In this document: positions 1-29,572 of the stretch, piece after piece
Layout: every line of letters begins with the position of its first letter
Position numbering within the stretch: position 1 is the first letter of the stretch
Origin: a virus
Taxonomy: Duplodnaviria > Heunggongvirae > Uroviricota > Caudoviricetes
Length of the DNA stretch: 29,572 bases
Reading direction: 5' to 3' (one strand)
IMG/VR virus record: IMGVR_UViG_3300035208_002606
Notes under the pieces: model-generated
Told to the model about the DNA's origin: nothing
The model's input: the letters and a program-made list of their open reading frames with translations, nothing else
Database searches by the model: none
Made by a program: the position numbers and the translations under genes

Positions 1-1
1 T

Positions 2-418
2 CAAATTCTACAAGATGAGGCCAATGACATGAAGGAGAATTGGGAAGATAGGGGATTTGACCAAGAACCAACGGACGATGAAATAAATAATATGATATCT
101 CATGAACCATTGGACTGGTATTGGGATGATTTTGCCGAGGCTTTAGACGAAATTCTCAAGAAAAAAAATCCCGAAGGATATTGGAAAGCAGAAGTAAAAA
201 ATTTTGGCTGGCGTGAACTTTCGGGCGCAAAAACATTTCATGCCGAAAATGCACAACAATTTTTAACTCGTATTCTTCCCGATACACAAAACACTTTTCA
301 TATCTACAATTACGGCAAAGGTTTAGCCATCAATAACTTTCATCACGATAGCCCGACTGGGCGAGAATGGTATTATGTCACCCCGATTGCCAAGTCCACA
401 CACGAAAAGGGAGTATAA
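2..418 (+). CDS. Hypothetical protein, probably 5'-truncated by the window edge
   Basis: The frame of the 29..418 ORF is open from position 2 (caa att cta caa gat gag gcc aat gac atg), so the true start is likely upstream. Stop TAA overlaps the next ATG (TAATG at 416-420). Confidence 0.75.
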   Translation, partial: QILQDEANDMKENWEDRGFDQEPTDDEINNMISHEPLDWYWDDFAEALDEILKKKNPEGYWKAEVKNFGWRELSGAKTFHAENAQQFLTRILPDTQNTFHIYNYGKGLAINNFHHDSPTGREWYYVTPIAKSTHEKGV

Positions 419-861
419 TGAAATTTAAAATAGCAGAAGATATTGCTCAGGATATGGAAACGGTTGAGAATAAATCAACCTTTCAAATCGAATTCCATAT
501 CTATTCCATCGACAGGAACAATGCCGATGCCGACCAATATGTAGCACAATTGGAGCAACGCCTTTCTGCATTTGGTACTGAAAATGCTGAACAGAAAAAC
601 GAGTCAGGCAAACCCTACTCTCTCTATCGCATCGTCAGCAGGAAATTCAACACTACTCAGGAAATCGCACAATTTTTCGAGAAGGAATTTCGGGACTTCA
701 TAAACCTGTCCTCACAAATTTGGAAGATGAGCAATAACTTTATACGGGTTGTGATTGTGGATGAATCCAACCCCCCAAAGAGAATCCCAGGAAAAACATA
801 TACGCTTTTGGCAACAAGCGATTATCGGGATATGTTGCTAGAGTTAAAAGGAGGAGCATAA
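418..861 (+). CDS. Hypothetical protein (147 aa)
   Basis: Start reassigned to ATG 418, with SD-like aagggag upstream and coupling to the previous stop; the 367 start in the ORF track lies inside the previous gene. Confidence 0.75.
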   Translation: MKFKIAEDIAQDMETVENKSTFQIEFHIYSIDRNNADADQYVAQLEQRLSAFGTENAEQKNESGKPYSLYRIVSRKFNTTQEIAQFFEKEFRDFINLSSQIWKMSNNFIRVVIVDESNPPKRIPGKTYTLLATSDYRDMLLELKGGA

Positions 862-862
862 C

Positions 863-1276
863 ATGTTGACGGAGAAGAAAAAAACAGCGGCAATGATTCA
901 AAGATTAAAAAAGTGGAAGAAATACAAGGGAATTTCTAAGGAAGATATCGAAAAGTTCGCAACGGCTGAAGAAAAGAAAAGGCTGTTGGAGGGAGATGAC
1001 CCATTTGAAGATGTTCACGGCGAAGCCGACCCGTTCGATGTTCCTATCGGAGACCCCCAAGACCCGACTGACGATGAGCCAAGGCCTTTAGAGGATGAGC
1101 AGGAAGCAGGAACTCAAAAGACCATTCCTGTTTCCGAAAGTTTATTGGATGATATTTTTAATCTTATCGCAGGAGATGAAAATCCTGAAGAAGAAGACAG
1201 AATAATGAGTGAACTTGCTATTTTATTGGGATATGATTTGAATGACTTGGCAGAACGTGATGAGTCTGATATTTAA
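863..1276 (+). CDS. Basic-N/acidic-C hypothetical protein, candidate head internal protein carrying the KEDIEKFATAEEK..LLE motif
   Basis: SD aaggagg upstream; charge-segregated low-complexity sequence; motif shared with the proteins at 5925 and 11042. Confidence 0.8.
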   Translation: MLTEKKKTAAMIQRLKKWKKYKGISKEDIEKFATAEEKKRLLEGDDPFEDVHGEADPFDVPIGDPQDPTDDEPRPLEDEQEAGTQKTIPVSESLLDDIFNLIAGDENPEEEDRIMSELAILLGYDLNDLAERDESDI

Positions 1277-1291
1277 TAAAACAAAAATGAA

Positions 1292-2044
1292 ATGGCAGAT
1301 GAAAAAAAGATAATTCAGAATCAATATCCTTACGAGACACCACCTTCTCAGCCTTTAACAGAAGGCGACTTAAAAAAACTAGCGCAACTCAAAGCGCAGA
1401 AGAAAGAACCCGCTGTAGTAAAAAAGGAAGAAGAAGCAAAAAAGAAAGCGATAAAACTAGAAGAGGCCAAAAAACTAAAAAGAGAAAAAAAGATTCGGCC
1501 CCTTCTCCGTTATTACAACTCCGAACTCCTCATTCCCGTTTCAAGGGGACAAATTATTCCTGGCAACTGCTATGTTTTTGCTTACTCCGCACACAAGCAT
1601 GTTCCCACTCCTATTGTATTCTATGTGGGAACCGACCCACGCTATAATACTTTGGAAGGCATCTCCCTGCAATATCTTTCCACAGGCGAACGAAAAAGAC
1701 TGTTCGAGTTCTTCCGTAAAACACCTTTGCACTCCGAAAAGATGCTGAAGGGGTCGATGAAAATCAAGTCTTTATTGGGTGAGGAGCGGCACATTTTCCG
1801 CAAGTCCTACACCTCAGACTCAATTTACAACTTCCTGCAAAAGAAATTAACAGAAAAAATCCTGTTTTATCGCCGTTATAAGTTCACAAAAATCAATTCC
1901 CGCATCTATGTCGTACCCATTGAGGCGCTTGATAGAGCCTTGGAAATCACAACTCCCGTCAAGCCCATCAATCCCCGAAAATTGGAGGAATCGAAAAAAC
2001 ATTTCGGCCAGGTAATAAACCAACTCTCGCAATATAGACATTAA
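1292..2044 (+). CDS. T4 gp2-like DNA end protector protein
   Basis: PGNCYVFAYSAHKH...PIVFYVG...LEGISLQYLS resembles the gp2 pattern PGxxYxFxYxAKHK...PLI...GLNLHYL; lies next to the portal gene. Confidence 0.55.
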   Translation: MADEKKIIQNQYPYETPPSQPLTEGDLKKLAQLKAQKKEPAVVKKEEEAKKKAIKLEEAKKLKREKKIRPLLRYYNSELLIPVSRGQIIPGNCYVFAYSAHKHVPTPIVFYVGTDPRYNTLEGISLQYLSTGERKRLFEFFRKTPLHSEKMLKGSMKIKSLLGEERHIFRKSYTSDSIYNFLQKKLTEKILFYRRYKFTKINSRIYVVPIEALDRALEITTPVKPINPRKLEESKKHFGQVINQLSQYRH

Positions 2045-2055
2045 AGACAAATAGA

Positions 2056-2061
2056 TAAATA
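2056..2061 (+). promoter_or_regulatory. Putative T4-type late promoter TAAATA upstream of the portal gene
   Basis: (A)TAAATA in the short intergenic gap, followed by SD aggag and ATG 2080. The same hexamer recurs just before many structural genes. Confidence 0.55.
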
Positions 2062-2079
2062 GGTTTAGGAGAACATTAA

Positions 2080-3804
2080 ATGCCACAAACTAAAGAAGAA
2101 CGCAGGGCGCAGACATTAGCGTCCCGTAAAGGCAGAGTCAAAAGAATTTTCAGTATGTTCGGACGGCAACCCAATGCCGCAGAACTGTTGAAAAAGGAAA
2201 ACGCTGTAACCCCTTATGCGGCAGACGGATTATTCGGCAAAGGCGATTCAACGCTAACAAGGCAATATACGGACTATGTCTACGGTTCGTACCTAGTCAA
2301 ATTATCTTCCAAGGAAAGGGTCCGGGAATATTATCGTATGGCGGCTGACCCTGAAATCAACTATGCCCTTACGGAAATCTGCGATGAAATCGTGCAGGAA
2401 GATGAAAATAAAAAACTCTTCTCCATTCGCTTTGAAGATGATATGCCCGAAGCAAAACGCAATATCATTATCAACGAATTCAAAGATTTGATTATCAACC
2501 GCCTCCGCTTGGGAGATTACAATACGGTGTGGGAATGGGTTTATAAGTGGCTCGTACAAGGCATTATTATCTTTAAGGTCAACTTCTCCGAAGAAAAGGC
2601 TTCAGGTGTTGAAAGTTTGGAAGAACTTCAACCGTGGCTCGTAACCCATTATCAGGCCGAAAAGGTCGTGGACAAACAGTACAGCAAACAGGAGCAGGAA
2701 AAGAGATATTTTGTCGTGAAGGACAACGAGTCGGCAGAAGAAGGCTACAAGTATTTGGAAGAAGAAATCATTCACCTAGACAATGGCTACTGTTATGACG
2801 GCGAGTTCTTCTCCATCTTGGAGTTTGCCAAGAAGGATTGGCGGCGTTTGAATTTGATTGAAGATGCGACAGTCATCTACAAGTTGAGCCGCTCACCCCT
2901 TCGCAGAGTCTTCAAAGTTTATGTCGGCAAGATGGCTCCAAAGGATATCGAAAGGTTCCTTTACGATTTCCGTCAGAGACTTCGTGAAGATATTACCTAC
3001 GACCAAGATAAGGGAGAAATTGTAGGCTTCAATCCTATTACAATGCTTGACGATTACTTTTTCCCTGTAATGGAAGGCGGTCAGGAAACCTGTCAAGTGG
3101 ACACCATTTCTGAAAAGGACACCAAGTGGGAATCGATGGACGAGATTCGCTACTTCCTAGGAAAGGTATACAGGGCGATGAAAATTCCCGTGGGCAGAAT
3201 GAATCTCCCGAACGAGAACGGAGAATACACAACCTCCACAACAGGTAGCCGTTCAGGGGAAATCATGCGGGACGAGGTCAAGTTCTCCAACTTCACCAAG
3301 CGTCTCCAAGCCCGTTTTATGGAGCAATTCATTCAGGAACTTTTTTACAGACACTTATTTTTCCGAGGTTTGGTTGACGAATTAAAAATCAAAAAGAATC
3401 AAGTCGAAGTAAAGTTCACCCATGTCAACCCGTATTCGGAATTGAAGTCGGCAGAAGTTGAAGAATATCGTGCCACTTCTTTCGGTGCTTTAAATGCTAC
3501 ATCTCCGTATTTTTCTTTCATCTATCTCGCCAAGAGATATTTGAAGTGGACAGAAGACGAATTGAGAGATAACTTCGAGTGCTTGAAGCGTGAACAAGCC
3601 CTCATGCCACAAGGAGCAGGAGAAGAGGGCATGGCAGGCGGTGGCGGTGAAATGTTAGGCGGCGGTGGAGCGGGAGGCGAAGTTCCGGGGGCAACAACTT
3701 CCGAGGAAGAAACCACCTTGGAAGAAACCCCATCCACAGAAGCAACGGAACAAACAGGCACAGAAGTAGGAACTAGCCCCGAAACAACACTAGCACCTGT
3801 ATAA
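2080..3804 (+). CDS. gp20: Portal protein, T4 gp20 family, with a Gly/Thr/Glu-rich C-terminal tail
   Basis: Diagnostic motifs YYRMAADPEINYALTEICDEIV, LIEDATVIYKLSRSPLRRVFKVYVGKM, LDDYFFP, YRAMKIPVGR, IMRDEVKFSNF..RLQARF. Confidence 0.95.
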   Translation: MPQTKEERRAQTLASRKGRVKRIFSMFGRQPNAAELLKKENAVTPYAADGLFGKGDSTLTRQYTDYVYGSYLVKLSSKERVREYYRMAADPEINYALTEICDEIVQEDENKKLFSIRFEDDMPEAKRNIIINEFKDLIINRLRLGDYNTVWEWVYKWLVQGIIIFKVNFSEEKASGVESLEELQPWLVTHYQAEKVVDKQYSKQEQEKRYFVVKDNESAEEGYKYLEEEIIHLDNGYCYDGEFFSILEFAKKDWRRLNLIEDATVIYKLSRSPLRRVFKVYVGKMAPKDIERFLYDFRQRLREDITYDQDKGEIVGFNPITMLDDYFFPVMEGGQETCQVDTISEKDTKWESMDEIRYFLGKVYRAMKIPVGRMNLPNENGEYTTSTTGSRSGEIMRDEVKFSNFTKRLQARFMEQFIQELFYRHLFFRGLVDELKIKKNQVEVKFTHVNPYSELKSAEVEEYRATSFGALNATSPYFSFIYLAKRYLKWTEDELRDNFECLKREQALMPQGAGEEGMAGGGGEMLGGGGAGGEVPGATTSEEETTLEETPSTEATEQTGTEVGTSPETTLAPV

Positions 3805-3810
3805 AAACAC

Positions 3811-3907
3811 TAAATAATAGTGTAGGGACAAGATGTTGCAACATCATTTAAGAAACTCCGATTTTCTTAAATTACCTACACTATTTTGACATATCGGAGG
3901 TGTTAAA
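3811..3907 (+). ncRNA. Structured cis-regulatory RNA leader, copy 1 (three-way junction plus loop-SD pseudoknot)
   Basis: P1 3816-3826/3875-3885 (11 bp); P2 GATG 3832-3835/CATC 3842-3845 with loop TTGCAA; P3 3846-3855/3863-3872 (10 bp). P3 loop CTCCGAT is complementary to ATCGGAG 3893-3899, which overlaps SD GGAGG. A covarying second copy starts at 21497. Confidence 0.8.
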
Positions 3908-4738
3908 ATGTTGAAAGAATTTTTAATTAATTTATTAAAAAAAGAACATTTATCGTCCATAACAACAATTATTAAGAAACGATATAAAAATCAATATCAA
4001 AAAATTATTGAGAGAACAAATTATCTCCCTAAGAATTGTAGATTTACCGAAAGAATTTATCAAATAATAAACAACCTACAAGAAAAACCAAAATGTTATT
4101 GTGGAAAAAGTTTAAATTTTATTGATTACTCTTGTGGTTATCATGAGCATTGTTGTGTCAAATGTATAAATAATGACTTAAAAATAAAAGATAAAATTAA
4201 AAAAACTATGTTGAAAAGATATGGTGTAGAATATTCACTACAATCAGAAAAAATTCAAAGAAAAAGAAAAAAAACTAATTTAATGAAATATGGAAATGAA
4301 GATTATATAAATCTAAAAAAGCAAAAAGAAACCAATTTGATAAAATATGGAGCAACATGCGTATTGGCAGTAAGAGACATACATGAAAAAACAATGGAAA
4401 GTCGTTATAAAAAAAATTATAACCCATATAAAAATCATTATGGTAATTATAAAGGATTTAGTTATGAATCCTCTTGGGAACTTGCATTTATTAAATTTTG
4501 TTTAAATCATAATATCGAAATTGAACGTAATAAAAAAGGGTTTGTATATTGGTTCCAAGATAAAAAACATAGATATTATCCTGATTTCTATTTACCCGAA
4601 GTAGACCAATATATAGAAGTAAAGGCAGATTGGCTACTTAATGAGCAAACAAAAGAAAAAATAAAACAATTTCCGTATAAATTAGAAGTCTATACCAAAG
4701 AGAAATTAATAAACAATAGGATACTAAACAATAAATAA
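3908..4738 (+). CDS. Free-standing PD-(D/E)xK (TnsA-like) homing-endonuclease-like protein
   Basis: C-terminal YESSWE...YYPDFYLPEVDQYIEVK nuclease motif; central KKTxLxRYG/KYG repeats; Cys-rich CYCG..HCCVKC segment; much more AT-rich than the flanking portal and protease genes. Confidence 0.8.
   Translation: MLKEFLINLLKKEHLSSITTIIKKRYKNQYQKIIERTNYLPKNCRFTERIYQIINNLQEKPKCYCGKSLNFIDYSCGYHEHCCVKCINNDLKIKDKIKKTMLKRYGVEYSLQSEKIQRKRKKTNLMKYGNEDYINLKKQKETNLIKYGATCVLAVRDIHEKTMESRYKKNYNPYKNHYGNYKGFSYESSWELAFIKFCLNHNIEIERNKKGFVYWFQDKKHRYYPDFYLPEVDQYIEVKADWLLNEQTKEKIKQFPYKLEVYTKEKLINNRILNNK
4732..4737 (+). promoter_or_regulatory. Putative late promoter TAAATA overlapping the nuclease stop codon, upstream of the protease gene
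   Basis: ATAAATAA at 4731-4738, then SD gaggag and ATG 4758. Confidence 0.5.
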
Positions 4739-4757
4739 GCGTAGAGGAGATTAACAG

Positions 4758-5393
4758 ATGTCTAAACAGGTTTTAATGGAAACGGTTTCCGAGGTCAAGC
4801 CCATTGTGGACAAGAAGAACAAGTCGATTTGTTTCGAGGGAATTTTCGGACTTGCGGGAAAGAAAAATCTTAACGGCAGACTCTACCCGATGACCGTTAT
4901 GGAAAAAGCCGTCAAGGATTACAACGACTCTTTCATTTCCAAACACCGTGCCTTGGGGGAACTTGACCACCCTGAAGATGCGTCTGTTAATCTCCGAAAC
5001 GCCGCTTTCATTATTGAAGAGCCGTTGAAACTTCATGAGAACGGCGAAGTCCACGGCAAGGCAAGAATTCTTGAGACTACGCCGATGGGCAGGATTGCGG
5101 CTGACCTGATGCGGGAAGGCGTTGTCATCGGCCTTTCGTCAAGAGGGCTTGGAGAAATTTCCGAGAAGGAAGTTCTTGACGAAGAGACGGGGGAGAAGGA
5201 AATGGTAAACGAAGTTTCCGACTTTTCCATCGCAAGTTTCGACCTTGTAAGTGAGCCAAGTATCGGGATGTTCGTAAGCCAATCCAAACAGGAAGAAGGC
5301 ATCAAGAAACCCGAAGAGAAAAAAATTCAGGAGAAGAAGAATCTGAATTCGGGAGACTTGGTCTCGCTGTCAGAAATTTTATTTGAGGAGTAG
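4758..5393 (+). CDS. gp21: Prohead core protease, T4 gp21 family
   Basis: NLNGRLYP, ALGELDHP (catalytic His), GLSSRGLG (catalytic Ser) and FDLVSEPS motifs; lies between portal and capsid genes. Confidence 0.95.
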   Translation: MSKQVLMETVSEVKPIVDKKNKSICFEGIFGLAGKKNLNGRLYPMTVMEKAVKDYNDSFISKHRALGELDHPEDASVNLRNAAFIIEEPLKLHENGEVHGKARILETTPMGRIAADLMREGVVIGLSSRGLGEISEKEVLDEETGEKEMVNEVSDFSIASFDLVSEPSIGMFVSQSKQEEGIKKPEEKKIQEKKNLNSGDLVSLSEILFEE

Positions 5394-5399
5394 AAAATT

Positions 5400-5555
5400 A
5401 TGATTAAAGAGACTATATATGTTGTTGTTTTGAATGATAAACCATTTATAGCATTTTCTGATAGGTCGGAGGCAGAAACAGAAATGCAAAATCCAGATTA
5501 TGATTTAACACCTGATGATTTTTATATAGAAGAAATAACTTTATGGAGAAATTAA
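5400..5555 (+). CDS. Small acidic hypothetical protein (51 aa, not in the ORF track)
   Basis: Manually translated MIKETIYVVVLNDKPFIAFSDRSEAETEMQNPDYDLTPDDFYIEEITLWRN; SD gaggag upstream; fills the gap between flanking genes exactly. Confidence 0.7.
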   Translation: MIKETIYVVVLNDKPFIAFSDRSEAETEMQNPDYDLTPDDFYIEEITLWRN

Positions 5556-5563
5556 AATAAAAA

Positions 5564-5923
5564 ATGTCTGAACATCTCGTAGTGCATTTATTAGTTGATT
5601 TTTATGGCTGTGACGCTGACAGAACCGCAGACGAAAAATACATCGAGAAAGTATTGGTAGAGGCTAGTAAGGAAGCAGGAACGGAAACCGTTACTTCCCT
5701 TTTTCACAAGTTTGTGAATCGGGGAGTGGACGGAGTTCTGATTACTGCCGACAGTTATTACGGTATTCGCACTTGGGTCAAAGAGGGTTATGTCAGTCTT
5801 GATTTTTACTCCACAAATGAGAAAGTGGAATCTAAAAAGGCTGTGGAATATTTATTACGAAAGTTCGGAGCAACGAAATACTCCGCTTCCGAGATTAAGC
5901 GGGGAGACAAAACGGAGGTATAA
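5564..5923 (+). CDS. S-adenosylmethionine decarboxylase (SpeD/SpeH class 1B)-like protein with substituted catalytic residues
   Basis: HLLVDFYGCD..., FHKF..xGVxGV, TW..xGYxxxDFY and terminal IKRG match the AdoMetDC proenzyme fold. However, ESH is DSY, SIHTWPE is GIRTWVK and FTCG is YSTN. Confidence 0.8.
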   Translation: MSEHLVVHLLVDFYGCDADRTADEKYIEKVLVEASKEAGTETVTSLFHKFVNRGVDGVLITADSYYGIRTWVKEGYVSLDFYSTNEKVESKKAVEYLLRKFGATKYSASEIKRGDKTEV

Positions 5924-5924
5924 A

Positions 5925-6125
5925 ATGCCATTAACATCTAAAGGTAAGAAAATAATGACAGCCATGAAAAAAGAATATGGCCCCGAAAAAGGCGAACGAG
6001 TATTTTACGCTTCCGCTAACAAGGGGAAAATAAAAGGCGTTCATAAGAAAATCAAGAAAATAACCAAAGAGGATATTGCCAAGTATGCAACGGCTGAAGA
6101 AAAGGAATTCTTAAAGGAAAGTTAA
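5925..6125 (+). CDS. Small basic phage protein (66 aa) with an appended KEDIAKYATAEEK..LKE motif
   Basis: Start reassigned to ATG 5925 (SD ggagg at 5914-5918). MPLTSKGKKIMTAMKKEYG..KGERVFYASANKGKIKGV matches my recollection of a widespread small basic phage family. Confidence 0.75.
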   Translation: MPLTSKGKKIMTAMKKEYGPEKGERVFYASANKGKIKGVHKKIKKITKEDIAKYATAEEKEFLKES

Positions 6126-6769
6126 TGTCTCAAATAGATAAGCATAAGTGGAATAAAACATATCGAGAAAAAAATAAAGATAAAATTAATAAAAAACAGG
6201 AATTACTTCGAAGAAAAAAAGGAATACTTCCTCGAAAAAAATATTTAAATGATGAAGAAAGAAAAGAAGATAGAAAAGAATATCGTAAAAAATATTATTC
6301 TCTTCATAAAAAAGAAGAAATTTTTAATACAATCAATTATAATAAAAACCATGAAGAAAAAAAGCGTCTTTATGATAAAAAATATAAAAAAATTAACAAA
6401 GAAAAAATAAATGAAAGAACAAAAAAATATATCGCTAATAAAACAAAAACAGATATAAATTATAAACTTAGTAAAAATTTACGGGGTAGATTGTATCATG
6501 CCATCAAAGATAATCAAAAATCAGGCTCCGCAGTTAAAGACCTAGGGTGTTCTATTCCTGAACTCAAAACCCATTTAGAATCCAAATTTCAAAAAGGTAT
6601 GACCTGGAACAACTATTGTTATCGGGGATGGCACATCGACCATATTATTCCCCTTGCCTCTTTTAATTTAACCGATAAGGGGGACTTTTTAAAGGCTAAT
6701 CATTATACCAATCTTCAACCTTTATGGGCAGAAGAGAATTTTAAAAAAGGAAAGACACAAAAACCATAA
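6125..6769 (+). CDS. HNH-like homing-endonuclease-like protein (paralog 1)
   Basis: Lys-rich helical N-terminus; C-terminal GMTWNNY..GWHIDHIIPL...HYTNLQPLWAEENFKK (ββα-Me/HNH-type); translationally coupled by TAATG. Confidence 0.8.
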   Translation: MSQIDKHKWNKTYREKNKDKINKKQELLRRKKGILPRKKYLNDEERKEDRKEYRKKYYSLHKKEEIFNTINYNKNHEEKKRLYDKKYKKINKEKINERTKKYIANKTKTDINYKLSKNLRGRLYHAIKDNQKSGSAVKDLGCSIPELKTHLESKFQKGMTWNNYCYRGWHIDHIIPLASFNLTDKGDFLKANHYTNLQPLWAEENFKKGKTQKP

Positions 6770-6772
6770 ATA
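6767..6772 (+). promoter_or_regulatory. Putative late promoter TAAATA overlapping the HNH stop codon, upstream of the scaffold gene
   Basis: CCATAAATAA, then SD aaggag and ATG 6795. Confidence 0.55.
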
Positions 6773-6794
6773 ATTGTGAAAAGGAGCATACTCT

Positions 6795-7730
6795 ATGAAA
6801 AAAGGTTTGAAAGTATCCGAAAAGGCCGAAAAAATAAAAAAGATATTTAGTAAAATGGAAGTCGAATTAACTGAAGAACAAATAGGTTTATTTCTTTCTC
6901 AGTTTGAACTTCAAAAGAAAGAAGCCATTGAAGAGGCAATAAAGCCCGTTCAAGCCAAATTGGACGAATACACCAAACGCAATTATACTTTGGCTGGCGC
7001 ATTAGAAGAAGCAAAGGAATTCAAGGATAATTTTGAAAAGGCAATTGAAACAAAAATTAAGCAAATCGAAGCCATCAAAATCCCTGATATTCCAAAGATT
7101 GAGGAATCCCTCAACAAGTTGATGAAAGAGAAAATGGATTTGCTCGAAAAGAAAATTGCCAAGTTGGATGAAGCGGCAAACAAAATCAACGAGAAAATTC
7201 TTCCGTTGAAATTGGACGAAGACATTAAGAAAATCAATAATGTCGGCAATGTGTTTGCTAACTACAAAGACCTTTTGGCAAAAGCCTTAGTGGAAATAGA
7301 ATCTTCAGAAATTAAAACCCTGAAGGAAAAACTTATCGTGGCTGATAAAAAAGCCTCAGATACCGAAAAGAAATGTATCAAGTTGGAAGAGCAAATTCTT
7401 CAGGAGAGGACAAATACTGAAATCACTCTTCTGCTCGAAAATTCATCTTTAGACAGAGATGAGAAAGAACATCTTTACAAATATTATGAAAAAACAGGAT
7501 ATGAAGAAGGAAAAAATGAGATTCAGAAGTTTATCACTATAAAGGAATCTAAAGAAAGAGAGAAACCCGTACAACGCTCCTTTGTCCGAGAAAATGTCGG
7601 CGGCGTTAAACCCATGAATGATGTCGGGGTACTACAAAAGAAGAGGCTACTGGGCGAGTCATCCTCGTTCGCCCGTGATATTGACGAATGGGCCAATCTA
7701 GCAAGAATCGAGGAATCCGAACAAATCTAA
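6795..7730 (+). CDS. Prohead core scaffolding protein (gp22-like)
   Basis: Long K/E-rich coiled coil with many L/I-x-E sites; canonical position between protease and major capsid genes. Confidence 0.75.
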   Translation: MKKGLKVSEKAEKIKKIFSKMEVELTEEQIGLFLSQFELQKKEAIEEAIKPVQAKLDEYTKRNYTLAGALEEAKEFKDNFEKAIETKIKQIEAIKIPDIPKIEESLNKLMKEKMDLLEKKIAKLDEAANKINEKILPLKLDEDIKKINNVGNVFANYKDLLAKALVEIESSEIKTLKEKLIVADKKASDTEKKCIKLEEQILQERTNTEITLLLENSSLDRDEKEHLYKYYEKTGYEEGKNEIQKFITIKESKEREKPVQRSFVRENVGGVKPMNDVGVLQKKRLLGESSSFARDIDEWANLARIEESEQI

Positions 7731-7743
7731 AGGAGGAAACAGT

Positions 7744-9099
7744 ATGTACGGAACAGGTGAAATGAAGTTGAAAAGACTTCGTGAAAAGTGGTCACGGCTC
7801 TTGAAGGGAATTAAGAGTGCCGAGACCCGCGACATGACCGCCATCGTTCTTGAGAACCAAGAAAATGAAATGCGGACAGTCCTAAGAGAATCTACCACAT
7901 CAGGCTACGGCTTCGGCCCAGGCGTGACAAGTGGTGATGTTGACAAATTCCCAAAATTGATGATTCCTATGGTTCGCCGTATTATGCCTCAGTTGATTGC
8001 AAATGAGATTTTCGGTGTACAGGCAATGGAAGGCCCAGTTGGTATGGCATTCACCCTTCGTTGGGTTTATGATTCTACCGTGACTTGGACTGACCCCGTA
8101 ACGGGTCGTGTGTATACCACAACCGCAGAAGAGCAGGCATATATTCCAGGAACCACACAGGCAAACCCTGTGTATTCAGGCGATTATAACAATGCTGATT
8201 ACGAAAGTTCAGCAGACGATGCAACGGCAAACACGGGCGGCTTCGGTCTAAGAAATGACCGCGGCGAAATCGTTTCCGATTTGAGTTATACGGGAGCGAC
8301 ACAGGCAGTTCCAACTGCCGCACTTGGGGCAACGGCAAATCCGTACTCCGAAGGCTCGTTGAAAATCATCAATAGACTTATTGAGGCTCGTACTCGTAAG
8401 TTGAAGGCAAATTGGTCGCAGGAAGCAGTTGACGACATCAAGAAGGTTCACTCGTTGAATCTTGAGCAGGAGATTGTTGACTTCCTTTCGTATCAGATTC
8501 AGGCAGAGATTGACCGTGAGTTGATTCTTGCCGCTTACAATCTTGGTACAACCAACGGCTTGTTTACATGGGACATCGCAAGCACGGATGGTCGTTGGCA
8601 GGAAGAGAAGTATAAGACCCTGTATCACGCAATCATCAAGGCATTGAACTACATCGGTCACCAGACTCGTAGAGGTCGTGCAAATTGGATGGTTGTGTCT
8701 TCTGAGGTTGCTTCGATTCTTTCGGCAATCAAGGCATTTGACTACAGCGCAGTTCAGCCCGTGGAAGGCTTCGAGCCTTACGAGGGTGGTGAAGGTGTTG
8801 TATATCTTGGCACAATCGAAAGCGGAAAGGTTAAGGTTTACCTTGACCTGTATTGGGAAGCACCCGCAAATAACGTGGACAAGGAAATTGGCTACATCCT
8901 GATGGGTTACAAGGGAAAGAAGAGTTTCGACTCAGGCATTCTCTATTGCCCATACATCCCAGTGATGATGATGAAAACCATCTCCCCACATGACTTCCAC
9001 CCATTGCTCTCATTGGGTAGCCGTTACGCAGTCGTAACGCAACTTTTGGACACGGAGAAATATTATGCTGTTGTATCCGTAAGGAACAGCGCATTATAA
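7744..9099 (+). CDS. gp23: Major capsid protein, T4 gp23 family
   Basis: KWSRLLKG, TAIVLENQE, PKLMIPMVRRIMPQLIANEIFGVQAM.GP.G..F.LR, RKLKANWSQEA..D, LS.QIQAEIDREL, GRANWMVVS, GYKG...DSGILYCPYIP; strong SD aaggagg. Confidence 0.97.
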   Translation: MYGTGEMKLKRLREKWSRLLKGIKSAETRDMTAIVLENQENEMRTVLRESTTSGYGFGPGVTSGDVDKFPKLMIPMVRRIMPQLIANEIFGVQAMEGPVGMAFTLRWVYDSTVTWTDPVTGRVYTTTAEEQAYIPGTTQANPVYSGDYNNADYESSADDATANTGGFGLRNDRGEIVSDLSYTGATQAVPTAALGATANPYSEGSLKIINRLIEARTRKLKANWSQEAVDDIKKVHSLNLEQEIVDFLSYQIQAEIDRELILAAYNLGTTNGLFTWDIASTDGRWQEEKYKTLYHAIIKALNYIGHQTRRGRANWMVVSSEVASILSAIKAFDYSAVQPVEGFEPYEGGEGVVYLGTIESGKVKVYLDLYWEAPANNVDKEIGYILMGYKGKKSFDSGILYCPYIPVMMMKTISPHDFHPLLSLGSRYAVVTQLLDTEKYYAVVSVRNSAL

Positions 9100-9122
9100 T
9101 CCGAGAGTAAAAGAAAATTAAG

Positions 9123-9151
9123 AGAAGGCCTCTTCGGAGGCCTTCTTTTTT
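9123..9151 (+). terminator. Rho-independent terminator after the capsid gene
   Basis: Perfect 10-bp stem AGAAGGCCTC/GAGGCCTTCT with a cUUCGg tetraloop, followed by a T-run. Confidence 0.92.
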
Positions 9152-9179
9152 ACACCTAATAAGCATAATATTTCCAACA

Positions 9180-9197
9180 AAGTATGATATAATATAA
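9180..9197 (+). repeat. 18-bp direct repeat copy 1 (AAGTATGATATAATATAA) containing an extended -10 promoter TGnTATAAT
   Basis: Identical copy at 9982-9999. Confidence 0.85.
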
Positions 9198-9209
9198 AGA
9201 GAGAATAAA

Positions 9210-9461
9210 ATGAAAAAGATTTGTAGCGATTGTGGTCAAGAGAAAGTTTTGGAAAATGATTTTTATAAAGATTCATATAGTATTACAGGATATCGTAGTT
9301 ACTGTAAACTCTGTTCTAAAGAAAGGTGTAAAAAATCTTACAAAAACAATAAAACAAAAATAGACGATAAACATAATGAATGGGTGGCAAATAATAGAGA
9401 AAAATGGCAAAATTATTATGAAAATTATAAAAAAAGAATTAAATTGAAAAAATTAATATGA
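9210..9461 (+). CDS. Zinc-finger DNA-binding protein resembling the N-terminus of the next gene, with no nuclease domain
   Basis: MKKICSDC...CKLC versus MKKICSNC...CKVC in the next gene. Confidence 0.75.
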   Translation: MKKICSDCGQEKVLENDFYKDSYSITGYRSYCKLCSKERCKKSYKNNKTKIDDKHNEWVANNREKWQNYYENYKKRIKLKKLI

Positions 9462-9994
9462 AAAAAATTTGTAGTAATTGTAAAATTGAAAAAGATTTAG
9501 AAAAATTCCATAAAGGTAGTTCTGCCTGTAAAGTTTGTGTTTCAGAAAGACAAAAAAGAAATTACGAAAAAATAAAAACTAAACACTATGAATGGATGAA
9601 AAATCACCCCGAACACAAAAAATATCAAGCGGCTTATTTTAAAAAATATCAACAACTTCCTGATTTCAAAGAGAAAAATAAATCTTACCAATGGAAGTAC
9701 GCCCATACCGAACGGGGCCGAATTGTTATCAATCTTAAAACTGCTCGTAGACGAAAAAGAGAACGAGACCTCATCAATGATATTACTGCCGACCAAGTAC
9801 TCCAAATCAAAGAATCCCAACAGAACAAGTGTGCCATTTGCCACAAAATTTTTAATAAACAACTTCCCTTCGAACTCGACCATATTATTCCTGTCGCACT
9901 CTCCAAACCCGGAGACCCAGGATTGACAATGGGTAATGTGCAACTGCTTTGCCGTAGTTGCAACGCCACTAAAAACAAACGAAGTATGATATAA
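9458..9994 (+). CDS. HNH endonuclease with an N-terminal zinc finger
   Basis: CAIC...ELDHIIP...GNVQLLCRSCNATK is a canonical HNH motif. Confidence 0.9.
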   Translation: MKKICSNCKIEKDLEKFHKGSSACKVCVSERQKRNYEKIKTKHYEWMKNHPEHKKYQAAYFKKYQQLPDFKEKNKSYQWKYAHTERGRIVINLKTARRRKRERDLINDITADQVLQIKESQQNKCAICHKIFNKQLPFELDHIIPVALSKPGDPGLTMGNVQLLCRSCNATKNKRSMI

Positions 9995-9999
9995 TATAA
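9982..9999 (+). repeat. 18-bp direct repeat copy 2 / extended -10 promoter; contains the HNH stop codon
   Basis: Identical to 9180-9197; TAA 9992-9994 lies inside TATAAT. Confidence 0.85.
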
Positions 10000-10002
10000 G
10001 TG

Positions 10003-10554
10003 ATGCCAAAATCACTTCTAGATTTTCCTAAAGACTCTGCTGATTTTTTTATAAATCTAGCAAGAGACAAAAGATTTCAAAAAGCCCCTGGACCCGTTCT
10101 AGTTCATTACTATCTTTCCTTGGACAAGTTAGACGGTGCATATCAAATGAAACAATTGTTCTTATCTTGTCATACCTCCCGTATGAAAACAAGTATTGAC
10201 CCTGTGTGTGAGAAATTTATAGATAAAGCCCCCGTTATTTTAAAAGAAATAAAAGATGATTTTTTACGGGATAACCCTGTTATTTATTTGTATACTGTTT
10301 ACCAAATGCCAATAACAAATTCCTTCGAAATGAAATTGGCAGTACGCTATGCAGTCCCCGATAAAAATATAATTGTGGAAACAAAAGAAGGGGTTGATAA
10401 TATTATCAAAAAAGAAGGAATCAATTATCTTCTGAATAATTTTGGAAACGCTTTAAAAAGTACACCAGGAATCGGGGAGTATATTAAAGAATCCTACCCC
10501 GAATACAGGGATAAAGTCAGACTGTGGAATGTTCTCCACGGAGTAGAAAAATAA
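10003..10554 (+). CDS. Hypothetical protein
   Basis: Open frame filling the gap (start GTG 10000 or ATG 10003); no recognisable motif. Confidence 0.7.
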   Translation: MPKSLLDFPKDSADFFINLARDKRFQKAPGPVLVHYYLSLDKLDGAYQMKQLFLSCHTSRMKTSIDPVCEKFIDKAPVILKEIKDDFLRDNPVIYLYTVYQMPITNSFEMKLAVRYAVPDKNIIVETKEGVDNIIKKEGINYLLNNFGNALKSTPGIGEYIKESYPEYRDKVRLWNVLHGVEK

Positions 10555-10563
10555 GGAGCAATA

Positions 10564-11004
10564 ATGGGCAACTACAATTTTAAGAAAGACCTAGCCATTT
10601 CCGAGTCAGAAGTTCCTGAAGTCTTTGAGAAAATCAAAAAAACTTTCGTGGGCATTAAAAACCTTCATCACCCCGAAGGATATCTCAAGGAGTACGATAT
10701 CACGGGAACCTTCAACGACCTTCCCGTAACTTTTGAAGTCAAGAACGACAAGATGTCGAACGAAACGGGCAACTTTGGAATTGAGTATGAATCTTGGGGT
10801 AAACCCTCAGGAATCGCCACCACCACCGCAAAATATTGGATTCATCAGATGTACGGGGATTATTATATCACCCCCACCAAAGTCGTGAGGGATATGATAG
10901 CGCAGAAGGAATACTTCCGAACCGTCAGCGGTGGAGACAAGGGTAGCAACACCAAAATGTACCTTTTCAAGAAGAACTGCCTTTCTCGTTGGAAAAAGAT
11001 GTAA
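10564..11004 (+). CDS. PD-(D/E)xK nuclease-superfamily phage protein
   Basis: YDI...FEVKND....TGNFGIEY...KPSGI..TTAKYW pattern of a common phage restriction-endonuclease-fold family; SD aaggag. Confidence 0.7.
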   Translation: MGNYNFKKDLAISESEVPEVFEKIKKTFVGIKNLHHPEGYLKEYDITGTFNDLPVTFEVKNDKMSNETGNFGIEYESWGKPSGIATTTAKYWIHQMYGDYYITPTKVVRDMIAQKEYFRTVSGGDKGSNTKMYLFKKNCLSRWKKM

Positions 11005-11020
11005 CAATCTGTGGTATAAT
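11005..11020 (+). promoter_or_regulatory. Sigma70/SigA-type extended -10 promoter (TGTGGTATAAT), with an overlapping TAAATA at 11020-11025
   Basis: CAATCTGTGGTATAAT in an intergenic gap; 15/16-identical copy at 11873-11888; no clear -35. Confidence 0.7.
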
Positions 11021-11041
11021 AAATAGAGATAGGAGAAAACT

Positions 11042-11863
11042 ATGCAAGGCGAAGGATTTTGGTCCAATCAAAAAGCAATCAAAAATCCTGAAGATATTCA
11101 GGAAGTCGTAAAGAACACTATCATTTTAAACACCAACCATATCAACGCAGTTGTTGTCAACTTGGAAGATGAAGACGGTTATTTCCCCTTCCCCATTACA
11201 AGGAAGGAGTACGCCGCCGCTTTCGACTATTTTCACGAACGCTACGGATTGGAGGGAAAGGCCCGTGAAATAATTCTGTTGATTTTGACTTGCGGCTACG
11301 ACTATATCAGGTTTCGTGTCAACCTAGGCCGTCAGAACGAAACGATTATCTTCGGAACGGGTCAAGTGAATGCCAAGACGATGTTGATTGCCCGAACCCT
11401 TTTCAAGTGGCTAAACAGTCCGAGAAATAAAATTATCAAAGACGAACACGGGAAGTCTCAAACCATCAAAGGCAGTCAGGGCTTGGACGATAAACAGTTG
11501 GTTTTTCAATCCTATCAGAAGTTGCTAGACTCCAACTACAGCAAGAAGGAAAAGGAAGCCCTCTACAAGGCTGTCCCGAAGCGACACAAAGACAAAATGA
11601 AGAAGATTCTAGGGATTGGTAAGGCAGAAAGTTCTTACGCCAAAGCCAAGGCCGATATCGACTACGCTTTGGAAACCTCCCCAAAGGCCAAGTCCATTTA
11701 TATTCCTTCTCCCGAACGGCAGGAAATCTCCCAAGAGACGGGTAAATGGGTCTATAATGTTGGGGAAATGCTTAAAAAATACGGCCTGACCCTTGTAGAT
11801 ATCAAAGAATTTGCCACGGAAGACGAGTATAAAATTCTGAAAGAATACTTCCAAAAAGACTAA
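11042..11863 (+). CDS. Hypothetical protein with a C-terminal DIKEFATEDEY..LKE motif
   Basis: SD aggag; long ORF; motif shared with the 863 and 5925 proteins. Confidence 0.8.
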   Translation: MQGEGFWSNQKAIKNPEDIQEVVKNTIILNTNHINAVVVNLEDEDGYFPFPITRKEYAAAFDYFHERYGLEGKAREIILLILTCGYDYIRFRVNLGRQNETIIFGTGQVNAKTMLIARTLFKWLNSPRNKIIKDEHGKSQTIKGSQGLDDKQLVFQSYQKLLDSNYSKKEKEALYKAVPKRHKDKMKKILGIGKAESSYAKAKADIDYALETSPKAKSIYIPSPERQEISQETGKWVYNVGEMLKKYGLTLVDIKEFATEDEYKILKEYFQKD

Positions 11864-11872
11864 AAATCACTT

Positions 11873-11888
11873 CAACCTGTGGTATAAT
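11873..11888 (+). promoter_or_regulatory. Sigma70/SigA-type extended -10 promoter (TGTGGTATAAT)
   Basis: CAACCTGTGGTATAAT, intergenic, followed by SD ggag and ATG 11908. Confidence 0.7.
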
Positions 11889-11907
11889 TAAGAGTGGAGA
11901 AACGATT

Positions 11908-12369
11908 ATGCCGAAACGACTGAACTCTTCTAAGAGCAATATTCAAAGTCTTGTGAAGGAATATCAAAATCTGTTTCCTGACCCTTTTGGAATCGAATGC
12001 GGGGATGGGTGGACGGAACTTGTGCGCCTTATTTGTGAGTTTGTTAAACTAAACCTAGAAAGGCATCAGGAATTGAAGGGTTTTAAATTCGACCAAATCA
12101 AGGAGAAATTTGGATACTTGAGAGTTTATTATTCCACCATCCCTAACATCGGAGATAAAAAAACATATCAAGAGTTTTACAAGTCCTTAACAGATTTTGT
12201 CTATGCCATTGAAACAGTTTCGGGAATCGTCTGCGAAGACTGCGGAAAGATAAAAAATGATAAACTGAATATACAAATAAGAACTCCTAGAGGATATTGG
12301 AAGAAAACATTGTGTGACAAGTGTTTTGAAAAAGAAAAAAAGGCATATAAGAATGGACGCTTGCCGTAA
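11908..12369 (+). CDS. Conserved phage hypothetical protein with a C-terminal zinc ribbon
   Basis: ECGDGW...QIKEKFGYLRVY...CEDCGK...TLCDKC pattern, which I recall as a common phage family. Confidence 0.8.
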   Translation: MPKRLNSSKSNIQSLVKEYQNLFPDPFGIECGDGWTELVRLICEFVKLNLERHQELKGFKFDQIKEKFGYLRVYYSTIPNIGDKKTYQEFYKSLTDFVYAIETVSGIVCEDCGKIKNDKLNIQIRTPRGYWKKTLCDKCFEKEKKAYKNGRLP

Positions 12370-12370
12370 A

Positions 12371-12919
12371 ATGAAAGAGTTCTTAAAGAAATATTTTCTT
12401 TGGCTTTTGGTTGCTGTGGCTTTGGTAATAGCGCACAATACCCTAAAGTCTTTTTATATCTCCGCAGGAAGAGGGCAAGTAGAAAAAGAATATAACGAGA
12501 GAACAGCCCTGCAAAAAATTGAGTATCAAAAACAATTCAAAATAAAAGACGATTTATTGGCAAATGCCGTTCGGGAAAAATACGAAGAAAGAGAAAAACA
12601 TAACAAGGAATCACAACAAAAAAATACGGAATTTTCTAAGTATAAGGACAGAATAAAGTTGGAGTTTGTTGAAATAAATTTGCGGCTGTCCAAAACACGG
12701 GGAGAGAATAAATTTTTAAAAGAAGAGATTTCAATTCTCAAGACCTTGAACTTCTCTCTAGCCTCAATTAATAAGAACTTATTGTGGGATTGGGAAGCGT
12801 CAGACGAAACAATGTTTAAGAATTTTGATACCGTTTTAAAAGAAAGCAACGCCGCAACGGAACAAAAATATATCGACTTCATCAACAAAATCGACAGAAT
12901 CAGAAAAGGTAGAAAATGA
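12371..12919 (+). CDS. N-terminally membrane-anchored coiled-coil protein
   Basis: Start reassigned to ATG 12371; hydrophobic YFLWLLVAVALVIA followed by a long coiled coil. Confidence 0.65.
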   Translation: MKEFLKKYFLWLLVAVALVIAHNTLKSFYISAGRGQVEKEYNERTALQKIEYQKQFKIKDDLLANAVREKYEEREKHNKESQQKNTEFSKYKDRIKLEFVEINLRLSKTRGENKFLKEEISILKTLNFSLASINKNLLWDWEASDETMFKNFDTVLKESNAATEQKYIDFINKIDRIRKGRK

Positions 12920-13695
12920 TAAAATTCAGGAAACAATCCTATTTTGATAAGTATCTTGATAATATCAATGACCATAGCAGAACTATAAAAAAATATGGAT
13001 ACTATATCAAAATTCCACAAAAATACGACCTTCGTTATTGGTTGTTAGCGGCATTGAAAAAGAAAATTTTTGATGTAGAAACACCAAAATCTTACCACAA
13101 TCTTAAAGGCGAAGGTGCTAACGAAAAGGAAATTCAAGAAATAAAATTAAACAAATATCGAGGGGGAATCTTGGTATTTCCTACCGACCTTGATATTACA
13201 AAAAAGTATATTGAAAACTTCCATATTATTTTTCAGAATCGTACCATCAAAAGTATTCTACAAAAATATTCCAATAATATTTTATGGGAATTTGGTCGCC
13301 GCTATCGGGGAGTGTATAAGAACAAGCCCCGTAATAAAATTTTTAATGCGGGGTCAAATACCTTGGAAATTACAGGGCTGAATAGTGTTGACTTGATAAA
13401 TATTGCCACCAAACTCGCTGTACAACTTCAACAAAGTATTCTTCTAATAAAAGACCTGAACAACGAAACGATGCTTATTTTGGGGAAAAATCTTCCCGAT
13501 AAAAAGAAGACATCCACAATTCTCGATATGTCGGGGGAAGAAATTAGTGAGTTAGATATGAAAAAATTAACTGCCCGTTTACATAGCACTTATCGACTTT
13601 GCCCAAGTTGGCAACATACATTTTGGGAAATGTATGATGTCTACCCTAAATTGAACGAGTTTTGGATAGAAGACGGACATTGGTATGGAAAGTAA
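12916..13695 (+). CDS. Hypothetical protein; the central domain may have a phage SAM-lyase-like fold
   Basis: GGILVF...GVYK...TLEI...LINIATKLAVQLQQSILLIK pattern (see findings); overlaps the previous stop (ATGA). Confidence 0.7.
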   Translation: MIKFRKQSYFDKYLDNINDHSRTIKKYGYYIKIPQKYDLRYWLLAALKKKIFDVETPKSYHNLKGEGANEKEIQEIKLNKYRGGILVFPTDLDITKKYIENFHIIFQNRTIKSILQKYSNNILWEFGRRYRGVYKNKPRNKIFNAGSNTLEITGLNSVDLINIATKLAVQLQQSILLIKDLNNETMLILGKNLPDKKKTSTILDMSGEEISELDMKKLTARLHSTYRLCPSWQHTFWEMYDVYPKLNEFWIEDGHWYGK

Positions 13696-13703
13696 AATAA
13701 AAA

Positions 13704-13916
13704 ATGAAAACAGAACAAGAATCTTCCGTTATGTTCAATTACGATTGCAATATCTGCGGGAAGAATACTATCCGCAACGAGTACAAGAGATATCCTGTCA
13801 TTTACAAACCCACAAAAGAAACCCTTTTAATTTGCGAGACTTGTCTCAGTTTTATCAAGGATTGCGGACAGTTTTCGAGTTACGAAATTATAAAAACTAC
13901 TAAGGAGAAAAAATGA
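13704..13916 (+). CDS. Small zinc-ribbon protein
   Basis: CNIC...CETC. Confidence 0.7.
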   Translation: MKTEQESSVMFNYDCNICGKNTIRNEYKRYPVIYKPTKETLLICETCLSFIKDCGQFSSYEIIKTTKEKK

Positions 13917-14176
13917 TTAAAACGTATGTAGGAACAGAAGGACTGAAAGAATCTTGGCAGGATGACTTTGCCAAAAACATTAAATGTCCTTTTTGCGGAA
14001 ACAAGGCACATGCGGCCTTCGGCGTTTGCGAGAATTTTAAGGGAAAAAAGAAAAAGAAAGGAGAACTTATCTGTGATTTAGACCACGAAGGGATATGGCC
14101 TCACGATGTAATCGCGGCAACCGTTTATATTTGTTCTGTTTGCGGCAAGGGGTCAGTCGATTGGAATCAAGCATAA
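13913..14176 (+). CDS. Small zinc-binding protein
   Basis: CPFC...CSVC; SD aaggag; ATGA overlap. Confidence 0.75.
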   Translation: MIKTYVGTEGLKESWQDDFAKNIKCPFCGNKAHAAFGVCENFKGKKKKKGELICDLDHEGIWPHDVIAATVYICSVCGKGSVDWNQA

Positions 14177-14187
14177 AGGAGAGGAAA

Positions 14188-14658
14188 ATGAATGAAATAG
14201 TTAGTGTTCACCCTAATGGAGTGGTTAGTGTTCATGTCGAATGTAGTGCTTGCAGGGGTACGGGGCTTTATATCGGGTTTGCCGAAGGAGACGGCACAGC
14301 CGTTGTGTGTTCCCGATGCAAGGGTACGGGAAAACAAACTTTAGACTATAAGCCTTTTATCAGGCGCAACTCACCGCCTAAAAAGGTCAAGCGGGTTTTT
14401 CAAACCAATTTCGGCTACCGAACAACCCCCAATGACCCAAGCGGGATGCCCGTGGAAGATTGGGGTGCAGGTAAGCCGTTTCCAAAGGGTTCGGAAGATA
14501 GGGAACGCTCTTGCCCCGCTTGGTTCTATCAGAGCGCTGACTCTACCAAGAAACCCAATTGGGATTGGTGTAGCGGGGCTAATGTTTTTTCACAATGCGA
14601 ACATTTCCCCACAAAACAGAAGTGTTGGGAGCGTTGGGATAAGGAGTACAACAAGTGA
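14188..14658 (+). CDS. Protein with DnaJ-type CxxCxGxG zinc finger
   Basis: Start reassigned to ATG 14188 (SD aaggagagg); CSACRGTG and CSRCKGTG motifs. Confidence 0.8.
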   Translation: MNEIVSVHPNGVVSVHVECSACRGTGLYIGFAEGDGTAVVCSRCKGTGKQTLDYKPFIRRNSPPKKVKRVFQTNFGYRTTPNDPSGMPVEDWGAGKPFPKGSEDRERSCPAWFYQSADSTKKPNWDWCSGANVFSQCEHFPTKQKCWERWDKEYNK

Positions 14659-14846
14659 AAATATTGATGGACCACACCAATGAGGGAATAGCCAAAAGAT
14701 TTGATGATGTTACCCACACAGAATTGACGGAAGGGGGTGCTTTCTATGTGATAACACGTAAAGATTCCCGACTTTATATCTCCACCAATACAATTTTGTG
14801 GTTTAACGAAACTCCTGAAGAAGGGGATGATGACTTATTTTCATAA
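14655..14846 (+). CDS. Small hypothetical protein
   Basis: SD aaggag; GTGA overlap with the previous stop. Confidence 0.65.
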   Translation: MKILMDHTNEGIAKRFDDVTHTELTEGGAFYVITRKDSRLYISTNTILWFNETPEEGDDDLFS

Positions 14847-14866
14847 GAAATAAGGATATATTTTCA

Positions 14867-15055
14867 ATGAAAAAGAAAAAAATTAATTATGATGTTCCAT
14901 TTGAAATGCCACCACAACCAAATCTTTTTCCTATCGTAAATACATCGTCACGCTTCTACAAAAATTGTAAACGGCAAAGAAAACAAGAAGCCAAGATTTG
15001 TCAGGATTGTCCGTTTCGTAACGGAATAGAAGAACAGGAGAATCAATATGGATGA
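14867..15055 (+). CDS. Small hypothetical protein
   Basis: SD aagga; Cys cluster CQDC. Confidence 0.6.
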   Translation: MKKKKINYDVPFEMPPQPNLFPIVNTSSRFYKNCKRQRKQEAKICQDCPFRNGIEEQENQYG

Positions 15056-15212
15056 AAAACGAACTTGCGGTAACTGCTTATACGGCAAGAAAGTTGAAAA
15101 ATCAAAAGTAATAGTTTGTGCCACAAGCACAACATTAGAAACGAAATGGCATACCGACCCCGCTTGTGAAAAATGGCGAAAACTTAAAAAGAAATTGTTT
15201 GGGGGAAAATAA
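15048..15212 (+). CDS. Small Cys-containing protein (54 aa, not in the ORF track)
   Basis: Manually translated MDEKRTCGNCLYGKKVEKSKVIVCATSTTLETKWHTDPACEKWRKLKKKLFGGK; SD aggag; stop coupled to the next ATG (TAATG). Confidence 0.7.
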   Translation: MDEKRTCGNCLYGKKVEKSKVIVCATSTTLETKWHTDPACEKWRKLKKKLFGGK

Positions 15213-15400
15213 TGAGAAGTAGTGTTTGGGAAGAAATGGACAACGCAACGGCAAGAAGAAAAGAAGTAAATAAGAATGAGAAACAACCTTGTTTACATGA
15301 TGCCTGTCCCCAGTGTCATGGTACAGGTAAGAAAGAAGATGGAACAATATGTGTCCATCATATTTCTTGCCCCTGTCCGAAGTGTACACCAAGAATGTAA
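15212..15400 (+). CDS. Small zinc-binding protein (CxxCxGxG plus CPCPKC)
   Basis: CLHDACPQCHGTG...CVHHISCPCPKC. Confidence 0.75.
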   Translation: MRSSVWEEMDNATARRKEVNKNEKQPCLHDACPQCHGTGKKEDGTICVHHISCPCPKCTPRM

Positions 15401-15404
15401 TCAA

Positions 15405-15410
15405 TAAATA
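15405..15410 (+). promoter_or_regulatory. Putative late promoter TAAATA marking the return to late genes
   Basis: ATAAATA in the intergenic gap before ATG 15420. Confidence 0.45.
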
Positions 15411-15419
15411 AAGATATCA

Positions 15420-16382
15420 ATGGGAAAACTAAAATTTTATCATCTTAGTGGGGCAGCCGCACTTACAATCGCCGCCTGCGCCGCAATCTTTTCGGTTTAT
15501 GGATTAAGTACTTTGTTCGCAGGGTCTAAACTCCCTGTTATTATTATGGCTTCGGCCTTGGAGTTGGGAAAAATTCTTTCCGTCAGTATGGTATACAATT
15601 ATGCCAAAAAACTGCCACAACTCACAAGAAAATATTTGATGTCCGCTATCATCGTCCTGATGTTTATCACGAGTTTGGGCGTGTACGGATATCTCGCCAA
15701 TGCTTATCAAAAGTCATCCGATGTTGTTGCCACCACGACCACTAGGCAGTCATATAATACGGACCAACAAAACTTGATTGCCGAACGCATCAACAACTAC
15801 AGGCAACAAATTACAAGGGACACAAGCCGCCTCAACACGCTAAACGAACAACGTACCAAGCAGGAAGAACGCCTGAATCAGGCACAAGCGGCTCTAAACC
15901 GCCGAATGCAGACAGAGGCTCGAAACGATATCAAACTGTCAGACGAAGAAATTAAAAGTCTGAACGGCAGAATAGACGAAGCCTATACCAACATTACCAA
16001 GGAGAATGACAAACTCAGTAACCTGAAAGAGGAGAGTTTTAAACTCCGTGAAGAGGATAGAAAGATTGATGTCGGCCCTCTTCGTTATTTGTCGAAGTTG
16101 TTCTCCCGAAGTATGGATTCCATCGTTACGGTTCTCATCCTTATTCTCGTTTTCGTTTTCGACCCCCTTGCAATCATTTTGTGGCTTTCCACCAATGCCA
16201 TTGCGAAGGCTGAAAAAGAAGAGGAACGGCGCAAAGCCCTCAAACCATCGGTGTCTAAAAATTACAACACTTTAGAAGTTCAGACAATACCTGATACTGT
16301 TGACGGGTTTAAAAAATGGATACGAACGATATATAAAAAATGGAAAGAAGAGAAACATGAGGGAGAAAATACCCCTAAATAA
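15420..16382 (+). CDS. Polytopic membrane protein with a central coiled coil
   Basis: Three N-terminal hydrophobic segments, a long coiled coil, DVGPLRYL, then a C-terminal TM segment (VLILILVFVFDPLAIILWL). Confidence 0.8.
   Translation: MGKLKFYHLSGAAALTIAACAAIFSVYGLSTLFAGSKLPVIIMASALELGKILSVSMVYNYAKKLPQLTRKYLMSAIIVLMFITSLGVYGYLANAYQKSSDVVATTTTRQSYNTDQQNLIAERINNYRQQITRDTSRLNTLNEQRTKQEERLNQAQAALNRRMQTEARNDIKLSDEEIKSLNGRIDEAYTNITKENDKLSNLKEESFKLREEDRKIDVGPLRYLSKLFSRSMDSIVTVLILILVFVFDPLAIILWLSTNAIAKAEKEEERRKALKPSVSKNYNTLEVQTIPDTVDGFKKWIRTIYKKWKEEKHEGENTPK
16376..16381 (+). promoter_or_regulatory. Putative late promoter TAAATA
   Basis: Overlaps the upstream stop; followed by SD gaggga and ATG 16398. 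Confidence 0.45.
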
Positions 16383-16397
16383 TTGAGGGACACATGA

Positions 16398-17042
16398 ATG
16401 CCAAAATATACCTCACGCACGGGCAAGGACATCGTCTTACGGTTTAACGGAACTGTTATCACCATTCCCGCACATCGAATTTACGAAACAAGTGCCGAAG
16501 ACCTTGCCGAACTTTTTCCGTCCTATATCAAGAAGGTAAACAAAGACGAACTTCTGAAAGAAGTAGAACGGCCCATACCCCCTCTCGATATTCGACAAGT
16601 TAAGCCTTTCCCCATTCAACCCGTCATTATGCCTGCACCGCCTGCGGAAGTAAGTTTCATCCCTCTTAACATTCACAAAATAATACCTACGGAAAAATTA
16701 CACACTACCCCTTTACCACCCCCTGAACTTACCCCCGTCAAAATATCAGATTTTCACAATATTCCTTCACAAAATACAACTTTTATCGGGGAGTTTTCTC
16801 CCAATTCCTCACCCTTATCAGAACCAAAGGCCGTAGAAATGTCAGACATTTATAACGCAGGCCCACAAAAAATTAACAAGTTTTCTTTAACCCCACCTAC
16901 AGAATTGCCATCTCCTATTGTTAAGAATGTAATTCTGAAACAGGAAGAAATCATAAAAACCATAAATAGTATTGTGGCTAGTGACGGAGACCCTGATGTG
17001 AGGGAATTTTTAAGCATGATTGAATCCGTCATAACAAACTAG
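16398..17042 (+). CDS. Pro-rich late protein with the shared N-terminal MPxY...LFPxYI module
   Basis: N-terminal ~48 aa resemble the N-termini of the 17060 and 22331 proteins; Pro/Ser/Thr-rich linker follows. Confidence 0.8.
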   Translation: MPKYTSRTGKDIVLRFNGTVITIPAHRIYETSAEDLAELFPSYIKKVNKDELLKEVERPIPPLDIRQVKPFPIQPVIMPAPPAEVSFIPLNIHKIIPTEKLHTTPLPPPELTPVKISDFHNIPSQNTTFIGEFSPNSSPLSEPKAVEMSDIYNAGPQKINKFSLTPPTELPSPIVKNVILKQEEIIKTINSIVASDGDPDVREFLSMIESVITN

Positions 17043-17059
17043 CGAAAAAGGAGGGCAAA

Positions 17060-17443
17060 ATGCCAATGTATCGTAATTTCAGGAATCGCCAAATCACGGT
17101 GTTCCTAAACAACTCTGTTCCCGTAAAATTTCAACCCGGGGAACATAAGGTTGTAAAACAGGAAGGGTTGGAAAAAATTTATGCGAGTTATCTTCAACTC
17201 ATTCCAGAGGCAACTGTAAAGGAAGCAAAGGAAAATTTGGAGAGGAAGGAAAAAGAAAAGGGGCTGATTAACGAAGTCAAACAGCCTGACCCGAACAAAG
17301 AATTGACGAAGGAGCCTGTAGAGGAAGCAACAAAGTCGAAGAGAAAAATTCTTCAGGAGAAGTCCCCAAAACTCAACGAGGGTTATTCCCCCTTCCGAAC
17401 AGAGACTAAGGTGGCAAGCACCAATAAACAAGGTAACGAGTAA
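17060..17443 (+). CDS. Late protein with a divergent copy of the same N-terminal module and a charged tail
   Basis: SD aaggagg; MPMYRN...ITVFLN...LEKIYASYL. Confidence 0.8.
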   Translation: MPMYRNFRNRQITVFLNNSVPVKFQPGEHKVVKQEGLEKIYASYLQLIPEATVKEAKENLERKEKEKGLINEVKQPDPNKELTKEPVEEATKSKRKILQEKSPKLNEGYSPFRTETKVASTNKQGNE

Positions 17444-18183
17444 TGTCACTTTCCGAACAAATCAAAACAGAATTAGAGTTTATTAGTTATATTAGAACCA
17501 AACTAGGCGAACCAAAAGTAAGAGTGGAGTTGGCCGATTCCCAAATCAAAACTAATTTGTATGACGCTCTACAATTGTTCCGTGAATATTCTACAAGCAG
17601 GGGCAATCAACGGAGTTATATGGCATTGGATTTGGTCGTGGGCCAACAAGATTATCAACTTCCTGATTATGTCATGCAAGTGGGATACGATAAAACAAGT
17701 TCTAGCGTATCCGCTTGGGTGTTAGCACAATTGTCAGGCGCGGCGGCTAGTGATGTTTTAAGCCTGAAATCGTTCGATATGGTTTCATTTTATATGCTTC
17801 AACAATGGCTTCATTATTTGAAGTATGTTTCAATCTCCAAATTCCGACTGTTTTTTAACTCCAATACGAAAATTCTCCATGTCGTTCCACCACCCGATGA
17901 TTCATATGTGAAACTTTTTATTGAAGTTTTTCATCAGGCTCCTAGCGATGAACTCTATAATGAAAGATTTGTTCGAGACTACGCTTTGGCTCTTTGTAAG
18001 ATTTCCTTAGGAGAAATCCGAAGTAAATTTCAAAGTTTGCCAGGGTTCAACAACTCCGTTTCTTTAAACGGGGAAACCCTAAAAACGGAAGGCAAAGAAG
18101 AAAAGGACAAGTTGGAAGAGGACTTAAAACTTCACTTTCAATATTCAACCCCACCCTTCCCTGTTTTCCGTAGCATAGATTAA
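17443..18183 (+). CDS. gp13: Neck protein, T4 gp13 family
   Basis: IRTKLGEPKVRVEL...Q....L.DALQLF.EY; RDYALALCKISLGEIRSKFQSLPG...V.LNGE.L..EG.EE..KLEE.L. Confidence 0.85.
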   Translation: MSLSEQIKTELEFISYIRTKLGEPKVRVELADSQIKTNLYDALQLFREYSTSRGNQRSYMALDLVVGQQDYQLPDYVMQVGYDKTSSSVSAWVLAQLSGAAASDVLSLKSFDMVSFYMLQQWLHYLKYVSISKFRLFFNSNTKILHVVPPPDDSYVKLFIEVFHQAPSDELYNERFVRDYALALCKISLGEIRSKFQSLPGFNNSVSLNGETLKTEGKEEKDKLEEDLKLHFQYSTPPFPVFRSID

Positions 18184-18195
18184 AAAGGAGTTAGT

Positions 18196-18765
18196 ATGAA
18201 AAGAAAAATTTTATTATGGTTGGCATCTCTGCGCCATAAACCAAAATGGTTACAAAAAAAGATTGATATGATGTATTGGGCTGATATTGCGGACGCACGA
18301 GAAAGAAAGGAAATACACCTTTCAAAACATATGAAAAAATTATGCGAATTTGAAAAAACAGTAATAGAACACATCAATTCGTTGCGATTGTCGATGCTTC
18401 ATGGATATAGCGATAAAAGTTTGAAATTTAAAAAATTGTCCGACCAAGAAGCAATGAATCGAATAATTACACGAATGCGCCAGGAAAGAGATAAACCGAC
18501 AGACGAAGAAATATACACTCGTTTAAAGCATTTGGGGTTTCATCCCCCTGAAGCGTTAAATCCCGAAGTAAAAGAAAGAGTGTGGCAGGATTTAGCAACG
18601 AAAAAGCAGTATATAGTAGACCGTGAATCGGAAAAAAAGATTGATACTAAAAAAATAATTCCTGTTTCTGAAGATTCACTAAAAATCATTAAGAAAGAGG
18701 CAAAGAAAAAAATAACAAAATTAACAAGGAGTAAACCAAATGGCAAATCAAAAACCACCAAATAG
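18196..18765 (+). CDS. Hypothetical protein
   Basis: SD aaggag; long ORF; no motif recognised. Confidence 0.75.
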   Translation: MKRKILLWLASLRHKPKWLQKKIDMMYWADIADARERKEIHLSKHMKKLCEFEKTVIEHINSLRLSMLHGYSDKSLKFKKLSDQEAMNRIITRMRQERDKPTDEEIYTRLKHLGFHPPEALNPEVKERVWQDLATKKQYIVDRESEKKIDTKKIIPVSEDSLKIIKKEAKKKITKLTRSKPNGKSKTTK

Positions 18766-19213
18766 GCAGGGTATTGTCCCTAATTTCGGGCAACCCCAAA
18801 GAAGGCCTATGCCGCCACGCCCAGGATTAGTCCCATATAATCCTAAAAATTATCTCAGGCCGAATATGAGGACAGCCAAGATTATTGACCTCAACAAGGC
18901 TATGAGTACTTGGGGGGCAAATCAGGCAAAGTATAAGGAAGGAGATGCTTTCATATCCAAAAAGATTTTGCAGAATCTCGACAAGGCAACCGACTTTGCA
19001 GGAGTAACGAGTCAGGACAAATTCAGAAAGAACCTGAAAACGATTGACGATATCATTTCGGGAACCAAAGGCGAGATTTCTTACAAGTTTAAAGGAGTAG
19101 AAGGATATCTAGCCGAAGAAGTACTAGAGCAAAACTATATCCACCATTATGCGGAGAATGTTTTACAGTACTATAAAGAAAAAAATAAAAACGAAACTGA
19201 AGAAAAATCATAA
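18740..19213 (+). CDS. Hypothetical protein with a Pro/Arg-rich N-terminus
   Basis: SD aggag upstream of ATG 18740. Confidence 0.75.
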   Translation: MANQKPPNRQGIVPNFGQPQRRPMPPRPGLVPYNPKNYLRPNMRTAKIIDLNKAMSTWGANQAKYKEGDAFISKKILQNLDKATDFAGVTSQDKFRKNLKTIDDIISGTKGEISYKFKGVEGYLAEEVLEQNYIHHYAENVLQYYKEKNKNETEEKS

Positions 19214-19216
19214 ATA
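19211..19216 (+). promoter_or_regulatory. Putative late promoter TAAATA
   Basis: Overlaps the upstream stop; SD aggagg and GTG 19270 follow. Confidence 0.5.
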
Positions 19217-19269
19217 ACAGTTAGGGCAAGCATTATTTTATTTAACTTAGCCTTAGGAGGATTATTATC

Positions 19270-20097
19270 GTGGCAAGATTCGAGTATGTGAACAATACAA
19301 TCCAAGAATTGTATGTTCAAACTTACGCAATTACTGATTCTGCTATTAAAGAACTCCGAGTATTGCGCCAAACAACCAACCCTCAAGTTTTAGTGGGTGG
19401 GTGGACGGCCTCTGCAACCACATTGGGATTTGACACGTTGGTTGGTACTTTACCGCCAGCAGGAGTATTCCTTTGCGGAACAGAGAAAATCCAATATGGT
19501 TCAATCACTTGGAACGCAGACGCAGTATCGGGAACCTTCAATTCTTGTAAAAGAGGATGGGAAGGAACTACAGCCGCAATTCATCTGGAGAACGCCAACA
19601 TTTATTTTGGTGATGCGTTCGCTTTGAATACGCAGGCAGCAGCGGCTTTTACAGACTCTCTTACAACGATTCCGTTTTCAGGTTTAGACCGTCCAGGTCA
19701 AATTCCTGAAACAGGTGTTGTAATGGTGGAAGATGAATGGATTTGGTACGGTGGAGTAACCTACACCGATATCAATCACACCGCAGGAAACCTGTTGTAT
19801 TGCTTCAGAGGATACAATGGAACAACCGCCGTGGCCCACGCAGGAGATACAACGGCTCTCGACTTGAGATTCGAACATATCTTCAAGCACAGAGAAAGTG
19901 TGGCTATCTATAATTACACCGCTAGCCCATTGCCGATGTATTACGGATTCAACCCAACAATCACCAATGCGGGAACTAATGCTCTACCGATTCTTTACGG
20001 AGAATCAGTAACCATCCCGTTAGGATGCACCAATCGCATTTACGCAATTAGCGGAGAAAGAGATGGCGGGGTTGTAGCAATTGCGGAGTGGAGGTAA
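19270..20097 (+). CDS. Beta-rich virion structural protein (decoration/fibre-like), paralog A
   Basis: Thr/Gly/Ala-rich; two internal E.I.YG..T....G....RG..GTTA..H repeats; C-terminal N..IY.G....G..L..GES......IYAIS....V.IAEWR jelly-roll-like domain. Confidence 0.7.
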   Translation: MARFEYVNNTIQELYVQTYAITDSAIKELRVLRQTTNPQVLVGGWTASATTLGFDTLVGTLPPAGVFLCGTEKIQYGSITWNADAVSGTFNSCKRGWEGTTAAIHLENANIYFGDAFALNTQAAAAFTDSLTTIPFSGLDRPGQIPETGVVMVEDEWIWYGGVTYTDINHTAGNLLYCFRGYNGTTAVAHAGDTTALDLRFEHIFKHRESVAIYNYTASPLPMYYGFNPTITNAGTNALPILYGESVTIPLGCTNRIYAISGERDGGVVAIAEWR

Positions 20098-20100
20098 CAC

Positions 20101-20751
20101 ATGAGCAAAAAAATTATTCCAGCAAACTATGAGAGAAATGAGTTTGACAAAGAAGTATTCACCGAAGCAATCGTCTACACAAAGCAGTTTGATGTGGGCG
20201 GCGTTGCTACCAAAATCACCAATGCGGCTCTGACCACATTCGGGCTTGCAGATGTTCTCGCCGCTGGCGGAACTCGTATTCAATTTGATACTTTGGTTGG
20301 CAACCTTCCTTGGTCAAGTTATTCCAAGTACACTATCAGCGAACCACGCACTACCACTCCACCGATTCCATTGGCATCTTTGCCATCGGCAGGGTCAGTA
20401 ACCATTACTGAAGGTGCAACAAGCGAAGTAATGTATTACGGGTCAGTAACTTGGACAAGCGCCACGGCGGGATATCTTAACAATGTTAAGAGGTCTTCGA
20501 CAACCAATGCATTTACTGCTGCGGCAACAGGTGCGTTCACCAATGTAATTCCTGTTCGGGAAAAAATCCTGATTTGGAATCGTACCGTTGGAACCCTGTA
20601 TATCGGCAATAGTGCGGCTATGTTGAACACCCCAACCAACTGTGTTAAATTGGCCTTTGATGGTCAATGGGGTATTTGGTTAGAGCCTCTACAAGACCTT
20701 TGGGTACTCCCATCAACAGGCGGCTTAATTAACATCGCTGAGTACAGGTAA
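20101..20751 (+). CDS. Beta-rich virion structural protein, paralog B
   Basis: One copy of the internal repeat (EVMYYGSVTW...AG.L..VKR); similar C-terminal domain ending INIAEYR. Confidence 0.7.
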   Translation: MSKKIIPANYERNEFDKEVFTEAIVYTKQFDVGGVATKITNAALTTFGLADVLAAGGTRIQFDTLVGNLPWSSYSKYTISEPRTTTPPIPLASLPSAGSVTITEGATSEVMYYGSVTWTSATAGYLNNVKRSSTTNAFTAAATGAFTNVIPVREKILIWNRTVGTLYIGNSAAMLNTPTNCVKLAFDGQWGIWLEPLQDLWVLPSTGGLINIAEYR

Positions 20752-20765
20752 GAAGGAGGTAACAC

Positions 20766-21422
20766 ATGAACACTATGACAACTGAAGAAATTTTGAAGGC
20801 ATATGAGGCGCAGGAGACTGAAGAACAGGCTCTTATCGAGAAGAAAAATGCCAAAATCCAAGCAATTGTAGAGTCTAGGCAGAAAGCCGAGGCCCGTAAA
20901 GCGAAGATTAAGGAAATCAAGAAAAAGATTCTCGAAAAGCGCAAGTCTTTGAAAGAAGGAAAGAAGACCTTGAAAGAGGAAAATGAATACACCATCGAAG
21001 GTGATGAAGACATTGAAGACGTTGAAGACGTTGAAGACGTTGAAGATGTTGAGGGTGATGAGGATGTTGAAGAAGGAGCCGAAGAGGAAGAAGTTGCAGA
21101 AGAGGACGTAGAAGAACTGCAAAAAGAATCCAAGCAGGCAATCCTCAAGAAAATTGCAGAGCGCAAAAAGCAGGATATTCTCAAGAAGATTGCAGAGCGA
21201 AAGGCCCAGGCTGAAGCCGAGCAAAAAACACTTGCAGAAAAAAAGGAACCTGTGAAAGAGAAAAAAGAGGTGAGAGTAGGCACATTGCTCGAAGCCGCAG
21301 AAGGCGACAAGAAACGCCGCTTCTCTGTTTACCGTGAAGAAAAAAGCCATTTCTTCCTAAAGGAACTTGGCTCAGGCAAAACCTTCAAAATCGCAAAAGA
21401 GAAAGTCGAATTAACAGACTAA
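20766..21422 (+). CDS. Highly charged coiled-coil/acidic protein with a small C-terminal beta domain
   Basis: SD aaggagg; Lys-rich helices flank a D/E/V tract; ILKKIAERK occurs twice. Confidence 0.8.
   Translation: MNTMTTEEILKAYEAQETEEQALIEKKNAKIQAIVESRQKAEARKAKIKEIKKKILEKRKSLKEGKKTLKEENEYTIEGDEDIEDVEDVEDVEDVEGDEDVEEGAEEEEVAEEDVEELQKESKQAILKKIAERKKQDILKKIAERKAQAEAEQKTLAEKKEPVKEKKEVRVGTLLEAAEGDKKRRFSVYREEKSHFFLKELGSGKTFKIAKEKVELTD
21006..21050 (+). repeat. Five tandem 9-bp units (GAAGACGTT, with variants) encoding (EDV)n
   Basis: gaagacatt gaagacgtt gaagacgtt gaagacgtt gaagatgtt. Confidence 0.9.
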
Positions 21423-21435
21423 AGTAAATAGTATT

Positions 21436-21473
21436 AAAATGGCTCTTAATTTCTGATTAAGAGCCATTTTTTT
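21436..21473 (+). terminator. Rho-independent terminator
   Basis: 15-bp perfect stem AAAATGGCTCTTAAT/ATTAAGAGCCATTTT with a 5-nt loop and a T-run. Confidence 0.88.
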
Positions 21474-21496
21474 AAGTACAAAAATAATAAAAATAA

Positions 21497-21591
21497 TAAA
21501 TAATAGTGTAGGGACAGGGGATGCAACCCTTTCTAAAAAGCCAATCCTTTTTAGATTACCTACAAAAAAATAAACTTGATTGGAGGTTTAT
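21497..21591 (+). ncRNA. Structured cis-regulatory RNA leader, copy 2
   Basis: First 20 nt identical to copy 1. P1 TGTAGG/CCTACA; P2 GGGG/CCCT with loop ATGCAA; P3 TCTAAAAAG/CTTTTTAGA. P3 loop CCAATC pairs with GATTGG 21578-21583, overlapping SD GGAGG. Confidence 0.8.
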
Positions 21592-22281
21592 ATGAAGAGA
21601 AAATATTTTACAGAAGAAGAAAAGAAAAATGCAGAAAAGAAAAGATATTTGGATAATAAAGAAAATATTTTAAAATACCAAAAAGAATATTATCAAAGTA
21701 ATAAAAAAATTATATCAATACGAAGTAAACAACGATATGAAAATAAAAAAGAAAAAATTTTAAAAAAACAAAAAATATACGAAGAAAAACATAGAAAAGA
21801 AAAAAGAATATACGCAAAAAAATGGTATCAAAAAAATAAAAAAGATAGACTAATACAATGTAAAAAATATAGAAAAACTCACAAAAAAGAAATAAACCAA
21901 TATTTCACCAATAAAAAACAAATAAATATTGACTATAAACTTACTTGTGTGTTACGCACTAGGTTATATATTGCTCTAAAAAATAACCAAAAATCAGGCT
22001 CCGCAGTCGAAGACTTAGGTTGTTCCATCCCCGAACTCAAAACCCATTTGGAGTCCAAATTTCAAGAAGGAATGACTTGGAAGAATTGGGGTATTTATGG
22101 ATGGCATATTGACCATATTATTCCTTTAACTTCTTTCGACCTAACCAATAGAGAGGAACTTTTAAAGGCTTGTCATTATACCAACCTTCAGCCATTATGG
22201 GCAGAAGAGAATTTAAAAAAAGGAAAAACACCACCCTTTTCAGCAAATGTTGAAAAGGGTAAAATCAATGAAAACCCATAA
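21592..22281 (+). CDS. HNH-like homing-endonuclease-like protein (paralog 2)
   Basis: Start reassigned to ATG 21592 (SD GGAGG 21582-21586). The C-terminal domain is nearly identical to that of 6125..6769 (NQKSGSAV.DLGCSIPELKTHLESKFQ.GMTW...WHIDHIIPL...HYTNLQPLWAEEN.KKGKT). Confidence 0.85.
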   Translation: MKRKYFTEEEKKNAEKKRYLDNKENILKYQKEYYQSNKKIISIRSKQRYENKKEKILKKQKIYEEKHRKEKRIYAKKWYQKNKKDRLIQCKKYRKTHKKEINQYFTNKKQINIDYKLTCVLRTRLYIALKNNQKSGSAVEDLGCSIPELKTHLESKFQEGMTWKNWGIYGWHIDHIIPLTSFDLTNREELLKACHYTNLQPLWAEENLKKGKTPPFSANVEKGKINENP

Positions 22282-22284
22282 ATA
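22279..22284 (+). promoter_or_regulatory. Putative late promoter TAAATA overlapping the HNH stop codon, upstream of the glycan cluster
   Basis: CCCATAAATAA; same ending as HNH paralog 1 (CCATAAATAA). Confidence 0.5.
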
Positions 22285-22330
22285 AAGATGCAAAGGAAAA
22301 TATTTTTCAAAAGGATGAAAATAAAGCACC

Positions 22331-25300
22331 ATGCCGTATTACAAGAGCAAAACGGAAAAAGAGGTTGTTGTTAGATTAGGAAAAAATAAGAAAGAAATCA
22401 AAGTAGGAACCAAGCCCCAATTTTTACCCTACGAAGACATTCATTTATTGTTCCCAAAGTACATTACAAAACTAGGAAAGGCAGAAACGGCAACAGTTAT
22501 TAAAGAAATCAAACCCCTTACAAAACACAAAATAATAGATGAACGAATAAAAAATGAAATCATAAAACAAAACCCACAGACTTTTCAAATACACTTTCTA
22601 CAGGAAACGCTTCCTACAGGAAGTTGGAATAATCAGCGTTGTTTCATTATCGGCGGTGGGCCTTCTTTAAAGGAATTTGATTTCTCCAAACTCCAAGGTG
22701 AAAGAGTTATTGCCATCAACAAAGCATTTGTTGACGCTCCTTTTGCAGACATTCAATTTTCCGTTGACCGCCAATTTCAAGAGTGGGTGACAGACCCTAA
22801 AAAAGGCGGCGATAAAATGGCAAAGGCTCGTGATGCTTGGCCCCATTTTAAAGGACACAAGGTATGGCTCAAAGTCCCAGGAGAACATTACTTCGAAGGG
22901 ATAGAATTTGTCAAGTCAGCAGGAAATGAAGGGATTAGTCTATCACTTGAAGAGGGGGTTTATGATGGTTCCAATTCGGGATACGCCGCTCTAAACCTTG
23001 CAATCGCATTGGGGGCAAATCCAATTTATCTTTTGGGTTATGACATGAAGCATAATAATGGCAACAGCCATTATCACGAAGGATATTTTAAAGAACAGAA
23101 GGAGAACCAATTAACTCTTTTTGCGAGAAAATTTCCAAAATTGGCAGAATTAGCAAAGGAAAAAAATATTCAAGTTGTAAATCTTAATCAAAATTCCGAA
23201 CTCCAATGCTTCCCCTTTGATACACTTGAAAACGCTTTAAAGCCTGTATTCAAAGAAAAAAAAATATCCGAAAAAAATTATATCATCGTGAGTTTTTATA
23301 CTCCTGAATATACCAACGATATTTTACGACTGACCCAATCAGTAGAAAAATTTGAACTGCCATACCATTTCGAATTATTAAAACATTTACCTCTTGAAGG
23401 CAAAAACAAGCAAAACAATTGGAGCAAAAATGCATACCAAAAGGCAAATTTTATCAAAAATATGATGACAAAATTCCTCGACAAAAACATTATATGGATT
23501 GATGCCGACGCCGTGGTACAGGAATATCCTTATCTTTTTGATAACATGCCCGATTGCGATATAGCCGTTCATTATAGAAGAGGGAAAGAACTATTGACAG
23601 GAACAATGTTTATACGCAACAACGAATTGATGAAAAATGTGGTAGAAAAATGGATTTTTAAAAATGAAAAGAGTCCTTATTTTTTAGAACAAAAAAACTT
23701 GGAAGAAGTTCTTCGGGAAACCCCACAGGTAAATATTCACCATTTACCTCTTGCTTATTGTCAAATATTTGATGGGTTCGAAGGAAAATCTAGACCCGTT
23801 ATCGAACATTTCCAATCTTCAAGAAAATGGAGAAAGAAGGAAGATATTCAAAAGAAAATAACCGTTCTCATGCCCACCTACAATCAAGGGAAGTTTATTC
23901 AGGAATCCATCGACAGCGTACTTAGTCAAACCTTTACCAACTTTGAATTGATTATCGTGAATGACGGCTCTACGGACAACACGAAAGAAATCTTGGAACG
24001 ACAGACAGACCCCAGGATTAGGATTATTCACAAAGAGAATGGTGGTACGGGTTCAGCCTTAAATTTGGGATTTGAAAATGCCGTAGGGGAATACGAAACC
24101 TGGCTAGCATCGGATAATAAATATTACCCCAACGCTCTTCAAGACATGTTCAATATTTTAGAAAAAAAGAAAAATGTTGATTTCGTCTACTGTAATTGTG
24201 AAATCGGGGTTATGGACGAAACAGGATTAGGAGAAGTCACAAGAAAGAATTATAATTCAGAAATTTCAATGGAGTGGGATTCTTATAAATTTTACGAGCA
24301 TCACAATATTGGTGTTATTTGGCTATGGAGAAAGGAATTAAGATTGGTTTCAGGCACACATTTCATTACTGACCCTTGTGAAGATTATGAAATGACCATT
24401 CGGATGATTGAAGCGGGTGGAAATTTTTATTATCATCCTACTGTTTCGGGTTGGCATAGAAGGCATCCCGAAAATCTTACTAAAAAATTATTGACATCGG
24501 GGCAGTATGTTCAGAATTTAGTAAAGGCTATGGTAAATCGCAGGAATAATAAATTAAAAAGCGGTGCTGAATCCATTTTTACGAATATTTATCAGAATAA
24601 CAAATGGCACGGAACAGAATCAAGGTCGGGCCACGGGTCCACTTTAGCCGCGACAGAAAAAATAAGAGAAGGCATCCCTACACTTTTTAAAAAGTATAAA
24701 ATTAAAACGATAATTGATGCGGCTTGTGGAGATTGGAATTGGATGCGCCATCTAACAAGCACTTTGGATTTTGAAAGTTATATGGGAATAGACATTGTAA
24801 AGGATATCATTGATAAAAATATTGAAAATCATGAAAATGAAAAAATCACCTTTCATAATATGAACCTAATTAACCAAAACTTAACAACAAAAGCAGATGT
24901 GATTGTTTGCCGAGATATGCTAAACCACTTATCTAATTTTGATGTTATAGAGGTATTAAAAAATTTCATCCAATCAGGCTCCACATACATGCTGATAACG
25001 AATTTCCCAAAAGAAAGACCCAATAAAGATATTCTTACGGGTGCGTGGAGAACAATAAATTTTGGCAAAGAACCATTTGAATTCCCTTCCCCCATCGAGA
25101 CCATTAATGAAGGCTGTGATGTTACGGATATTCTTGGTACATACGAAGATAAAGAGATGGCCCTTTGGAAATTAGATGATATTGCAGAGATAATTTTTAA
25201 AGAAACTTCTAGTCCAAAACACAAACAAAGGGTAATTAACAATGCTGTTATTGAAGCCATAAAATTATTGAAACAAGCCCCCGAACCTCCCCAGCAGGCT

Positions 25301-26173
25301 AATTTATCAGAATGGTGTTTAAAGAAAATTCCTAAAAAAATATTTTTTTATTGGGGTGCGGAAGTCTTGCCGTTTTTACATTATTTAACGATTAAATCTT
25401 TTATCAAATTTAATCCCGATTGGAAGGTTATTTTTTATAGGCCCAAAGAACTTTCCTTAGAAAAACCTTGGTCGGGATGGGAACACAAATACAAATTAAT
25501 CTGTGATGATTATATGGATAAATTGTTGGAGTTGCCATTGGAATTGAGATATTTTGATGCCCGTTGTTTGGGAATGGAAAACCATTATCCCGAAATTATT
25601 AAATCGGATTTTTTAAGATGGCATTTATTGGCTACTGAAGGTGGGGTTTGGGCAGATATGGATATCATTTTTACGGCATCTATGAACCATCTCAGATTCA
25701 ATTACAAGAAGAATGAAAATGTGGATACGGTAGTTGCCATCTGTGAGGATTTCCTGCCCGAATATATGTTCCACACTATCGGGTTTATGATGTCTAGTGG
25801 TAACAATGATTATTATAATTACATTGCCGAAAAATCTAAAAAGGTAAGTAATAATTTCACAGATTATGAGATGGTCGGAAACCAATTACTAAATAAAGAA
25901 TTTCCTAGCATCAAAAAAATACAAGAAACATTTCCGTCTTTGGTTGTGGAAAATGTACCTTTCGAAAGTCTTTATGTGTATTATCCGCTTAAACGGGTTC
26001 CTGAACTTTTCAGCGAAGAGGGAATAGAAAGAAGAACCAATAATTCAATCGGAATTCATTGGTATGCTGGACATTTTTGCGTGGAAAAACCCGTCAATGG
26101 AATAACAGAGTTTAATTATAAAACATATTCTAACACCCCTATTGGGAAATTTATTCAAGAAGCGATGGAATGA
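22331..26173 (+). CDS. 1280-aa multidomain glycan-modifying protein: N-terminal module, DUF115/Maf-like transferase, GT-A (DxD), GT2, class I SAM methyltransferase and GT32-like DxD domain
   Basis: IIGGGPS..VIAIN..NSGYAALNLA..LGA.PIYLLGYDM; KANFI...IIWIDADAVV; VLMPTYN...ELIIVNDGSTD; IY..N.W...ESRSG.GS...IIDAACGD.NWM; IPKKIFFYWG...KSDFLRW..L..EGGVWADMD. Confidence 0.88.
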   Translation: MPYYKSKTEKEVVVRLGKNKKEIKVGTKPQFLPYEDIHLLFPKYITKLGKAETATVIKEIKPLTKHKIIDERIKNEIIKQNPQTFQIHFLQETLPTGSWNNQRCFIIGGGPSLKEFDFSKLQGERVIAINKAFVDAPFADIQFSVDRQFQEWVTDPKKGGDKMAKARDAWPHFKGHKVWLKVPGEHYFEGIEFVKSAGNEGISLSLEEGVYDGSNSGYAALNLAIALGANPIYLLGYDMKHNNGNSHYHEGYFKEQKENQLTLFARKFPKLAELAKEKNIQVVNLNQNSELQCFPFDTLENALKPVFKEKKISEKNYIIVSFYTPEYTNDILRLTQSVEKFELPYHFELLKHLPLEGKNKQNNWSKNAYQKANFIKNMMTKFLDKNIIWIDADAVVQEYPYLFDNMPDCDIAVHYRRGKELLTGTMFIRNNELMKNVVEKWIFKNEKSPYFLEQKNLEEVLRETPQVNIHHLPLAYCQIFDGFEGKSRPVIEHFQSSRKWRKKEDIQKKITVLMPTYNQGKFIQESIDSVLSQTFTNFELIIVNDGSTDNTKEILERQTDPRIRIIHKENGGTGSALNLGFENAVGEYETWLASDNKYYPNALQDMFNILEKKKNVDFVYCNCEIGVMDETGLGEVTRKNYNSEISMEWDSYKFYEHHNIGVIWLWRKELRLVSGTHFITDPCEDYEMTIRMIEAGGNFYYHPTVSGWHRRHPENLTKKLLTSGQYVQNLVKAMVNRRNNKLKSGAESIFTNIYQNNKWHGTESRSGHGSTLAATEKIREGIPTLFKKYKIKTIIDAACGDWNWMRHLTSTLDFESYMGIDIVKDIIDKNIENHENEKITFHNMNLINQNLTTKADVIVCRDMLNHLSNFDVIEVLKNFIQSGSTYMLITNFPKERPNKDILTGAWRTINFGKEPFEFPSPIETINEGCDVTDILGTYEDKEMALWKLDDIAEIIFKETSSPKHKQRVINNAVIEAIKLLKQAPEPPQQANLSEWCLKKIPKKIFFYWGAEVLPFLHYLTIKSFIKFNPDWKVIFYRPKELSLEKPWSGWEHKYKLICDDYMDKLLELPLELRYFDARCLGMENHYPEIIKSDFLRWHLLATEGGVWADMDIIFTASMNHLRFNYKKNENVDTVVAICEDFLPEYMFHTIGFMMSSGNNDYYNYIAEKSKKVSNNFTDYEMVGNQLLNKEFPSIKKIQETFPSLVVENVPFESLYVYYPLKRVPELFSEEGIERRTNNSIGIHWYAGHFCVEKPVNGITEFNYKTYSNTPIGKFIQEAME

Positions 26174-26901
26174 ATAATAAAGTAAGTATTATCATGCCAA
26201 CTTATAACTATGCAAAATACATACAAAACTCTATCGATGGGATTTTAAATCAGACGTATCAAAATTTTGAATTGATTATTGTGAATGATGGCTCCACGGA
26301 CAACACAAAAGAAATCTTAGAACGACAGACAGACCCTAGGATTAAAACTATTCATAAGAATAATGGGGGGTGCGGTTCTGCCTTAAACTTGGGTTTTCCT
26401 TTAGCAACAGGAGAATATGAAACTTGGTTTGCTTCTGATAATAAAATGTATCCACACGCTTTAAAAGAACTAGTATTGGTTTTGGATACAAATCCTAAAA
26501 TTGATTTCGTCTATGGCTGTTGTGGTGAAGCAGTAACCCAAAAAGACAATAGTGTCAAATTCCAAAAAGACTATAATACAGAGGGAATGATTTGGAACCC
26601 TATCGGTTTTTATGACCGATTTAATATTGGGGTTGTGTGGCTTTGGAGAAAAGAATTACGAATAAAAGCAGGAGAGAAATACATAGAAGAGCCTTGCGAA
26701 GATTATGATATGACAACCCGAATGATTGAAGCGGGTGGGCAGTTTCATTATATATCAAATCGGTTGGGGTGGTATCGAGTTCATAATGAGGGCTTGCAGG
26801 GTAAGTTGAAAAAAGAACAGCCCGATTATATTAAAAATTTAGTTATCAAGGCTAAAAAGAGAAGAGATGAAAAAATAAAAAGGGGGTTAATAATAAAATG
26901 A
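26170..26901 (+). CDS. Family 2 glycosyltransferase, paralog of the GT2 domain in the upstream giant protein
   Basis: VSIIMPTYN...ELIIVNDGSTD...EDYDM..R; near-identical DNA to 23941-24073. Confidence 0.92.
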   Translation: MNNKVSIIMPTYNYAKYIQNSIDGILNQTYQNFELIIVNDGSTDNTKEILERQTDPRIKTIHKNNGGCGSALNLGFPLATGEYETWFASDNKMYPHALKELVLVLDTNPKIDFVYGCCGEAVTQKDNSVKFQKDYNTEGMIWNPIGFYDRFNIGVVWLWRKELRIKAGEKYIEEPCEDYDMTTRMIEAGGQFHYISNRLGWYRVHNEGLQGKLKKEQPDYIKNLVIKAKKRRDEKIKRGLIIK

Positions 26902-27899
26902 AATATGATAATCCATTAACTACAATAATTCGAGACGGAGTAAGCCAACAATCAATACAGGCATTTACAGAAGTTGTGAATAATGATAAAATTTTCACAA
27001 TAAGTAGATTGGGCGGTTTTGACATTGAACTCGCTTTATTATTTTTCAATAATCCAAATTGTTTTGATGATGAAAGTGTTTTTAAACTAAAACTTTTTCG
27101 CGCTAATAATTATCCTGGATATTTCGATTTTACTGAAAATAAAAAAGAAAATTTTATTTCATATGCACAAAAATTAGTTTTATATCATAAAGATATAGAT
27201 TCTGCCACATATGCAGGAAAATGGTTTTATGATTGTATTCATGAAGAATGCCCTAAAAATGTCGAAACATTTTTAGATGTCATTTTAAAAAATAAGACAA
27301 TTTTTAATGGACAATTTATAACCCAGGCATTACCCTTTTTAAATTCTTTTAAAATTTGGGCCGAGGGGAAAAAAATTCTTATTATAAGCCCTTTAAGCCA
27401 ATCTATAGAATATCAATATCAAAGAAAAAATAATATTTTTAAAAATTATACATTTCCTAATTTTGAATTGTTGACCTACAATACCAATTTAACTTGGCAA
27501 CACCCAAACGATACAAAAGAAAAATTGGGATTAAAAACTAATAATTGGCACGAAGAATGCGAAAGACTTACAAATGAAGTATACAAACTTGATTTTGATA
27601 TAGCCTTTTTAAGTTGCGGCTGTTATGCAATGCCTTTGGGCTATTTTATAAAAAATTCTATGCATAAAAAATCTATTTATATTGGAGGAGCATTAAACAT
27701 TCTTTTTGGCATTTATGGGGGGAGATATAAACATGATTTTTATAATAATTTCTATAATCTTAATAGTAGAATAGACCCATTTGAAAATGAAGATGTAAAA
27801 AAAATTACTGCGGGACGGCTGTGGGAAAATGAAAGCGTAAACGCATATTTCGGTTATCAAGAAAAGGAGATTAACTATGATACCAAACCCAATGTTTAA
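26898..27899 (+). CDS. Putative GT-D-fold-like glycosyltransferase
   Basis: ISRLGG.D.E, KKILIISP and DFDIAFLSCGCYAMPL...K...SIYIGGALNILFGI.G.R match a polysaccharide-locus family related to GT-D (DUF1792-like). Confidence 0.55.
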   Translation: MKYDNPLTTIIRDGVSQQSIQAFTEVVNNDKIFTISRLGGFDIELALLFFNNPNCFDDESVFKLKLFRANNYPGYFDFTENKKENFISYAQKLVLYHKDIDSATYAGKWFYDCIHEECPKNVETFLDVILKNKTIFNGQFITQALPFLNSFKIWAEGKKILIISPLSQSIEYQYQRKNNIFKNYTFPNFELLTYNTNLTWQHPNDTKEKLGLKTNNWHEECERLTNEVYKLDFDIAFLSCGCYAMPLGYFIKNSMHKKSIYIGGALNILFGIYGGRYKHDFYNNFYNLNSRIDPFENEDVKKITAGRLWENESVNAYFGYQEKEINYDTKPNV

Positions 27900-28464
27900 A
27901 GAATTGATAGTAAATAATTTCATGGGCAGCGGTTCACAATGTTATGATGTAATGTATACTGTGACTAGAGCGTTTCAAGTCAAAAAAATGGTAGAAATTG
28001 GAACTTTTTTAGGTATTTCCACCATGTTTTTCTGTCAAGCCATTTTAGACAATAAAGCCATTCCCGAAATCCACACCCTAGATAAATGGGGACAATTCGG
28101 GCAGGATTATCAACATGTTAAAGTTAGAACAATAGAAAATTTTAATAAATTAGGATTTTTAAAATATATCACCATGTATGACGGAGATTCACAAACAGCA
28201 TTACTTCCAATTTTTGAAAAAATTGGAAATGTAGATTTATGCTTTATAGATGGAGACCACACATATGAAGGGGTTATAAATGATTTTAATATTTGTAAAC
28301 AATTTACAAATATTATGCTTTTGCATGATACGTTGGATGGTGGAGTTAAATATTTGAGAGATATAAGAGAAATGGGGTGGAATGTAGTAACTTTTCCAAC
28401 AAGATATGTTGAGTCAGATTCACACTTAATTGGAATATCACTAGTATTGAAAAACAATGATTAA
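27877..28464 (+). CDS. Class I SAM-dependent methyltransferase (Methyltransf_24-like)
   Basis: MVEIGTFLGIST...DGDS...DLCFIDGDHTYEGV..DF...LHD. Confidence 0.88.
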   Translation: MIPNPMFKELIVNNFMGSGSQCYDVMYTVTRAFQVKKMVEIGTFLGISTMFFCQAILDNKAIPEIHTLDKWGQFGQDYQHVKVRTIENFNKLGFLKYITMYDGDSQTALLPIFEKIGNVDLCFIDGDHTYEGVINDFNICKQFTNIMLLHDTLDGGVKYLRDIREMGWNVVTFPTRYVESDSHLIGISLVLKNND

Positions 28465-29530
28465 TTTAAATAATAAAAACAAAATATTTCTAACAGGAAT
28501 AACTGCTTCAGGAAAGACGTATTGGGCAAAAAAATTATCCTCTGAATTAAACATTCCTTATTATGATTTTGATTTCCATTGGAGTTTTCAGAACAAAGAT
28601 AGCAATTATGAAAAAGCCTTTTTAAACGAACTCCCAAATTCTTTTATTATTGATGCCATCCCCTATATAAATCGATACAAAGATTTTCAAGAATATCGTA
28701 AAAAGAATGATATAGAAATCATATGTCTATTCAATTCTGATATTATGGGATGGGTATATAATATTATGAATAAAAGTTTTTATACTGCAAAATCCCCTCA
28801 ATTTAAAATAGATTTCTACACCGCTTGGATTTATTTTTATACTACCGAAATCGACTTGATAAAACCTACAAAATTTTATGATAATGCAACATCATTATTG
28901 ATGACTTCAGAAGAATTTCAAACTCAAAGAGAAAAAATAATCAATCAATTAAAAGAATTAAAATCTAAAAATCAACCGCTTCTCAAAGATTATCTCGACA
29001 GTTTTAATCCCAAGAAATTTGATAAATTTTATCAGGATATAGAATGTATCGATTTCATAGGATATTCCAAATCATATAAAACATGGGAAAATATAAAAGA
29101 CTTAGTGGAGTGGAAAAACAAAAGCGTTATCGATTTGGGTTGTTATCACGGATATTTTTCCTTTAAAGCAGACCAAGCGGGGGCATTAAAAGTGATTGGG
29201 CTAGAAATGCATGATAGTGTTTTACACATCACAAAACTAATTAAACATATAAATTCAAGCAAAGCGGAATTTGAAGTATGGGGGTGCGGACAACCAACTC
29301 CTAAAGCAGATATTGCTTTGGTTTTAAATGTTCTTCATCATGCTACCGATGTAGAAGAAACCTTAAAAAATATAAATACAAAAATAGCAATTTTTGAAAT
29401 TGAACGAACCCAAATAGATTTGATAAAAAAACATTTTAAGATAATTAAAGAAGCAGATTCCCACAGAATAGATAAAAATCAAAATCGTGTAATTTTATTA
29501 GGAGAAAAATTAAAAAATGATATCCAATAA
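28457..29530 (+). CDS. P-loop kinase-like / class I SAM methyltransferase fusion
   Basis: N-terminal IFLTGITASGKT (Walker A) ...IPYYDFD; C-terminal KSVIDLGCYHGYFSF.A..AGA.KVIGLE...LNVLHH. Confidence 0.8.
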   Translation: MINLNNKNKIFLTGITASGKTYWAKKLSSELNIPYYDFDFHWSFQNKDSNYEKAFLNELPNSFIIDAIPYINRYKDFQEYRKKNDIEIICLFNSDIMGWVYNIMNKSFYTAKSPQFKIDFYTAWIYFYTTEIDLIKPTKFYDNATSLLMTSEEFQTQREKIINQLKELKSKNQPLLKDYLDSFNPKKFDKFYQDIECIDFIGYSKSYKTWENIKDLVEWKNKSVIDLGCYHGYFSFKADQAGALKVIGLEMHDSVLHITKLIKHINSSKAEFEVWGCGQPTPKADIALVLNVLHHATDVEETLKNINTKIAIFEIERTQIDLIKKHFKIIKEADSHRIDKNQNRVILLGEKLKNDIQ

Positions 29531-29572
29531 TTTAGGAATAAAACGAACTGACAATCTAAAAATATTTTTAAC

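Follow-up and report, generated by a model that had tools for sequence, protein, structure and literature searches.

Homing endonuclease genes are selfish genes, which need enough expression to spread without causing harm to the phage that carries them. Gott, in 1988, and Gibb and Edgell, in 2007 and 2009, are said to have described hairpins that sequester the ribosome-binding site (RBS) upstream of the homing endonuclease genes of T-even phages. Structures that sequester the Shine-Dalgarno (SD) sequence limit the translation of I-TevI, I-TevII, I-TevIII, and segB in T4 and of mobE in phage Aeh1 (PMC2988022, PMC3014915), and the late-promoter box, from which part of the present argument starts, lies at -13 to -6 in T4 (TATAAATA) and reads CTAAATA in Aeh1 (PMC1524935).

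We analyzed a stretch of 29,572 nucleotides (hereafter “the window”) in which a structured RNA leader of about 95 nt precedes a homing endonuclease gene. An earlier note, made from the sequence alone, had described this leader as a three-way junction with a hairpin loop complementary to the SD of a nuclease gene and had proposed that it acts as a translational switch. We find that a whole lineage of large, uncultured T4-like phages carries one portable, conserved RNA device of this kind, in 5-11 copies per genome and in front of three nuclease families.

Genomic setting and fold of the leader

The window corresponds to the module of structural genes in an uncultured T4-like phage, with genes for the portal protein gp20 (2080-3804), the prohead protease gp21 (4758-5393), an S-adenosylmethionine decarboxylase (5564-5923), and the major capsid protein gp23 (7744-9099), and the module is broken up by AT-rich islands with one free-standing homing endonuclease gene in each. 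The gene behind the leader at 3811-3910 (copy 1) is AT-rich and free-standing, lies between gp20 and gp21 (3908-4738, plus strand), and encodes a protein of 276 aa that is assigned to DUF7487 and to PHROG endonuclease and homing-endonuclease families. The PD-(D/E)xK label of this product is putative, being based on a PD...EVK motif seen by eye, on Pfam DUF7487, and on the PHROG endonuclease families; a phmmer search against the PDB and an NCBIfam search with the protein gave nothing informative. A second homing endonuclease gene with a leader (21592-22281, plus strand) is endonuclease VII/HNH-like, of the phrog_1035/phrog_28061 type, and the nucleases behind the two leaders belong to different families. 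It has an endonuclease VII/HNH-like paralogue at 6125-6769 (75% identical over 300 nt), and a covariance model search of the window finds no leader at this paralogue or at a further homing endonuclease gene (9210-9461). The capsid protein shares no more than 34% identity with its counterpart in any cultured phage, cyanophage T4-likes coming closest. The gp20-gp21 region has no megablast match among 50,697 phage records, and a scan of 185,579 prokaryote genomes with the leader pattern returned no match, giving no prophage or host clue.

Copy 1 folds into a three-way junction (all elements on the plus strand) in which every pairing proposed in the earlier note is present and with which the minimum free energy (MFE) fold agrees. 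Its first helix, P1, begins at the last letter of the late-promoter box CTAAATA (3810-3816; core TAAATA, 3811-3816) and comprises 11 perfect base pairs between 3816-3826 and the 3' arm CCTACACTATT at 3875-3885, the core being GUAGG at 3822-3826 and its partner at 3875-3879. Junction J1/2 (GACAA, 3827-3831), whose GAC is present in all copies inspected in the alignments, leads into hairpin P2 of the MFE fold (3832-3845), with arms GATG (3832-3835) and CATC (3842-3845) around TTGCAA. P2 is followed directly by hairpin P3 (3846-3872), with 10 perfect base pairs (3846-3855/3863-3872) and a 7-nt loop, L3, of sequence CTCCGAT (3856-3862). Junction J3/1 is TA (3873-3874) in this copy and is read as UUA at the level of the family alignments. 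RNAfold gives the three-way junction as the MFE structure at -27.4 kcal/mol, compared with -12.9 +/- 2.7 kcal/mol for shuffled sequences (z = -5.4), and none of 200 shuffles folds as well; the inverted repeats are also recovered by an independent inverted-repeat search.

Beyond the junction, the MFE folds contain a hairpin that the earlier note had overlooked, P4 (3885-3907; arms 3885-3892/3900-3907), with a weak stem (-1 to -6 kcal/mol) and a 7-nt loop, L4, of sequence ATCGGAG (3893-3899). The SD of the nuclease gene (GGAGG, 3896-3900) lies partly in L4 and partly in the 3' arm of P4, and the nuclease ATG (3908) follows 7 nt after it. L3 is the exact reverse complement of L4 (7/7 nt), just as the earlier note had claimed for the P3 loop and ATCGGAG, and L4 covers 4 of the 5 nt of GGAGG. 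Because the SD-side partner lies in the P4 loop, what had been described as a lock of loop on SD is a loop-loop kissing interaction, and the SD of copy 1 is base-paired within the leader, partly through L4 kissing L3 and partly through the P4 stem. We rejected two other readings of this sequence: a 19-codon ORF from an AUG inside P2 of copy 1 (3833) is attributed to chance, since it is absent as a conserved ORF in other copies, and a tRNA-like reading of the junction fails, as ARAGORN calls no tRNA in distant relatives and the loops, inspected by eye, break anticodon-loop rules.

The starts of gp20, gp21, gp22, and other late genes of the window are preceded, at a distance of 22-28 nt, by the motif (A/C)(A/T)TAAATA, which thus behaves as the late promoter of the phage, in line with the role that the earlier note had given to the hexamer before the leader. 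Among the 49 distinct leader copies described below, the TAAATA box is invariant in 48, the exception reading TGAATA. By the -13/-6 rule of T4, transcription is predicted to start at G3822 in copy 1 and at G21508 in copy 2. In both copies this is the first G of the near-invariant GUAGG, and the conserved block of distant relatives starts at the same G. Given a start at G3822, the outer 6 bp of P1 (AAUAGU/ACUAUU, the 5' strand being the extension 3816-3821) would be confined to read-through RNA that comes from the portal gene. The 11-bp P1 of the earlier note is present in the sequence, but its outer 6 bp lie upstream of the predicted start. The RNA from the leader's own promoter would begin with a 5-bp terminal helix, and the predicted pairing probability of the P1 core in this RNA is at least 0.99 in both window copies.

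The earlier note had counted copy 1 as the first of two, and a second copy is indeed recognized by the covariance model (21497-21594, plus strand; 78 bits), just 3' of an intrinsic terminator hairpin of 15 bp plus a T run (21436-21470, plus strand). Its TAAATA box (21497-21502) is followed by a short P1 of 6 bp (21507-21512/21559-21564), by P2 with arms GGGG/CCCU (21517-21530), and by P3 (21532-21540/21547-21555) with the loop CCAATC (21541-21546). Further downstream, P4 (AAACUU/AGGUUU, 21572-21577/21584-21589) presents the loop GATTGG (21578-21583), which overlaps the SD (21582-21586), and the downstream ATG lies at 21592. The first 20 nt are common to both copies and their P3 sequences differ. 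The loop of copy 2 and its partner are both unlike those of copy 1, with the complementarity kept over 6/6 nt.

Covariation of the helices and of the loop contact

At gathering thresholds, Rfam 15 has no match anywhere in the window, and at E <= 10 the interval 3700-4000 gives only mir-1000 and NsiR4, both at chance level, with no aptamer, cobalamin, or HEARO family, which agrees with the earlier note's failure to recognize the leader as a named family. With an exact pattern, 86 loci were retrieved from IMG/VR; the promoter-plus-junction signature is present in about 30 of these, the rest being chance, and a stricter pattern found 24 further loci in JGI metagenomes. We built a covariance model from 22 sequences, with the element order TAAATA-N5-P1, junction GAC(A), P2, P3, junction UUA, and P1', and ran it on sequences fetched by exact patterns. 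In the window, the model finds exactly two copies, at 81 bits (copy 1, E = 7e-17) and 78 bits, and the next match scores 16.8. In related contigs, from uncultured phages, it finds 64 matches, 49 of them distinct, and it also recovers more divergent members that are invisible to exact patterns. Single phage records contain 11, 8, 6, and 5 matches, one record being a complete 223-kb genome with terminal repeats. A wider pattern, TAAATA-N5-GTAGGGACA, retrieved 89 DNA stretches with 55 new loci, among which the model recognized only two matches, in a phage record with copies already found.

Across the 49 distinct sequences, both-side changes occur in 15 of the 24 modeled pairs (131 cells), a level reached by none of 500 shuffles, and 89.6% of cells are paired, compared with 46-50% when the partners are slid. 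All three modeled P2 pairs show both-side changes and 8 of the 10 P3 pairs show compensatory ones, and P1 occurs in the covarying variants GUAGG/CCUAC, GAAG/CUUC, GAAA/UUUC, and GAGA/UCUC. Amid the drift at other positions, GAC(A) and UUA at the junctions and the P1 core stay nearly constant; the first 20 nt of the leader are nearly identical across insertion sites. The helices contain 68 G-U pairs versus 18 A-C mismatches, an excess that points to a sense-strand RNA as the conserved object and not to a DNA palindrome. The leader is an RNA family without an earlier description, strongly backed by covariation. It is a ready candidate for inclusion in Rfam as a family of its own and, being small and programmable, could find use as a part with which translation is tuned.

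The P3 loop occurs in 35 different sequences. Of the copies with enough tail for the comparison, 45/48 have a full loop that is Watson-Crick complementary to their own SD flank, whereas loops set against the tails of other copies reach full complementarity in only 10 of 2,220 combinations (0.45%); this covariation of loop and SD among homologues is what the earlier note had regarded as decisive for its proposal. Of the three exceptions, two reach full pairing when one G-U is allowed, and the third is an orphan leader without a gene. In 46 of 47 copies, the kissing target shares 1-5 nt with the SD, and the segment complementary to L3 lies in the loop of a tail hairpin in 41 of 47 members. The contact is 6-7 bp long, the isolated loop-loop duplexes have a mean energy of -7.5 kcal/mol, and the spacer between the P1 core and L4 measures 11-19 nt (mostly 13-15). 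Within a genome the loops are all different (10/10, 5/5, 7/7, and 2/2). The 35 loops can be viewed as natural “compensatory mutants” of what is probably a translational lock formed by kissing loops in cis, and the family is a clean natural example of such a device.

All 47 copies with the contact are followed by an endonuclease ORF or its remnant. The intact ORFs, 41 in number, group into three unrelated clusters, with 21 endonuclease VII/HNH-like members, 17 GIY-YIG members with NUMOD3, and 3 DUF7487 members, and the remaining 6 ORFs are truncated remnants from the same three clusters. Because one leader stands in front of three unrelated nuclease families, autoregulation by the nuclease or a role as a scaffold RNA for it, both of which the earlier note had entertained, is unlikely. 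The shared leader shows that regulatory RNA modules, and not nuclease genes alone, are swapped among mobile cassettes.

We also observed four pattern matches in other phages (L073/L115, L074, L012, and L025) that read TAAATA-N5-GUAGG GACA ... UUA CCUAC. They have a P2 and P3 of their own, lie in tRNA islands, and are followed by neither an SD nor an ORF. A divergent gene, endonuclease-like by its motifs and with weak family matches, starts 12-20 nt upstream of the promoter box, and its SD region has 7-9 nt of complementarity to the P2 loop on the junction strand. In L073 and L074, a perfect TATAAATA stands on the opposite strand at the mirror position. L012 and L025 prefer a different MFE fold, which makes their membership uncertain.

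Proposed mechanism and rival readings

The leader is probably a cis-acting translational brake of a mobile homing-endonuclease cassette. In the mechanism that we propose, the TAAATA late promoter would start the RNA at G3822, the first base of a 5'-terminal P1, and P1, P2, and P3 would form the three-way junction that holds L3 and L4 near each other. The weak P4, about 13-15 nt past P1, would carry the RBS, with one half in the loop and the other in the 3' arm, such that L3 kissing L4, together with the P4 stem, would hide the SD from the 30S subunit and keep nuclease synthesis low. On read-through RNA, the 6 extra base pairs of P1 would put P4 flush against P1, and the lock would probably be tighter. 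The RNA from the leader's own promoter retains the contact along with P2, P3, and P4, so that braking is probably constitutive, with read-through RNA the more tightly held. Such a brake would fit the known requirement that translation of phage homing endonucleases be restrained or delayed. In our reading of the flanks, copies with a long P1 lie directly behind a co-directional ORF and have a terminator or divergent gene upstream in 0-1 of 38 cases, versus about 6 of 10 for copies with a short P1, copy 2 among them; that P1 length tracks the upstream context is suggestive only, as the comparison is confounded by the short-P1 copies being close relatives.

A plain hairpin would suffice as a brake, and the three-way junction with its invariant letters is unexplained by the brake alone. 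The invariant junction hints at an extra role, e.g., the binding of a factor or ligand, protection of the 5' end, or pre-organization of the contact. A true switch, in which GAC(A)/UUA would be the aptamer or operator for a metabolite or for a phage or host protein that stabilizes or releases the kissing contact, would account for junction letters and a P1 core that are almost invariant amid drift, and for the presence of more than the bare hairpin that a constitutive brake would need; an aptamer-like junction with a loop contact to an RBS hairpin also resembles cobalamin-type platforms. We nevertheless consider a switch quite unlikely: Rfam gives no aptamer match even at E <= 10, conservation at the junction is limited to about 7 nucleotides, with a J2/3 of 0-1 nt, we noticed no conserved alternative fold that would exclude this one, and a kissing helix of 6-7 Watson-Crick pairs is long enough to form unaided. 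The metabolite response suggested in the earlier note is unsupported for the same reasons, as the contact should form without a ligand, and the occurrence of the same leader with three unrelated families argues against a switch operated by the encoded nuclease. The junction might instead be mainly a 5'-terminal stabilizer or processing module of the late RNA, shielding it from decay that depends on the 5' end or marking a site of cleavage, with a contact that mainly keeps the leader compact. Stem-loops at the 5' end stabilize bacterial mRNAs such as ompA, pairing in P1 begins at the predicted +1 itself, so that the 5' end has no overhang, the P1 core is predicted to be almost fully paired in the own-promoter RNA of both window copies, and junctions of a related kind are found in phage tRNA islands with no ORF downstream. 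This reading leaves unexplained the SD overlap of the loop partner (46/47) and the exclusive tie to endonuclease genes and is compatible with a brake, not exclusive of it; we regard it as very doubtful as the main function.

Hardly any probability attaches to a DNA-level element (i.e., a site of homing or recombination, or a palindrome bound by protein) or to a guide or scaffold RNA of the nuclease in the manner of omega-RNA or HEARO. In favor of such a reading, the leader moves with mobile cassettes, its first 20 nt being near-identical between insertion sites, and the form GTNNNNAC is found as a perfect 8-mer in several P2 hairpins. The excess of G-U over A-C (68 vs. 18), however, points to single-stranded sense RNA, the variable loop matches its own SD and no foreign target, neither HEARO nor any other Rfam family matches, and GIY-YIG, HNH-like, and PD-(D/E)xK-like homing enzymes are protein-guided. 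A further, unlikely reading treats the junction as an addressable module in which a small molecule or a factor of the phage or host would read GAC(A)/UUA and thereby open or lock the contact, the hypervariable matched loops would be private addresses of the cassettes, and the tRNA-island relatives would suggest action in trans. There, the junction RNA is divergent from an endonuclease-like gene and its P2 loop matches the SD of that gene, so the module may act in trans, and these relatives could be a trans-acting version of the leader device, seen in two independent lineages only; if true, this would be comparable to the antisense half of type I toxin-antitoxin pairs. The cis-acting brake is the reading that we carry into the comparison below.

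Comparison with known systems

The HEARO and IsrB omega-RNA systems share with the leader a structured RNA beside a nuclease gene in mobile DNA. The leader differs from them in that it has no Rfam match, is far smaller, and has a variable segment that matches its own SD and not a DNA target; in addition, its nucleases are classical protein-guided homing enzymes, unlike the RNA-associated HNH-type nuclease of HEARO/IsrB. A closer parallel in the logic of recognition is found in the antisense controllers CopA/CopT of R1, RNAI/RNAII of ColE1, and Sok/hok, in which, as in the leader, loop complementarity of 6-7 nt sets specificity, loops diverge between related elements and stay matched to their partners, and the target includes the translation initiation region of a harmful gene. 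These controllers act in trans through two RNAs, whereas the leader of the window would act in cis within one mRNA, and only the tRNA-island relatives might act in trans.

In the cobalamin riboswitch (RF00174), as in the leader, a loop of an upstream structured domain contacts the loop of an RBS hairpin. The leader has no cmscan match to this family, no B12-box-like core, and no indicated ligand, and its contact is 6-7 bp long and hypervariable, whereas that of the cobalamin riboswitch is short and conserved.

The T-even hairpins come closest in function: like the leader, they are RNA structures that act in cis to conceal the SD of a homing endonuclease gene in a phage, are paired with a T4-type late promoter, and form in part only on read-through RNA (in the leader, the outer 6 bp of P1, as predicted from the start site). 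They differ in architecture: each T-even gene has one stable hairpin, different from the others, whereas the leader combines a weak P4 with a kissing loop and a three-way junction. The promoter is also placed differently, since in T4 it lies inside the hairpin, which late RNA escapes, and in the leader it lies upstream, such that late RNA would lose only the 6-bp extension of P1. Finally, the leader is a sequence-conserved, multi-copy family found with three nuclease families and has no sequence homology to the T4 hairpins. The leader is thus a structural variant, not yet described, of the RBS-sequestering principle known from T4.

Distant tRNA-island relatives and P2 palindromes

We identified four distant relatives of the three-way junction in phage tRNA islands, none with an ORF 3' of the junction: L115:1501-1582, L074:193-272 and L025:2391-2468 on the plus strand, and L012:1989-2062 on the minus strand. 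At each of these loci a divergent endonuclease-like gene begins 12-20 nt upstream, and the Shine-Dalgarno region of this gene is complementary to the P2 loop of the junction over 7-9 nt. The loci L073 and L074 also carry a perfect TATAAATA on the opposite strand at mirror spacing. The tRNA-island junctions may represent an antisense, trans-acting version of the leader device.

Many P2 hairpins consist of a perfect 8-nt palindrome of the form GTNNNNAC (e.g., in the loci L001, L011, and L086, and at 3832-3845 in the window), and their tetraloops (AAUU, UGCA, AGCU, and CAUG) are therefore self-complementary. Loop-loop dimerisation and a DNA-level site are both possible roles for such palindromes.

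Decayed leader copies

Decayed copies of the leader were found at L138:1501-1570, L052:8854-8927, and L119:1501-1574. They comprise one leader that is joined to a truncated endonuclease frame and in which the 3' half of P3 has been lost, an orphan leader with neither Shine-Dalgarno partner nor ORF, and one with TGAATA in place of the late-promoter core TAAATA and a truncated ORF. Such copies are consistent with the life cycle typical of homing elements.

Other genes and repeats in the window

The head module carries an auxiliary metabolic gene in its interior: the gene for an S-adenosylmethionine decarboxylase (5564-5923; PF02675, 6.7e-28) sits between those for the head protease and the scaffold. 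About seven small ORFs of 54-156 aa, most with CxxC pairs, overlap or are closely packed at 13704-15400. Direct repeats of ~222, 60, and 90 nt (23852-24460 versus 26176-26778; 73-74% identity) connect the 1280-aa ORF at 22331-26173 with the adjoining ORF at 26170-26901, and are a duplicated domain or gene segment.

Leaderless endonuclease genes and late promoters

Two further endonuclease genes in the window, at 6125-6769 and 9210-9461, have no leader. The former has a start codon that overlaps the stop codon of the ORF before it (TAATG; region 6121-6127), which suggests translational coupling, and the region upstream of the latter (9099-9210) holds the terminator of the major capsid gene gp23 (9120-9149) and a TATAAT-like box. 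Late-promoter boxes for three downstream host genes, namely the prohead protease gene gp21 (box at 4732-4737), the gene at 6795 (box at 6767-6772), and the gene at 22331 (box at 22279-22284), are each located within or at the 3' end of an inserted endonuclease ORF, so that the cassettes are bracketed by late promoters. The arrangement is the same in T4, where seg and mob genes contain embedded promoters.

Follow-up and report, generated by a model that had tools for sequence, protein, structure and literature searches.

The stretch of DNA that we analyzed (the window) comprises 29,572 nucleotides of an uncultured phage (IMG/VR virus record IMGVR_UViG_3300035208_002606) that is T4-like, with genes for a gp20-type portal (2080-3804), a prohead protease (4758-5393), and a gp23-type capsid protein (7744-9099). 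The capsid protein shares 34% identity with those of the nearest cultured phages, a megablast search of positions 20000-24000 against 50,697 phage records returned no match, and the public sequencing runs that contain the stretch are exclusively DNA metagenomes (landfill, groundwater, freshwater, and similar sources). On its plus strand, the window carries two copies of a structured RNA leader, each located directly upstream of a nuclease gene. Copy 1 (3811-3910) precedes a gene for a DUF7487 nuclease (3908-4738), while the 98 bases of copy 2 (21497-21594) precede a gene for an HNH-like homing endonuclease of 229 amino acids (21592-22281, plus strand), whose ATG start codon lies at 21592.

The 5' part of copy 2 forms a three-way junction (21506-21565), which is recognized by our covariance model R1 with 72.8 bits (E = 3e-18) and appears in the minimum-free-energy (MFE) fold. 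The junction is closed by helix P1 (TGTAGG at 21507-21512 paired with CCTACA at 21559-21564) and continues through the strand J1/2 (GACA, 21513-21516) into P2 (GGGG at 21517-21520 with CCCT at 21527-21530, loop ATGCAA) and P3 (TCTAAAAAG at 21532-21540 with CTTTTTAGA at 21547-21555), from which the strand J3/1 (TTA, 21556-21558) leads back to P1. P3 is capped by the 6-nt loop L3 (CCAATC, 21541-21546), referred to here as the anti-Shine-Dalgarno "address" loop. A second hairpin, P4 (21570-21591), follows, with the stem ATAAACTT (21570-21577) and AGGTTTAT (21584-21591) and the 6-nt loop L4 (GATTGG, 21578-21583). The Shine-Dalgarno (SD) sequence GGAGG (21582-21586) is divided between L4 and the 3' arm of P4. 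RNAfold predicts P1 to P3 and the 3' hairpin in both window copies (z scores of -4.3 and -2.6), and the junction covariance model detects both of them at 69-73 bits (E of about 1e-17).

The two copies begin with the same 20-mer, TAAATAATAGTGTAGGGACA, which occurs exactly twice in the window (3811-3830 and 21497-21516; zero occurrences expected from 100 shuffles), and they also share the 3' segment ATTACCTACA; both identities had been pointed out in an earlier note on this DNA. Between these segments, an alignment of the copies shows that their sequences differ while the pairing is kept. The same note had claimed compensatory changes in every stem, which agrees with this picture except for P1, which is the same in both window copies and covaries only in the wider family described below. 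It had further proposed a pseudoknot between the P3 loop and the flank of the SD. L3 and its proposed partner are indeed exact complements in copy 2 (CCAATC at 21541-21546 and GATTGG at 21578-21583), and in copy 1 the L3 sequence CTCCGAT pairs with ATCGGAG at 3893-3899. Given that GATTGG is itself the loop of P4, however, the contact is better described as a kiss of two hairpin loops than as a plain pseudoknot.

To collect further copies, we searched IMG/VR contigs with an exact pattern, which yielded 23 of them, and ran two junction covariance models (R1 and R2) over loci gathered in four ways (an alignment of HNH proteins, a looser promoter/J1-2 pattern, whole related genomes, and a metagenome scan). 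In total, 62 distinct members of the leader family were collected, spread over about 30 metagenomic phage contigs; three related genomes carry 5 (169 kb), 7 (223 kb, complete), and 11 (an 89-kb fragment) of them. With Rfam 15, the whole window gave no match at the gathering score (riboswitches, ribozymes, and int-alpA, RF02996, included), and a permissive scan of 21400-21650 returned only chance-level matches at E values of up to 10. In concordance with Rfam, the cores of the hammerhead, twister, and pistol ribozymes and of the purine riboswitch were rejected by eye due to mismatches in the junction strands. The leader was also absent from all of about 70 loci that encode relatives of the HNH-like protein in other phages, and the upstream sequences of these loci were no more complementary to the SD of the gene behind them than those of 542 other genes (mean best run of 4.33 in both; p = 0.6, with a crude picking of start codons). 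Hence, the element is a property of one phage clade, and its design is not general to the nuclease family. Two outlying hits were found at the margin of the family. One of them (L063:5904-5972, minus strand, 26-27 bits), with TATAAATA upstream, precedes a CCA-adding-enzyme-like gene and has no match between loop and SD, and we took it as a chance hit. The other (L096:240-304, minus strand, 35.7 bits) is a distant junction relative with GUGAGG/CCUCAC, GACAG, and UUA and an 11-nt L3, whose complement GUAUACUA does not coincide with the SD but is located about 16 nt 5' of it, and about 70 nt from P1.

The 51 distinct junction sequences of the family have 98.7% of their alignment cells paired, and 13 of the 18 junction pairs change on both sides, values that were reached by none of 500 shuffles. 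When the pairing partners were slid against each other as a control, junction pairing fell to 39-55%. Exceptions to Watson-Crick pairing comprise 65 G-U cells versus only 12 nonpairs, which favors an RNA of the sense strand as the object of selection. P1 occurs in the family as GUGUAGG/CCUACAC, GUGAAG/CUUCAC, GUGAGA/UCUCAC, and GUGAGG/CCUCAC. The earlier proposal that the structure, including the loop-SD contact, is under selection is thus supported in 62 copies. About 10 junction nucleotides (GACA, U, and UUA) are nearly invariant across the family; this agrees with the earlier note for GACA and TTA but not for the P2 loop bases TGCAA, which it had also listed as invariant and which are not conserved. 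Comparison of closely related leaders shows that variation at the four "address" positions of L3, and at the bases that pair with them, reaches the level of the unconstrained flank upstream; the GACA and UUA junction strands show hardly any. A short upstream open reading frame (ORF) that could be read from GTG TAG at the start of P1 was considered and rejected, since an SD is missing and the GTGAAG subclass does not conserve the frame.

In 44 of the 49 copies that could be parsed, L3 forms 6-7 contiguous Watson-Crick pairs with the bases just 5' of and inside the SD, even though these copies contain 38 distinct L3 sequences, and the same matching was found in nine further copies from metagenomes. 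By the same measure, 542 SD-bearing genes of other phages average 4.3 pairs and attain at least 7 in 1.7% of the cases. The duplex energy of L3 with its own partner (-9.2 kcal/mol) is far more favorable than with the partners of other copies (-4.5 kcal/mol) or for shuffled loops (-4.8 kcal/mol). The kiss helix was also evaluated in a MAFFT alignment of ten HNH-linked leaders made without regard to any structure, where it is 98.3% paired, with four of its six pairs changing on both sides. The L3 target ends 6-11 nt 5' of the start codon. Of 46 copies, 36 have this target within a hairpin loop of the MFE fold, and 23 have a stem of 5 bp or more that encloses exactly the target. P4 by itself is weak (mean of -4.1 kcal/mol), and the folding programs used cannot represent the kiss. 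Within one genome, each leader copy has a different L3 "address". With both partners being hairpin loops that are complementary over the loop, the contact is best read as a kissing loop that would form in vivo. Fully complementary kissing loops are known from ColE1 RNA I/RNA II and HIV-1 TAR-TAR*, where both loops, of 6-7 nt, are paired from end to end. Those kisses are intermolecular or engineered, whereas the one predicted here from sequence is intramolecular and has the ribosome-binding site as one of its loops.

All leader copies are preceded by the motif AAAA(C/T)A(A/C)TAAATA(A/G)TA, which resembles the T4 late promoter TATAAATA. In copy 2, this T4-type late-promoter-like motif reads AAAATAATAAATAATA (21489-21505, plus strand), and its core TAAATA ends 3 nt before P1. 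An (A/C)(A/T)TAAATA box precedes the leader as well as many late genes. Many late genes of the window have a NATAAATA box 16-60 nt upstream, which is found twice as often on the coding strand as on the other strand and is also present at the empty portal-protease site of relatives (see below). In T4, late promoters consist of a TATAAATA-like box about 6 nt before the transcription start and are used by gp55, of which a homologue is encoded in the related genomes G001 and G002 (30% identity, E = 4e-7). By analogy, transcription of the leader would start at about the third base of GTG, i.e., among the first bases of P1. Upstream of copy 2, a terminator-like hairpin with a T run (AAAATGGCTCTTAAT...ATTAAGAGCCATTTTTTT; 21436-21476, plus strand) closes the preceding gene (20766-21422), although the scan gives the same 15-pair stem on the minus strand, and the plus-strand reading was made by eye, with the T run lying partly within the stem. 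Given this position behind a putative terminator, the transcript of copy 2 should start at its own promoter and include the whole structure, so that the leader would have to act on the cassette's own transcript.

All classifiable ORFs behind the leaders encode nucleases, namely 22 GIY-YIG (with NUMOD3), 14 HNH-like, and 8 DUF7487 proteins, while the remaining ones are shortened nuclease ORFs or are cut by contig ends. The leader is therefore portable between nuclease classes, as had been claimed earlier, except that there are three classes instead of two. The copy 1 nuclease, which had been taken for a PD-(D/E)xK enzyme, is identified here as a DUF7487 protein. The assignment of the copy 2 protein to the HNH type is tentative: the protein itself matches phrog_28061 (unknown function), members of its family match endonuclease VII (phrog_1035) and HNH (phrog_7091), a GWHIDH...HYTNLQPLWAEEN motif (GWHIDH...N...N) is invariant in nine relatives, and its Atlas neighbors are named HNH endonuclease, but the Pfam HNH model was reached at best with an E value of 0.13 and by one family member only. 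Given these matches and the failure to reach Pfam HNH, we refer to the protein as HNH-like. NCBIfam returned nothing for it, PDB sequence searches with both nucleases gave nothing useful, and its AlphaFold model has a mean pLDDT of 73, with values below 60 over most of the catalytic region. The window also encodes an HNH-like paralogue with 54% identity (6125-6769, plus strand), which has no leader, as noted earlier, and whose start overlaps the stop codon of the upstream gene in the sequence TAATG.

Leaders are also found in front of decayed genes. In the complete genome G002, four intact leaders with matched loops (L016:438, L016:5917, L153, and L106:6071) precede nuclease ORFs of 15-50 codons; in the L153 leader, the promoter (TGAATA) and one P2 pair are damaged as well when compared with its intact counterpart L158. 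At the site that corresponds to that of copy 2, this genome contains a remnant (L106:8605-8659) in which P1, P2, and half of P3 are joined to an internal part of an HNH-like ORF, suggesting that a deletion took out the rest of the leader together with the start of the gene.

Leader and nuclease gene move together. In G001 and G002 (L174 and L175), the region between portal and protease genes is an empty site without insert (portal-TAA-ACAATAAATAG...GGAGG-ATG-protease), whereas the window has at the same site (3802-3830 and 4720-4760) the leader and the DUF7487 gene, with a late-promoter motif at both ends. This shows that a single cassette insertion brought in both the leader and the nuclease gene. 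Each of the three nuclease genes in the window ends with a TAA (4736-4738, 6767-6769, and 22279-22281) that is part of the ATAAATA motif of the next gene, and TAAATA is found within -6 to +12 nt of the stop codon in 14 of 41 complete family genes. Furthermore, two nearly identical leaders, both with the address CCTGTT and the partner GAACAGG, precede an HNH-like gene in one case (L255:979-1038) and a GIY-YIG gene in the other (L004:3376-3435), with the exchange point at about the start codon, indicating that leaders are swapped between nuclease classes. Cassette insertion, like the structure, its covariation, and the exclusive link to endonuclease genes, is established by these data.

Phage genomes often contain homing endonucleases, whose expression has to stay low enough to spare the carrier; to our knowledge, the only RNA controls described for them are single hairpins in T-even phages. 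We consider it likely that the leader is a portable, cis-acting translation brake on homing-endonuclease cassettes, composed of a putative late promoter, a junction, and a kiss that buries the ribosome-binding site. According to this model, transcription from the putative T4-type late promoter probably begins where P1 begins or a few bases into it. The 5'-most ~60 nt of the transcript would then fold into the three-way junction, whose P3 hairpin offers the 6-7-nt loop L3, and the next ~25 nt would form P4, with an L4 loop exactly complementary to L3. L4 would carry the 5' half of the SD together with 3-4 "address" bases 5' of it, while the 3' arm of P4 would carry the remaining SD and reach the AUG. 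In this way, the L3-L4 kiss, stacked on P4, may bury the entire ribosome-binding site and block binding of the 30S subunit, so that very little nuclease would be translated. The promoter motif and the leader travel with the nuclease gene as one unit, and the leader is exchanged among GIY-YIG, HNH-like, and DUF7487 genes. Translational repression by the leader is what we infer from this predicted arrangement, and, besides the weakness of P4 alone, four observations speak against this reading. First, the promoter motif lies upstream of the whole structure, so that no form of the transcript is predicted to escape, unlike in T4. Second, a kiss of about -9 kcal/mol on top of P4 would stop translation almost completely. 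Third, a simple brake does not explain the near-invariance of GACA, U, and UUA. Fourth, several intact leaders sit before the decayed nuclease ORFs of G002.

The first three of these observations bring a conditional switch into consideration, in which the junction would sense a small molecule, a phage or host protein, Mg2+, or temperature, and the signal would set L3-L4 docking and thereby restrict translation of the nuclease to a certain state of the infected cell. If the block were constitutive and had the predicted strength, no nuclease would be expressed, a consideration in favor of some mechanism of release. In addition, a covarying junction with about 10 near-invariant unpaired nucleotides is laid out like those translational riboswitches in which a tertiary contact hides the SD. 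Among these, the SAM-II and preQ1-II/III riboswitches are SD-sequestering pseudoknots, with an aptamer domain whose tertiary contact includes the SD. The leader shares with them a structured, covarying, aptamer-like domain, invariant junction nucleotides, and a predicted contact that includes the SD; unlike them, it is followed only by selfish nuclease genes with no metabolic theme, it has no relative in Rfam, and no alternative, mutually exclusive pairing was seen. Given also that the family is restricted to one narrow phage clade and that stacking in the junction or promoter-proximal functions would account equally well for the invariant bases beside P1, we regard a conditional switch as unlikely. 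The related idea that the junction is a sensor, with a ligand or a phage or host factor gating the docking of L3, and that the addresses are at the same time kept different between coresident copies, strikes us as doubtful as well. If the sensor reading were true, the family would represent a new riboswitch-like class for timing the expression of selfish nucleases, and the hypervariable, always-matched 4-nt address would be a private lock for each nuclease gene.

RNA structures that sequester the ribosome-binding site are established for I-TevI, I-TevII, I-TevIII, and segB of T4 and for mobE of Aeh1 (PMC2988022). The leader resembles these hairpins in being a cis structure directly upstream of a phage homing-endonuclease gene that buries the SD, as predicted for the leader, in its association with a motif like the T4-type late promoter, and in its presumed purpose of limiting nuclease synthesis. 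The T-even hairpins are single and have the late promoter embedded, so that late transcripts escape, while in the leader family the promoter-like motif precedes the whole fold, the predicted burial of the SD relies on the kissing of two loops, one belonging to a three-way junction and the other to a second hairpin, and the element occurs in many copies (5-11 or more per genome) and with three nuclease classes. A temporal control in the style of T4 would require that read-through RNA folds fully, with P1 extended by AUAG/CUAU, and that late transcripts, which start inside P1, fold worse and get translated. Such a scheme would parallel the embedded late promoters of I-TevI, segB, and mobE (PMC2988022), and in many copies a CTAT after P1 can indeed pair with ATAG in the promoter region to give a 10-bp P1 in read-through RNA only. 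We nevertheless give it little credence. The embedded promoter of the I-TevI type is not found in the leader, where TAAATA ends 3 nt before P1 and any plausible start precedes L3, P3, and P4, which would leave the SD-burying contact in late transcripts. The P1 extension is, moreover, absent from HNH-type copies with CCTACAA or CCTACAT ends, and the terminator-like hairpin before copy 2 would leave little read-through to silence, yet the full design is kept there.

PeSL (promoter-early stem-loop) cassettes of T4-type phages, described by Arbiol et al. in 2010, reportedly consist of early promoters and simple stem-loops and presumably act via DNA recombination. The leader is similar to them as a repeated module of promoter and stem-loop that bounds mobile or shuffled gene cassettes in T4-like genomes, but it has a putative late-type promoter and a covarying RNA fold aimed at the SD. 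It is very improbable that the junction is cut off, for example at an AU-rich linker before P4, as a stable trans-acting small RNA, or that the conserved segment mainly helps cassettes to shuffle by recombination of the DNA. In favor of such roles, copies with different genes behind them have the same 20-nt promoter/P1 segment, late-promoter repeats bound the cassettes, the same leader occurs on different nuclease classes, and each copy within one genome has a different L3 "address". Against them, the only SD flank that L3 matches is the one of the gene behind it, at a distance of 35 nt in cis, with the 3' parts of other copies doing no better than shuffled loops, and the G-U pairs and double-sided changes in four helices point to selection on an RNA fold and not on DNA identity.

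The best reading is thus that the leader acts like the T-even leader hairpins but differs from them in the embedded promoter, in architecture, in copy number, and in portability. As a translation brake, it would have the same aim in a more elaborate, portable design that three unrelated nuclease classes share and that is moved as one cassette. We found no description of a kissing-loop or otherwise structured leader of homing endonucleases in the literature that we searched, although it may sit among the unnamed motifs of large surveys of phage RNAs (PMC10690425). The 38 loop sequences, all matched, can be regarded as an experiment of nature in which compensatory mutations probe a tertiary RNA contact, which makes the leader a good model for the evolution of kissing loops and possibly a tunable part for attenuating translation. 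In addition, the leader is an aid in annotating the genomes of uncultured T4-like phages, where it helps to recognize free-standing endonuclease cassettes and to delimit them.

Several further features of the window were noticed during this work. A strong GC-rich hairpin with a T run (GAAGGCCTCTTCGGAGGCCTTCTTTTTT, 9125-9160) is located directly 3' of the major capsid gene and is followed by a TATAAT-like box before 9210. Two intergenic spacers (11005-11041 and 11864-11907) have in common the extended -10-like box CTGTGGTATAAT, which suggests a second, nonlate type of promoter in the structural region. A gene for an AdoMet decarboxylase-like protein (5564-5923; Pfam AdoMet_dc, E = 7e-28) lies within the head-gene module, with the protease on one side and scaffold and capsid genes on the other. 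Directly downstream of the copy 2 cassette, a protein of 1280 amino acids (22331-26173) contains several glycosyltransferase domains and a methyltransferase domain.
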